Shown one piece after another: positions 1 to 36,376 of a DNA stretch of 36,376 nt. Positions within the stretch are counted from its first letter, which is position 1; each line of letters starts with the position of its first letter. The stretch lies in IMG/VR virus record IMGVR_UViG_3300044454_000033, positions 1-36,376 of that record. One strand, given 5' to 3'. This DNA comes from a virus. Taxonomy: Duplodnaviria > Caudoviricetes. The translations under genes were made by a program, and so were the position numbers. The notes beneath the pieces are model-generated. The model worked only from the letters and a program-made list of their open reading frames with translations. It did no database searches and was not told the DNA's origin.

Positions 1-92
1 TGCGTGTTAACCAATCCGGCAAACTCTGAGAACTTGCCGCCACCGTCTTTATCATCAGGAGTGATCCTTGGCTCGCGCCACGGTCGGCTCAT
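1..92 (-). CDS. 5' end of a further virion gene, truncated by the window edge (MSRPWREPRITPDDKDGGGKFSEFAGLVNT...); possibly the tail nozzle/tubular protein
   Basis: ATG at 92 preceded by AAGAGGAC; frame open to the window edge; continues the late operon. Function inferred only from the FxGLxN-like start and the absence of a nozzle gene elsewhere in the window. Confidence 0.55.
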   Translation of the reverse strand, partial: MSRPWREPRITPDDKDGGGKFSEFAGLVNT

Positions 93-143
93 GATGTCCT
101 CTTGGGTTATGGGGCGCACTCTACCCCGGTTGTTTCGGTATGT

Positions 144-3100
144 CTACTGCCCCGGTTCAATATCGACGTGCAAGTCTCCCGGCAGCTCCGTAGCGAACAG
201 TATTTCCGTTTCAAGCTGCACCCACAAACGGTGGTCTGCCCGAATGGCGGGCACGTTGGTCGTGATCGGGTACACCCCCAATTCAGCGAGCGCCTGCAGC
301 CCAACAGGGAAGAGATTACAGTCATATAAGAACGCAAGCTGCCCATCCGTTATGGTTGCCACTTGCCCAAGCATCGTCGTCGTAAGCGCGGGCTGCAACG
401 ACGCGCTCAACACAGACACTGATATACCCGTCAGGCTAAGCAAGCTGAGCGGTATGAGCGCGCTAACACCCGACTGCAGTTGCGCGCCAATCAGCCGCAG
501 GGTAAGTGCTGGTACGAATACACCAGAGCTGGCTGTGAGCGATTGACTAGTCAGCCCAAGAGCAACCTCTATCCCCAGCAGTCCGTGCTGCGCCGTAAGT
601 TGGGAACCCCCCAGCGTGAGTGCCATCACGGGTACTGCAGCCCCTCCTGATACTTGGGACTGTAGTCCGGTCAGCAGCGCGAATACGGACGTGACGGGGG
701 TAAGTATTCCGCTCGTGGAAGCTATCGACTGTCCCGCCAACGCCGCCCCACGCACAACGACAAGCGCGCCTTGCGTGACAGCAGCCGACACCCCCGCGAG
801 TTCGTACGTTATGTCATGTGTTTCAGCTCCGATAACCGTGCCGCCAGAAACGGTCGCCACAAGTCCAGAACCAATGCTCGCGGATATGCTGGGTGTGAGC
901 ACACCCTGTGAGATGGTTGCCGTTCGGCCCAGCAAAGAGTCGAACGAAATAGCGGTAACCGTCACCCTGCCAACACCGCCATACGTCAGAAACGAAAACA
1001 GTTGGTTTGCTTCACCCCAGTAGTTGAGCGTCGCCCATGCCTGCTTAGCTTGCGTGTAGTAGTTGTACCGTCCGTACGGCACCAATGCCAAGACACTGGG
1101 TGCGCCCAGCCCGCCACCGAACCCGGAGTAGTGCAGCGACGGCACCGTCGTCGCTACGTTGATGTCGTACGTTACTGTTTGCTGCCACGTGGTACTGCTA
1201 TCAAGCGTCCACGAATTGCCTGTTCCGGTCGCGTCGTTACTCTGTGTTGTGTACGAGAAAACATACCGGTCAGGTCCAGACTGAAACGACGACGAGTAGC
1301 GGTACAGGACGTGAACAACTTCGTCGCCACGAACTTCCAGCGACTCCAGTCCACCCGCTAACGACGAATCCGATGGACCCGCTTTCAACGTCATCGTGGG
1401 TGCGGTAGCCGTCGCACTCGTCCACGAAAGATGAACCACTCTCGGCTTGGTGGAAGTCACCGCACCGCCGCCGCCGCCGCCGCTATTCCAAGCCCCGCCG
1501 AACACTTCAGCAGCAGAAATCAGGAACTGCGACACACTGGTACCGTTCGACAATACCGCCACTTCCGATATTGCTGATGTCGGTATCTTCGCCAGATGGC
1601 GTTCGTCCGTGCGGACAAAAGTTGTCGCGGGAGTAACTACAGAAGTAAGCGTGTGCGAAGTGACCGTCTCTGTCACCGCATCCATCACGATCAGCCCGAT
1701 GTGGCCGGTACCGCTCTCGTATGTGATGTAGATCGTATCGCCGTACCCGGAACGGGTCACGCACATCGATCCTGCTCGCGCAGTTACCGAACCATTACCC
1801 GTGAAGGATGAGAGCTTTACTTCCGAATTGAATGTCGCCAGAGTACTGTTCGTGCCGCCAGTCCCCGTGTACCTGCGATACGCAGGAACCTTATCCCCGC
1901 CATTCGTCGCCGGATAGAAGATGTAGAAGTTGTTGGCGTCATGCGCGTAACAGCCAAGTGTGTCAGCCTCGTCCAGAGTCGGCACATTGAGGCGCTGAAT
2001 GTACCCACCATACCAACCCTCTCCGTTGATGTGTTCTCTGGTAGTAATGTGCAGCACATCGGGGGTCGTGGTGTCCCCCCCAATCCGACCATACGCTCGC
2101 GTATACACACCCCACGTAACGCCATCCCGCCCGACACTGGTCTTTCCGCCGTACGACGTTGGCGGCGCGAAGTCATAGGGCTGGCTGTCGTACGTACTGG
2201 CTACACCACCGGGGTTGTTAAAGGTGAGGCTGGTGAAGAAAGGCTGCGTAGGAAAGGACTGAGCCGTCCGATCAATGTGGTAGTAAAAAGCACTCTCTGT
2301 TTCGGGCGATACATTGGCACCGTTAACTACGAACTCACCGCCACCTTTCAACAGCCCATCAAAGGGCGCGAAGTTGTTGCCGAACGTGAACGCCGATATG
2401 CTCGGCGACCCACTGAAATTAGCTGGAGAGGTGTTGGTAACCGATGTGGTTACAACGCTCTTGCGTGTGGAATAAGAAGCACCAGTACCAAGAACCTGCC
2501 CCACCACACCAACTGACATGGATAGCTGGGTGTCGTAGTTCGCTACCAGAACCGCAACATCCGCACCCGACTGAACCGCTGCGATTGATCTACCCGAGCA
2601 GATAACCTGCTGTCCAACAAGGCTCGTTGTTACGGTCGCGGTTAACGCTCCCTGTTGAGTTGTTGCACTCTGACCGGCAAAACCAACACCCGCACTTACC
2701 ACGCCCTGTGAAACAGTCACACTCAGCCCACTACTCGCCATCGAGTAGGTGTTGTCTACTTGAGTCTGCCGAGTGATCGTCCCCCGGCTAATCGTCATCG
2801 ACTTGCCCAGTGGAACGTAATTAAGGCTGTTGCTGGTAGGTCCGGTTCTGGCAACCGTTGTGGACAAACCCTGCAGCTTTATAGTGGGGCTGTTGCCGGT
2901 GACAACATCCTTCGCGGTAGTAATACTCGTCCACGACGGGCTACCTAGCCCCGCCAAGCGATTCGCGCCAACATACCCTGTCGCAGTATCATCCCAGTAG
3001 GAAAATCCACTTGGGGCCGGGTACAGGCAGCTCATCTCATCGAAACGAGCGTTAATCGCGGTAGTGGTAGTGGCCGAGCACCACGCAGGGAACAACGCTA

Positions 3101-3569
3101 CCGCCGGAAGGTTGGTGAATGCCGCGTTAGTACCCGCCGCCGGATCGCCAATCTCTCCTTGCGCCGCCCCAAACCAAATGCCGTTACACCCAAACCATAT
3201 CTTCGAGTTGGTAAAATCAACAGCCACCATGAGCGTATCGCCCGCAGCAGCAACGGGTAGGTTGTTACCTGCGCCTATCCGGGTTCCTCCGAACCACTCG
3301 CGGTACATCCCACCACTGGCGGTAGACAACATCCCACGACCGTTTGTGGTATTACCTATGTAGGTGGATAACGACTCGCTGGCACTGTTGACGCCGAAAC
3401 CTCCATACCCGGCAGTGACAAGCTGACCCTCGAAGTACCACTTGCCCGTGGACCGTGAGACATTGGCGCGTACGGCGTGGTAACTGCCAGTTGCTGTTGC
3501 AGTTAGGTCGCCATTGGACAGCGTTACACCCGCATCCTTGTCGGCTGAGTTCCACGTGACGATGGTCAT
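144..3569 (-). CDS. Large fibre/receptor-binding protein (1141 aa): N-terminal SPRY/ConA-like domain, central beta-rich domain, two blocks of LxGQxxTxxQGxL repeats
   Basis: N-terminus TWNSADK..VTLSNGDLT..VRANVSRSTGKWYFE..GDTLMVAVD..KIWFG.NG..LFPA is a SPRY-type signature; Ser/Thr/Gly-rich; repeats shared with 3571-4935 and 5862-7286. Confidence 0.8.
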   Translation of the reverse strand: MTIVTWNSADKDAGVTLSNGDLTATATGSYHAVRANVSRSTGKWYFEGQLVTAGYGGFGVNSASESLSTYIGNTTNGRGMLSTASGGMYREWFGGTRIGAGNNLPVAAAGDTLMVAVDFTNSKIWFGCNGIWFGAAQGEIGDPAAGTNAAFTNLPAVALFPAWCSATTTTAINARFDEMSCLYPAPSGFSYWDDTATGYVGANRLAGLGSPSWTSITTAKDVVTGNSPTIKLQGLSTTVARTGPTSNSLNYVPLGKSMTISRGTITRQTQVDNTYSMASSGLSVTVSQGVVSAGVGFAGQSATTQQGALTATVTTSLVGQQVICSGRSIAAVQSGADVAVLVANYDTQLSMSVGVVGQVLGTGASYSTRKSVVTTSVTNTSPANFSGSPSISAFTFGNNFAPFDGLLKGGGEFVVNGANVSPETESAFYYHIDRTAQSFPTQPFFTSLTFNNPGGVASTYDSQPYDFAPPTSYGGKTSVGRDGVTWGVYTRAYGRIGGDTTTPDVLHITTREHINGEGWYGGYIQRLNVPTLDEADTLGCYAHDANNFYIFYPATNGGDKVPAYRRYTGTGGTNSTLATFNSEVKLSSFTGNGSVTARAGSMCVTRSGYGDTIYITYESGTGHIGLIVMDAVTETVTSHTLTSVVTPATTFVRTDERHLAKIPTSAISEVAVLSNGTSVSQFLISAAEVFGGAWNSGGGGGGAVTSTKPRVVHLSWTSATATAPTMTLKAGPSDSSLAGGLESLEVRGDEVVHVLYRYSSSFQSGPDRYVFSYTTQSNDATGTGNSWTLDSSTTWQQTVTYDINVATTVPSLHYSGFGGGLGAPSVLALVPYGRYNYYTQAKQAWATLNYWGEANQLFSFLTYGGVGRVTVTAISFDSLLGRTATISQGVLTPSISASIGSGLVATVSGGTVIGAETHDITYELAGVSAAVTQGALVVVRGAALAGQSIASTSGILTPVTSVFALLTGLQSQVSGGAAVPVMALTLGGSQLTAQHGLLGIEVALGLTSQSLTASSGVFVPALTLRLIGAQLQSGVSALIPLSLLSLTGISVSVLSASLQPALTTTMLGQVATITDGQLAFLYDCNLFPVGLQALAELGVYPITTNVPAIRADHRLWVQLETEILFATELPGDLHVDIEPGQ

Positions 3570-3570
3570 G

Positions 3571-4935
3571 TCAAGCTACCAAGTCTTTTTCAACTATCGG
3601 GTTGGTAAACACCGGAGGATTATCCTCAATAGAAAATTGGTCACTCTCATCTGTACATACGAACAACACGTTCTGCCGCCTGCTGGAAAAATTAAACCTG
3701 AGGAATCTGCCGTACTGCGTAAGCATCGACAACCCAAGCAGCGCGGCGGTGGAATCGACACCCAATTGCAACGGCTGTTGCTGTACGGTAGCACTCAACC
3801 CGACTGGGATATAGGCAATCCTATACGTGAGCGCCGCTTGCGCAATCGTCGTTAGCTGCCCAACAAGTGCTCGACCAAGTTCAGGCGCGAGCGCCGTCTG
3901 CGCCGTCGCTGCGGCCTGCCCCGTCAGTCCCTTGGCGACCCCCACCGATGGGTCAGTCTGCTGCGCCGTAGCCGCTTGTCCGACCAGCGCCCAGCCCGCG
4001 CCGAGAACCACGGACATAGCCCCCTGCGCAACAGTCTCGGCTTGGGTGACCAATGCCTTGGCAATCCCAGCAGATAGTGACTGCTGCGCTGCTGTTGCAC
4101 CCTGTCCCACCAACGCCCAACCCGCACCAGTAGCAGCAGCTACAACCCCCTGCGTGATGGTCCCAGCCTGTCCAGCCAGCGCCTTGGCGATCTCGGCAGT
4201 AGGGGGCGTCTGCTGCGCCGTAGCCGCCTGCCCAACCAGCACCCAACCAGCGCCGACAGAGGGGGCTACTGCCCCCTGCGCGGGGGTTGCGGCCTGCCCA
4301 ACCGGTGTCCATGCCACGCCGGGGGTCGAGGCCGTCTGTGCCGTTGTTCCTACGATCCCAGCAAGAACCTTGGCTACCCCGGTGGTGAGTGCCGTCTGCT
4401 GCCCTGATACCGCCAGCCCGGCCAGCGTTGCCCCCAGCAGCAGGGATGGGCCTGTCTGTGCTGCCGTCGCGGCCTGCCCAGCGGGGGTGTAGGCGACTGC
4501 GGGCGTTGGGTTCGTCTGCGCCGTCGTCGCAGCCTGCCCAAGCAACGTCCAGCCGTAGGAAGCTGATGGCGTCGGGTTCGTCTGCGCCGTCGTCGCAGCC
4601 TGCCCAACAAGAACGAAGAAAACCGCAGAGGTTGGGTTCGTTCGCGCCGCTGTCGCGGCCTGCCCGACAGGAACGAAAGCAACCGCAGGAGTTGGGTTCG
4701 TCCGCGCCGCTGTCGCGGCCTGCCCGGCAGGGACGAAGGCGGTAGTGGGGGTCGGGTTCGTCTGCGCCGATGTCGCGGCCTGCCCGGCAGGGACGAAAGC
4801 AACCGCAGGAGTTAACGGCTGTTGCGCCGTTGTTGCTGCCTGTCCTACAAGCGCAAACGAAATACCAGCAGGAGTCCACGCTCTCTGAAATCGGCGTTGC
4901 AGTCTGAACGCATCAGAGAGCTTGAATGAGAACAC
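3571..4935 (-). CDS. Repeat-rich fibre/shaft protein (454 aa) made almost entirely of 20-23 aa [LP]xGQAATxAQxxxTP units
   Basis: GTG start 3 nt after the upstream stop; repeats obvious in the protein; 60-bp DNA periodicity visible at 4621-4860. Confidence 0.8.
   Translation of the reverse strand: MFSFKLSDAFRLQRRFQRAWTPAGISFALVGQAATTAQQPLTPAVAFVPAGQAATSAQTNPTPTTAFVPAGQAATAARTNPTPAVAFVPVGQAATAARTNPTSAVFFVLVGQAATTAQTNPTPSASYGWTLLGQAATTAQTNPTPAVAYTPAGQAATAAQTGPSLLLGATLAGLAVSGQQTALTTGVAKVLAGIVGTTAQTASTPGVAWTPVGQAATPAQGAVAPSVGAGWVLVGQAATAQQTPPTAEIAKALAGQAGTITQGVVAAATGAGWALVGQGATAAQQSLSAGIAKALVTQAETVAQGAMSVVLGAGWALVGQAATAQQTDPSVGVAKGLTGQAAATAQTALAPELGRALVGQLTTIAQAALTYRIAYIPVGLSATVQQQPLQLGVDSTAALLGLSMLTQYGRFLRFNFSSRRQNVLFVCTDESDQFSIEDNPPVFTNPIVEKDLVA
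4490..4860. repeat. Near-identical 60/69-bp coding tandem repeats (PAGQAATAARTNPTPAVAFV-like units)
   Basis: Consecutive 60-nt sequence lines at 4621, 4681, 4741 and 4801 align column by column (e.g. TGTCGCGGCCTGCCCG in three of them). Confidence 0.9.
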
Positions 4936-4938
4936 GGC

Positions 4939-5850
4939 TTACGGCGTATAGATTTCCGTACGAACGGCGTCGAGTGTCCACGCTGCGCTTGTACCTGCCG
5001 TCACCACTAGCCCGTACTTGTTGTTTGCTGCGCTCAAGTCAATCGCGCCAGTGATGCCGCCTTCCGATTGCGAGCCGCCCGTTGAGAAGCCGGTGATGGC
5101 GAGCATGTGAGTAAGCCGGAACCAACCCCACAACGACCCGCTCGCACCAGCGCCGACACAATGACACTCAACTTCCAACGTGGCACGATCTACCGCCGCA
5201 CTCTGCGCGAGCATCGCTTGCGTCCATACCGTAGTCGCTGTGACGAACCGCGCTGTATCCGCTGTGGTGCCATTCGCACCGACCAGCAATTCCAGAATCG
5301 GCGCAACCGCGCCCGCAGCAGTCTTGGTGAGTGACAGCACCCAACGCAGAATCATGCCCGCCGACATGGCCGGAATAGTGATGCCGGTGTTTGTCATGTA
5401 GACCCGTGACGCGCCGATGGCTTGCGCCGGGGCAAAGTACGCTCGCACAATCGTCGGACCACCCGTAGTCTTGCGGATGCCAGCCGAGTTGTAGACAGTC
5501 CAGCCTTGACCATCAAGCCACTCCGCAGCTTCGCCAGCACCAAGCGCGATGTCCGCTCCCCACTGCGTCGTCGCGTCGTAGGTAGTGCCGCCTTTGCACA
5601 GGTAAAAATAGACCGTGCGCGCCGTTGCGCCGGGGTTGCTGATCTGGATGCCGGTGATGAGCGCATCATGGCCGCTCGCGGGAGCGACGTAGGACACCGC
5701 CGATGCTGTGATCGTGCCCGACTTGAACACGCCATAGGCATCGGTGTTGCCGCTGATCGTGCGGTCGTCCCCGGTGATCGTGAGCACAACGTCCGTGCCC
5801 GCATCCTGCTTGGCGGCGAAGTTGTCGGTGTTAGCAAGTGCGAGAGGCAT
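4939..5850 (-). CDS. Fibre-associated beta-rich virion protein (303 aa), possible receptor-binding head
   Basis: RBS AAAAGGA before ATG; Ala/Gly/Thr-rich; lies between two repeat-shaft genes. Confidence 0.7.
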   Translation of the reverse strand: MPLALANTDNFAAKQDAGTDVVLTITGDDRTISGNTDAYGVFKSGTITASAVSYVAPASGHDALITGIQISNPGATARTVYFYLCKGGTTYDATTQWGADIALGAGEAAEWLDGQGWTVYNSAGIRKTTGGPTIVRAYFAPAQAIGASRVYMTNTGITIPAMSAGMILRWVLSLTKTAAGAVAPILELLVGANGTTADTARFVTATTVWTQAMLAQSAAVDRATLEVECHCVGAGASGSLWGWFRLTHMLAITGFSTGGSQSEGGITGAIDLSAANNKYGLVVTAGTSAAWTLDAVRTEIYTP

Positions 5851-5861
5851 CGGTAATCCTT

Positions 5862-7286
5862 TTAAACTAAGAAAATATCTGGAACAGTTGAATTCACGAA
5901 CAGCGGGTTCTTCAGCGCATCGATGGTCAGTGCGTGCAGAATAAATTGTCCTTGCGCGATGGTAAGCCCGCGACCCTGCAACGCCACCGTTGCGTTGAAC
6001 GAGGTTGTTACGCCTACCCCACCCTCACTAACTACGATATTCGATCCTGCCAGCAACACCCCGATTGTTTCCGACAGCGTGTACTGCGAAACGGCAACCG
6101 CCTGCCCTATCAGCGCGACGCTTATCCCGGTAACAGGAGTGATCGTCCCCTGCGCAATGGTCGCAGCTTGAGTAGCGAGTGCCTTATCAACCCTTGCAGT
6201 TAACGCCTGTTGCGCAACGGTCGCGGCCTGTCCAAGCAACGCCCAGCCCGCGCCAGTGAACGGGGTGATCGTCCCTTGCGCAATGGTTGCAGCTTGAGTG
6301 GTGAGTGGTACGCTTAGAAGAGCTGTCGGCCCAGTCTGCGCGGTCGTCGCCGCCTGCCCAATGAGCGTACTGCCCTTCGATACTGCGAGCGGGCCTTGCG
6401 CAACAGTCGCAGCTTGGGTAGTGGGCGTTACACCGAGAAGCGGCGTCGCCCCCGTTTGCGCAGTTGTCGCCGCCTGCCCAGCCAGCGCCTTATTAACTTG
6501 CGTGGTTAACGATTGCTGCGAAACGGTTACTGCTTGCCCGGCTAACGACGCACCCGCATCTGTGCTGGGGGTAATCGCCCCTTGTGCAGTGGTTGCAACT
6601 TGGGTAGTAAGCGCCTTGTCAATCCGTGGGGTTAACGATTGTTGCGCAGTTGTCGCCACCTGCCCAGCCAACGCCTTGTCGAGCGCGGGGGTAGGTGCTT
6701 GCTGTGCGGCAGTTAATGCTTGCCCAACTAAGGTCGCACCTGCACCTGCGCTGGGGGTGATCGTCCCTTGCGCGGTAGTAGCAACCTGTGTAGTAAGCGC
6801 CTTGTCAACCCGTGGGATTAACGACTGCTGCGCAGTTGTCGCTGCCTGCCCGGCCAGCGTGCTGCCTTTCGTTATTGCGAGTGTACCAGCCGCGACCGTA
6901 GTCGCTTGTCCAACCGGCTGGAACTGAATACCCGGAGTCAGAAGCCCCGCAGCGAGCGAAGCTACCTGTGTCGCTAAAGTTGTTCCAGATACAGTTCCGA
7001 ATATGCCCGGTGTGGCTGTTACTGCTTGCGTAGTGAGTGCCGCACCTGCACCTACGCTGGGGGTGATCGTTCCTCGTGCAACAGTCGCGGCTTGTGTGGT
7101 GAGCGCAAAAGAAACACCAGTCGTTACTGAGTTACCCGATACGGTTAACGACTGCCCTACGAGGGTTGCACCACCGCCCGTTGCACCCGACGTTTCATTA
7201 GCGAACGGCCCGCCGGGAATCTGCCGCTGTGCCGTCGCCGTTTCGTTGACAAACGGCCCGCCGGGAATCTGGCGCTGTGCGGCCAT
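5862..7286 (-). CDS. Repeat-rich fibre/shaft protein (474 aa) of LxxQAATxAQGxxTP units, with an N-terminal 16-aa duplication (AQRQIPGGPFxNET twice)
   Basis: TAATG coupling to the upstream gene; roughly 19-20 repeat units by eye; 48-bp duplication (7206-7223 matches 7254-7271). Confidence 0.8.
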   Translation of the reverse strand: MAAQRQIPGGPFVNETATAQRQIPGGPFANETSGATGGGATLVGQSLTVSGNSVTTGVSFALTTQAATVARGTITPSVGAGAALTTQAVTATPGIFGTVSGTTLATQVASLAAGLLTPGIQFQPVGQATTVAAGTLAITKGSTLAGQAATTAQQSLIPRVDKALTTQVATTAQGTITPSAGAGATLVGQALTAAQQAPTPALDKALAGQVATTAQQSLTPRIDKALTTQVATTAQGAITPSTDAGASLAGQAVTVSQQSLTTQVNKALAGQAATTAQTGATPLLGVTPTTQAATVAQGPLAVSKGSTLIGQAATTAQTGPTALLSVPLTTQAATIAQGTITPFTGAGWALLGQAATVAQQALTARVDKALATQAATIAQGTITPVTGISVALIGQAVAVSQYTLSETIGVLLAGSNIVVSEGGVGVTTSFNATVALQGRGLTIAQGQFILHALTIDALKNPLFVNSTVPDIFLV

Positions 7287-8617
7287 TACGTCACCGTGAG
7301 CATCGGGTCAACGTACAGTGTGTAGCTCGCCTTCGCCACGCAAACCTTCGCGTGGATAAATCCCTTCATCTGCGGCGTGAACGTGACCGAGAGATTCTGT
7401 GTGTTCGGATTGCTCATACCCGTGGTTGTCCACGTTTCACTGCTTGTCGTTTGATCTGCGGCGGAAGCTAAAAAGTCGGCTTTCCAATCGGTATTGCGTG
7501 AACCTATTGGCGTGGCACTCGACCCAAGAAATGCAACCTCCAGCCACACTGCATCATCCTTAAGATTGGTAGCAGAATCATGCAAGATTTCAACCGTGAC
7601 AGTCTTGCTGCTGCCGGTCGCATCATTCCATATAACAATTTCATCCGACCGGAGGGGGGACGCAAATGTAGCGTTGGCGTTGGATACTAACTTCCACGAA
7701 ATGCCAGTTGTGCCATTGCTTGCGCCGCCAGTTTTGATTAATGTTGTCTCGTGCGTTATGGTGCCGCAACTATCTTCGATCAAAAGTCGATAATTCGTTG
7801 CGCCCGAGTCGCAGTTATACATCGACACACGCACATCAGGCTCCACCGTTCCCGACAACAATACCCCCGACCAACTTGTAGGCAGTTTGCAATTTTTGAA
7901 AGTAACGCGCGCTCCCCCCAAAACCGAACCAACCATATTTATGGTTGCGCTGGCGGCAGAAATATCGAAACCATCAAATATCATCGGCGCGATCCCCGCT
8001 GATGTTTGCGGCACAACCAACGCCGTCGGGCTAGTTCCACCGGACAACAAAGAACCGCCGTATACATTTAAAGTCGTGCCAGACGTCGGTTTGAATCCTT
8101 GTGCCGTTGCGGCAAATTTAAATGTGCAGTTATACAAATTAACAGCCGCACCACCGGCACCTTGAATGCTTGCCGACGCTCCCGTGGTAGCCAGTTGAAA
8201 ACTGCAATTGTCGTATGTGGAGAATCCAACAGCACCGCCAAGCGAAAAAATCGCAGTACCGGAAGCGCCACTACCAACAATAAATGTAATGCCATAAAAG
8301 AATACGGATTTGCCCCCACTACGCGGCGTAATCGATGAATTGCCCGTCGTTGTGACAGTAGCACTTGCCGCTACCGATGTCGGTGGGGTAGCCCCATCAT
8401 CGGCGCAAATCACATAAATCGGTGCCGCAAGGGTTGCCGTAGACCAGTTAGCGGAAATGGCCGACGCGACCGTTTCCGCGTGCGCCTGACTAACGTTAAC
8501 GGTGTCGCCCGCCGCAGCAACAGCCGCAGCTCCAACAAGGGTTCCTTTCGCGTCCGCCCACGATGTTCCGCCATTCCCATCGTTGCCTGTAGTTGATTTG
8601 ACATAGACGTTCGCCAT
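7286..8617 (-). CDS. Right-handed beta-helix (pectin-lyase-like) tailspike/adhesin-type protein (443 aa)
   Basis: N-terminal YVKSTTGNDGNGGTSWADAKGTL..AAAGDTVNV cap motif and recurring YDNCSF / LYNCTF / TFKNCK / MYNCD coil motifs; TAATG coupling. Confidence 0.7.
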   Translation of the reverse strand: MANVYVKSTTGNDGNGGTSWADAKGTLVGAAAVAAAGDTVNVSQAHAETVASAISANWSTATLAAPIYVICADDGATPPTSVAASATVTTTGNSSITPRSGGKSVFFYGITFIVGSGASGTAIFSLGGAVGFSTYDNCSFQLATTGASASIQGAGGAAVNLYNCTFKFAATAQGFKPTSGTTLNVYGGSLLSGGTSPTALVVPQTSAGIAPMIFDGFDISAASATINMVGSVLGGARVTFKNCKLPTSWSGVLLSGTVEPDVRVSMYNCDSGATNYRLLIEDSCGTITHETTLIKTGGASNGTTGISWKLVSNANATFASPLRSDEIVIWNDATGSSKTVTVEILHDSATNLKDDAVWLEVAFLGSSATPIGSRNTDWKADFLASAADQTTSSETWTTTGMSNPNTQNLSVTFTPQMKGFIHAKVCVAKASYTLYVDPMLTVT

Positions 8618-9087
8618 TACTCACCCACCGCAGACTGCACGGCCAAATAGTTGTCCCGCAGCGCAAGCATCTTCGCCTTGAGCGTCGTCCACTGCCCCGC
8701 CGTCAGGCCGAACGCATTACGCACCTGAGTCTCCGTCACCCATCCGGCATTCACGCGATTGATGATCCAGTTCGCCAGATACGCGCACTGTACCTGCGTC
8801 GCGTCGCGATACGCTTCGCGCATGACAGGCGCGAAGTCTGGCTTCGTGGCGTACTCCAGCACAGGGTCAGCATCAACGAGCAACGCAGCTTCAATCTCGT
8901 TCGCAATCAAGCGCAGACCAATTTGCGTAGCCCGTGCCGCGCGAATGGCAACGTAGTCTGCATCACTCGCTGCAAGGTACTCGACAAGATGATGCCGCGA
9001 GAACTCGTCAACATGGTCCTCGACAACGTACCGGCGACCATCCGCCTGCACGGTGCCGAGGGTGTGCGTGGAAGATGCTATGGGCAC
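8617..9087 (-). CDS. Hypothetical protein (156 aa, MPIASSTHTLG...), possible fibre assembly chaperone
   Basis: GTG at 9087 after GGGGGT. The longer ORF-track version (to 9354) would overlap the 9114-9587 gene. Confidence 0.65.
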   Translation of the reverse strand: MPIASSTHTLGTVQADGRRYVVEDHVDEFSRHHLVEYLAASDADYVAIRAARATQIGLRLIANEIEAALLVDADPVLEYATKPDFAPVMREAYRDATQVQCAYLANWIINRVNAGWVTETQVRNAFGLTAGQWTTLKAKMLALRDNYLAVQSAVGE

Positions 9088-9113
9088 GACATACCCCCAA
9101 GTTGTTGACGCTC

Positions 9114-9587
9114 TTACGCGATACGCAATAGACCGGTGGACGAATCGTTCGTCGGCATGGTCAGTGTGAAGTTGCCCGCCGACACCGACTGGCCGACGCC
9201 AATGGTGCCCAGCGCGTAGGTAGCGACCGCCTTGTTGGATTGCGTGCTGTTGTACAGCAGACAGCAGTCCGTGGTAAACGTGACGTTCGTCCACGAGATC
9301 GACGCCGACGGCGTGGTGAACGCCGTGGTACCGGACGAGTTGGGCGCAATCCACGTGAACGTAGCACCGCCCGCCGTGTAATTGGCCGACGAAACCTCGT
9401 TGGTTGCGCTATACGCCGTGGTGCTCGCACCAATCGACCCCGCCGTGGTGTACAACGCGCATTTGAACGTATCCGCTGTAGGCGCGGTCAGGCTGGTACG
9501 CGACGTGATGGTGGGTGAACCGAACTGATGTACGGCGTTGAGCAGTTCGACCTTGAACGACGTGCAGATTGCGGCAGCATTTGCCAT
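9114..9587 (-). CDS. Conserved small phage virion/fibre protein, CTSFKVEL...FKCALYT...NEV...YTAGG family (paralog 2, 157 aa)
   Basis: RBS AAGGAG; aligns end to end with 9832-10257; motif recognised from many uncultured Caudoviricetes fibre loci. Confidence 0.8.
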   Translation of the reverse strand: MANAAAICTSFKVELLNAVHQFGSPTITSRTSLTAPTADTFKCALYTTAGSIGASTTAYSATNEVSSANYTAGGATFTWIAPNSSGTTAFTTPSASISWTNVTFTTDCCLLYNSTQSNKAVATYALGTIGVGQSVSAGNFTLTMPTNDSSTGLLRIA

Positions 9588-9588
9588 T

Positions 9589-9816
9589 TCAGACTCCTTG
9601 TTCGCCGGTCATGTTGTGACCGCATTTGATTGTTGCCCACACATCCCGGCGAACGATCTCGCCGACATGCGCAGCCAACTCCGGGTTACTTCCCTTGTAT
9701 CGGCACTCACGTGCCATTACCCACACCTGTTCGTTCGATTCCTGCGGGATGAGCTTAACATCCAAATCACATTCAGGAAGCTCACCTAGCGCGGTTGTTA
9801 CCAGCTCGTTGCTCAT
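9589..9816 (-). CDS. Small conserved hypothetical protein (75 aa) between the two CTSFK paralogs
   Basis: RBS AAAGGGGA; fills the gap tightly; resembles small LVTT..G....GE.V.R proteins I recall next to this family. Confidence 0.7.
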   Translation of the reverse strand: MSNELVTTALGELPECDLDVKLIPQESNEQVWVMARECRYKGSNPELAAHVGEIVRRDVWATIKCGHNMTGEQGV

Positions 9817-9831
9817 GGTTATCCCCTTTGG

Positions 9832-10257
9832 TTAAACAAGTCTCAGTAATGCTGTAGTAGCAGTTACCGGCGGTAGGTTGACGGTAAACGTGCCATTCGT
9901 TACGGTTTGGTTCCCACCAAAATCAAGCACCGCAATAGCTTTGTTACTCACCGACGAGTTGTAGATCAGGGCTTGACTCGCCGTAAAGGATACACTACTC
10001 CATGTAGGGTTAGAGCTGAAGGTTTGCATAGCAGTCGTACCAGACGCACTAGAGTCCACATTGGTGAGTGGGAACCCTCCCGCAGTGTAGTTCGCATGTG
10101 CAACCTCGTTGGATGAAGAGTAGGCAGTGGTGGTGGCATCCAGTGCCGCCGACGATGTGTAAAGCGCGCACTTGAACGTGTGCCCTCCCGACGCCGAAAA
10201 GTTGTGCGCCGCACGAAACAACTCTACCTTAAAGCTCGTACACAACGCCTGCGTCAT
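9832..10257 (-). CDS. Conserved small phage virion/fibre protein, CTSFKVEL family (paralog 1, 141 aa)
   Basis: ATGA coupling to the upstream gene; TQALCTSFKVEL..HNF..GHTFKCALYTSSA.LDATTTAY..NEV..YTAGG..ALIYN..AIAVLDFGG motif. Confidence 0.8.
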   Translation of the reverse strand: MTQALCTSFKVELFRAAHNFSASGGHTFKCALYTSSAALDATTTAYSSSNEVAHANYTAGGFPLTNVDSSASGTTAMQTFSSNPTWSSVSFTASQALIYNSSVSNKAIAVLDFGGNQTVTNGTFTVNLPPVTATTALLRLV

Positions 10258-10868
10258 GTCGTAACTTCCTTAGACACGGAGATGTTGCCGGTGAAGATAC
10301 GCGTTACCGCACCAGACGGCCCTGTCATCTCCAGATCGTAAACACCCTTCGTCCATGTCAGCAACGACGACACAGTGTCCGCAGCCGCGATGTTGAGTGT
10401 GATTGTATTCCCCGACGGGTCCAGTAGGATACGGTTGTCGCCGAGATTGCTGCTCAGCGTCATCAGGACCGTCCCACCCACCCTATCCTTGATCTCCATC
10501 TTCGCAATGTATCCTGCGAGGTTGACCGGCGTGTAGTACTGCAGGTACCCACCAGATGTGTACGGAGAAAAAATGGCGCTGTTCACGTTGTTCAGCGACA
10601 CCGTATTCGGGTCAACTACGGTTACCTGTTGGAACTCCGACTCACGCGGGGGCGAGTGCTTGGCGTTGATGTCGGTCATGCCCAGCACGCTCACTACCGC
10701 AGCACGCCAGCCGTTAGTCAGCCCGTGCCCGGTCGCGGTGATGACCACAGGCGCAGCCCGCGAAATCGCAGTAATCGCCTTGTACACGAACGGGGGCGTC
10801 TCCCAGCGGATGACCCGCTGAAAAGTTTCACCCTGCAGGATTACAAAATTCTGTTTCTTCGCGGCCAT
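10254..10868 (-). CDS. Fibre adaptor-like beta-sandwich (LtfC/BppU-like) with an inserted FCCH-like beta module (204 aa)
   Basis: RBS TAGGAG; QGETF...PVNLAGYIAKMEIKD...ITLNI.AADT...GVYDLEM..G.VTRI..G.ISVSKEVT pattern interrupted by ITAISRAAPVVITATGHGLTNG...GMTDIN. Confidence 0.65.
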   Translation of the reverse strand: MAAKKQNFVILQGETFQRVIRWETPPFVYKAITAISRAAPVVITATGHGLTNGWRAAVVSVLGMTDINAKHSPPRESEFQQVTVVDPNTVSLNNVNSAIFSPYTSGGYLQYYTPVNLAGYIAKMEIKDRVGGTVLMTLSSNLGDNRILLDPSGNTITLNIAAADTVSSLLTWTKGVYDLEMTGPSGAVTRIFTGNISVSKEVTT

Positions 10869-10877
10869 GCCGTTCTC

Positions 10878-12014
10878 CTACTTCAACTTCGCCATCTGCT
10901 TGATCGTCTCATCCTTGCCCGCACTTGACCGCGACGAACCAAAGCCCCAGTCGTTCTGCGTACGCAGCATGTTGACGAAGGTGGTAGCGAGCATCACGAA
11001 CAGAATGATGATCTGCCCGTTAGGTTCAACACCGTCGTTCAGATACATCTGCAGGCCCAATAGCGCGCCCGTGAAAACCGTAATCATCCCCACAAGCGTC
11101 ATCGTGAACGTCATCATCGGCTTCTGGATGTTCTGCGACGGGTCCTCTTTATTGCGCAGGAACGCCGCCTGCTTCGAGTCCTCTTCCGCCGCCCACTCTT
11201 CCTTGCTGTACTGATGCAGTTGCGTCAACACCGGGGCCAGCTTGTCGAGTTCAGCCAGTGCATCACGCTCCACCGCCTGCATCATGACGGGGTTCGCCTG
11301 CACCGTGTTAACGGCAGCGATGGCAGCTTTCGGATCATCCCGCAGGGTTTGTGTGTTCGTGCCCGTGGCCGTGGCAATGGCGCTCAGCACACCGTCTATG
11401 ATCGCCGTGGCCGCAGTCGGATCGCCGCCATGCTTTTCCAGCGCGCCTTCCACCTTCTGCCGCGCAAGCGGAGCGAAGCCGCCGATCACTGCTTGGATCA
11501 GCCCCATCAATAGTCCTGCACCCATGTTCGTCTCCCCTTCTGGTTGAACTGGAATTTCTTGTCCCGCTGGTGGATGTGGTGGTAGTTCCGATACGACGCT
11601 GTGATTGAACTCGTTGAAGATGCGCTCAGCCAGCTCCGCTCGTATCGCAGCATCTTTGTCAGGATACTTGGGACGCTCGTATAGGCGACATATCACATCT
11701 GCGGCTGCGGCTGCGGTTGTGCATCGGGAAAGTGCATCGCCCGCCCGTTTTTCTGTGCTCTGCAGCTCCGCGTGCGCCCAGTGAAGTTGATCCTCCAGCG
11801 ACGACCCGCGAATGGGCTTGCCCAGCAACGCCTCGAATCCATCCTGACGATCAGGGTGCCATTGCGCAATCCCGTAGGCTAAGCCACCGTCACCCACCGC
11901 GTCATGACGCAGGCCGCTCTCTGCCTCGAAGTTGGCAACAAGCCCTGCCGACTGCTCCAGCGACCACCCATACTGGATGAAGAACTCAACCGCCTGCTGT
12001 CGTTTCGTACTCAC
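10878..12014 (-). CDS. Endolysin (phage-tail-lysozyme-type) fused in frame to a holin-like membrane domain (378 aa); internal start at 11525
   Basis: aa 1-135: SAGLVANFEAESGL..AYGIAQW..R..QL.W..EL..YERP lysozyme motifs. aa 164-378: hydrophobic N-segment, two TM helices and the FGSSRSS..KD tail of 3TM/GTA-type holins. AGGGGAGA RBS before internal ATG 11525. Confidence 0.8.
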   Translation of the reverse strand: MSTKRQQAVEFFIQYGWSLEQSAGLVANFEAESGLRHDAVGDGGLAYGIAQWHPDRQDGFEALLGKPIRGSSLEDQLHWAHAELQSTEKRAGDALSRCTTAAAAADVICRLYERPKYPDKDAAIRAELAERIFNEFNHSVVSELPPHPPAGQEIPVQPEGETNMGAGLLMGLIQAVIGGFAPLARQKVEGALEKHGGDPTAATAIIDGVLSAIATATGTNTQTLRDDPKAAIAAVNTVQANPVMMQAVERDALAELDKLAPVLTQLHQYSKEEWAAEEDSKQAAFLRNKEDPSQNIQKPMMTFTMTLVGMITVFTGALLGLQMYLNDGVEPNGQIIILFVMLATTFVNMLRTQNDWGFGSSRSSAGKDETIKQMAKLK

Positions 12015-12220
12015 GATGTCCTCGTCGCTTGCATCACGTACTTATCCCCGATCATGTAGAGACCAGCGTCGCAGGCGTCCACCCGCCACGTCATTTCACC
12101 ACCCCCGGAAATTTCGCCGCAGGACGGTAGCTGCCACGTAAGCTCGACAGTCTTGCCTGCATCGAATGGCGGGCTGATATGGCGCAGCGTCATGCAGATA
12201 GAAACACGGTGCGCGCTCAT
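12011..12220 (-). CDS. Small hypothetical protein in the lysis module (69 aa)
   Basis: Coupled at both ends (ATGA upstream, GTGA downstream). Confidence 0.6.
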   Translation of the reverse strand: MSAHRVSICMTLRHISPPFDAGKTVELTWQLPSCGEISGGGEMTWRVDACDAGLYMIGDKYVMQATRTS

Positions 12221-12570
12221 TTTTGATTTATCCGCAGCCCGTTCTGCCCTGCAACAAGTTGCTGCAGAACTTCGATTTGACTGCTGATACGATCCATGCG
12301 AGCAAGCAACTCTCGGCGCTGTTCTGTTGCTTCCAGTTCGTGCCTACGCGAAGTTGCCTCTACATGATCCGTGCGAACTTCGACAACGCGAATTCGCTCG
12401 TTAATGCTTGACCCCCAAATTACAAGCGCAATAATGAACGGGCTGATACCCACGAATGTACCGACGATCTCCTTAATCATCGTCCACTCGGAGCGAGTCT
12501 TGAGTCCGTTACTGGACTCTTCAGATTGAACTTGTAGTGTGGTCATGTCCCGCTCATTTGGTGTTGGCAT
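12217..12570 (-). CDS. Single-TM plus coiled-coil membrane protein (holin/spanin-like), up to 117 aa; start uncertain
   Basis: TM segment IVGTFVGISPFIIALVIWG followed by a heptad-rich helix; located at the head of the lysis module. Confidence 0.65.
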   Translation of the reverse strand: MPTPNERDMTTLQVQSEESSNGLKTRSEWTMIKEIVGTFVGISPFIIALVIWGSSINERIRVVEVRTDHVEATSRRHELEATEQRRELLARMDRISSQIEVLQQLVAGQNGLRINQK

Positions 12571-15500
12571 AAGAGTACCGCTCCATCAAAGGCAGATAGC
12601 GCGGCAGCGTGGCAATGTCGGTACCGCTAATGTCAACGACAGCACGTGCTTTCGCACGCGCGCTCATACCCGAACCCACGTCGATACGAAACTGTGGGTT
12701 CTGTGTGTTGAACGCCAACACGTCTTGCAGAACTTGGGTGGTGTCCTCACCACTTTCTGCTGCGCGAAAATACTGATTCGACAGCACAGTCTTACGCTGC
12801 TTCAGCAGACCTTCCATTTGCCGCATGGCGAAGTTAACCTCAGACTGTTCTGCCTTAACCGATGGGGTAAATCCTACACCCTGCACGAACAACGCCCATG
12901 GAGTAACCTCCATGGGTAACCTGTTACCTGTAGCGGTAGTGTACCCGGTATCGCCCATCTTCACTGACTTGATCGGACCCCGCAACGCCAGCGGAGTCAT
13001 CTGGATCAGTCCGTCCATCAACATGCCGTCCGCGATCTTGCCTAAACCGACGAACATGTCCTGCCCCGCGCTTACCGCTGGGCCGAGAAGATCGAGCGCA
13101 CCGCTTTCAACTTTGTCCTTGAACACGCGCCGATCTGCGAAGAAGCGGGACCCCGGCAGAACGTCAGCGAGACCGGCACGATTGCTGGTATCGAACCCCA
13201 GCACAGCGCGCGGAATGCCCCGCGCTATGGCTTCTCCTACGTCCTTACCAACAACGCTAGAGAGCCAGTTGCGATATGCCGTCTTGATGTCCGATGGCTC
13301 GTCGTCCGATCCGAGGATGGCATCAGCAACCCGCGTTATCACCGAGGCCAGCGGAAGCCCCAGCGTACCCGCGATCAGGCTGGTGGTGGCCATCACCCCA
13401 CCAAGCTGGTAACGCGCGATGCTGCGATCTTCAGCCGTCTCCCCGCGCAGCGAGTCGTAGGCCATGCGGTACATCAACTCCATCACCTGAAATGAGTAGT
13501 TCTGGAACGACGCGAGTAGCGGCGTAACCTTTCCAGCAAAGCCGTGCCTGCCCAGTGCACGAGCCGTATTGTGGTCAGAATAATCAAACTGCGTGGCGCG
13601 TACGGCCTCGATGGCATGTCGAGAGGCGAGTTCTCGTTTCGCGTCACTGTCCCCCTCCTTGCGTACTTCGAGGTTGTACGACGTCAGCGCCGCCGTCAGG
13701 CGGTTAACTACTTCGGAATAGTGACTAAACGCGCTCAACCCCTTCATCACTGAAGCGCGCGTGCGCGACTCACCTTCAGCAAGCCGACCCAGCTCATGAC
13801 TCTGCGTCGTGTCGAGCTGCCCCGAGGCCAGCAGTGCGCGAATCATGTCCTTCTCGCCCACCGACAATTTCGACTGGTCGAGCCGCAGCGTAAGGTCAAG
13901 CACACCGTGCACAGCCCCACCAACACCACCCGCAGCCTGACCAGCCGCCCACCCCGCCTTGACCGCATCCTGCACGAGTCCAAAAGCCTTGGCGGATGAA
14001 CGCCCCATCTCCTTGGCACTGGCCACGAACCCGTAGCGTCCACCTAGATACGGCAACGTCAGGTGGTACGGCTGCATCAGGTTGACCATGACGAACGCCG
14101 GGCTGGCGGCAAGGTAGAAGTTAAATCCACCAGACTTCATCATGTCGATGATGGGTGAATCTACCGGGTTGAGACTGTTGGCAAATCGTTTTCCGAATTC
14201 CGTAACCACTGCTTGCGCCACGTCCTGCGTGTTCGGGTCCGAACCCGGATTGCGCAAGCGGTTGGCTTCATCCTTCAACTTCTCGAACGCCTTGTCGTAC
14301 ATCGGCATCGTGTACGCATTCGACAGCATTGTGGACATGCCGATGGAGCGTTTGGCGAAGCTACGTCGGAAGTCCGCGTCATAGCCAGCGATACCACCGC
14401 CCCTACGCTGCGCAAGCGCCTTCGCTGGTGATGTATCTGGCTGCAGATTCAACAGCTCCTTCGTCATGAATAGCCGCAGTTCTTCGCCCTGTGCTCCGGG
14501 GAATGCTGCCTGCACGCGCCGGATCAGCATCTGCGCCACATGCGGGAGTCCTTTGGTAAGCGCGTACAGGTCGTCATTATTGGCGAGACTACCCGCCCGC
14601 ATAGTATCCGGCTCGATGTGCTCGCTTATGGACTTCACTGCCGCCGCCGCTGCATTCCTGCGCGCGGGGTCCTCGAAGCGCATAAACACACGATTCTGAT
14701 TCGGTGTTCCGATCACCTTGCCGAACGACGCGAGCGCCTGCTGCACCGCTTGCCAATGCACCTCACCCGGTAGCGCGGAAAATTCGACAAAGTAGTCACC
14801 AGAACGACCAAGGTGTTGGTACGGGTTCGCCACCGCAAGGTGATACAACTTCTCCACCTGCCTCACTTCCTCGCCCAAAAACGACTTCGCTTCCCCGATC
14901 TCAGTACCAAGGTGCTCAAATACCCCACGCAGCGTCTTATCCAAGTCGGCTGAGTATGCGTCAAAGTAATAGTCGGGGCGCGGGTTCACGCCCTTACCAA
15001 AATCGGGGCTTTGAATGTCCAGCAACTTCACCGCCGGAGAGATGTTGGTTTCACTCTCCGTATGTGTACGCAATATTCCAACCAACGTCTGCGCTGTCTG
15101 CTGGATGTAGTTCTTGCGGAACACGCGCACCGAATCTTCCAACACCTTGCGCAACGCGGGATCGACACGCATGTACTCGGCGTGGAGCTGGTTCACGTAG
15201 CTGCGCAGTTCAGGATCAAGTTCCTTGTTGCGCCGAAGATTCTCATCGAAGTTCTTGTTCAGATCGATGTTCAGCACGCTCTGCTCACCCGCGAACTGCA
15301 TCAGCCGCTGGTTCATCTTCTCAGCTTGCTGCCGAGGCATCTTCGCCAGCAGCATGTCCAGCGGCTTGAGCACGCTGGAAAACTCCAACTGCTTGTTCTG
15401 CCGCATCGTCGTCTTGGTCGAATCGGCGAACATGAAGTCTCGCACGCCATCAACCATGGGCCGCAACGCGGGCACGCGGTCGATCATCTGCGCGAGATTG

Positions 15501-18500
15501 AACGTCGTGGACAACGACAGCATGGCGCTGCGCGCCTTCTCCCCAAGCTGACCAACGAACTTGTGGTCTGCTGCGAACCGCTCGTACTGCTTCGTAAGCG
15601 CACCGACCGTCAAGTCCACTTGCGAGAACGCGCCAGTCACGGAATGCTCGAACGTCAACGCACTGTTCGCAGCAAACCGCGAATTGCTGAGATACGGAAT
15701 GGAGAGCCGCAGCGCATGCTCCCACATCGAATCAACCTCAGTGGTAGTGCGACCAAACAGCCCGTTCCACCAGTTCTTGACGCGCTGCCACAGCGACAGC
15801 TCCTGCGACACCTGCGTGCTTAGCCAGTCTTGGAACTTGTCGTTGGACAGAACTTCCGCGACGAACTCTTCCTCGTTCTTGAACGCGTAGGCGCTGGGTG
15901 GATTCAGCTCCTTGATACGCGCCATGAGGTCGCGCAGCTCGTTCAGTGACGCGACCGCCGCTTTCTGTTCGACGGTACGAACCATCCAAGAAATCTTCTC
16001 AGCCGCTTTCGCAAACGCAATACGAGCAACTGTCGCCGCGTGCGTCGCTTCGTGGATGACAGTATGGGCATTCTCACCTCCGAGGTAGATGCTGATCCCC
16101 CCATTGACGTGGTGATACCGTCCGTAGACTCGGTTACCATCCTTGTCACGCGCGACGGTCCCGGCCAACCTGACAGGGGATTTCAGACTTAATCCACGAA
16201 GGATATGCGCCATGGACCGAAGCCACTCAGACGGCGCGCTCGTCTCCAGTAACTGCAGCACGCGGTCGAGATTGCCTCGCCCAAGCTCCTGCGCAAGCGA
16301 TTGCGAGTACGTGTAGTTGGGAAGCTCCGCATGCAGATTATCCAGCGTCGGGTCCATACGCGTACGACGATCCACTTCGGCGTCGAACGCAGCCTTCTCA
16401 GCCTTCGACATCTTCGACACCTGCACCACACCGCCACGCTTATCCGACAACTCGGCCAGATACGCGTCATAGTGCTTCTGCTTGTTGTTCTTCCGCAGCC
16501 GTTCGATCTCGGCGTGCACGACGCTATCGCGCAGGTAGATCGATTCCAACTGTTTGACGCGCTCCATGCCAGCCGCGTATTCCGCAGGGTCGTACGCCTT
16601 CAGCCACTCCAACGCAGCAGTGGCATTAGCCTTGTCGCGCGCTGCCTGAACCTTCTCGGTTGCATCGAACTTGACGCGCGTGCCCGCTGAATTTTTTCCT
16701 TCCGCCATATTCACGGCGTTGGCAAAGTCCGTCGTCCACGTGGCATTCAGCGAATTGCCGATACCCTTCTCAGGCAGGAAGTTGTAGTACTCGAACGCGA
16801 ACTGACTGGACGATGGCACATTCCGTTGGTGTTCCACGGGGATGTTGCGCCCTTCCTCAAGCGCGTAATGCTTGGCCAAATTGCGCGCACGTTCCGCCGC
16901 TCGCGCAGTCTTTGCACGCAGTTGCCACTTACTCTGCGCCGTCGTGGGCGTGTCGTATGAGATCGTCCCATCCGGCGCAGTGAACGAGAACGCGCCCCAC
17001 GGAACTTCTTCCCCAGTGGACTCGACCTTAACCTGCGGAGTTTCCGCAAGCAAACTCATTCGACGTGGCTCCGCTCGCGCGGCCTGCACCGTCGCTTGGG
17101 TTTTCTTCGCAACGGGTGCAGCAACCGGGGGGGACTCCACCGCAAGGGGAGTAGAAACGGCTTCGCCTACCCCCGGCGCTGCAGCGGGTGCGGGCGTCAG
17201 CAGGCTTTGCTTTTGCCCTTCATCATTGCGCTGGGCTTCGGCATTCCTTTGCCCTTGCCCATTGACGAGGGGGTCTTGGAAGAGGGAGCCGACTTGCCCT
17301 TGAGGAACTTCGCTGGGAGTGCCATGTGCGTTCTCCTGAGAAAGTTGCGCCGCCGGTAGCGGCAGCGTGGGGGTACCACTGGTGAGGTGGTCGATCACGG
17401 CGCTCATCGCGTCGCGGCTGACTGTGTTCTCGGTCATGGCGTCGCGGGCCTTGCGCAACGCCACAAGCTGCTGCATCCACATCTTCTTACCCGATGCGGA
17501 TGACAGCGCCATCTCGATCTTCTTGCGTACTTGGCCTTTGTACTCGGTCCCTGCGTTCGTCACCGCAACGCGGGCTACATTCTTCAGCCCGGCGTCAGTG
17601 ATCGGCGTGTTGCCGTTGATGGCAAGCTGCCGTTCGGCTTCAGCGCGAGCAACCGGGTTCGAGACTGGGGGAAGCTCCAGCGCCGCTTGATTGCCGGGCT
17701 GCTTCGCCAGCTTGGCGAGATCGCGCGCCTTCTGCGCTTCTGCCTGCTGCGTACTTCTGGAGACTTCCTCCAGCCGCGCCTTATACGCCGCCTGTGTCTC
17801 GATGCCCCGCCGCACACCTGCCGCTTCCAGCGCCTGCGCCATGGCCGTTGGCGTAGCCGCTTGCTCTGCCTTCTGCGTGCTCCAAAGCGGGGATGGACGC
17901 TCCCCCGCCGGGCGGTTCAGCACCGGCTGTAAGTCAAGTTCGCCCTGCGCGTCATTGCGCGGAGTGAACGGGATAGTCTCGACCGGCTCGATGTTGCCGC
18001 CTTGCCGGGGTGACGGCTCCAGCGCGAACGGGCGTTGCTCGACCGGCGGAATACTCGACCCCGGCTCCGCATTGAGATCGAGCTGATCCTGTGGCGCGAC
18101 CACACCGCGTTGCTCCGCGCTTGCGAGATCGCCGCGTTGCGCCAGCTCCTGATCGACGTACAACCGATACGCCTCACGCTGCCCAGCTCTGGTCGTCTTG
18201 CCCTTGGCCAGCTTCAGCCCATCATCCGGGGTCTGCTTGAGCCAGTCTGCAAACGACAGCACACCGGGCTGCGTGTTGACGATGTAACCACGCGCGACTG
18301 ACTCCGCAGTGGGGCGAGCCGCAACACGCGCATCCGCCTCAATTTGGTTCGCGTCTTGCTGCGCCTGCGTAACGCCGATGTCGTTCCACTGTTCATCGAA
18401 CCACTTGGCGTTCTTTACTCGGTCCAAACGCCACAGTGCGAACTGTTCCTTGCCCACCAACGGTTCAATCGACGGTGCGAGCTGCGCTGCTGCTGCGTTG

Positions 18501-19465
18501 GTCTCAGCAGCAGTTGAGTCAACCCGGTCAATGGTGTTAAGCGCGTTCTTGTTCTGGTTCTGCTGGCGACGCAGTGACATCGCACCGAACGGTCCAAGGA
18601 ACGCTGTCATCGCCAGCACCGGACCTACCGCCGATGTCGCGGCCTTCCATGGATCAGTGTTGTCGATACCTGCGGCCTTCTCCACGGCGGCTTCGCCGTA
18701 GTTCTGGCCCATTTCCGTGCTGGTCTCAACCGCAGCGGTTTTGGCGAAGTCCTTCGCAAGCGTCGGCAGAAACTGTGGATTGCGCGCAGTCTTGAGCGCG
18801 GCATCGACCGTAAGTTTCTTGCCGAGAAGCGTTGGTACGGCGCTGATGAATTTGCCGCCCACCATCGTACCAACCGTCTCACCAACACCCTCAATCGCCC
18901 CAGTCTTGAAGCCAAGCCTGCGCGCTTCTTCCGGCGTCTTACCCGCCTTGATCGCCTTCTCGTAGGTATCCTGTGCTTGCGACGCGCCAAACAGCGCACC
19001 ACCCGCAGCACCCGCGATCCCCATCGCACCCATGGGGGTAGCGCCTGCAGCGAGCGCCACCGGCACTGCCGCCATCGCCGACAGACTGGGAGCCAACATC
19101 GCCCCACCCTGCGCGAATGCGTTTGTGACGGCGTTATGCGCGTCGGGGTTCAGGTCCTCCGCGTACTGAGCATTCTGCATCTCCGCGTAGTCGCGGAGAC
19201 CTTTACCGGGAAGGTTGAACCACTGCAGTCCTTGTCCCACCATCTTCGGGACTTCGGAGAACACACCCCGCATCACCCCCGCGCCGATCTCGCCTAGCGC
19301 ACCACGTGGTTGATCCTGCAGCTCGATCTGCTTATCCACCATCGCCTGTTGGGCGGGTGTCAGCTTGTCGTACGGGTCAACCTCCGGTTCTACAACCGGC
19401 GCAGGTTTCTTACGCGCAAGCGGAAACGCCGGTAACCCGAGCGTGGAAAGATCGAGACCAGCCAT
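12554..19465 (-). CDS. Giant internal virion/DNA ejection protein (2303 aa) with a zincin-like HEXXH module and a PLxRFG-like C-terminal region
   Basis: TVIHEATH...EEFVAE motif; PYQHLGRSGDYF resembles the PLxRFG signature; Ala/Gly-rich N-terminal helices; position after the adaptor and a smaller ejection gene. Confidence 0.85.
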   Translation of the reverse strand: MAGLDLSTLGLPAFPLARKKPAPVVEPEVDPYDKLTPAQQAMVDKQIELQDQPRGALGEIGAGVMRGVFSEVPKMVGQGLQWFNLPGKGLRDYAEMQNAQYAEDLNPDAHNAVTNAFAQGGAMLAPSLSAMAAVPVALAAGATPMGAMGIAGAAGGALFGASQAQDTYEKAIKAGKTPEEARRLGFKTGAIEGVGETVGTMVGGKFISAVPTLLGKKLTVDAALKTARNPQFLPTLAKDFAKTAAVETSTEMGQNYGEAAVEKAAGIDNTDPWKAATSAVGPVLAMTAFLGPFGAMSLRRQQNQNKNALNTIDRVDSTAAETNAAAAQLAPSIEPLVGKEQFALWRLDRVKNAKWFDEQWNDIGVTQAQQDANQIEADARVAARPTAESVARGYIVNTQPGVLSFADWLKQTPDDGLKLAKGKTTRAGQREAYRLYVDQELAQRGDLASAEQRGVVAPQDQLDLNAEPGSSIPPVEQRPFALEPSPRQGGNIEPVETIPFTPRNDAQGELDLQPVLNRPAGERPSPLWSTQKAEQAATPTAMAQALEAAGVRRGIETQAAYKARLEEVSRSTQQAEAQKARDLAKLAKQPGNQAALELPPVSNPVARAEAERQLAINGNTPITDAGLKNVARVAVTNAGTEYKGQVRKKIEMALSSASGKKMWMQQLVALRKARDAMTENTVSRDAMSAVIDHLTSGTPTLPLPAAQLSQENAHGTPSEVPQGQVGSLFQDPLVNGQGQRNAEAQRNDEGQKQSLLTPAPAAAPGVGEAVSTPLAVESPPVAAPVAKKTQATVQAARAEPRRMSLLAETPQVKVESTGEEVPWGAFSFTAPDGTISYDTPTTAQSKWQLRAKTARAAERARNLAKHYALEEGRNIPVEHQRNVPSSSQFAFEYYNFLPEKGIGNSLNATWTTDFANAVNMAEGKNSAGTRVKFDATEKVQAARDKANATAALEWLKAYDPAEYAAGMERVKQLESIYLRDSVVHAEIERLRKNNKQKHYDAYLAELSDKRGGVVQVSKMSKAEKAAFDAEVDRRTRMDPTLDNLHAELPNYTYSQSLAQELGRGNLDRVLQLLETSAPSEWLRSMAHILRGLSLKSPVRLAGTVARDKDGNRVYGRYHHVNGGISIYLGGENAHTVIHEATHAATVARIAFAKAAEKISWMVRTVEQKAAVASLNELRDLMARIKELNPPSAYAFKNEEEFVAEVLSNDKFQDWLSTQVSQELSLWQRVKNWWNGLFGRTTTEVDSMWEHALRLSIPYLSNSRFAANSALTFEHSVTGAFSQVDLTVGALTKQYERFAADHKFVGQLGEKARSAMLSLSTTFNLAQMIDRVPALRPMVDGVRDFMFADSTKTTMRQNKQLEFSSVLKPLDMLLAKMPRQQAEKMNQRLMQFAGEQSVLNIDLNKNFDENLRRNKELDPELRSYVNQLHAEYMRVDPALRKVLEDSVRVFRKNYIQQTAQTLVGILRTHTESETNISPAVKLLDIQSPDFGKGVNPRPDYYFDAYSADLDKTLRGVFEHLGTEIGEAKSFLGEEVRQVEKLYHLAVANPYQHLGRSGDYFVEFSALPGEVHWQAVQQALASFGKVIGTPNQNRVFMRFEDPARRNAAAAAVKSISEHIEPDTMRAGSLANNDDLYALTKGLPHVAQMLIRRVQAAFPGAQGEELRLFMTKELLNLQPDTSPAKALAQRRGGGIAGYDADFRRSFAKRSIGMSTMLSNAYTMPMYDKAFEKLKDEANRLRNPGSDPNTQDVAQAVVTEFGKRFANSLNPVDSPIIDMMKSGGFNFYLAASPAFVMVNLMQPYHLTLPYLGGRYGFVASAKEMGRSSAKAFGLVQDAVKAGWAAGQAAGGVGGAVHGVLDLTLRLDQSKLSVGEKDMIRALLASGQLDTTQSHELGRLAEGESRTRASVMKGLSAFSHYSEVVNRLTAALTSYNLEVRKEGDSDAKRELASRHAIEAVRATQFDYSDHNTARALGRHGFAGKVTPLLASFQNYSFQVMELMYRMAYDSLRGETAEDRSIARYQLGGVMATTSLIAGTLGLPLASVITRVADAILGSDDEPSDIKTAYRNWLSSVVGKDVGEAIARGIPRAVLGFDTSNRAGLADVLPGSRFFADRRVFKDKVESGALDLLGPAVSAGQDMFVGLGKIADGMLMDGLIQMTPLALRGPIKSVKMGDTGYTTATGNRLPMEVTPWALFVQGVGFTPSVKAEQSEVNFAMRQMEGLLKQRKTVLSNQYFRAAESGEDTTQVLQDVLAFNTQNPQFRIDVGSGMSARAKARAVVDISGTDIATLPRYLPLMERYSYANTK
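17197..17325 (-). CDS. Putative overprinted 42-aa Lys/Met-rich peptide MALPAKFLKGKSAPSSKTPSSMGKGKGMPKPSAMMKGKSKAC in an alternative frame of the giant gene
   Basis: CAGGAGA RBS at 17332-17338 before ATG 17325; phage-like AAG/GGC/TTC/CTC codons in this frame while the host frame switches to CAA/GAA/AAT. Confidence 0.6.
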   Translation of the reverse strand: MALPAKFLKGKSAPSSKTPSSMGKGKGMPKPSAMMKGKSKAC

Positions 19466-20547
19466 TACTTATTCCCATAGATCGCGGTAGCAGCGGCGTT
19501 CTTCTTGTCTTTCTTAGACGCCGCGTCTATGTCTTTCTGCGAATAGAACGTGAGCTTCCCATCCGGCCCGATATGTACACCGCCACCATTCATCGGGTTG
19601 AAATCGAACTTACCGACCGGCGGGATGCGCGGCTGCGTAGCACTGAACGCTGCCGTCGTATCGTGAACCGCGCCAATATCGCCTTCAGCAAGCCCCGCCG
19701 CCTGCTGTTCGCCACGCAGGATGTCGCTCAGATGGATTCGCTGCATCGCCTGCGTTGCATTCGCGTGCGTCGCCGCCGTCGAGTCGATACCGTACCGCTG
19801 CGTGGAATCGTGCATTTTGGCGATGTTGCCCTGAACGTCCTGTCCACGCTGCTGCGTGTAGTCACCCATCATGGCGAGCGGCACTTCGTTCGCGGCGCGC
19901 AGCGCCGACGACTGCGCGCCCAGCATGTTGGCTTGCGCGTTCGCCGCACCCACGCGCGTGTTGCCCATCGCGGCCTCGCTTAACATCATCCGGTCGCGCA
20001 TCTTGGCGAGCTGGCGACCACGCCAGTTATCAACCATGGAGCGTGACGACAGAAGCGCGTTCGAGCGTGTGTACAAGTCCTGCATCTGCGACGAGATGCC
20101 GGGCGAGAATAGGCCGTTTCCACCACCGCCGCTGACACCACTCTGCACCGTGTTGAAGTCGCTGCCACCACCCTGCGGAAACTGCGCGAACTGAATGTTC
20201 GGTCGCTGCGCAGATGGCACTACGTCCGCGCCCTGTGGTTCCGCACCCGGATAGGTTGAGTCCTGATACACCGTCTTGACGCTGCCGTTCGGCATATTCT
20301 GCTGCGACTGCGCGAGTTCGGTTGGGTAGTTGGGGCGATTCAGCGCCGGGTTATCTGCCGTAGGCGCATCAGCCGTCGTATCCATCGCCGTCGCAACTGC
20401 GTTGCGTGTTGACGACGGTACGGTAGAAAACCCAGTGTTCTGCAGCATGGCCCGCATTTGCATGTCCAGCGGAACCGGCGTGTCCTTACTCTTGCCGTAC
20501 ACCACTTCCGACATCGAAGGGAATCGTTCGTGTGTGTAGCCAGCCAT
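19465..20547 (-). CDS. Internal virion/ejection protein (360 aa)
   Basis: Gln/Ala/Met-rich with a QQRGQD motif; TAATG-coupled to the giant ejection gene. Confidence 0.65.
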   Translation of the reverse strand: MAGYTHERFPSMSEVVYGKSKDTPVPLDMQMRAMLQNTGFSTVPSSTRNAVATAMDTTADAPTADNPALNRPNYPTELAQSQQNMPNGSVKTVYQDSTYPGAEPQGADVVPSAQRPNIQFAQFPQGGGSDFNTVQSGVSGGGGNGLFSPGISSQMQDLYTRSNALLSSRSMVDNWRGRQLAKMRDRMMLSEAAMGNTRVGAANAQANMLGAQSSALRAANEVPLAMMGDYTQQRGQDVQGNIAKMHDSTQRYGIDSTAATHANATQAMQRIHLSDILRGEQQAAGLAEGDIGAVHDTTAAFSATQPRIPPVGKFDFNPMNGGGVHIGPDGKLTFYSQKDIDAASKKDKKNAAATAIYGNK

Positions 20548-20549
20548 GA

Positions 20550-21305
20550 TTAGCTATCCCAAGCAAAACCGTTGTCGCCGAAACGCCATGTCATTGGCGC
20601 GAACATTTTGCGGCGCATGTCCTTCAGAACCTCTGCGACCGCATCCTTGAAGCGAGTCTCGTGTTTCTCGGCTGCTTCCTTGTGCCCATCGATGTCGGAG
20701 TTGCGCAACGCGCGATACGCCGCCCACTCCAGCATGTCGAGCTGGTATTCGACTGGCAGCTCACATTCAAGCGCCAGCTTGGAGATAGAAAACAACTCCA
20801 GCGGTTTACGTGCCACGCGCAGGTAGATCGTCTTACCGTCCTCGGTCGCCGACGGCGCAGGCCACACCTTCAGATTGACCCCACCTGCGACATCCACGCT
20901 CACCGTCTCGTCGGTGTTGAACGCACGAGGACGACCGGGGTTCAGTTGCGAAACCGTGGATGGGTCGAACCATGGCGGGTCGTTGACCGGCGAAGAATTG
21001 ACGAGCGACCGCCCGATCCGCTGCAGATCGAAATTGTCGGTGTCGTACTTCGCTGACACAACCGACAAGACTGATTCGTGGAGATCGTACGTGGAAACGC
21101 CAGCCGCCAAGGTGACTTCAACCACCTCTGGCGTACTGGCGTCCCGCAGCGCGAGCGTCTGACGCGAGAACCGCTGATACGCGTCGTTGATGTAGCGGAT
21201 TAGCGTGTCATCGGACCAAAGCTGATCATCGGGACCCGAAGCTAGAACCGCATCATCGCGCAGTACGTTCCCCCGAAGCTCGCCGAGCAAGGCTTCGAGG
21301 TTCAT
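20550..21305 (-). CDS. Head-tail adaptor protein (251 aa)
   Basis: LR..VL.D...LWSDDTLIRYINDA...VTL.AGVSTY.L...VWPAP...ELP.EYQ..MLEWAAYRA pattern typical of podovirus adaptors. Confidence 0.8.
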   Translation of the reverse strand: MNLEALLGELRGNVLRDDAVLASGPDDQLWSDDTLIRYINDAYQRFSRQTLALRDASTPEVVEVTLAAGVSTYDLHESVLSVVSAKYDTDNFDLQRIGRSLVNSSPVNDPPWFDPSTVSQLNPGRPRAFNTDETVSVDVAGGVNLKVWPAPSATEDGKTIYLRVARKPLELFSISKLALECELPVEYQLDMLEWAAYRALRNSDIDGHKEAAEKHETRFKDAVAEVLKDMRRKMFAPMTWRFGDNGFAWDS

Positions 21306-21308
21306 GAT

Positions 21309-21674
21309 TTACGCCGCCGCGAGCTGCACAATACGGTACGGAAACCGCAGTTTCTGTCGATACCCGACGATCTGCTTCGTGACCGGATCGACGTTCGGCA
21401 CAGACATCACCGCGTCGTTCAGCACGTTCACGAGGCCCATGGGCACCTCGCACGCTTCGCCGGGTCGCAGAATCCACGTACGCCCGTTAAGCGCGATGAA
21501 CTGACCAGTCGGCGGGATGTTGTCGTTCTCTTCGAGCGCGATGGTCATCGTGGCTTCTTTGAGCACGGGAACTGCACCCGGCTGATCGATGAGTTCCGAT
21601 TTCTTGCCGCGCGGCTTCAGCGCCTGCACTTCGTCGTCACTGGCGAGCAATTCGCCGATGTCTTTCTTGGCCAT
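21309..21674 (-). CDS. Conserved hypothetical protein of the head module (121 aa, MAKKDIGELL...)
   Basis: GAGAAGGA RBS before ATG 21674; PPTGQFIALNG..WILRPGE..EVP...VLNDAV motif I recall near N4-gp56-type capsid genes. Confidence 0.75.
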   Translation of the reverse strand: MAKKDIGELLASDDEVQALKPRGKKSELIDQPGAVPVLKEATMTIALEENDNIPPTGQFIALNGRTWILRPGEACEVPMGLVNVLNDAVMSVPNVDPVTKQIVGYRQKLRFPYRIVQLAAA

Positions 21675-21675
21675 G

Positions 21676-21918
21676 TCAATCCTTCTCGTTGGTGGCACGT
21701 GCGAACTCGGTCCCCATATCCTCGTCGGGCGGTTCCAACCCATCGAGATGCTGCGTCACGAACGCCGAGGCTTCAGCCGCCGTTGCGAACGCGTACTCCT
21801 TCCACGGGTCCTTCCATGGAGTCTTGGGGTTCTTGTTGGCCTTCTGAACGGCGGCGTCGGGAATCTCGACGGTGTACCCGTTCGTCAACTTCTCGATACG
21901 ACAGACAGTCTCGCTCAT
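21676..21918 (-). CDS. Hypothetical protein (80 aa)
   Basis: AAAGGGAGAG RBS; tight packing; RIEKLTNGYTVE start. Confidence 0.75.
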   Translation of the reverse strand: MSETVCRIEKLTNGYTVEIPDAAVQKANKNPKTPWKDPWKEYAFATAAEASAFVTQHLDGLEPPDEDMGTEFARATNEKD

Positions 21919-21936
21919 GACTCTCCCTTTCAGGTT

Positions 21937-21956
21937 GAGGGGGCCGAAGCCCCCTC
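21937..21956 (-). other. GC-rich RNA stem-loop GAGGGGGC-UUCG-GCCCCCUC without a U tract (stabiliser or weak terminator after the head genes)
   Basis: Perfect 8-bp stem with a C(UUCG)G tetraloop on the transcribed strand; intergenic. Confidence 0.65.
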
Positions 21957-21973
21957 CCCCTAACGCCGAGCGA

Positions 21974-22318
21974 TTAGGCGATGGCTTCCCACGCGAACGT
22001 CTTGGACGCGAGAATGATCGTCGCCGGAATCGTCACCTGCCCGCCAGTGCCGAGCGCCGCAGTGCCCATGGTAACGCCTTCCGTCGTTTCCAACGTACGC
22101 GTACCCGCAGCGGCGGTTTTCACCGCGCCGGGATTCGTCATGCCGGTGTACCACTCGTACGTGATCCGGTCGGTGATGTTGACGACACGAAACACGCGCG
22201 GAAGAAACCCGACGTTCAGCGTAACGGAGACTGCCCCGCCAGCATCGTTCACCAGCAAACCGCTGCTGTGATTGACGACACCTGCGGAAACTTCTTGGGT
22301 GTTGGTCGTGAGAGCCAT
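21974..22318 (-). CDS. Small virion protein, probable head decoration/cement (114 aa)
   Basis: AAGGA RBS; Thr/Gly/Ala-rich, beta-type; GF.PR.FRV.N.TDR..YEW..GM motif; downstream of the capsid gene. Confidence 0.7.
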   Translation of the reverse strand: MALTTNTQEVSAGVVNHSSGLLVNDAGGAVSVTLNVGFLPRVFRVVNITDRITYEWYTGMTNPGAVKTAAAGTRTLETTEGVTMGTAALGTGGQVTIPATIILASKTFAWEAIA

Positions 22319-22349
22319 GGTGGTTCCTTGTCAGAAAAGATAGGTGGAA

Positions 22350-22961
22350 CTACGTGCGAATCCAGTTGATCGTGATGACGCCGTTGATGAGCAGCGACGC
22401 ATCCGCATCAACGTCGCCCGCCGTAACGCAAGCAGCATTGAAGAAGGCGTCGATAGCCGTGCTCGAACCGTCAAGCACCGTCAGATTCGCGGCACCGTAC
22501 GCCCGCACTGGTGTAGGACCAGCGCCAGTTGTCGCGCTCGACGTGAAGGCGGTCACCTGAACGATGTCCTGTTCCGTCGTCGCCAGCGTTGCACTCGCCT
22601 GCGTTGTCGAACCCACACCGAAATTCCCGGTGATGCTTGCGTTCAACGTAGTCGCAACATCCGACGCAGTAACGATCTGCAAGTTCTCGACTGAAGCTCC
22701 CAACCGGATCAGTTTACCCTTCGGGAAGGTGTACACCTTGACACCACCCCCCTGCTGAGTATCCCGAAACGTCAGGGGCATGTTCTTCATCGTCAGGACA
22801 GTCGTGTGGACCCCTCCTGCCGCCGGGGAGCCATACTCCTGCGCGGTCAATCCAGCGACGACGGGAAGCGTCCCCGCAGAATCGAGGCCGGTGAGCAGCA
22901 GCTTCTCCATGATCGCCTTTTCTTCAGGCGAGAGCAGTGATGCTTGGATAAATCCGGTCAT
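22350..22961 (-). CDS. Virion structural protein, probable capsid decoration/spike (203 aa)
   Basis: AAGGAG RBS; beta-rich; immediately after the major capsid gene. Confidence 0.65.
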   Translation of the reverse strand: MTGFIQASLLSPEEKAIMEKLLLTGLDSAGTLPVVAGLTAQEYGSPAAGGVHTTVLTMKNMPLTFRDTQQGGGVKVYTFPKGKLIRLGASVENLQIVTASDVATTLNASITGNFGVGSTTQASATLATTEQDIVQVTAFTSSATTGAGPTPVRAYGAANLTVLDGSSTAIDAFFNAACVTAGDVDADASLLINGVITINWIRT

Positions 22962-23019
22962 ATCAATCTCCTTGGTTTAGAGGGGGACTTACGCTTACGC
23001 CGCCCCGCCCCTAGATTGA

Positions 23020-24075
23020 TTAGGCCGTCGCGCCGACTTCAGCACGCACGAGATACGCATCCTGCAGGATGATGGCCGACTGCCACGCCTTCCAACCCAC
23101 CGTGCCACGTTGTGCGAGCGGGTCCCCAGCCGCCGGTTTCGGATTCACGACCATGGGGGTCAGCGAGTCCTTGCCCTTCAGCGGAACGATGCCGTACGCG
23201 TCGCGTGCGATGAACAGGATCGGGTACACGTCGGCGTTGGTACCGCCGGTAGACCGCATGGCGAGCTTCAACCCGCCCGCATCCGTCCACGGTGTGAAAA
23301 TCGTGCTGGTCAGGTAACGCACGCGCTCGACCGCACCGATCTCGTTCTCGTACGGCGTGGTCGTGCCGTACTGCTTCGGATTGATGTAGCCCGCCATGCT
23401 GCGGATGTCGGTTTCCAGATCGGGATGGCACAGCGCGATGAACGCGCCTTCGACCGGCTCCGTCCGATAGTCGGGAGTGGACTTCACTACCGACGTAATC
23501 ATCTTGCCGTTCTGGCGCAGGATGCTCGTCGTGATCGACCGTTGCAGGTTCAGCGTAATCGTCGTGTTGACCGCACCACGCGTCGAGCCGTTGCCGTAGA
23601 ACACGTTCGTCCCGGCCTTCAGGATGTTGAAGCGCACCGTCTCGATGGTCATCGAGGCTTGTTCCGCCATGATGGCCGTCGCTTCACGCAGCACCGGGTC
23701 CTCGTGCGTGTCCATCACCACGTCGGTGATCGTCACGTAGTCGCCGTACTGATTCAGCGTGACGGTGTAATCCACGCTGTTCATGCGGTTGCCAGCGGGC
23801 GTCACGCCTTCGACCAGCGGCGTCAGCGCCAGCGGGGTGTAGAACGGGTTCTGCACGCCATTGACCGCCGAGAACGAGTTGCCCGCGTTGGCACCTGTCG
23901 TACCGATCAGGAAGTAGCGGCGGAACTTCGCGGTCTTGGTGCTGTTGGTCGGGATCGGATAGTTCTGGCCGAACTTCTCGATCACCATGTACGGCATCGC
24001 TCGCGTGAGCAGTTCCTTGATGACGTACGCTGCGGTACGGGGCGAGATGTCGCCATAGTTGACTTGCTGGGCCAT
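23020..24075 (-). CDS. Major capsid protein, N4-gp56 family (351 aa)
   Basis: YGDISPRTA, EKFGQ..PIP.N..KT.KFRRY, EGVTP, QYGD, HPDLE.DIR, EIGAVERVR, DVYPIL, DPLAQRGTVGWK motifs; GAGGA RBS. Confidence 0.95.
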   Translation of the reverse strand: MAQQVNYGDISPRTAAYVIKELLTRAMPYMVIEKFGQNYPIPTNSTKTAKFRRYFLIGTTGANAGNSFSAVNGVQNPFYTPLALTPLVEGVTPAGNRMNSVDYTVTLNQYGDYVTITDVVMDTHEDPVLREATAIMAEQASMTIETVRFNILKAGTNVFYGNGSTRGAVNTTITLNLQRSITTSILRQNGKMITSVVKSTPDYRTEPVEGAFIALCHPDLETDIRSMAGYINPKQYGTTTPYENEIGAVERVRYLTSTIFTPWTDAGGLKLAMRSTGGTNADVYPILFIARDAYGIVPLKGKDSLTPMVVNPKPAAGDPLAQRGTVGWKAWQSAIILQDAYLVRAEVGATA

Positions 24076-24100
24076 GATGTTTCCTCGTTAGGTTGAGTCG

Positions 24101-25072
24101 TTACTTGCCGACAGCTTCTTCCCACGCCCCATCGAAATCGTCGGGATCACTGCCTTGGGGGGTAGCTGCAGATCGTTTGGAATCGACCACACCGAGCGCC
24201 TTGGCCGCTTTCTTGGCTGTCGCTGAGAGTTCGGTCACTGCTGGTGTTGCTGGCGTGGCTGCGGGCGTCGTAACCACGACCTTGGGTTTGCTCAAGCCCT
24301 TCGCCGACTTGTACTCCGAGATCAAGTCGATCACATCCTGCGGCTCGCCTTCCGCGATGACGCCCTGCGCGAGCTTCTTGCGGTAGCCCGTCAGGCTATC
24401 CGCCCAGCCCACTACATCTTCGTACATCGCATCGTTGTAGTCGTTGTGCACCTCGCGTATCGCAGCGAGTGTCGTCGTGTCGCCCACGGTCTCGGCGGCT
24501 TGCACACCGCGCTCGACCAGCGGCCCGTACACGCGCGCAACCTCGTTGAAGATGTGCGTCACGAGCTGCTGGTACTCGGCGCGACGCAGCAGCGCCTCGC
24601 CCTTCGACACATCCGGCCACTCCTTCTGGTACGCCGTCAGGAACTCCTTCTCATCCGGCGCGTAGATTTCACGCGGCGGTCCCTGATCCGGGGGCGGCGT
24701 CTCCACCGGGGGCGGGGCTTCAGCCGCCGGGGGTGTGGCAGTCTTGGCTTCCAGCGCCGCGAGACGATCCCGCAGCTCCGTGTCTTCGGCGGGCGGCGTC
24801 TCGGCGGGCGGCGTCTCGGCGGGCGGCGTCTCGGCGGGCGGCGTCTCGGCGGGCGGCGTCTCGGCGGGCGGCGTCTCGTCCTTCGGCTTGACCGGGACTA
24901 CGCCCGGCTTGAAGTCGGCCTTCGGTTCAACCGGCGGGGTTGTAACCTCCGCTGGGGGCGTTTCACCCTCCGGGGTTGACGGATCGAGCAGCGTGTCGAA
25001 CACCGACGACATTGCGTCGTAGGAGTTTTCCGGTTCTGCCGGGACCGCCGGAACTGCTGGTTTGTCTGCCAT
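24101..25072 (-). CDS. Capsid scaffolding protein (323 aa)
   Basis: Acidic Pro-rich N-half, helical C-half, C-terminal DDFDGAWEEA; located between portal and capsid genes. Confidence 0.8.
   Translation of the reverse strand: MADKPAVPAVPAEPENSYDAMSSVFDTLLDPSTPEGETPPAEVTTPPVEPKADFKPGVVPVKPKDETPPAETPPAETPPAETPPAETPPAETPPAEDTELRDRLAALEAKTATPPAAEAPPPVETPPPDQGPPREIYAPDEKEFLTAYQKEWPDVSKGEALLRRAEYQQLVTHIFNEVARVYGPLVERGVQAAETVGDTTTLAAIREVHNDYNDAMYEDVVGWADSLTGYRKKLAQGVIAEGEPQDVIDLISEYKSAKGLSKPKVVVTTPAATPATPAVTELSATAKKAAKALGVVDSKRSAATPQGSDPDDFDGAWEEAVGK
24786..24875. repeat. Six exact 15-bp tandem repeats TCGGCGGGCGGCGTC encoding (ETPPA)x6
   Basis: Counted directly in the sequence. Confidence 0.95.
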
Positions 25073-25080
25073 GAGGTAGC

Positions 25081-25110
25081 CTTATAGATTAGTTGGTACG
25101 TCGTTGTCAA
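25081..25110 (-). promoter_or_regulatory. sigma70-type internal promoter TTGACA-N18-TATAAG for the scaffold/capsid genes
   Basis: TGTCAA at 25105-25110 and CTTATA at 25081-25086 on the plus strand. The -10 box is 8 nt from the scaffold ATG, which has no obvious RBS (near-leaderless). Confidence 0.6.
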
Positions 25111-25339
25111 ACCTTGTAGGTTGTGGCAGAGGACGCTCTGTTAGATATTTAAGTATGCGCCGTATCGCACGCCCCTCTCCCTGCAGCGCATCCACTTCGG
25201 TTGACGGCGCATCGAGCAGCCGTGACTTGATGCGCTCCAAGTCAAGGCTGCATATCCCTTCGAGGGCCATCCCCACAGGTTCGCTTCGAGCTGAACGGAG
25301 TATGTCGCGCAGCTCTACTTCACGATCTCTAGTGCTCAC
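25082..25339 (-). CDS. Small helical protein downstream of the portal (85 aa)
   Basis: GTGA coupling to the portal stop, AAAGGAGGT RBS; LQGE..AIRRIL motif typical of post-portal proteins. Confidence 0.75.
   Translation of the reverse strand: MSTRDREVELRDILRSARSEPVGMALEGICSLDLERIKSRLLDAPSTEVDALQGEGRAIRRILKYLTERPLPQPTRFDNDVPTNL
25110..25122. promoter_or_regulatory. Operator-like palindrome AACCT-TGT-AGGTT abutting the -35 box
   Basis: Perfect AACCT-N3-AGGTT, as at 30480 and 33307. Confidence 0.65.
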
Positions 25340-27495
25340 TTGCTACCTCCTTTGGCAGCGACGGGCGGCTTCGGCGGATGCTTCAACTCGTGGATCGCGG
25401 TAACACCTTCCGGCACTCCTGCGCCCTGACGCGCCGCCGCAACCTCGTCGGGTGCGACGCCCTTCTCCAAGCCAAGCAGAATGGCGTTGTACACAGTGGC
25501 CTCGCTCGCCGCAGCGTTCTTGTCGGCTTGCGTGAGGTTCTTCACCGCTTCGGCCAGCGTCTTGCGAATCTCGGCGCGGACCATTTCTTCGTTCAACTTC
25601 TGCTGCTGCGCCTGCTGCTGCGCCTGCCCGTCCTCACGCCGCTTCGCTTCCGCATCGTCCACCACGACGTTCGGGTTCATGTCGCGGACGTTGACGCGCT
25701 CCTGCAGCAGCTTGCGCCAGTCCACATACAGCGACTCGCCCGGCGTCACCGAACGCGCCAGATCGTCCGCTGCCATGCCGCGCACTTCCTTCGCAATCAG
25801 CGAGGTTGAGCCGCGCGACACCACCTGAAAGTCGCCTTGGATCGACTTCTTCTGGTTGAAGTGTTTGTTGAACGTGACCAGTGAGCCGATCACTGATTCG
25901 GTGAAGATGTCGAAGTTGCGCACGACATCCTTGAACGGCAACGCTGCCTTGCCCTCGATCATCGACGCACCCGCTGCCGTGCGGAATGGCTCGCTAGGCC
26001 CCTGCTGCATGTCGCCGCCAGTGGCCGGGTTCACGAACGTCTCGCTGTCGGCGAACTTGCAGAACAGCTCGTTCACCTTCAGCAGCTCGTCCACGTGGCT
26101 GTCGAGCGCGACCGGACGCACTGCCGGAATGTTCTGCGTCTGCGGCGACTCATCATCGCGGTACCAGAACTTGTACGCGTGCACGCTCTCCAAGTCCTGA
26201 TCCGGTCGCAACAAGTACGTGTTGATTTCGAGGTTGGTCCCACAGACCACCCCGGAGTTGTCGAGAATCATGCGCGCTGACGCCGCTACGCCAAGCTGGG
26301 AGTCGCGCATGATGTACGGGAGTCCGTTCCCCATCAGCCCGGCCTCATCTTCCTCGAAGATGAAGTGGTGGTACGAACTAATGACATCTTCCTCACCGAC
26401 GATGGCCCACGGGTTGAGCGTCGCGCGGATCACAGTGTTGTCGATGCACCAGACAATCGCCTGCACCATGTCCGACAGCTTCTCGTCGGGTATATCGACG
26501 CCACAACCCTTGAGGTAGTGTCCCGACAGCGCGCCGTCCCACACGATGATCTCGTACTTGCGGTCGTTGTTCGCGGGCGTGTTGAGGTGCACACCTAGCG
26601 CCTTGATGTCCGACTCGAACAGCTTCTGCGTATAGTTGCCGCCCGTGTGATCGTGCAGGTAGCCCTTGATCGCCGCGCCCATGAACTCGCTGTTGTCGGC
26701 GAGCTTGCGCACCTGCTGCCGCGACATCACGATGCGCTGGAACTGCCCGTCCATCTGGTGCAGATACTTCGCACTCATGTCGGGGTAGTAATCCCACAGC
26801 GGACAGAACTCGAACTGCGGAATCAGAATCGCTTCCGTGACCGCCGCAACCTGATTGGTATCGGGGTTGAGCTGCCAACGCCGTTGCTTTCTTGCCCTCG
26901 CCATTGGCCCCTTCAACACGCCCATGCCGTACATCACGCCTGACATCAGCACCTTCTTGCACAGCGCGATGTAGTCAACCGTCTTGGCTCCACCGATCTC
27001 GGTAAGCTGGTCCTCGATCTCGGTTTCGAGGTTCTTTGCGCGCTCGCGGGCGAACTCCAACACCGCGTTGGTGATCGCCGCGTCATCGACATCCGGGTTC
27101 GGGTTGTTCGGATCACCCTGCAGCTTCTGCAGCACAGTGTTGAGATCGGCTTCCGACAGGTTCGGAACCGGCGACGCCTCGATGCCCCAGTTCTTCTCGG
27201 TCGAAGGGAACAGCAGGTTCATCAGCCGCGCCACCATCGACACACACTTGATGCGCGTGAGTTTCGGGTACGCCTTTGACCGATCCTTTGGAATCTTACT
27301 CTCGACTTCTGAGTCGTACTTGCCGAGGAACTGCCGCAGGTTTTGCGCCCAGCGCAGTTCGGCCTGTCGGCGGTCGCTCTCGTAGGTCTTGAAGTCGGAC
27401 GATAGCTTCACCCCCAACGACCGTATCGTCTCGGGATTCAGCGGGGGACGCTCGGGAACGACGGTATCGGGGGTCACTGCGGGATCGATGGGCAT
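25336..27495 (-). CDS. Portal protein (719 aa)
   Basis: Follows terL; W..NLRQFLG.Y, SKAYPKLTR.K, YGMGVLKGP, WDYYPD, G.GLP.IMRDSQ, RTA.GASM motifs; Gln-rich C-terminal barrel; CGGAG RBS. Confidence 0.92.
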   Translation of the reverse strand: MPIDPAVTPDTVVPERPPLNPETIRSLGVKLSSDFKTYESDRRQAELRWAQNLRQFLGKYDSEVESKIPKDRSKAYPKLTRIKCVSMVARLMNLLFPSTEKNWGIEASPVPNLSEADLNTVLQKLQGDPNNPNPDVDDAAITNAVLEFARERAKNLETEIEDQLTEIGGAKTVDYIALCKKVLMSGVMYGMGVLKGPMARARKQRRWQLNPDTNQVAAVTEAILIPQFEFCPLWDYYPDMSAKYLHQMDGQFQRIVMSRQQVRKLADNSEFMGAAIKGYLHDHTGGNYTQKLFESDIKALGVHLNTPANNDRKYEIIVWDGALSGHYLKGCGVDIPDEKLSDMVQAIVWCIDNTVIRATLNPWAIVGEEDVISSYHHFIFEEDEAGLMGNGLPYIMRDSQLGVAASARMILDNSGVVCGTNLEINTYLLRPDQDLESVHAYKFWYRDDESPQTQNIPAVRPVALDSHVDELLKVNELFCKFADSETFVNPATGGDMQQGPSEPFRTAAGASMIEGKAALPFKDVVRNFDIFTESVIGSLVTFNKHFNQKKSIQGDFQVVSRGSTSLIAKEVRGMAADDLARSVTPGESLYVDWRKLLQERVNVRDMNPNVVVDDAEAKRREDGQAQQQAQQQKLNEEMVRAEIRKTLAEAVKNLTQADKNAAASEATVYNAILLGLEKGVAPDEVAAARQGAGVPEGVTAIHELKHPPKPPVAAKGGSK

Positions 27496-27509
27496 GTAAA
27501 TCTCCGAGG

Positions 27510-28946
27510 TTAACGCATTACGTATATGTTTCCGGTACGTGACGGCGTGAATCCGCGCTCTTTGCGGTGCGCCTCACGTGCCCCACCCTTCTGGAAGTAC
27601 CGGCACAAGTAGGAAAATGCGTCACCCGCGTGCGAGTGCGAATTTTTCTCCGGTACCTCGTGCGTTTTCCCCTTACGATCTACTTCGTAACGCCAACCAC
27701 CTTGTAATGCGCGAATCGTGTGCTTGCAATGCGGCGCGATCTGCAACGCCGCGCCCGCTTGCGTCAATCGCGTAGTGAAATGTTCGATGGCCTCAAGCCG
27801 ACCGGGTAACTGGTTGTTCAAATCAGGAAATCTGACCGTAAAACCGCCCTTTTTCTTGTCTCTGAGGGTGTCTACGATGCTCTTTTCGTTGTTGGAATTA
27901 CGGGCATCAGCCGCCGGATCGGGGGCAATAATCAGCTCAAAATCGGCGTATTTCGCCCTAATCAGGGGCTTTATCCGGTCGGAAATGATGCGTTCCGCGC
28001 CCATATTCGCCTGAATCAGCTCATCCACAACGGTTAAGCGCCCATTTAGGTCCATTTGCCCGAAAATCAGGGCACTGCCAGTCAAACCGGGATCGAACCC
28101 CGCCACCAACGGCAACAGCCGCGAGGCGAGCGCCGGAACTCTCATCACATGAAGCTGCGGATTGAAGGTTACCACGACAGGTGTACCCGCAAGCGAGAAT
28201 CCCCACTCCGTCTCGATATATTGCTTGACCCAGTGCTCGGATTTGCCGATGGCGAGCGACGTGTAGTAGTCCCTGCCGCCGGGAAGGTTCTCGGTGTTCT
28301 CCGCTTCGGGGCTGAAACCGCTGGGTTGCTCCCACAGCATGACGTTCGACGCGCACGGCGTGTCGTTCTTGCCGAGGTAGGTGTACCACTCATCGTCCTC
28401 GTTACCCGGATTGGATGACCCCCACATGCCCCAGTTCGTCGCGCCACCGTCGTTGGTCGGCGGGTAGCGCCCGCACCGCGCCGCCAGCGCCTCGCGTATC
28501 TTCGGCTCGATCTGTACGAACTCATCGAGCACCGCGAACGTGATTTCGAGCGAGAGCACGCGCGCCACGTCGTCGGACGTGTCCAGCGCGCGGAACAGCA
28601 CCTCACACTCCACGTCGCCGTAGCGCAGCACGAACGTCATGGGCTTCGGCGAAGTCGCGTACCATGTGCCTGCCACGCCGTCCTTGAACCAGTAATCCCA
28701 CGAGGATAACGTCGTATCCCGCAGCTCGGGCATGGTGTTCCGCACGATCACCGCCCGGCTGCGCCTGATCCCATCTATCGGCGACTTCGCCTGCTGCGCC
28801 GCCATGTAGATTAGCTTGAAGAAAATGCCCGTGGTCTTGCCTGACCCCACCGGGCCAACAATCCAGTCGTGGAACAGACGCCCCGGCGTGAAGTGCCGGA
28901 TGAACTTCTTGATCGTCGGCGGGGGCGTGTACTGGATACTAGCCAT
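27510..28946 (-). CDS. terL: Terminase large subunit (478 aa, MASIQYTPPP...)
   Basis: Walker A GPVGSGKTT, IVRNT..ELRDTT, Walker B FAVLDE, SSNP coupling motif, RuvC-like GFDPG and SHAGDAFSY. Confidence 0.95.
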   Translation of the reverse strand: MASIQYTPPPTIKKFIRHFTPGRLFHDWIVGPVGSGKTTGIFFKLIYMAAQQAKSPIDGIRRSRAVIVRNTMPELRDTTLSSWDYWFKDGVAGTWYATSPKPMTFVLRYGDVECEVLFRALDTSDDVARVLSLEITFAVLDEFVQIEPKIREALAARCGRYPPTNDGGATNWGMWGSSNPGNEDDEWYTYLGKNDTPCASNVMLWEQPSGFSPEAENTENLPGGRDYYTSLAIGKSEHWVKQYIETEWGFSLAGTPVVVTFNPQLHVMRVPALASRLLPLVAGFDPGLTGSALIFGQMDLNGRLTVVDELIQANMGAERIISDRIKPLIRAKYADFELIIAPDPAADARNSNNEKSIVDTLRDKKKGGFTVRFPDLNNQLPGRLEAIEHFTTRLTQAGAALQIAPHCKHTIRALQGGWRYEVDRKGKTHEVPEKNSHSHAGDAFSYLCRYFQKGGAREAHRKERGFTPSRTGNIYVMR

Positions 28947-29226
28947 TGATCGAGCGCCGGGCGACCAGTGCGTTGTTGATCTCCATCGACAGCGGCGTAC
29001 CGCGCACAACGTACTGCTGCGTACGCTTCAGCAGCGCGCACAGCTCTTCGTCGTTGTCCCCGTGCCGCCAGCCGTTACGCATCGCCCACACGTCCATCTG
29101 CCCGTCCTTGTAGACGTACTCGGGCGGGACCGCGCGCCCCACCCAAGCCAGTATCGCCGTCATGAGCGCGTCACTCTTCGTCCTATCGAACGGGTTGATG
29201 ATGTCGAACAGCTCGCGCGAGTCCAT
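28939..29226 (-). CDS. Hypothetical protein (95 aa, MDSRELFDII...)
   Basis: TGATG coupling to the acb2 stop; its end overlaps the terL start by 8 nt. Confidence 0.7.
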   Translation of the reverse strand: MDSRELFDIINPFDRTKSDALMTAILAWVGRAVPPEYVYKDGQMDVWAMRNGWRHGDNDEELCALLKRTQQYVVRGTPLSMEINNALVARRSING

Positions 29227-29501
29227 CAGAAGCTCGTCGGCTGCGCCACGGCGCGCACCAGCGCCATGAAGCCCTTCTGCAGATCGGTGCGCGCGATGGC
29301 AACCCACCGCGTGTCGAGTTTGCCGTTCATGGCCATGCCCTCGACCAGCCGTCCCACCTCGTTGCTGATGGCCTTAATCTCATTGATGAGGTGCAGCTCG
29401 CCTTCGGTCAGTGCGCGATAGCCGGTGATCGGCGTCGGCTTCGACGTTGCGGCAGTGCCGTCATTGTTCAGGTCAAGCTCCAACTGCTCCGGGTTGCTCA
29501 T
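29226..29501 (-). CDS. acb2: Anti-CBASS protein Acb2 family cyclic-oligonucleotide sponge (91 aa)
   Basis: ITGYRALTEGEL.LINEIK and RWVAIARTDLQKGFMALVRAVAQPTSF match the Acb2 signature (IKGYRDL..EI..MN.VK ... RWLAIGKTDIQ.GMMA..RAIAQP.SF); AAGGAGAG RBS. Confidence 0.9.
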   Translation of the reverse strand: MSNPEQLELDLNNDGTAATSKPTPITGYRALTEGELHLINEIKAISNEVGRLVEGMAMNGKLDTRWVAIARTDLQKGFMALVRAVAQPTSF

Positions 29502-29516
29502 GTCACTCTCCTTGGT

Positions 29517-29768
29517 TTACTTACAGTCGATGGTAAGCGAAAGTTCTCGCTTCGTGAGCGCCGGGTGCTGACAACACCCGGCGGCAATAGAGAACATGTG
29601 CTGGTCAGCCGTCATGCCGGGGCAGCGCACGACCAGCGTGCCATCCGCCTTCTTCGACACCGAATACCCCTTGCAGGTGGTGATCGTGATCGGAAACGGC
29701 AGCGCAGCATGTGCTACACCTACAAGCGCGAGACCTACGAGCAGTACTGCTGTACTCCAATGAATCAT
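29517..29768 (-). CDS. Small secreted Cys-containing protein (83 aa) with a Sec signal peptide
   Basis: MIHWSTAVLLVGLALVGVAHA|A signal with an AxA site; five Cys in the mature part; AGGGTGA RBS before ATG 29768. Confidence 0.7.
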   Translation of the reverse strand: MIHWSTAVLLVGLALVGVAHAALPFPITITTCKGYSVSKKADGTLVVRCPGMTADQHMFSIAAGCCQHPALTKRELSLTIDCK

Positions 29769-29773
29769 GACAA

Positions 29774-30193
29774 TCACCCTAAGTTGATGTTGATCTGGAA
29801 TGCATTGCCCGATGTGCCGGGGGCGTCGCTCTTCGGCTCGTACCCAGCCCACCTGATCGTGCTCTTAATCAGGTCGGCCTTGACGTTGCTGGGCGTGTGA
29901 TCGGAGTGGATCAGCGCCCAGCTCTTTTCCAGCAGTTGCTCGGCCTGCAGCTTCGCCTTCGTCTTGAACGCCATGCCGTCCTTCTGCAGCATCTCCTTGG
30001 CGCTGGCGTACGCCTGAACGAACAAGGGGTCCTCGATGAGCTGCAGAAACTCTTCCCTGCTGATGTCGTAGGCAGCACAGATTTCGGGCACTGGGGCTAC
30101 GTGCATGGCCAGCTCGACCGGCAGCATCGGCGGGAAGCCCAGCAGGGCCGGGTTGTCGGGGTTGAGGCAGGTGGTGGCGAGCTGGCTACTCAT
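29774..30193 (-). CDS. terS: Probable terminase small subunit (139 aa)
   Basis: N-terminal HTH-like EICAAYDISREEF, central helices, C-terminal FQININLG strand; upstream of terL; GAGGGAG RBS. Confidence 0.75.
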   Translation of the reverse strand: MSSQLATTCLNPDNPALLGFPPMLPVELAMHVAPVPEICAAYDISREEFLQLIEDPLFVQAYASAKEMLQKDGMAFKTKAKLQAEQLLEKSWALIHSDHTPSNVKADLIKSTIRWAGYEPKSDAPGTSGNAFQININLG

Positions 30194-30410
30194 ATGGGTT
30201 CACTCCCTCGTTCTTGTCGTGCATGGCACGCAAGTACCTCTGCCGCATTTCCTTAACCTTCTCGGGATTGTCCTTGGCCCACTCGCGCTGGCGCGCGGCG
30301 GCGCATACCCGGCAATAGTAGTGCAAGCCATCAATGGACTGGCGATTGCGTCCGAACTCCATCACCGGCTTGGTGACTTTGCAGGACGGACAGGTCTTGA
30401 CTCGGGCCAT
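30186..30410 (-). CDS. Stand-alone Zn-finger protein (74 aa, CxxC...CxxC) resembling the N-terminal DNA-binding module of phage HNH/EndoVII proteins
   Basis: KTCPSCKVTKPVMEF.RN....DGLHYYCRVC followed by a basic helix; no nuclease domain; first gene of the late arm. Confidence 0.75.
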   Translation of the reverse strand: MARVKTCPSCKVTKPVMEFGRNRQSIDGLHYYCRVCAAARQREWAKDNPEKVKEMRQRYLRAMHDKNEGVNPYE

Positions 30411-30418
30411 GAGCGCGG

Positions 30419-30446
30419 AGGATACACGATTCTGTACTGGATGCAA
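30419..30446 (-). promoter_or_regulatory. Possible late-arm promoter TTGCAT-N16-TATCCT
   Basis: Partial sigma70 match whose -10 box lies 8 nt from ATG 30410, the same near-leaderless geometry as the scaffold promoter. Confidence 0.4.
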
Positions 30447-30479
30447 GCCGTGTTAGTCGAGGCGGTTTATTTCGGTATT

Positions 30480-30492
30480 AACCTATGAGGTT
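30480..30492. promoter_or_regulatory. Operator-like palindrome AACCT-ATG-AGGTT in the divergent control region
   Basis: Perfect AACCT-N3-AGGTT in an AT-rich patch upstream of the late arm. Confidence 0.65.
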
Positions 30493-30600
30493 TACTCTTA
30501 AATTTCTGGAAATTCTACGTGGGGGATGGCGGTGCTGACTCGGCCCGCCCGCGTTGAAACCCCCTGCGGGGGGTCTCCGGGGAAAAGGAATGCTTCCTAC

Positions 30601-30618
30601 GTGTATGCATGCATACAC
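30601..30618. repeat. 18-bp palindrome GTGTATGCATGCATACAC, copy 1
   Basis: Exact; 19 bp upstream of the -35 box at 30638. Confidence 0.95.
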
Positions 30619-30637
30619 TCGCGCTTAGCCCGTTAGG

Positions 30638-30665
30638 TTGACATTGCGCAGGAAATGCGGAGAAT
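30638..30665 (+). promoter_or_regulatory. sigma70-type early promoter TTGACA-N16-GAGAAT
   Basis: Perfect -35 and 4/6 -10; upstream of the first plus-strand gene; degenerate operator AGCCC-GTT-AGGTT (30627-30639) overlaps the -35. Confidence 0.55.
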
Positions 30666-30672
30666 GCGAAGT

Positions 30673-30742
30673 GTCGGGGCAGCGTACATCCGCAGATGAT
30701 GCACATGGGGACATGTGCACGTGTGGGATGCACTGCGCCGAC
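30673..30742 (+). other. Long imperfect leader hairpin (possible RNase III processing or stabilising structure)
   Basis: GTCGG/CCGAC, GCAG/CTGC and CATCC/GGATG outer pairing enclosing TGCACATG-GGGA-CATGTGCA (30700-30719); ends just before the RBS. Confidence 0.55.
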
Positions 30743-30759
30743 TAATCAGGAGATATACC

Positions 30760-31413
30760 ATGGCGAAAAACGCCAGCAAGACCAGCAAGACCATTCCCGT
30801 CGATCTGTCGCATGCCAAGACGCCTACGCCTGCGGACGTTGCACTGGCGACCTTGCTCCCAATCTTCGCGGGATTGCAAGACCGCACGAGCGAGAATGTT
30901 ACGCTCGGCACGTCGCGGTCTGCCGCTATCGTCGCGGTCATTAAGACGCTGCACGAGACCAGCACTGATTACAGTGCGGATTGCGTCAAGGTCTTGGGTG
31001 ATGGTAACAAGGGGACCAAGAAAGACGAGGGAACCAAGGGGACCTTGGCCGATGCGTTGACCGCGAAGTACGGCAACGCGCTCCACGTCGCAGTGCGTAA
31101 CGAATTGGCGTACGCGCGGATTGTCGCTGCGAATTGGAACATCGTCGCAGTGCGCGAAGCCGCAGAAAAGAGCGGATTGCGCAAGGCGCGCGACGTGGCG
31201 AAGCCTAAAGCCGCGCCGGAAGCTGCGCCTGCTGCGCCTGCTGCGCCTGTAACGTATTCACAGGCGCAGATGGTTGAAATGGTCGCCAATCATTTTGACG
31301 ACGCAATCTTTGCGGTCAGGGCTTACCTGCTGCGTTGCGCGGACAGCATCGGGGTCGCCAAACTGGGCGAGATCGAGGTCCATCTGGCCAACAAGACGCG
31401 CAAGCAAGCGTAG
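30760..31413 (+). CDS. First early gene, Ala/Lys-rich hypothetical protein (217 aa, MAKNASKTSK...)
   Basis: Strong RBS CAGGAG before ATG 30760; good codon usage; flanked by the leader hairpin and a 3' hairpin. Confidence 0.85.
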   Translation: MAKNASKTSKTIPVDLSHAKTPTPADVALATLLPIFAGLQDRTSENVTLGTSRSAAIVAVIKTLHETSTDYSADCVKVLGDGNKGTKKDEGTKGTLADALTAKYGNALHVAVRNELAYARIVAANWNIVAVREAAEKSGLRKARDVAKPKAAPEAAPAAPAAPVTYSQAQMVEMVANHFDDAIFAVRAYLLRCADSIGVAKLGEIEVHLANKTRKQA

Positions 31414-31426
31414 CGCGTAACCGGAG

Positions 31427-31448
31427 CGCGACCCCGAAAGGGGTCGCG
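31427..31448 (+). other. GNRA-capped stem-loop CGCGACCCC-GAAA-GGGGTCGCG after the first early gene
   Basis: Perfect 9-bp stem; only two T after it, so more likely a stabiliser than a strong terminator. Confidence 0.65.
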
Positions 31449-31455
31449 TTGCAAT

Positions 31456-31659
31456 ATGTCGCACATGCGCAAGATGTGGGAACGTGAGCACGATATAGCA
31501 GCACGCGAGCGTGAGCGTAAACGCTTCGCCAGCGGGTTGCATCGGCAGGGAATGGTAACGCGCAGGAAGTACGATGAAATGCGCGCGGAGATCGAGACAC
31601 AGGCAGCAGATGCCCGTTCCGATATGTTCGCTGCCTTTTTGGGAGACAGTGATGCGTAA
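31456..31659 (+). CDS. Hypothetical protein (67 aa)
   Basis: Fills the operon and overlaps the next start by 8 nt; RBS poor or occluded by the hairpin. Confidence 0.55.
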   Translation: MSHMRKMWEREHDIAARERERKRFASGLHRQGMVTRRKYDEMRAEIETQAADARSDMFAAFLGDSDA

Positions 31660-31855
31660 GCGTAAACGTAGATGGACGCTGGCGGAAGTACAGCGATTGC
31701 ACGATGATGCATCGCACGACCTGTATGAAGCAGCAGACAATTTTCTGTCGGGGATCATTACCGCCGGAGAATTTCAGGCACATGTGCGCAGGATCGTCGT
31801 GCCACGCAATAGGCGCGGGCTGATCGATAGCCGCACGGGACTGCGCTACCTGTAA
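31652..31855 (+). CDS. Hypothetical protein (67 aa, MRKRKRRWTL...)
   Basis: GGGAG RBS before ATG 31652; ends just before the terminator. Confidence 0.65.
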   Translation: MRKRKRRWTLAEVQRLHDDASHDLYEAADNFLSGIITAGEFQAHVRRIVVPRNRRGLIDSRTGLRYL

Positions 31856-31867
31856 CAACGCAGCATT

Positions 31868-31899
31868 GGCCGGATGCCTTCGGGCATCCGGCCTTTTTT
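31868..31899 (+). terminator. Rho-independent terminator GGCCGGATGCC-TTCG-GGCATCCGGCC-T6
   Basis: Perfect 11-bp stem, UUCG loop, U6 tract, 12 nt after the stop codon. Confidence 0.93.
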
Positions 31900-31915
31900 G
31901 TTGCCCTGAATTCCT

Positions 31916-31933
31916 GTGTATGCATGCATACAC
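31916..31933. repeat. 18-bp palindrome copy 2, followed by GGTACTGTAGT (31938-31948)
   Basis: Exact; shares the 3' flank TCGCG with copy 1. Confidence 0.95.
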
Positions 31934-32060
31934 TCGCGGTACTGTAGTAATCCTGTCTTTGCCGCGCCGCGCGCCCGGCCCACCCCACACTTGATGCGTG
32001 CCACTCCTAGTAAGTAACGCATTGGGTGTACGCGGGACTGTAGTAGCTCTGGCCTGCGCC

Positions 32061-32078
32061 GTGTATGCATGCATACAC
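32061..32078. repeat. 18-bp palindrome copy 3, preceded by GGGACTGTAGT (32034-32044)
   Basis: Exact match. Confidence 0.95.
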
Positions 32079-32420
32079 ACCACAAATCCAACAGTGTGCT
32101 TTCTTTGCTCACACGGCAGTTTTTGCTGCGCCTTAGTGAATCGCGCGATGTGCATCACTGGTTTGGGCACTAACTACCTGTTTCTATACTACTTATACTT
32201 ACTTAATCAAATAAAGCACTATCTACCAATCATAACCATCATAGGTAGGTCATAGCGCGCGAGGCAGGGACTGTAGTCGTTCAGCCCTACCCACCCCACC
32301 CCCCAACACCCACCTAAACCTAGCGGGTTGGCTTATTGGTACGCACCGCCTAGTCTATGGGGGTATGTGTACCTGACCCTATGCTATTGTGCATGCTGTG
32401 TAAAGTCACACCAAGAACGC

Positions 32421-32448
32421 TTGACATACAAGCCCCTACGCGTAAACT
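32421..32448 (+). promoter_or_regulatory. sigma70-type promoter TTGACA-N16-TAAACT
   Basis: Perfect -35 and 4/6 -10, about 40 nt upstream of ATG 32488. Confidence 0.6.
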
Positions 32449-32487
32449 TTGCTAATGCGCAGTTCCGACGAAATGGGGGGGAAAACC

Positions 32488-33303
32488 ATGAGCAACGCCT
32501 ATGATCCTATTCTTTACGCGTACATGCGGGCCTGTGGTGCGCCATCCACCTACTACCGAAACTACCTCACCGAGCTGACCCCGGCCAATCGGCGCAAGTA
32601 CCGCAAGCCCCCAAAACCACTGCCGAACCTACACCACCCCACGCAGCTTGATTGGGTTACCCCTGACATCACCACCATTGCCGCGACCTACCTTAGAGCT
32701 GACATGACCGTGCCCACATGCCAGCGCAACGTCGAAACGGCTAAGACTGCCTTGCTCGATGCCCACACCCCGCTCAAGCAGGCGGGCGCGCGGCGCACAC
32801 TGGTACACGCACAGGCGAAGTTGTTGGCCGCGCTCATGCGTGCATGGCAGGACACCGAGGATGGACTTCTCTATGCGGACAATTACAGGAACTTGCTCGC
32901 CCGAGCAATCCCCAGTGAATTATCTGCTGCGCAAGATGACAAGATACGTACGCAACAGGAGATTTATGTGCGTCGGCAGCGGAGAAAGTACGCACAGAGA
33001 AAGCTCGCGTTGCTCACCGTGGAGTGGGAGGACCTGAAGGAACGCTACCGGGCTGTGCGGCAGGCGTACCTCGTGGCTCGTGCGAAGTGGCGGTACATGC
33101 AGGTGAAGCTCGTCAAGGCCCGCGCTGCGCAGCGAGCACGTGCGGATGACTACGCGGCGTGCGCGCCAGCCGACGTGATCTACGAGTGGAAGCACGCGCG
33201 AGGTGTGTTTCGAGACGCGCTCAAAGACCGAGACACCGTGCGCCGCGAGTGGAAGGCGTGCAAGGTTAAACTTTACAGGTTGAACAAGGTCGGCTCATCT
33301 TGA
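32488..33303 (+). CDS. Basic, Tyr/Arg-rich helical hypothetical protein (271 aa, MSNAYDPILY...)
   Basis: Long ORF behind its own promoter; G7 run as RBS; coiled-coil-like C-half. Confidence 0.75.
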   Translation: MSNAYDPILYAYMRACGAPSTYYRNYLTELTPANRRKYRKPPKPLPNLHHPTQLDWVTPDITTIAATYLRADMTVPTCQRNVETAKTALLDAHTPLKQAGARRTLVHAQAKLLAALMRAWQDTEDGLLYADNYRNLLARAIPSELSAAQDDKIRTQQEIYVRRQRRKYAQRKLALLTVEWEDLKERYRAVRQAYLVARAKWRYMQVKLVKARAAQRARADDYAACAPADVIYEWKHARGVFRDALKDRDTVRREWKACKVKLYRLNKVGSS

Positions 33304-33329
33304 CACAACCTGAAAGGTTAAGGTATAAT
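33300..33329 (+). promoter_or_regulatory. Consensus sigma70 promoter TTGACA-N18-TATAAT with operator AACCT-GAA-AGGTT (33307-33319) in its spacer
   Basis: Both hexamers perfect; a second site AACTT-TAC-AGGTT lies at 33269-33281. Confidence 0.88.
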
Positions 33330-33385
33330 AGAAGTAGGATGGATGATGTGCTGGACGCTGCGAAGCGAGCAGATCAACCCACCCG

Positions 33386-33403
33386 GTGTATGCATGCATA
33401 CAC
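33386..33403. repeat. 18-bp palindrome copy 4
   Basis: Exact match. Confidence 0.95.
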
Positions 33404-33838
33404 ACAATTCGGCAGATACGAAGTCAGGCAAGGCAGCAGAGCAGCACCAACGTACGGTTGTGCAGCGGGTGGATCGGGCATTGGCAAGGGACACGGGAAC
33501 AAGCGAGCGGCAGACACTGGTACATGAACCCCAGTCGAGCATGCTCCAATCCGACTGTCCTGCACCCTTGATAACATGCTGCACCGTTGGTGATGCGAAG
33601 TTACCGAGCCTGACGGGTGGTAGGGGATAGGCAGGGCGTGTGATCGCACGTCGTGACGCCAGAAGCTACCGGCAGGCATGTGGATGAGGCCCCACATGCG
33701 TGCTTACACTATGATCCGTCCATCGTACTTGGGTCACGCACGACAACACGCCATGGCGCTACTGCGCTCAACCAACATGCTCAGCGTGAGTGCTAATGCC
33801 CGGTACGATGTTACGACAGCCCGATTGGGCTGTGCGAT

Positions 33839-33856
33839 GTGTATGCGTGCATACAC
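33839..33856. repeat. 18-bp palindrome copy 5 (GTGTATGCGTGCATACAC, one central A>G)
   Basis: 17/18 match; the change keeps purine-pyrimidine alternation; 34 nt before ATG 33891. Confidence 0.9.
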
Positions 33857-33890
33857 AGCGTCGAGTCCAATCAACCAAGAGAGGTAACCC

Positions 33891-34304
33891 ATGGCAATGT
33901 TCACACTGATCGAAATCAACGGCGACCATCTAAGTGATCTGGAGCGTACGACCCCGGAAGTTGGAGAGGCTATTGCTGCCATCGTACGCAACACGTACAA
34001 CGCGCCGCGTGTGCTCGAAGAGTTCGACCTGTACCGCGCGATTCGCGTGGTGGGGCAGAGCGGCGAGCGGTACGAGACGCGTGCCGAGTTCAACGTGCGC
34101 GAGGACGAGAGGGTCGAATCTGTGCTGCGTACGGATGGAGTCAAGATCAACCCGCCGCCCGAGACGCCCATGCTGTATGCGTTGCAGATCAACAATCTCA
34201 CCAAGGACGTGAGCATACTGACGCGGCAGATGCAGAGCATAAGCAATCGCGTCGATGAGGTGGCGCGGCGCGTGTCGGCACTGGAGCAGTGGAGGAAGGC
34301 GTGA
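33891..34304 (+). CDS. Hypothetical protein with a C-terminal coiled coil (137 aa)
   Basis: GAGAGGT RBS; good codon usage. Confidence 0.85.
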   Translation: MAMFTLIEINGDHLSDLERTTPEVGEAIAAIVRNTYNAPRVLEEFDLYRAIRVVGQSGERYETRAEFNVREDERVESVLRTDGVKINPPPETPMLYALQINNLTKDVSILTRQMQSISNRVDEVARRVSALEQWRKA

Positions 34305-34414
34305 AACAAGCGAAGGGTCCACGCAGGTGGTCGGCGCTGGCGCGTGCGTTGTCTGGCTGGCAACTTTACAAGCAACTGCGGCGTGTGCGTAAGCACACAG
34401 GAGGTTGGTCATGA
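34301..34414 (+). CDS. Small basic peptide (37 aa, MKQAKGPRRWSALARALSGWQLYKQLRRVRKHTGGWS), not in the ORF track
   Basis: GGAGG RBS, GTGA coupling at the start and ATGA coupling at the end. Confidence 0.65.
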   Translation: MKQAKGPRRWSALARALSGWQLYKQLRRVRKHTGGWS

Positions 34415-34656
34415 TCCGCAATACGAATGGTGACGTGTTGCACGTCACACCGTGCAAGATCGTACCCGTGCGCCGAGGCACGGGACCGAAGGCGTGCATC
34501 AAGAAGTTCCTTGCTGCGTACGATGCGTGGTGCAAGTACCGGCGCGAAAACGATCCGAACGAATGGGGCGACGAAGAGCTGGAAGAGGACGACCGGCTGT
34601 ACGAAGCGATGCAGGCTGCACGCGCCGAAGTCAAGGGCGTGATGGGTGCGGTATGA
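34411..34656 (+). CDS. Hypothetical protein (81 aa) with an acidic C-terminal patch
   Basis: AGGAGG RBS before ATG 34411; ATGA coupling downstream. Confidence 0.8.
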   Translation: MIRNTNGDVLHVTPCKIVPVRRGTGPKACIKKFLAAYDAWCKYRRENDPNEWGDEELEEDDRLYEAMQAARAEVKGVMGAV

Positions 34657-35045
34657 ACATCAACGTGCTAATCGGCAAGACACTCACGCACGTCGAGCGC
34701 ATCGGCGACGAAGAGATCATCTTCACCACAATCGAAGGTGATAGGTACCGCATGTTTCACCATCACGATTGCTGTGAGTCGGTGACCATAACGGAAATCG
34801 CGGGGGATTTGCAGGGGTTGGTGGGCTTTCCTATCCATGTTGCCGAAGAACGCTCAGAGCATGCGGAAGGCAAGCCCTTGTATGACGACAACGGCATGTG
34901 CACCAATCCCAAAGAGAACTTCGAGTCGCGCACATGGACGTTCTACGTTCTCGCTAATCTTCGCGGGTATGTGGACATTCGGTGGACGGGTGACTCGAAT
35001 GGGTACTATTCCGAGTCGGTTGACTTTGAAAAGATGGAGGACTGA
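34653..35045 (+). CDS. Conserved phage protein of unknown function with DCCE...TWTFY...W.G.SNGYYSE motifs (130 aa)
   Basis: Motif set recognised from a widespread phage DUF family; ATGA coupling. Confidence 0.85.
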   Translation: MNINVLIGKTLTHVERIGDEEIIFTTIEGDRYRMFHHHDCCESVTITEIAGDLQGLVGFPIHVAEERSEHAEGKPLYDDNGMCTNPKENFESRTWTFYVLANLRGYVDIRWTGDSNGYYSESVDFEKMED

Positions 35046-35046
35046 C

Positions 35047-35202
35047 ATGAAAACTCTGTACGCGTGGTGGCTGGGATTCATCGAGCACATCAACGGGGAG
35101 TCCGACTGTGGGCGTACGTGGCCCGACGATCAGGACTGCAACGAAGCGTACGACCGTGGTTGGAACTTCGCTGACTTTATCAGGAGACGAAGCAATGGCT
35201 AA
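35047..35202 (+). CDS. Small hypothetical protein (51 aa, MKTLYAWWLG...)
   Basis: GGAGG RBS; overlaps the next start. Confidence 0.7.
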   Translation: MKTLYAWWLGFIEHINGESDCGRTWPDDQDCNEAYDRGWNFADFIRRRSNG

Positions 35203-35647
35203 CAACACAGCAATCACACCCGAGGTGGTAATGCGCGCGGCGTGCACGAACGTGCAACACGCGCTGCGCAACGGCATCGGCATGCTCAATGCCGAGGTGT
35301 ATTACAGGGGCGAAGCGGATGGCATCTTCGAGTTCGAAATCAGGCCGACCATCGGCTACATGCGGCAGTTCTTCGTGCAACAGCAGGAGCGCACATATGC
35401 AACAGCCACGTTGCTGCGCAGCAGGGAGCACAAGCGCATGGCGTGGGTGTCGCACGCTATCGTGCAGAAGGACGGTGGCAGATGGGACCCGCCCTACGAG
35501 GAAGAGGAAGAGGTGGCCGAGTCGCCGACAGTCGAGGGCGCACTGATCGAGTCGGTGCTTGTCTATTTCCGCAATGCGATGTACGATTGCCAGCCGTACA
35601 TCGAACCGAACATCAACATCGATAAGGAAGGAGACGTGCCGCAATGA
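35195..35647 (+). CDS. Hypothetical protein (150 aa, MANNTAITPE...)
   Basis: CAGGAG RBS before ATG 35195. Confidence 0.8.
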   Translation: MANNTAITPEVVMRAACTNVQHALRNGIGMLNAEVYYRGEADGIFEFEIRPTIGYMRQFFVQQQERTYATATLLRSREHKRMAWVSHAIVQKDGGRWDPPYEEEEEVAESPTVEGALIESVLVYFRNAMYDCQPYIEPNINIDKEGDVPQ

Positions 35648-35883
35648 GTGACTACTTCTTGGTGGGATCGTACAAGCACGCGCCGTCGCGTGGGGAATTC
35701 ATCGGCTGCGTGGTCAAGCAGCAGGGCAAGGAGTTGACCGTGCTCACGGTTGGATGCGAGGGCACGGAGCACGCCATACTGGAGTGGATCAAGGAGACCA
35801 TCAAGCTGATGCGCGAGGCTGGGCGCACGGATGTGCAAGCGCCCGACATGTACGACCGGCTGCGCGCCACACCCCCGCACTAG
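35644..35883 (+). CDS. Hypothetical protein (79 aa)
   Basis: AAGGAG RBS, ATGA coupling. Confidence 0.8.
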   Translation: MSDYFLVGSYKHAPSRGEFIGCVVKQQGKELTVLTVGCEGTEHAILEWIKETIKLMREAGRTDVQAPDMYDRLRATPPH

Positions 35884-35900
35884 GGACTGTAGTTGTGCCT

Positions 35901-35918
35901 GTGTATGCATGCATACAC
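35901..35918. repeat. 18-bp palindrome copy 6, preceded by GGGACTGTAGT (35883-35893)
   Basis: Exact; the two motifs occupy about half of a 55-bp intergenic gap in an otherwise coupled operon. Confidence 0.95.
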
Positions 35919-35938
35919 TCAACCATAAGGGGAGACTT

Positions 35939-36175
35939 ATGGTGCAAGACCGTAAGGGGTGGATACACCCACCGTACCACCCAAGCAACGACGACTTTCC
36001 GACCGTGCCCACACTACCACCCCCACCGGAGGTAGTGACGGACGCATTGCCACCAGAGTACCAGCATGCGTGGCGTGTGTGGGCAAACACGTTGTTCTTG
36101 TCGGGCGGCGACCGTGCAGAAGCCGACCGTGCGTATGAAGCTGCACTCAACCGAAAGAGAAGGAGCAAACCATGA
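35939..36175 (+). CDS. Pro-rich hypothetical protein (78 aa, MVQDRKGWIH...)
   Basis: AAGGGGAG RBS before ATG 35939. Confidence 0.7.
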   Translation: MVQDRKGWIHPPYHPSNDDFPTVPTLPPPPEVVTDALPPEYQHAWRVWANTLFLSGGDRAEADRAYEAALNRKRRSKP

Positions 36176-36376
36176 GCGATAAGATGCGCGGCCACATCAT
36201 GCTGGCCAGTATGTCGATGGGGTTGTGGGAAGGACGCAAGAACGACCGTAAGTCGGCGGCGAAGATCGAGACGGAGAACAGTGCCAAGACGGGCACGACC
36301 AGCGCGGCCAAGCACTTGGCTGCGGGCTGCGCCGAGCACGATGCGATCAAGAAGTACGCAGCGATGACGCGTGTGT
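36172..36376 (+). CDS. 5' part of a DUF3150-like phage protein (MSDKMRGHIMLASMSMGLWEGRKNDRK...KHL...), truncated by the window edge
   Basis: AAGGAG RBS, ATGA coupling, frame open to the end; ML......W.GRK.D...KHL pattern. Confidence 0.65.
   Translation, partial: MSDKMRGHIMLASMSMGLWEGRKNDRKSAAKIETENSAKTGTTSAAKHLAAGCAEHDAIKKYAAMTRV

Follow-up and report, generated by a model that had tools for sequence, protein, structure and literature searches.

The question raised by this locus is whether the giant gene for a 2303-aa protein carries a second, much smaller gene in another reading frame and, if so, where that gene came from and what its product does. The window, by which we mean the whole stretch of 36,376 nucleotides that was analysed, is the entire IMG/VR record IMGVR_UViG_3300044454_000033, a linear fragment rated 58% complete with 59% G+C. 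Its minus strand encodes a terminase, a portal-type protein (PHROG 332), a major head protein, an SU10-type adaptor and a tail lysozyme gene. The features of the locus are collected in Table 1.

Table 1. Position of the features in the window, and location of the free-standing look-alikes of the nested frame in other records.
Feature	Position	Strand	Basis
Host gene, 2303 aa, polyvalent/DarB-like putative ejection protein	12554..19465	-	PLxRFG domain, PHROG 10089, HExxH
PLxRFG domain of the host protein, residues 1591-2275	12641..14695	-	NF032893, 359.9 bits against a cut-off of 100
HEATH, an HExxH motif at host residues 1138-1142 (putative zincin-like metallopeptidase)	16040..16054	-	Invariance in alignment
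Linker of the giant protein predicted to be disordered (about residues 699-814), holding the nested gene	17024..17371	-	AlphaFold2
Predicted nested gene ORF1, 42 aa, Lys/Met/Pro/Gly-rich, at host codons 714-756 in the +1 frame	17197..17325	-	ORF and homologues
Conserved core GKGMPKP of the ORF1 peptide, residues 25-31	17233..17253	-	Homologue comparison
Shine-Dalgarno site CAGGAGA of the nested gene, GGAG 7 nt before ATG	17332..17338	-	Same spacing in 15/16 records
Look-alike L255	Behind major head gene		
Look-alike L256	Before terminase and portal		
Look-alikes L263, L279, L283	Between terminase and portal		
Look-alikes L289, L292	Before small terminase		

The host protein was assigned to the polyvalent/DarB-like class, i.e., giant virion-module proteins with polyvalent-type domains, as it showed the NF032893 domain, a match to PHROG 10089 (E 9e-51) and an HExxH motif. 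Residues H1138, E1139 and H1142 of this motif were invariant in an alignment of homologues, and the zincin-like metallopeptidase class with HExxH is covered in PMC5512222. The C-terminus was 25-28% similar to DarB-like proteins of cultured podophages. A related protein is virion-associated in phage JC1 (PMC9144972) and another is a proposed ejection protein of phi24B (bioRxiv 10.64898/2026.04.10.717836). Because of these two relatives, together with the PLxRFG domain, the HExxH motif and the DarB-like similarity, the term 'ejection gene' used in the original prediction is a fair inference. Polyvalent/DarB-like proteins, as these three sources describe them, share PLxRFG, HExxH and the virion module with the host. 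The host is about half as large as the DarB-like proteins, and its match to them is confined to the last third of its length. The AlphaFold2 model (host residues 600-1300, 9 sequences) gave pLDDT values below 50 and almost no secondary structure over model residues 100-215, with confident folds on either side. The segment had been described as a low-complexity linker, and the model agrees in predicting disorder. No sigma-70-type promoter was found in 16800-19700 of the window.

Inside this linker, ORF1 starts with an ATG at 17325 and its TGA ends at 17197. It is a complete ORF with its own start and stop, lying wholly within another gene in a different frame, which is the definition of a nested gene. 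The peptide contains 10 Lys, 7 Ser and 5 each of Met, Ala, Pro and Gly, with KGK three times and no Asp, Glu or Arg, and the inner-frame GC1/2/3 is 0.40/0.58/0.74. On recount, every figure of the original prediction held for the peptide and its start (CAGGAGA, ATG at 17325, 42 codons, ten Lys, five Met, zero acidic residues, repeated KGK). The same was true of the host-frame codons over the overlap, CAA for 7/8 Gln, GAA for 3/3 Glu and AAT for 3/3 Asn, compared with 28/120, 52/139 and 32/94 in the remainder of the gene. This codon skew and the Lys/Met content are a single observation and not two independent ones. The openness and acid-freeness of ORF1 were uninformative, because the giant gene contains 9 ATG-started and nearly acid-free +1 ORFs of at least 42 aa. 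The other eight were Arg-rich (10-24 Arg, at most 3 Lys), compared with 10 Lys and 0 Arg in ORF1. Read in the host frame, the ORF1 core GKGMPKP becomes GQRNAEA, and the inner core is the predicted source of the GQGNA-type motif in the homologues' host proteins.

Homologous loci were gathered by host-protein motifs lying outside the overlap. The 15 in-clade records counted as covering the slot (L002, L003, L004, L005, L006, L007, L008, L010, L011, L106, L107, L109, L110, L122, and L252) represent 12 distinct lineages, with L002/L008, L106/L107 and L109/L110 as near-identical pairs. Records that did not reach the slot (L009, L012, L108), duplicates (L104, L105, L114-L121) and weak or distant matches were excluded. 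Host-protein identity to the window was 31-55% in the nine homologues measured. A Lys- and Pro-rich +1 ORF of 23-63 aa with at most 2 acidic residues was present in 15/15 records, and the host frame was unbroken over the overlap in every one of them. The expectation that homologues would carry an RBS, a start and a basic ORF in the alternative frame was borne out at each site covered. ORF1 has its own conserved translation-initiation signal: across the 16 records including the window, the GGAG-to-start spacing of 7 nt differed in L007 only (6 nt). The start codon was ATG, except for GTG in L002/L008, and the stop codon was TGA, TAA or TAG. The peptides themselves were poorly alignable (mean column identity 29%), and most of them showed a G[ML]P-type core.

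A FastTree analysis covered the part of the host that follows the slot. In it, the 12 rows with ORF1 formed one clade with a support of 100 (L252 not included); this tree gives no order of events. The basic nested ORF was absent from the distant full-length homologues L013, L017, L022 and L023 (about 20% identity), which indicates that the giant protein type does not always require one. Four sediment-run contig sets covered the stretch piecewise and showed 3-base indels within the overlap (among the 40 of 177 differences listed). A TAA-ending variant in run X5 was rejected as independent support, being identical to the L004 sequence. L252 (CAYQUO010000028.1), the only homologue among genome contigs, comes from a contig assigned to a MAG titled Anaerolineaceae, which may be a hint at the host or a mis-binned phage.

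We then kept the host protein fixed and redrew its codons from the remainder of the gene in 20,000 draws. For the window, 0/20,000 draws gave 10 Lys in the inner frame (mean 2.4). Over 14 records, the observed Lys count was attained in 0-9 of the 20,000 draws per record, with means of 1.6-3.7. The probability of an open frame was 0.13-1.0, and RBS, start, openness and Lys count occurred jointly in at most 2/20,000 draws. Of 12 RBS-led alternative-frame ORFs in other long genes (96.6 kb), none was basic; of 12 non-focal candidates in giant genes (79.4 kb), one was, and this was an internal start of ORF1 itself. Over 240 long frames (939 kb, a redundant set of collected loci), 18/19 distinct basic nested ORFs sat in this slot type.

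Differences at inner codon positions 1/2/3 were 0.37/0.33/0.48 for ORF1 (8 sequences) and 0.26/0.20/0.45 for a second nested frame, ORF2 (4 sequences), position 3 being the highest in both. Host third-position change was lower in the overlap than in the rest in window/L005 (0.29 vs 0.59), L003/L004 (0.23 vs 0.57) and L106/L107 (0.05 vs 0.09). The suppressed synonymous variation proposed as a check was therefore seen in three of five pairs; window/L006 did not show it (0.55 vs 0.53), nor did L109/L110, where 3/3 changes fell at host position 3 and altered the inner peptide. The ORF1 start region was weakly structured (median percentile 0.92 in 12 records, partly an A-richness effect), and the inner SD was on par with those of ordinary late genes in the window genome. 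The resampling and the inner third-position excess support the claim of the original prediction that selection acts on the inner frame. Judged from these comparisons, ORF1 is almost certainly a real, conserved nested gene.

Its peptide was hardly represented in the databases. A search of a 5.8-billion protein set gave no candidate, and one of 1.84 billion representatives gave 0 matches. A 13-sequence ORF1 profile found just two proteins, both close variants of the nested copies L109/L110 and L010. Scans of viral contigs with single proteins and a first scan of genome contigs showed no match. No PHROG or Pfam match was obtained at E up to 1 for 9 ORF1 peptides, and no NCBIfam match for 2; PHROG 2423 and PHROG 1375 were thus likewise not recovered by the profile searches. 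An ESM Atlas search with ORF1 pointed to unnamed clusters at 0.88-0.89, which we treat as a lead. The predicted ORF1 product belongs to an unnamed microprotein family that has no Pfam, PHROG or NCBIfam profile.

The slot can hold other passengers as well. In L003, L004, L011, L106 and L107, ORF1 is directly followed by ORF2, a second +1 gene of 48-52 aa with its own ATG and with an RBS just past, or overlapping, the ORF1 stop. ORF2 matched PHROG 2423 (E 1.9e-12 to 2.6e-14 in the four tested) and was predicted to form a two-helix fold, for which no PDB match was found by sequence or fold. The ESM Atlas suggested DUF6496 for ORF2 on 11% of one cluster's members, again a lead. Among the best 80 of 145 viral matches to PHROG 2423, 77 stood alone or formed the N-terminal leader of a longer protein; the remaining 3, which were nested, were L003, L004 and L011 themselves. 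The N-terminus of an annotated head maturation protease likewise belongs to PHROG 2423. ORF2 was absent from the window, and PHROG 2423 was not found elsewhere in the window record or in 10 related records, which are mostly fragments.

At a comparable position, the more remote giant gene L145 (27% over residues 117-685 of the host) holds a 56-aa PHROG 1375-like gene, here called MPFKS, which ends in GKGMPKP. Among the best 80 of 480 MPFKS matches, 39 were nested in the +1 frame of frames of at least 1450 codons; one further nested flag (L223) is doubtful and two more nested copies are cut by contig ends. This nested share is biased upward, as the query itself is a nested copy. Over 40 codons, the would-be host frame of free-standing genes contained on average 1.8 stops for PHROG 2423 and 2.7 for MPFKS, and that of nested copies contained none, which indicates that the host frame is also kept open by selection. 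We rejected a pre-adaptation of these microgenes to the +1 position, since free-standing copies showed equal or more host-frame stops (1.78 vs 1.90 and 2.72 vs 1.09). Nested MPFKS-type ORFs of 42-43 aa, unannotated, were also seen in giant structural genes of L248 (gp21 of the cultured Flavobacterium phage elemoA_7-9A) and L249, each from 7001 onward. A host-frame AIQEPS/AVQEPS stretch followed by an acidic run recurs in giant proteins of several unrelated groups (L170-L245); as read from the two frames, it is the shadow of a nested MPFKS gene.

To look for relatives of ORF1 outside giant genes, we used a DNA pattern imposing MPKP...KKxC-stop. It found 41 stretches, of which 16 were in frame, 20 were out of frame and 5 had a different stop. 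The in-frame stretches comprised 3 known nested copies, 3 chance-like ones and 10 free-standing ORFs of 17-24 aa from 7 lineages. The free-standing ORFs had Met starts and Lys-rich, acid-free N-termini, features that lie outside the search pattern. With 31 neighbouring ORFs scanned, 4/7 lineages sat in head/packaging modules; no head or packaging family match was found beside L254, L262 and L276, which make up the other 3/7. Two different free-standing small basic ORFs ending in GKGMPKP were also seen in L144 and L159, immediately before the start of a portal-like gene (portal judged by eye).

Because of these look-alikes, and because the ORF2 and MPFKS families are often free-standing, ORF1 was probably captured from older free-standing phage microgenes rather than newly overprinted. 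Look-alikes in 7 lineages and a disordered, variable host linker point against de novo overprinting; the homology of ORF1 to the look-alikes has no E-value support in protein searches, and short low-complexity peptides can converge. Of the term 'overprinted' in the original prediction, the selection on the inner frame stood, while a new gene written over an old one did not fit the look-alikes and the often free-standing slot families. The microgene is probably the older, constrained frame. Its entry into the linker could have been the insertion of a small cassette of RBS and gene, or a read-through fusion of two flanking genes.

In the mechanism that we propose, some ribosomes would initiate at the inner SD while others traverse the giant frame, so that one stretch of DNA would yield both a floppy linker and a separate polycation; this step is very likely. 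The slot may hold ORF1, ORF1 together with PHROG 2423, or an MPFKS-type gene. The ORF1 product would be a disordered polycation with a pI of 10.4-12.0; trypsin would cleave the window peptide to fragments of 2-10 residues. We infer a role in the prohead from the late-operon position and from the head-module neighbours of the look-alikes. The peptide, made late, would enter the prohead and bind DNA non-specifically or shield charge, or else help to load the large ejection protein with its acidic linker, a proposal towards which we lean slightly. A true DNA-condensing role is doubtful. The reading as a whole, i.e., a captured microgene, translated by internal initiation on late mRNA, with a Lys-rich peptide working in the assembling head, is the one that we favour on balance.

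The original prediction had suggested that the peptide could be protamine-like, and this identity was rejected on composition. Arg-richness is typical of protamines and of viral DNA-condensing proteins that resemble them, such as baculovirus P6.9. ORF1 is like them in being very small, strongly basic and almost acid-free, but the window peptide has 0 Arg and is rich in Lys, Pro, Gly and Met, and the 13 homologues have 0-5 Arg.

The strongest alternative is that the gene is real and its peptide acts in the infected cell rather than in the particle, e.g., by late binding of nucleic acids or ribosomes or by blunting host defence. Three of the seven free-standing lineages lack a recognised head neighbour, and small basic genes of this kind are not confined to head modules: PHROG 2423 is located among tRNA genes in phiCbK and after lysis genes in RSB1, with no head context. 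With four of the seven lineages at terminase, portal or capsid genes and with the slot partner PHROG 2423 as the N-terminus of an annotated head protease, we regard this alternative as unlikely.

In a further reading, the act of translation matters and not the peptide: inner initiation would pace ribosomes or protect the long mRNA, and the sequence would be a by-product. The much better conservation of the RBS spacing than of peptide length or sequence would fit this. Across hosts that are about 30% identical, the peptides nevertheless stay enriched in Lys but not in Arg and retain the G[ML]P core, the same motif occurs in free-standing genes, and ORF2 retains a family sequence with a predicted two-helix fold, which makes this reading improbable.

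A programmed +1 frameshift, by which the giant protein would end at about residue 756 with a basic tail, would use the SD-like site as a stimulator. SD-like stimulators of frameshifting are known (prfB), and ahead of the ATG the +1 frame is free of stops over 23 codons in the window and over up to 57 in L109. Frameshifting is very improbable, because the +1 frame closes just 1 codon ahead of the start in L002, 4 codons ahead in L010 and 6 in L003. SD, 7 nt and start codon also have the geometry of initiation, as at ordinary starts of the window genome, and ORF2 follows the ORF1 stop with its own RBS and ATG. Equally improbable is that ORF1 merely mirrors the Gln, Glu, Asn and Gly content of the linker or is a relic that is not translated: in GC-rich genes, +1 frames that are open and acid-free are common, as the nine such ORFs of the giant gene and the resampled openness indicate, but the joint draws, the RBS spacing fixed across 16 records, the stop retained through three different codons and the PHROG families nested in the same slot all stand against it.

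Among known systems, the closest is lambda Rz1, embedded in the +1 frame of Rz as part of the two-component spanin genes (PMC6139136). According to that source, Rz1 is likewise small and complete, has a start of its own and lies in the same orientation within the +1 frame of a longer phage gene; annotations often overlook it, and in other phages the two genes are separate. Unlike in Rz/Rz1, the gene around ORF1 codes for a polyvalent virion-type protein of 2303 aa, and the passenger is a polycation of 42 aa that has no lipoprotein signal and belongs to a family that is exchangeable in the slot. ORF1 itself has no hydrophobic leader or lipobox, so an Rz1-type o-spanin in this PLxRFG host was not recognised. 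Another same-strand nested microprotein of similar size is GndA, whose 36 aa are encoded in a shifted frame within E. coli gnd (PMC11230408). Unlike ORF1, it lies in a bacterial metabolic gene and has a membrane-associated product, and no family relation to ORF1 is apparent. PHROG 2423 (with its DUF6496-like lead) and the PHROG 1375-like MPFKS genes are similar small basic late-region proteins in the same or a comparable nested slot, and several of their nested copies end in a G[ML]PKP tail resembling the ORF1 core, but ORF1 lacks their N-terminal modules.

A search of full-text literature, with subscription journals thinly covered, found no description of genes nested in giant ejection or polyvalent genes, of MPLKKG or of DUF6496. 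Nested genes are unmentioned in the accessible portions of PMC5512222, PMC9144972, PMC10269572, PMC6606913 and bioRxiv 10.64898/2026.04.10.717836. ORF1 would thus represent a class of phage genes invisible to current annotation, as protein databases yielded no entry for the window peptide, and would add a microprotein family tied to head/packaging modules. Host-frame motifs of giant proteins become explicable as shadows of inner genes. Tentatively, linkers of giant ejection proteins could serve as a swappable docking slot for Lys/Pro/Met/Gly microproteins of 17-60 aa, which, alone or as a two-gene operon, would be packaged with the genome as polycations. If this is true, tailed phages bring along DNA-compacting peptides of their own, and some of the 'conserved motifs' seen in giant phage proteins are mere shadows of hidden genes. 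The packaging of small polycations with DNA by tailed phages becomes testable because the cultured phage elemoA_7-9A shares the layout.

Comparable nested ORFs were missing from the RefSeq tables of four cultured phages. A conserved, unannotated acidic +1 ORF of 102-108 aa was observed in cultured DarB-like giant genes, namely Atu_ph08 gp21 (L164:8535-8843), SopranoGao gp06 (L165:9255-9581), PEp14 gp27 (L166:8007-8324) and Itty13 (L250:7001 onward). Its resemblance to TnpV is weak (Pfam, below cut-off). Matches to this ORF occur in 21 phage records, and it also matches the C-terminal end of PHROG 938, where a frameshift or sequencing error in PHROG 938 members could account for the match. Two further RBS-led +1 ORFs in giant genes, one of 76 aa in PEp14 (L166:5769-5999) and one of 129 aa in Skulduggery (L167:10932-11321), are protein-like in composition and showed no PHROG or Pfam match. 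In the Pseudomonas phage Itty13 (L250, NC_070969.1 161-11419), RefSeq lists three antisense hypothetical genes and the opposite strand is open for 4082 codons; the giant gene looks mis-called there.

Elsewhere in the window, a 91-aa ORF on the minus strand (29226-29501), directly upstream of the terminase gene, contains an Acb2/Tad1 hairpin domain (PF24729, 60.4 bits) and, by this domain, is likely an anti-defence sponge. Two adjacent minus-strand ORFs (9114-9587 and 9832-10257) both match PHROG 644 and are perhaps paralogues; the former overlaps another listed ORF at 8617-9354.
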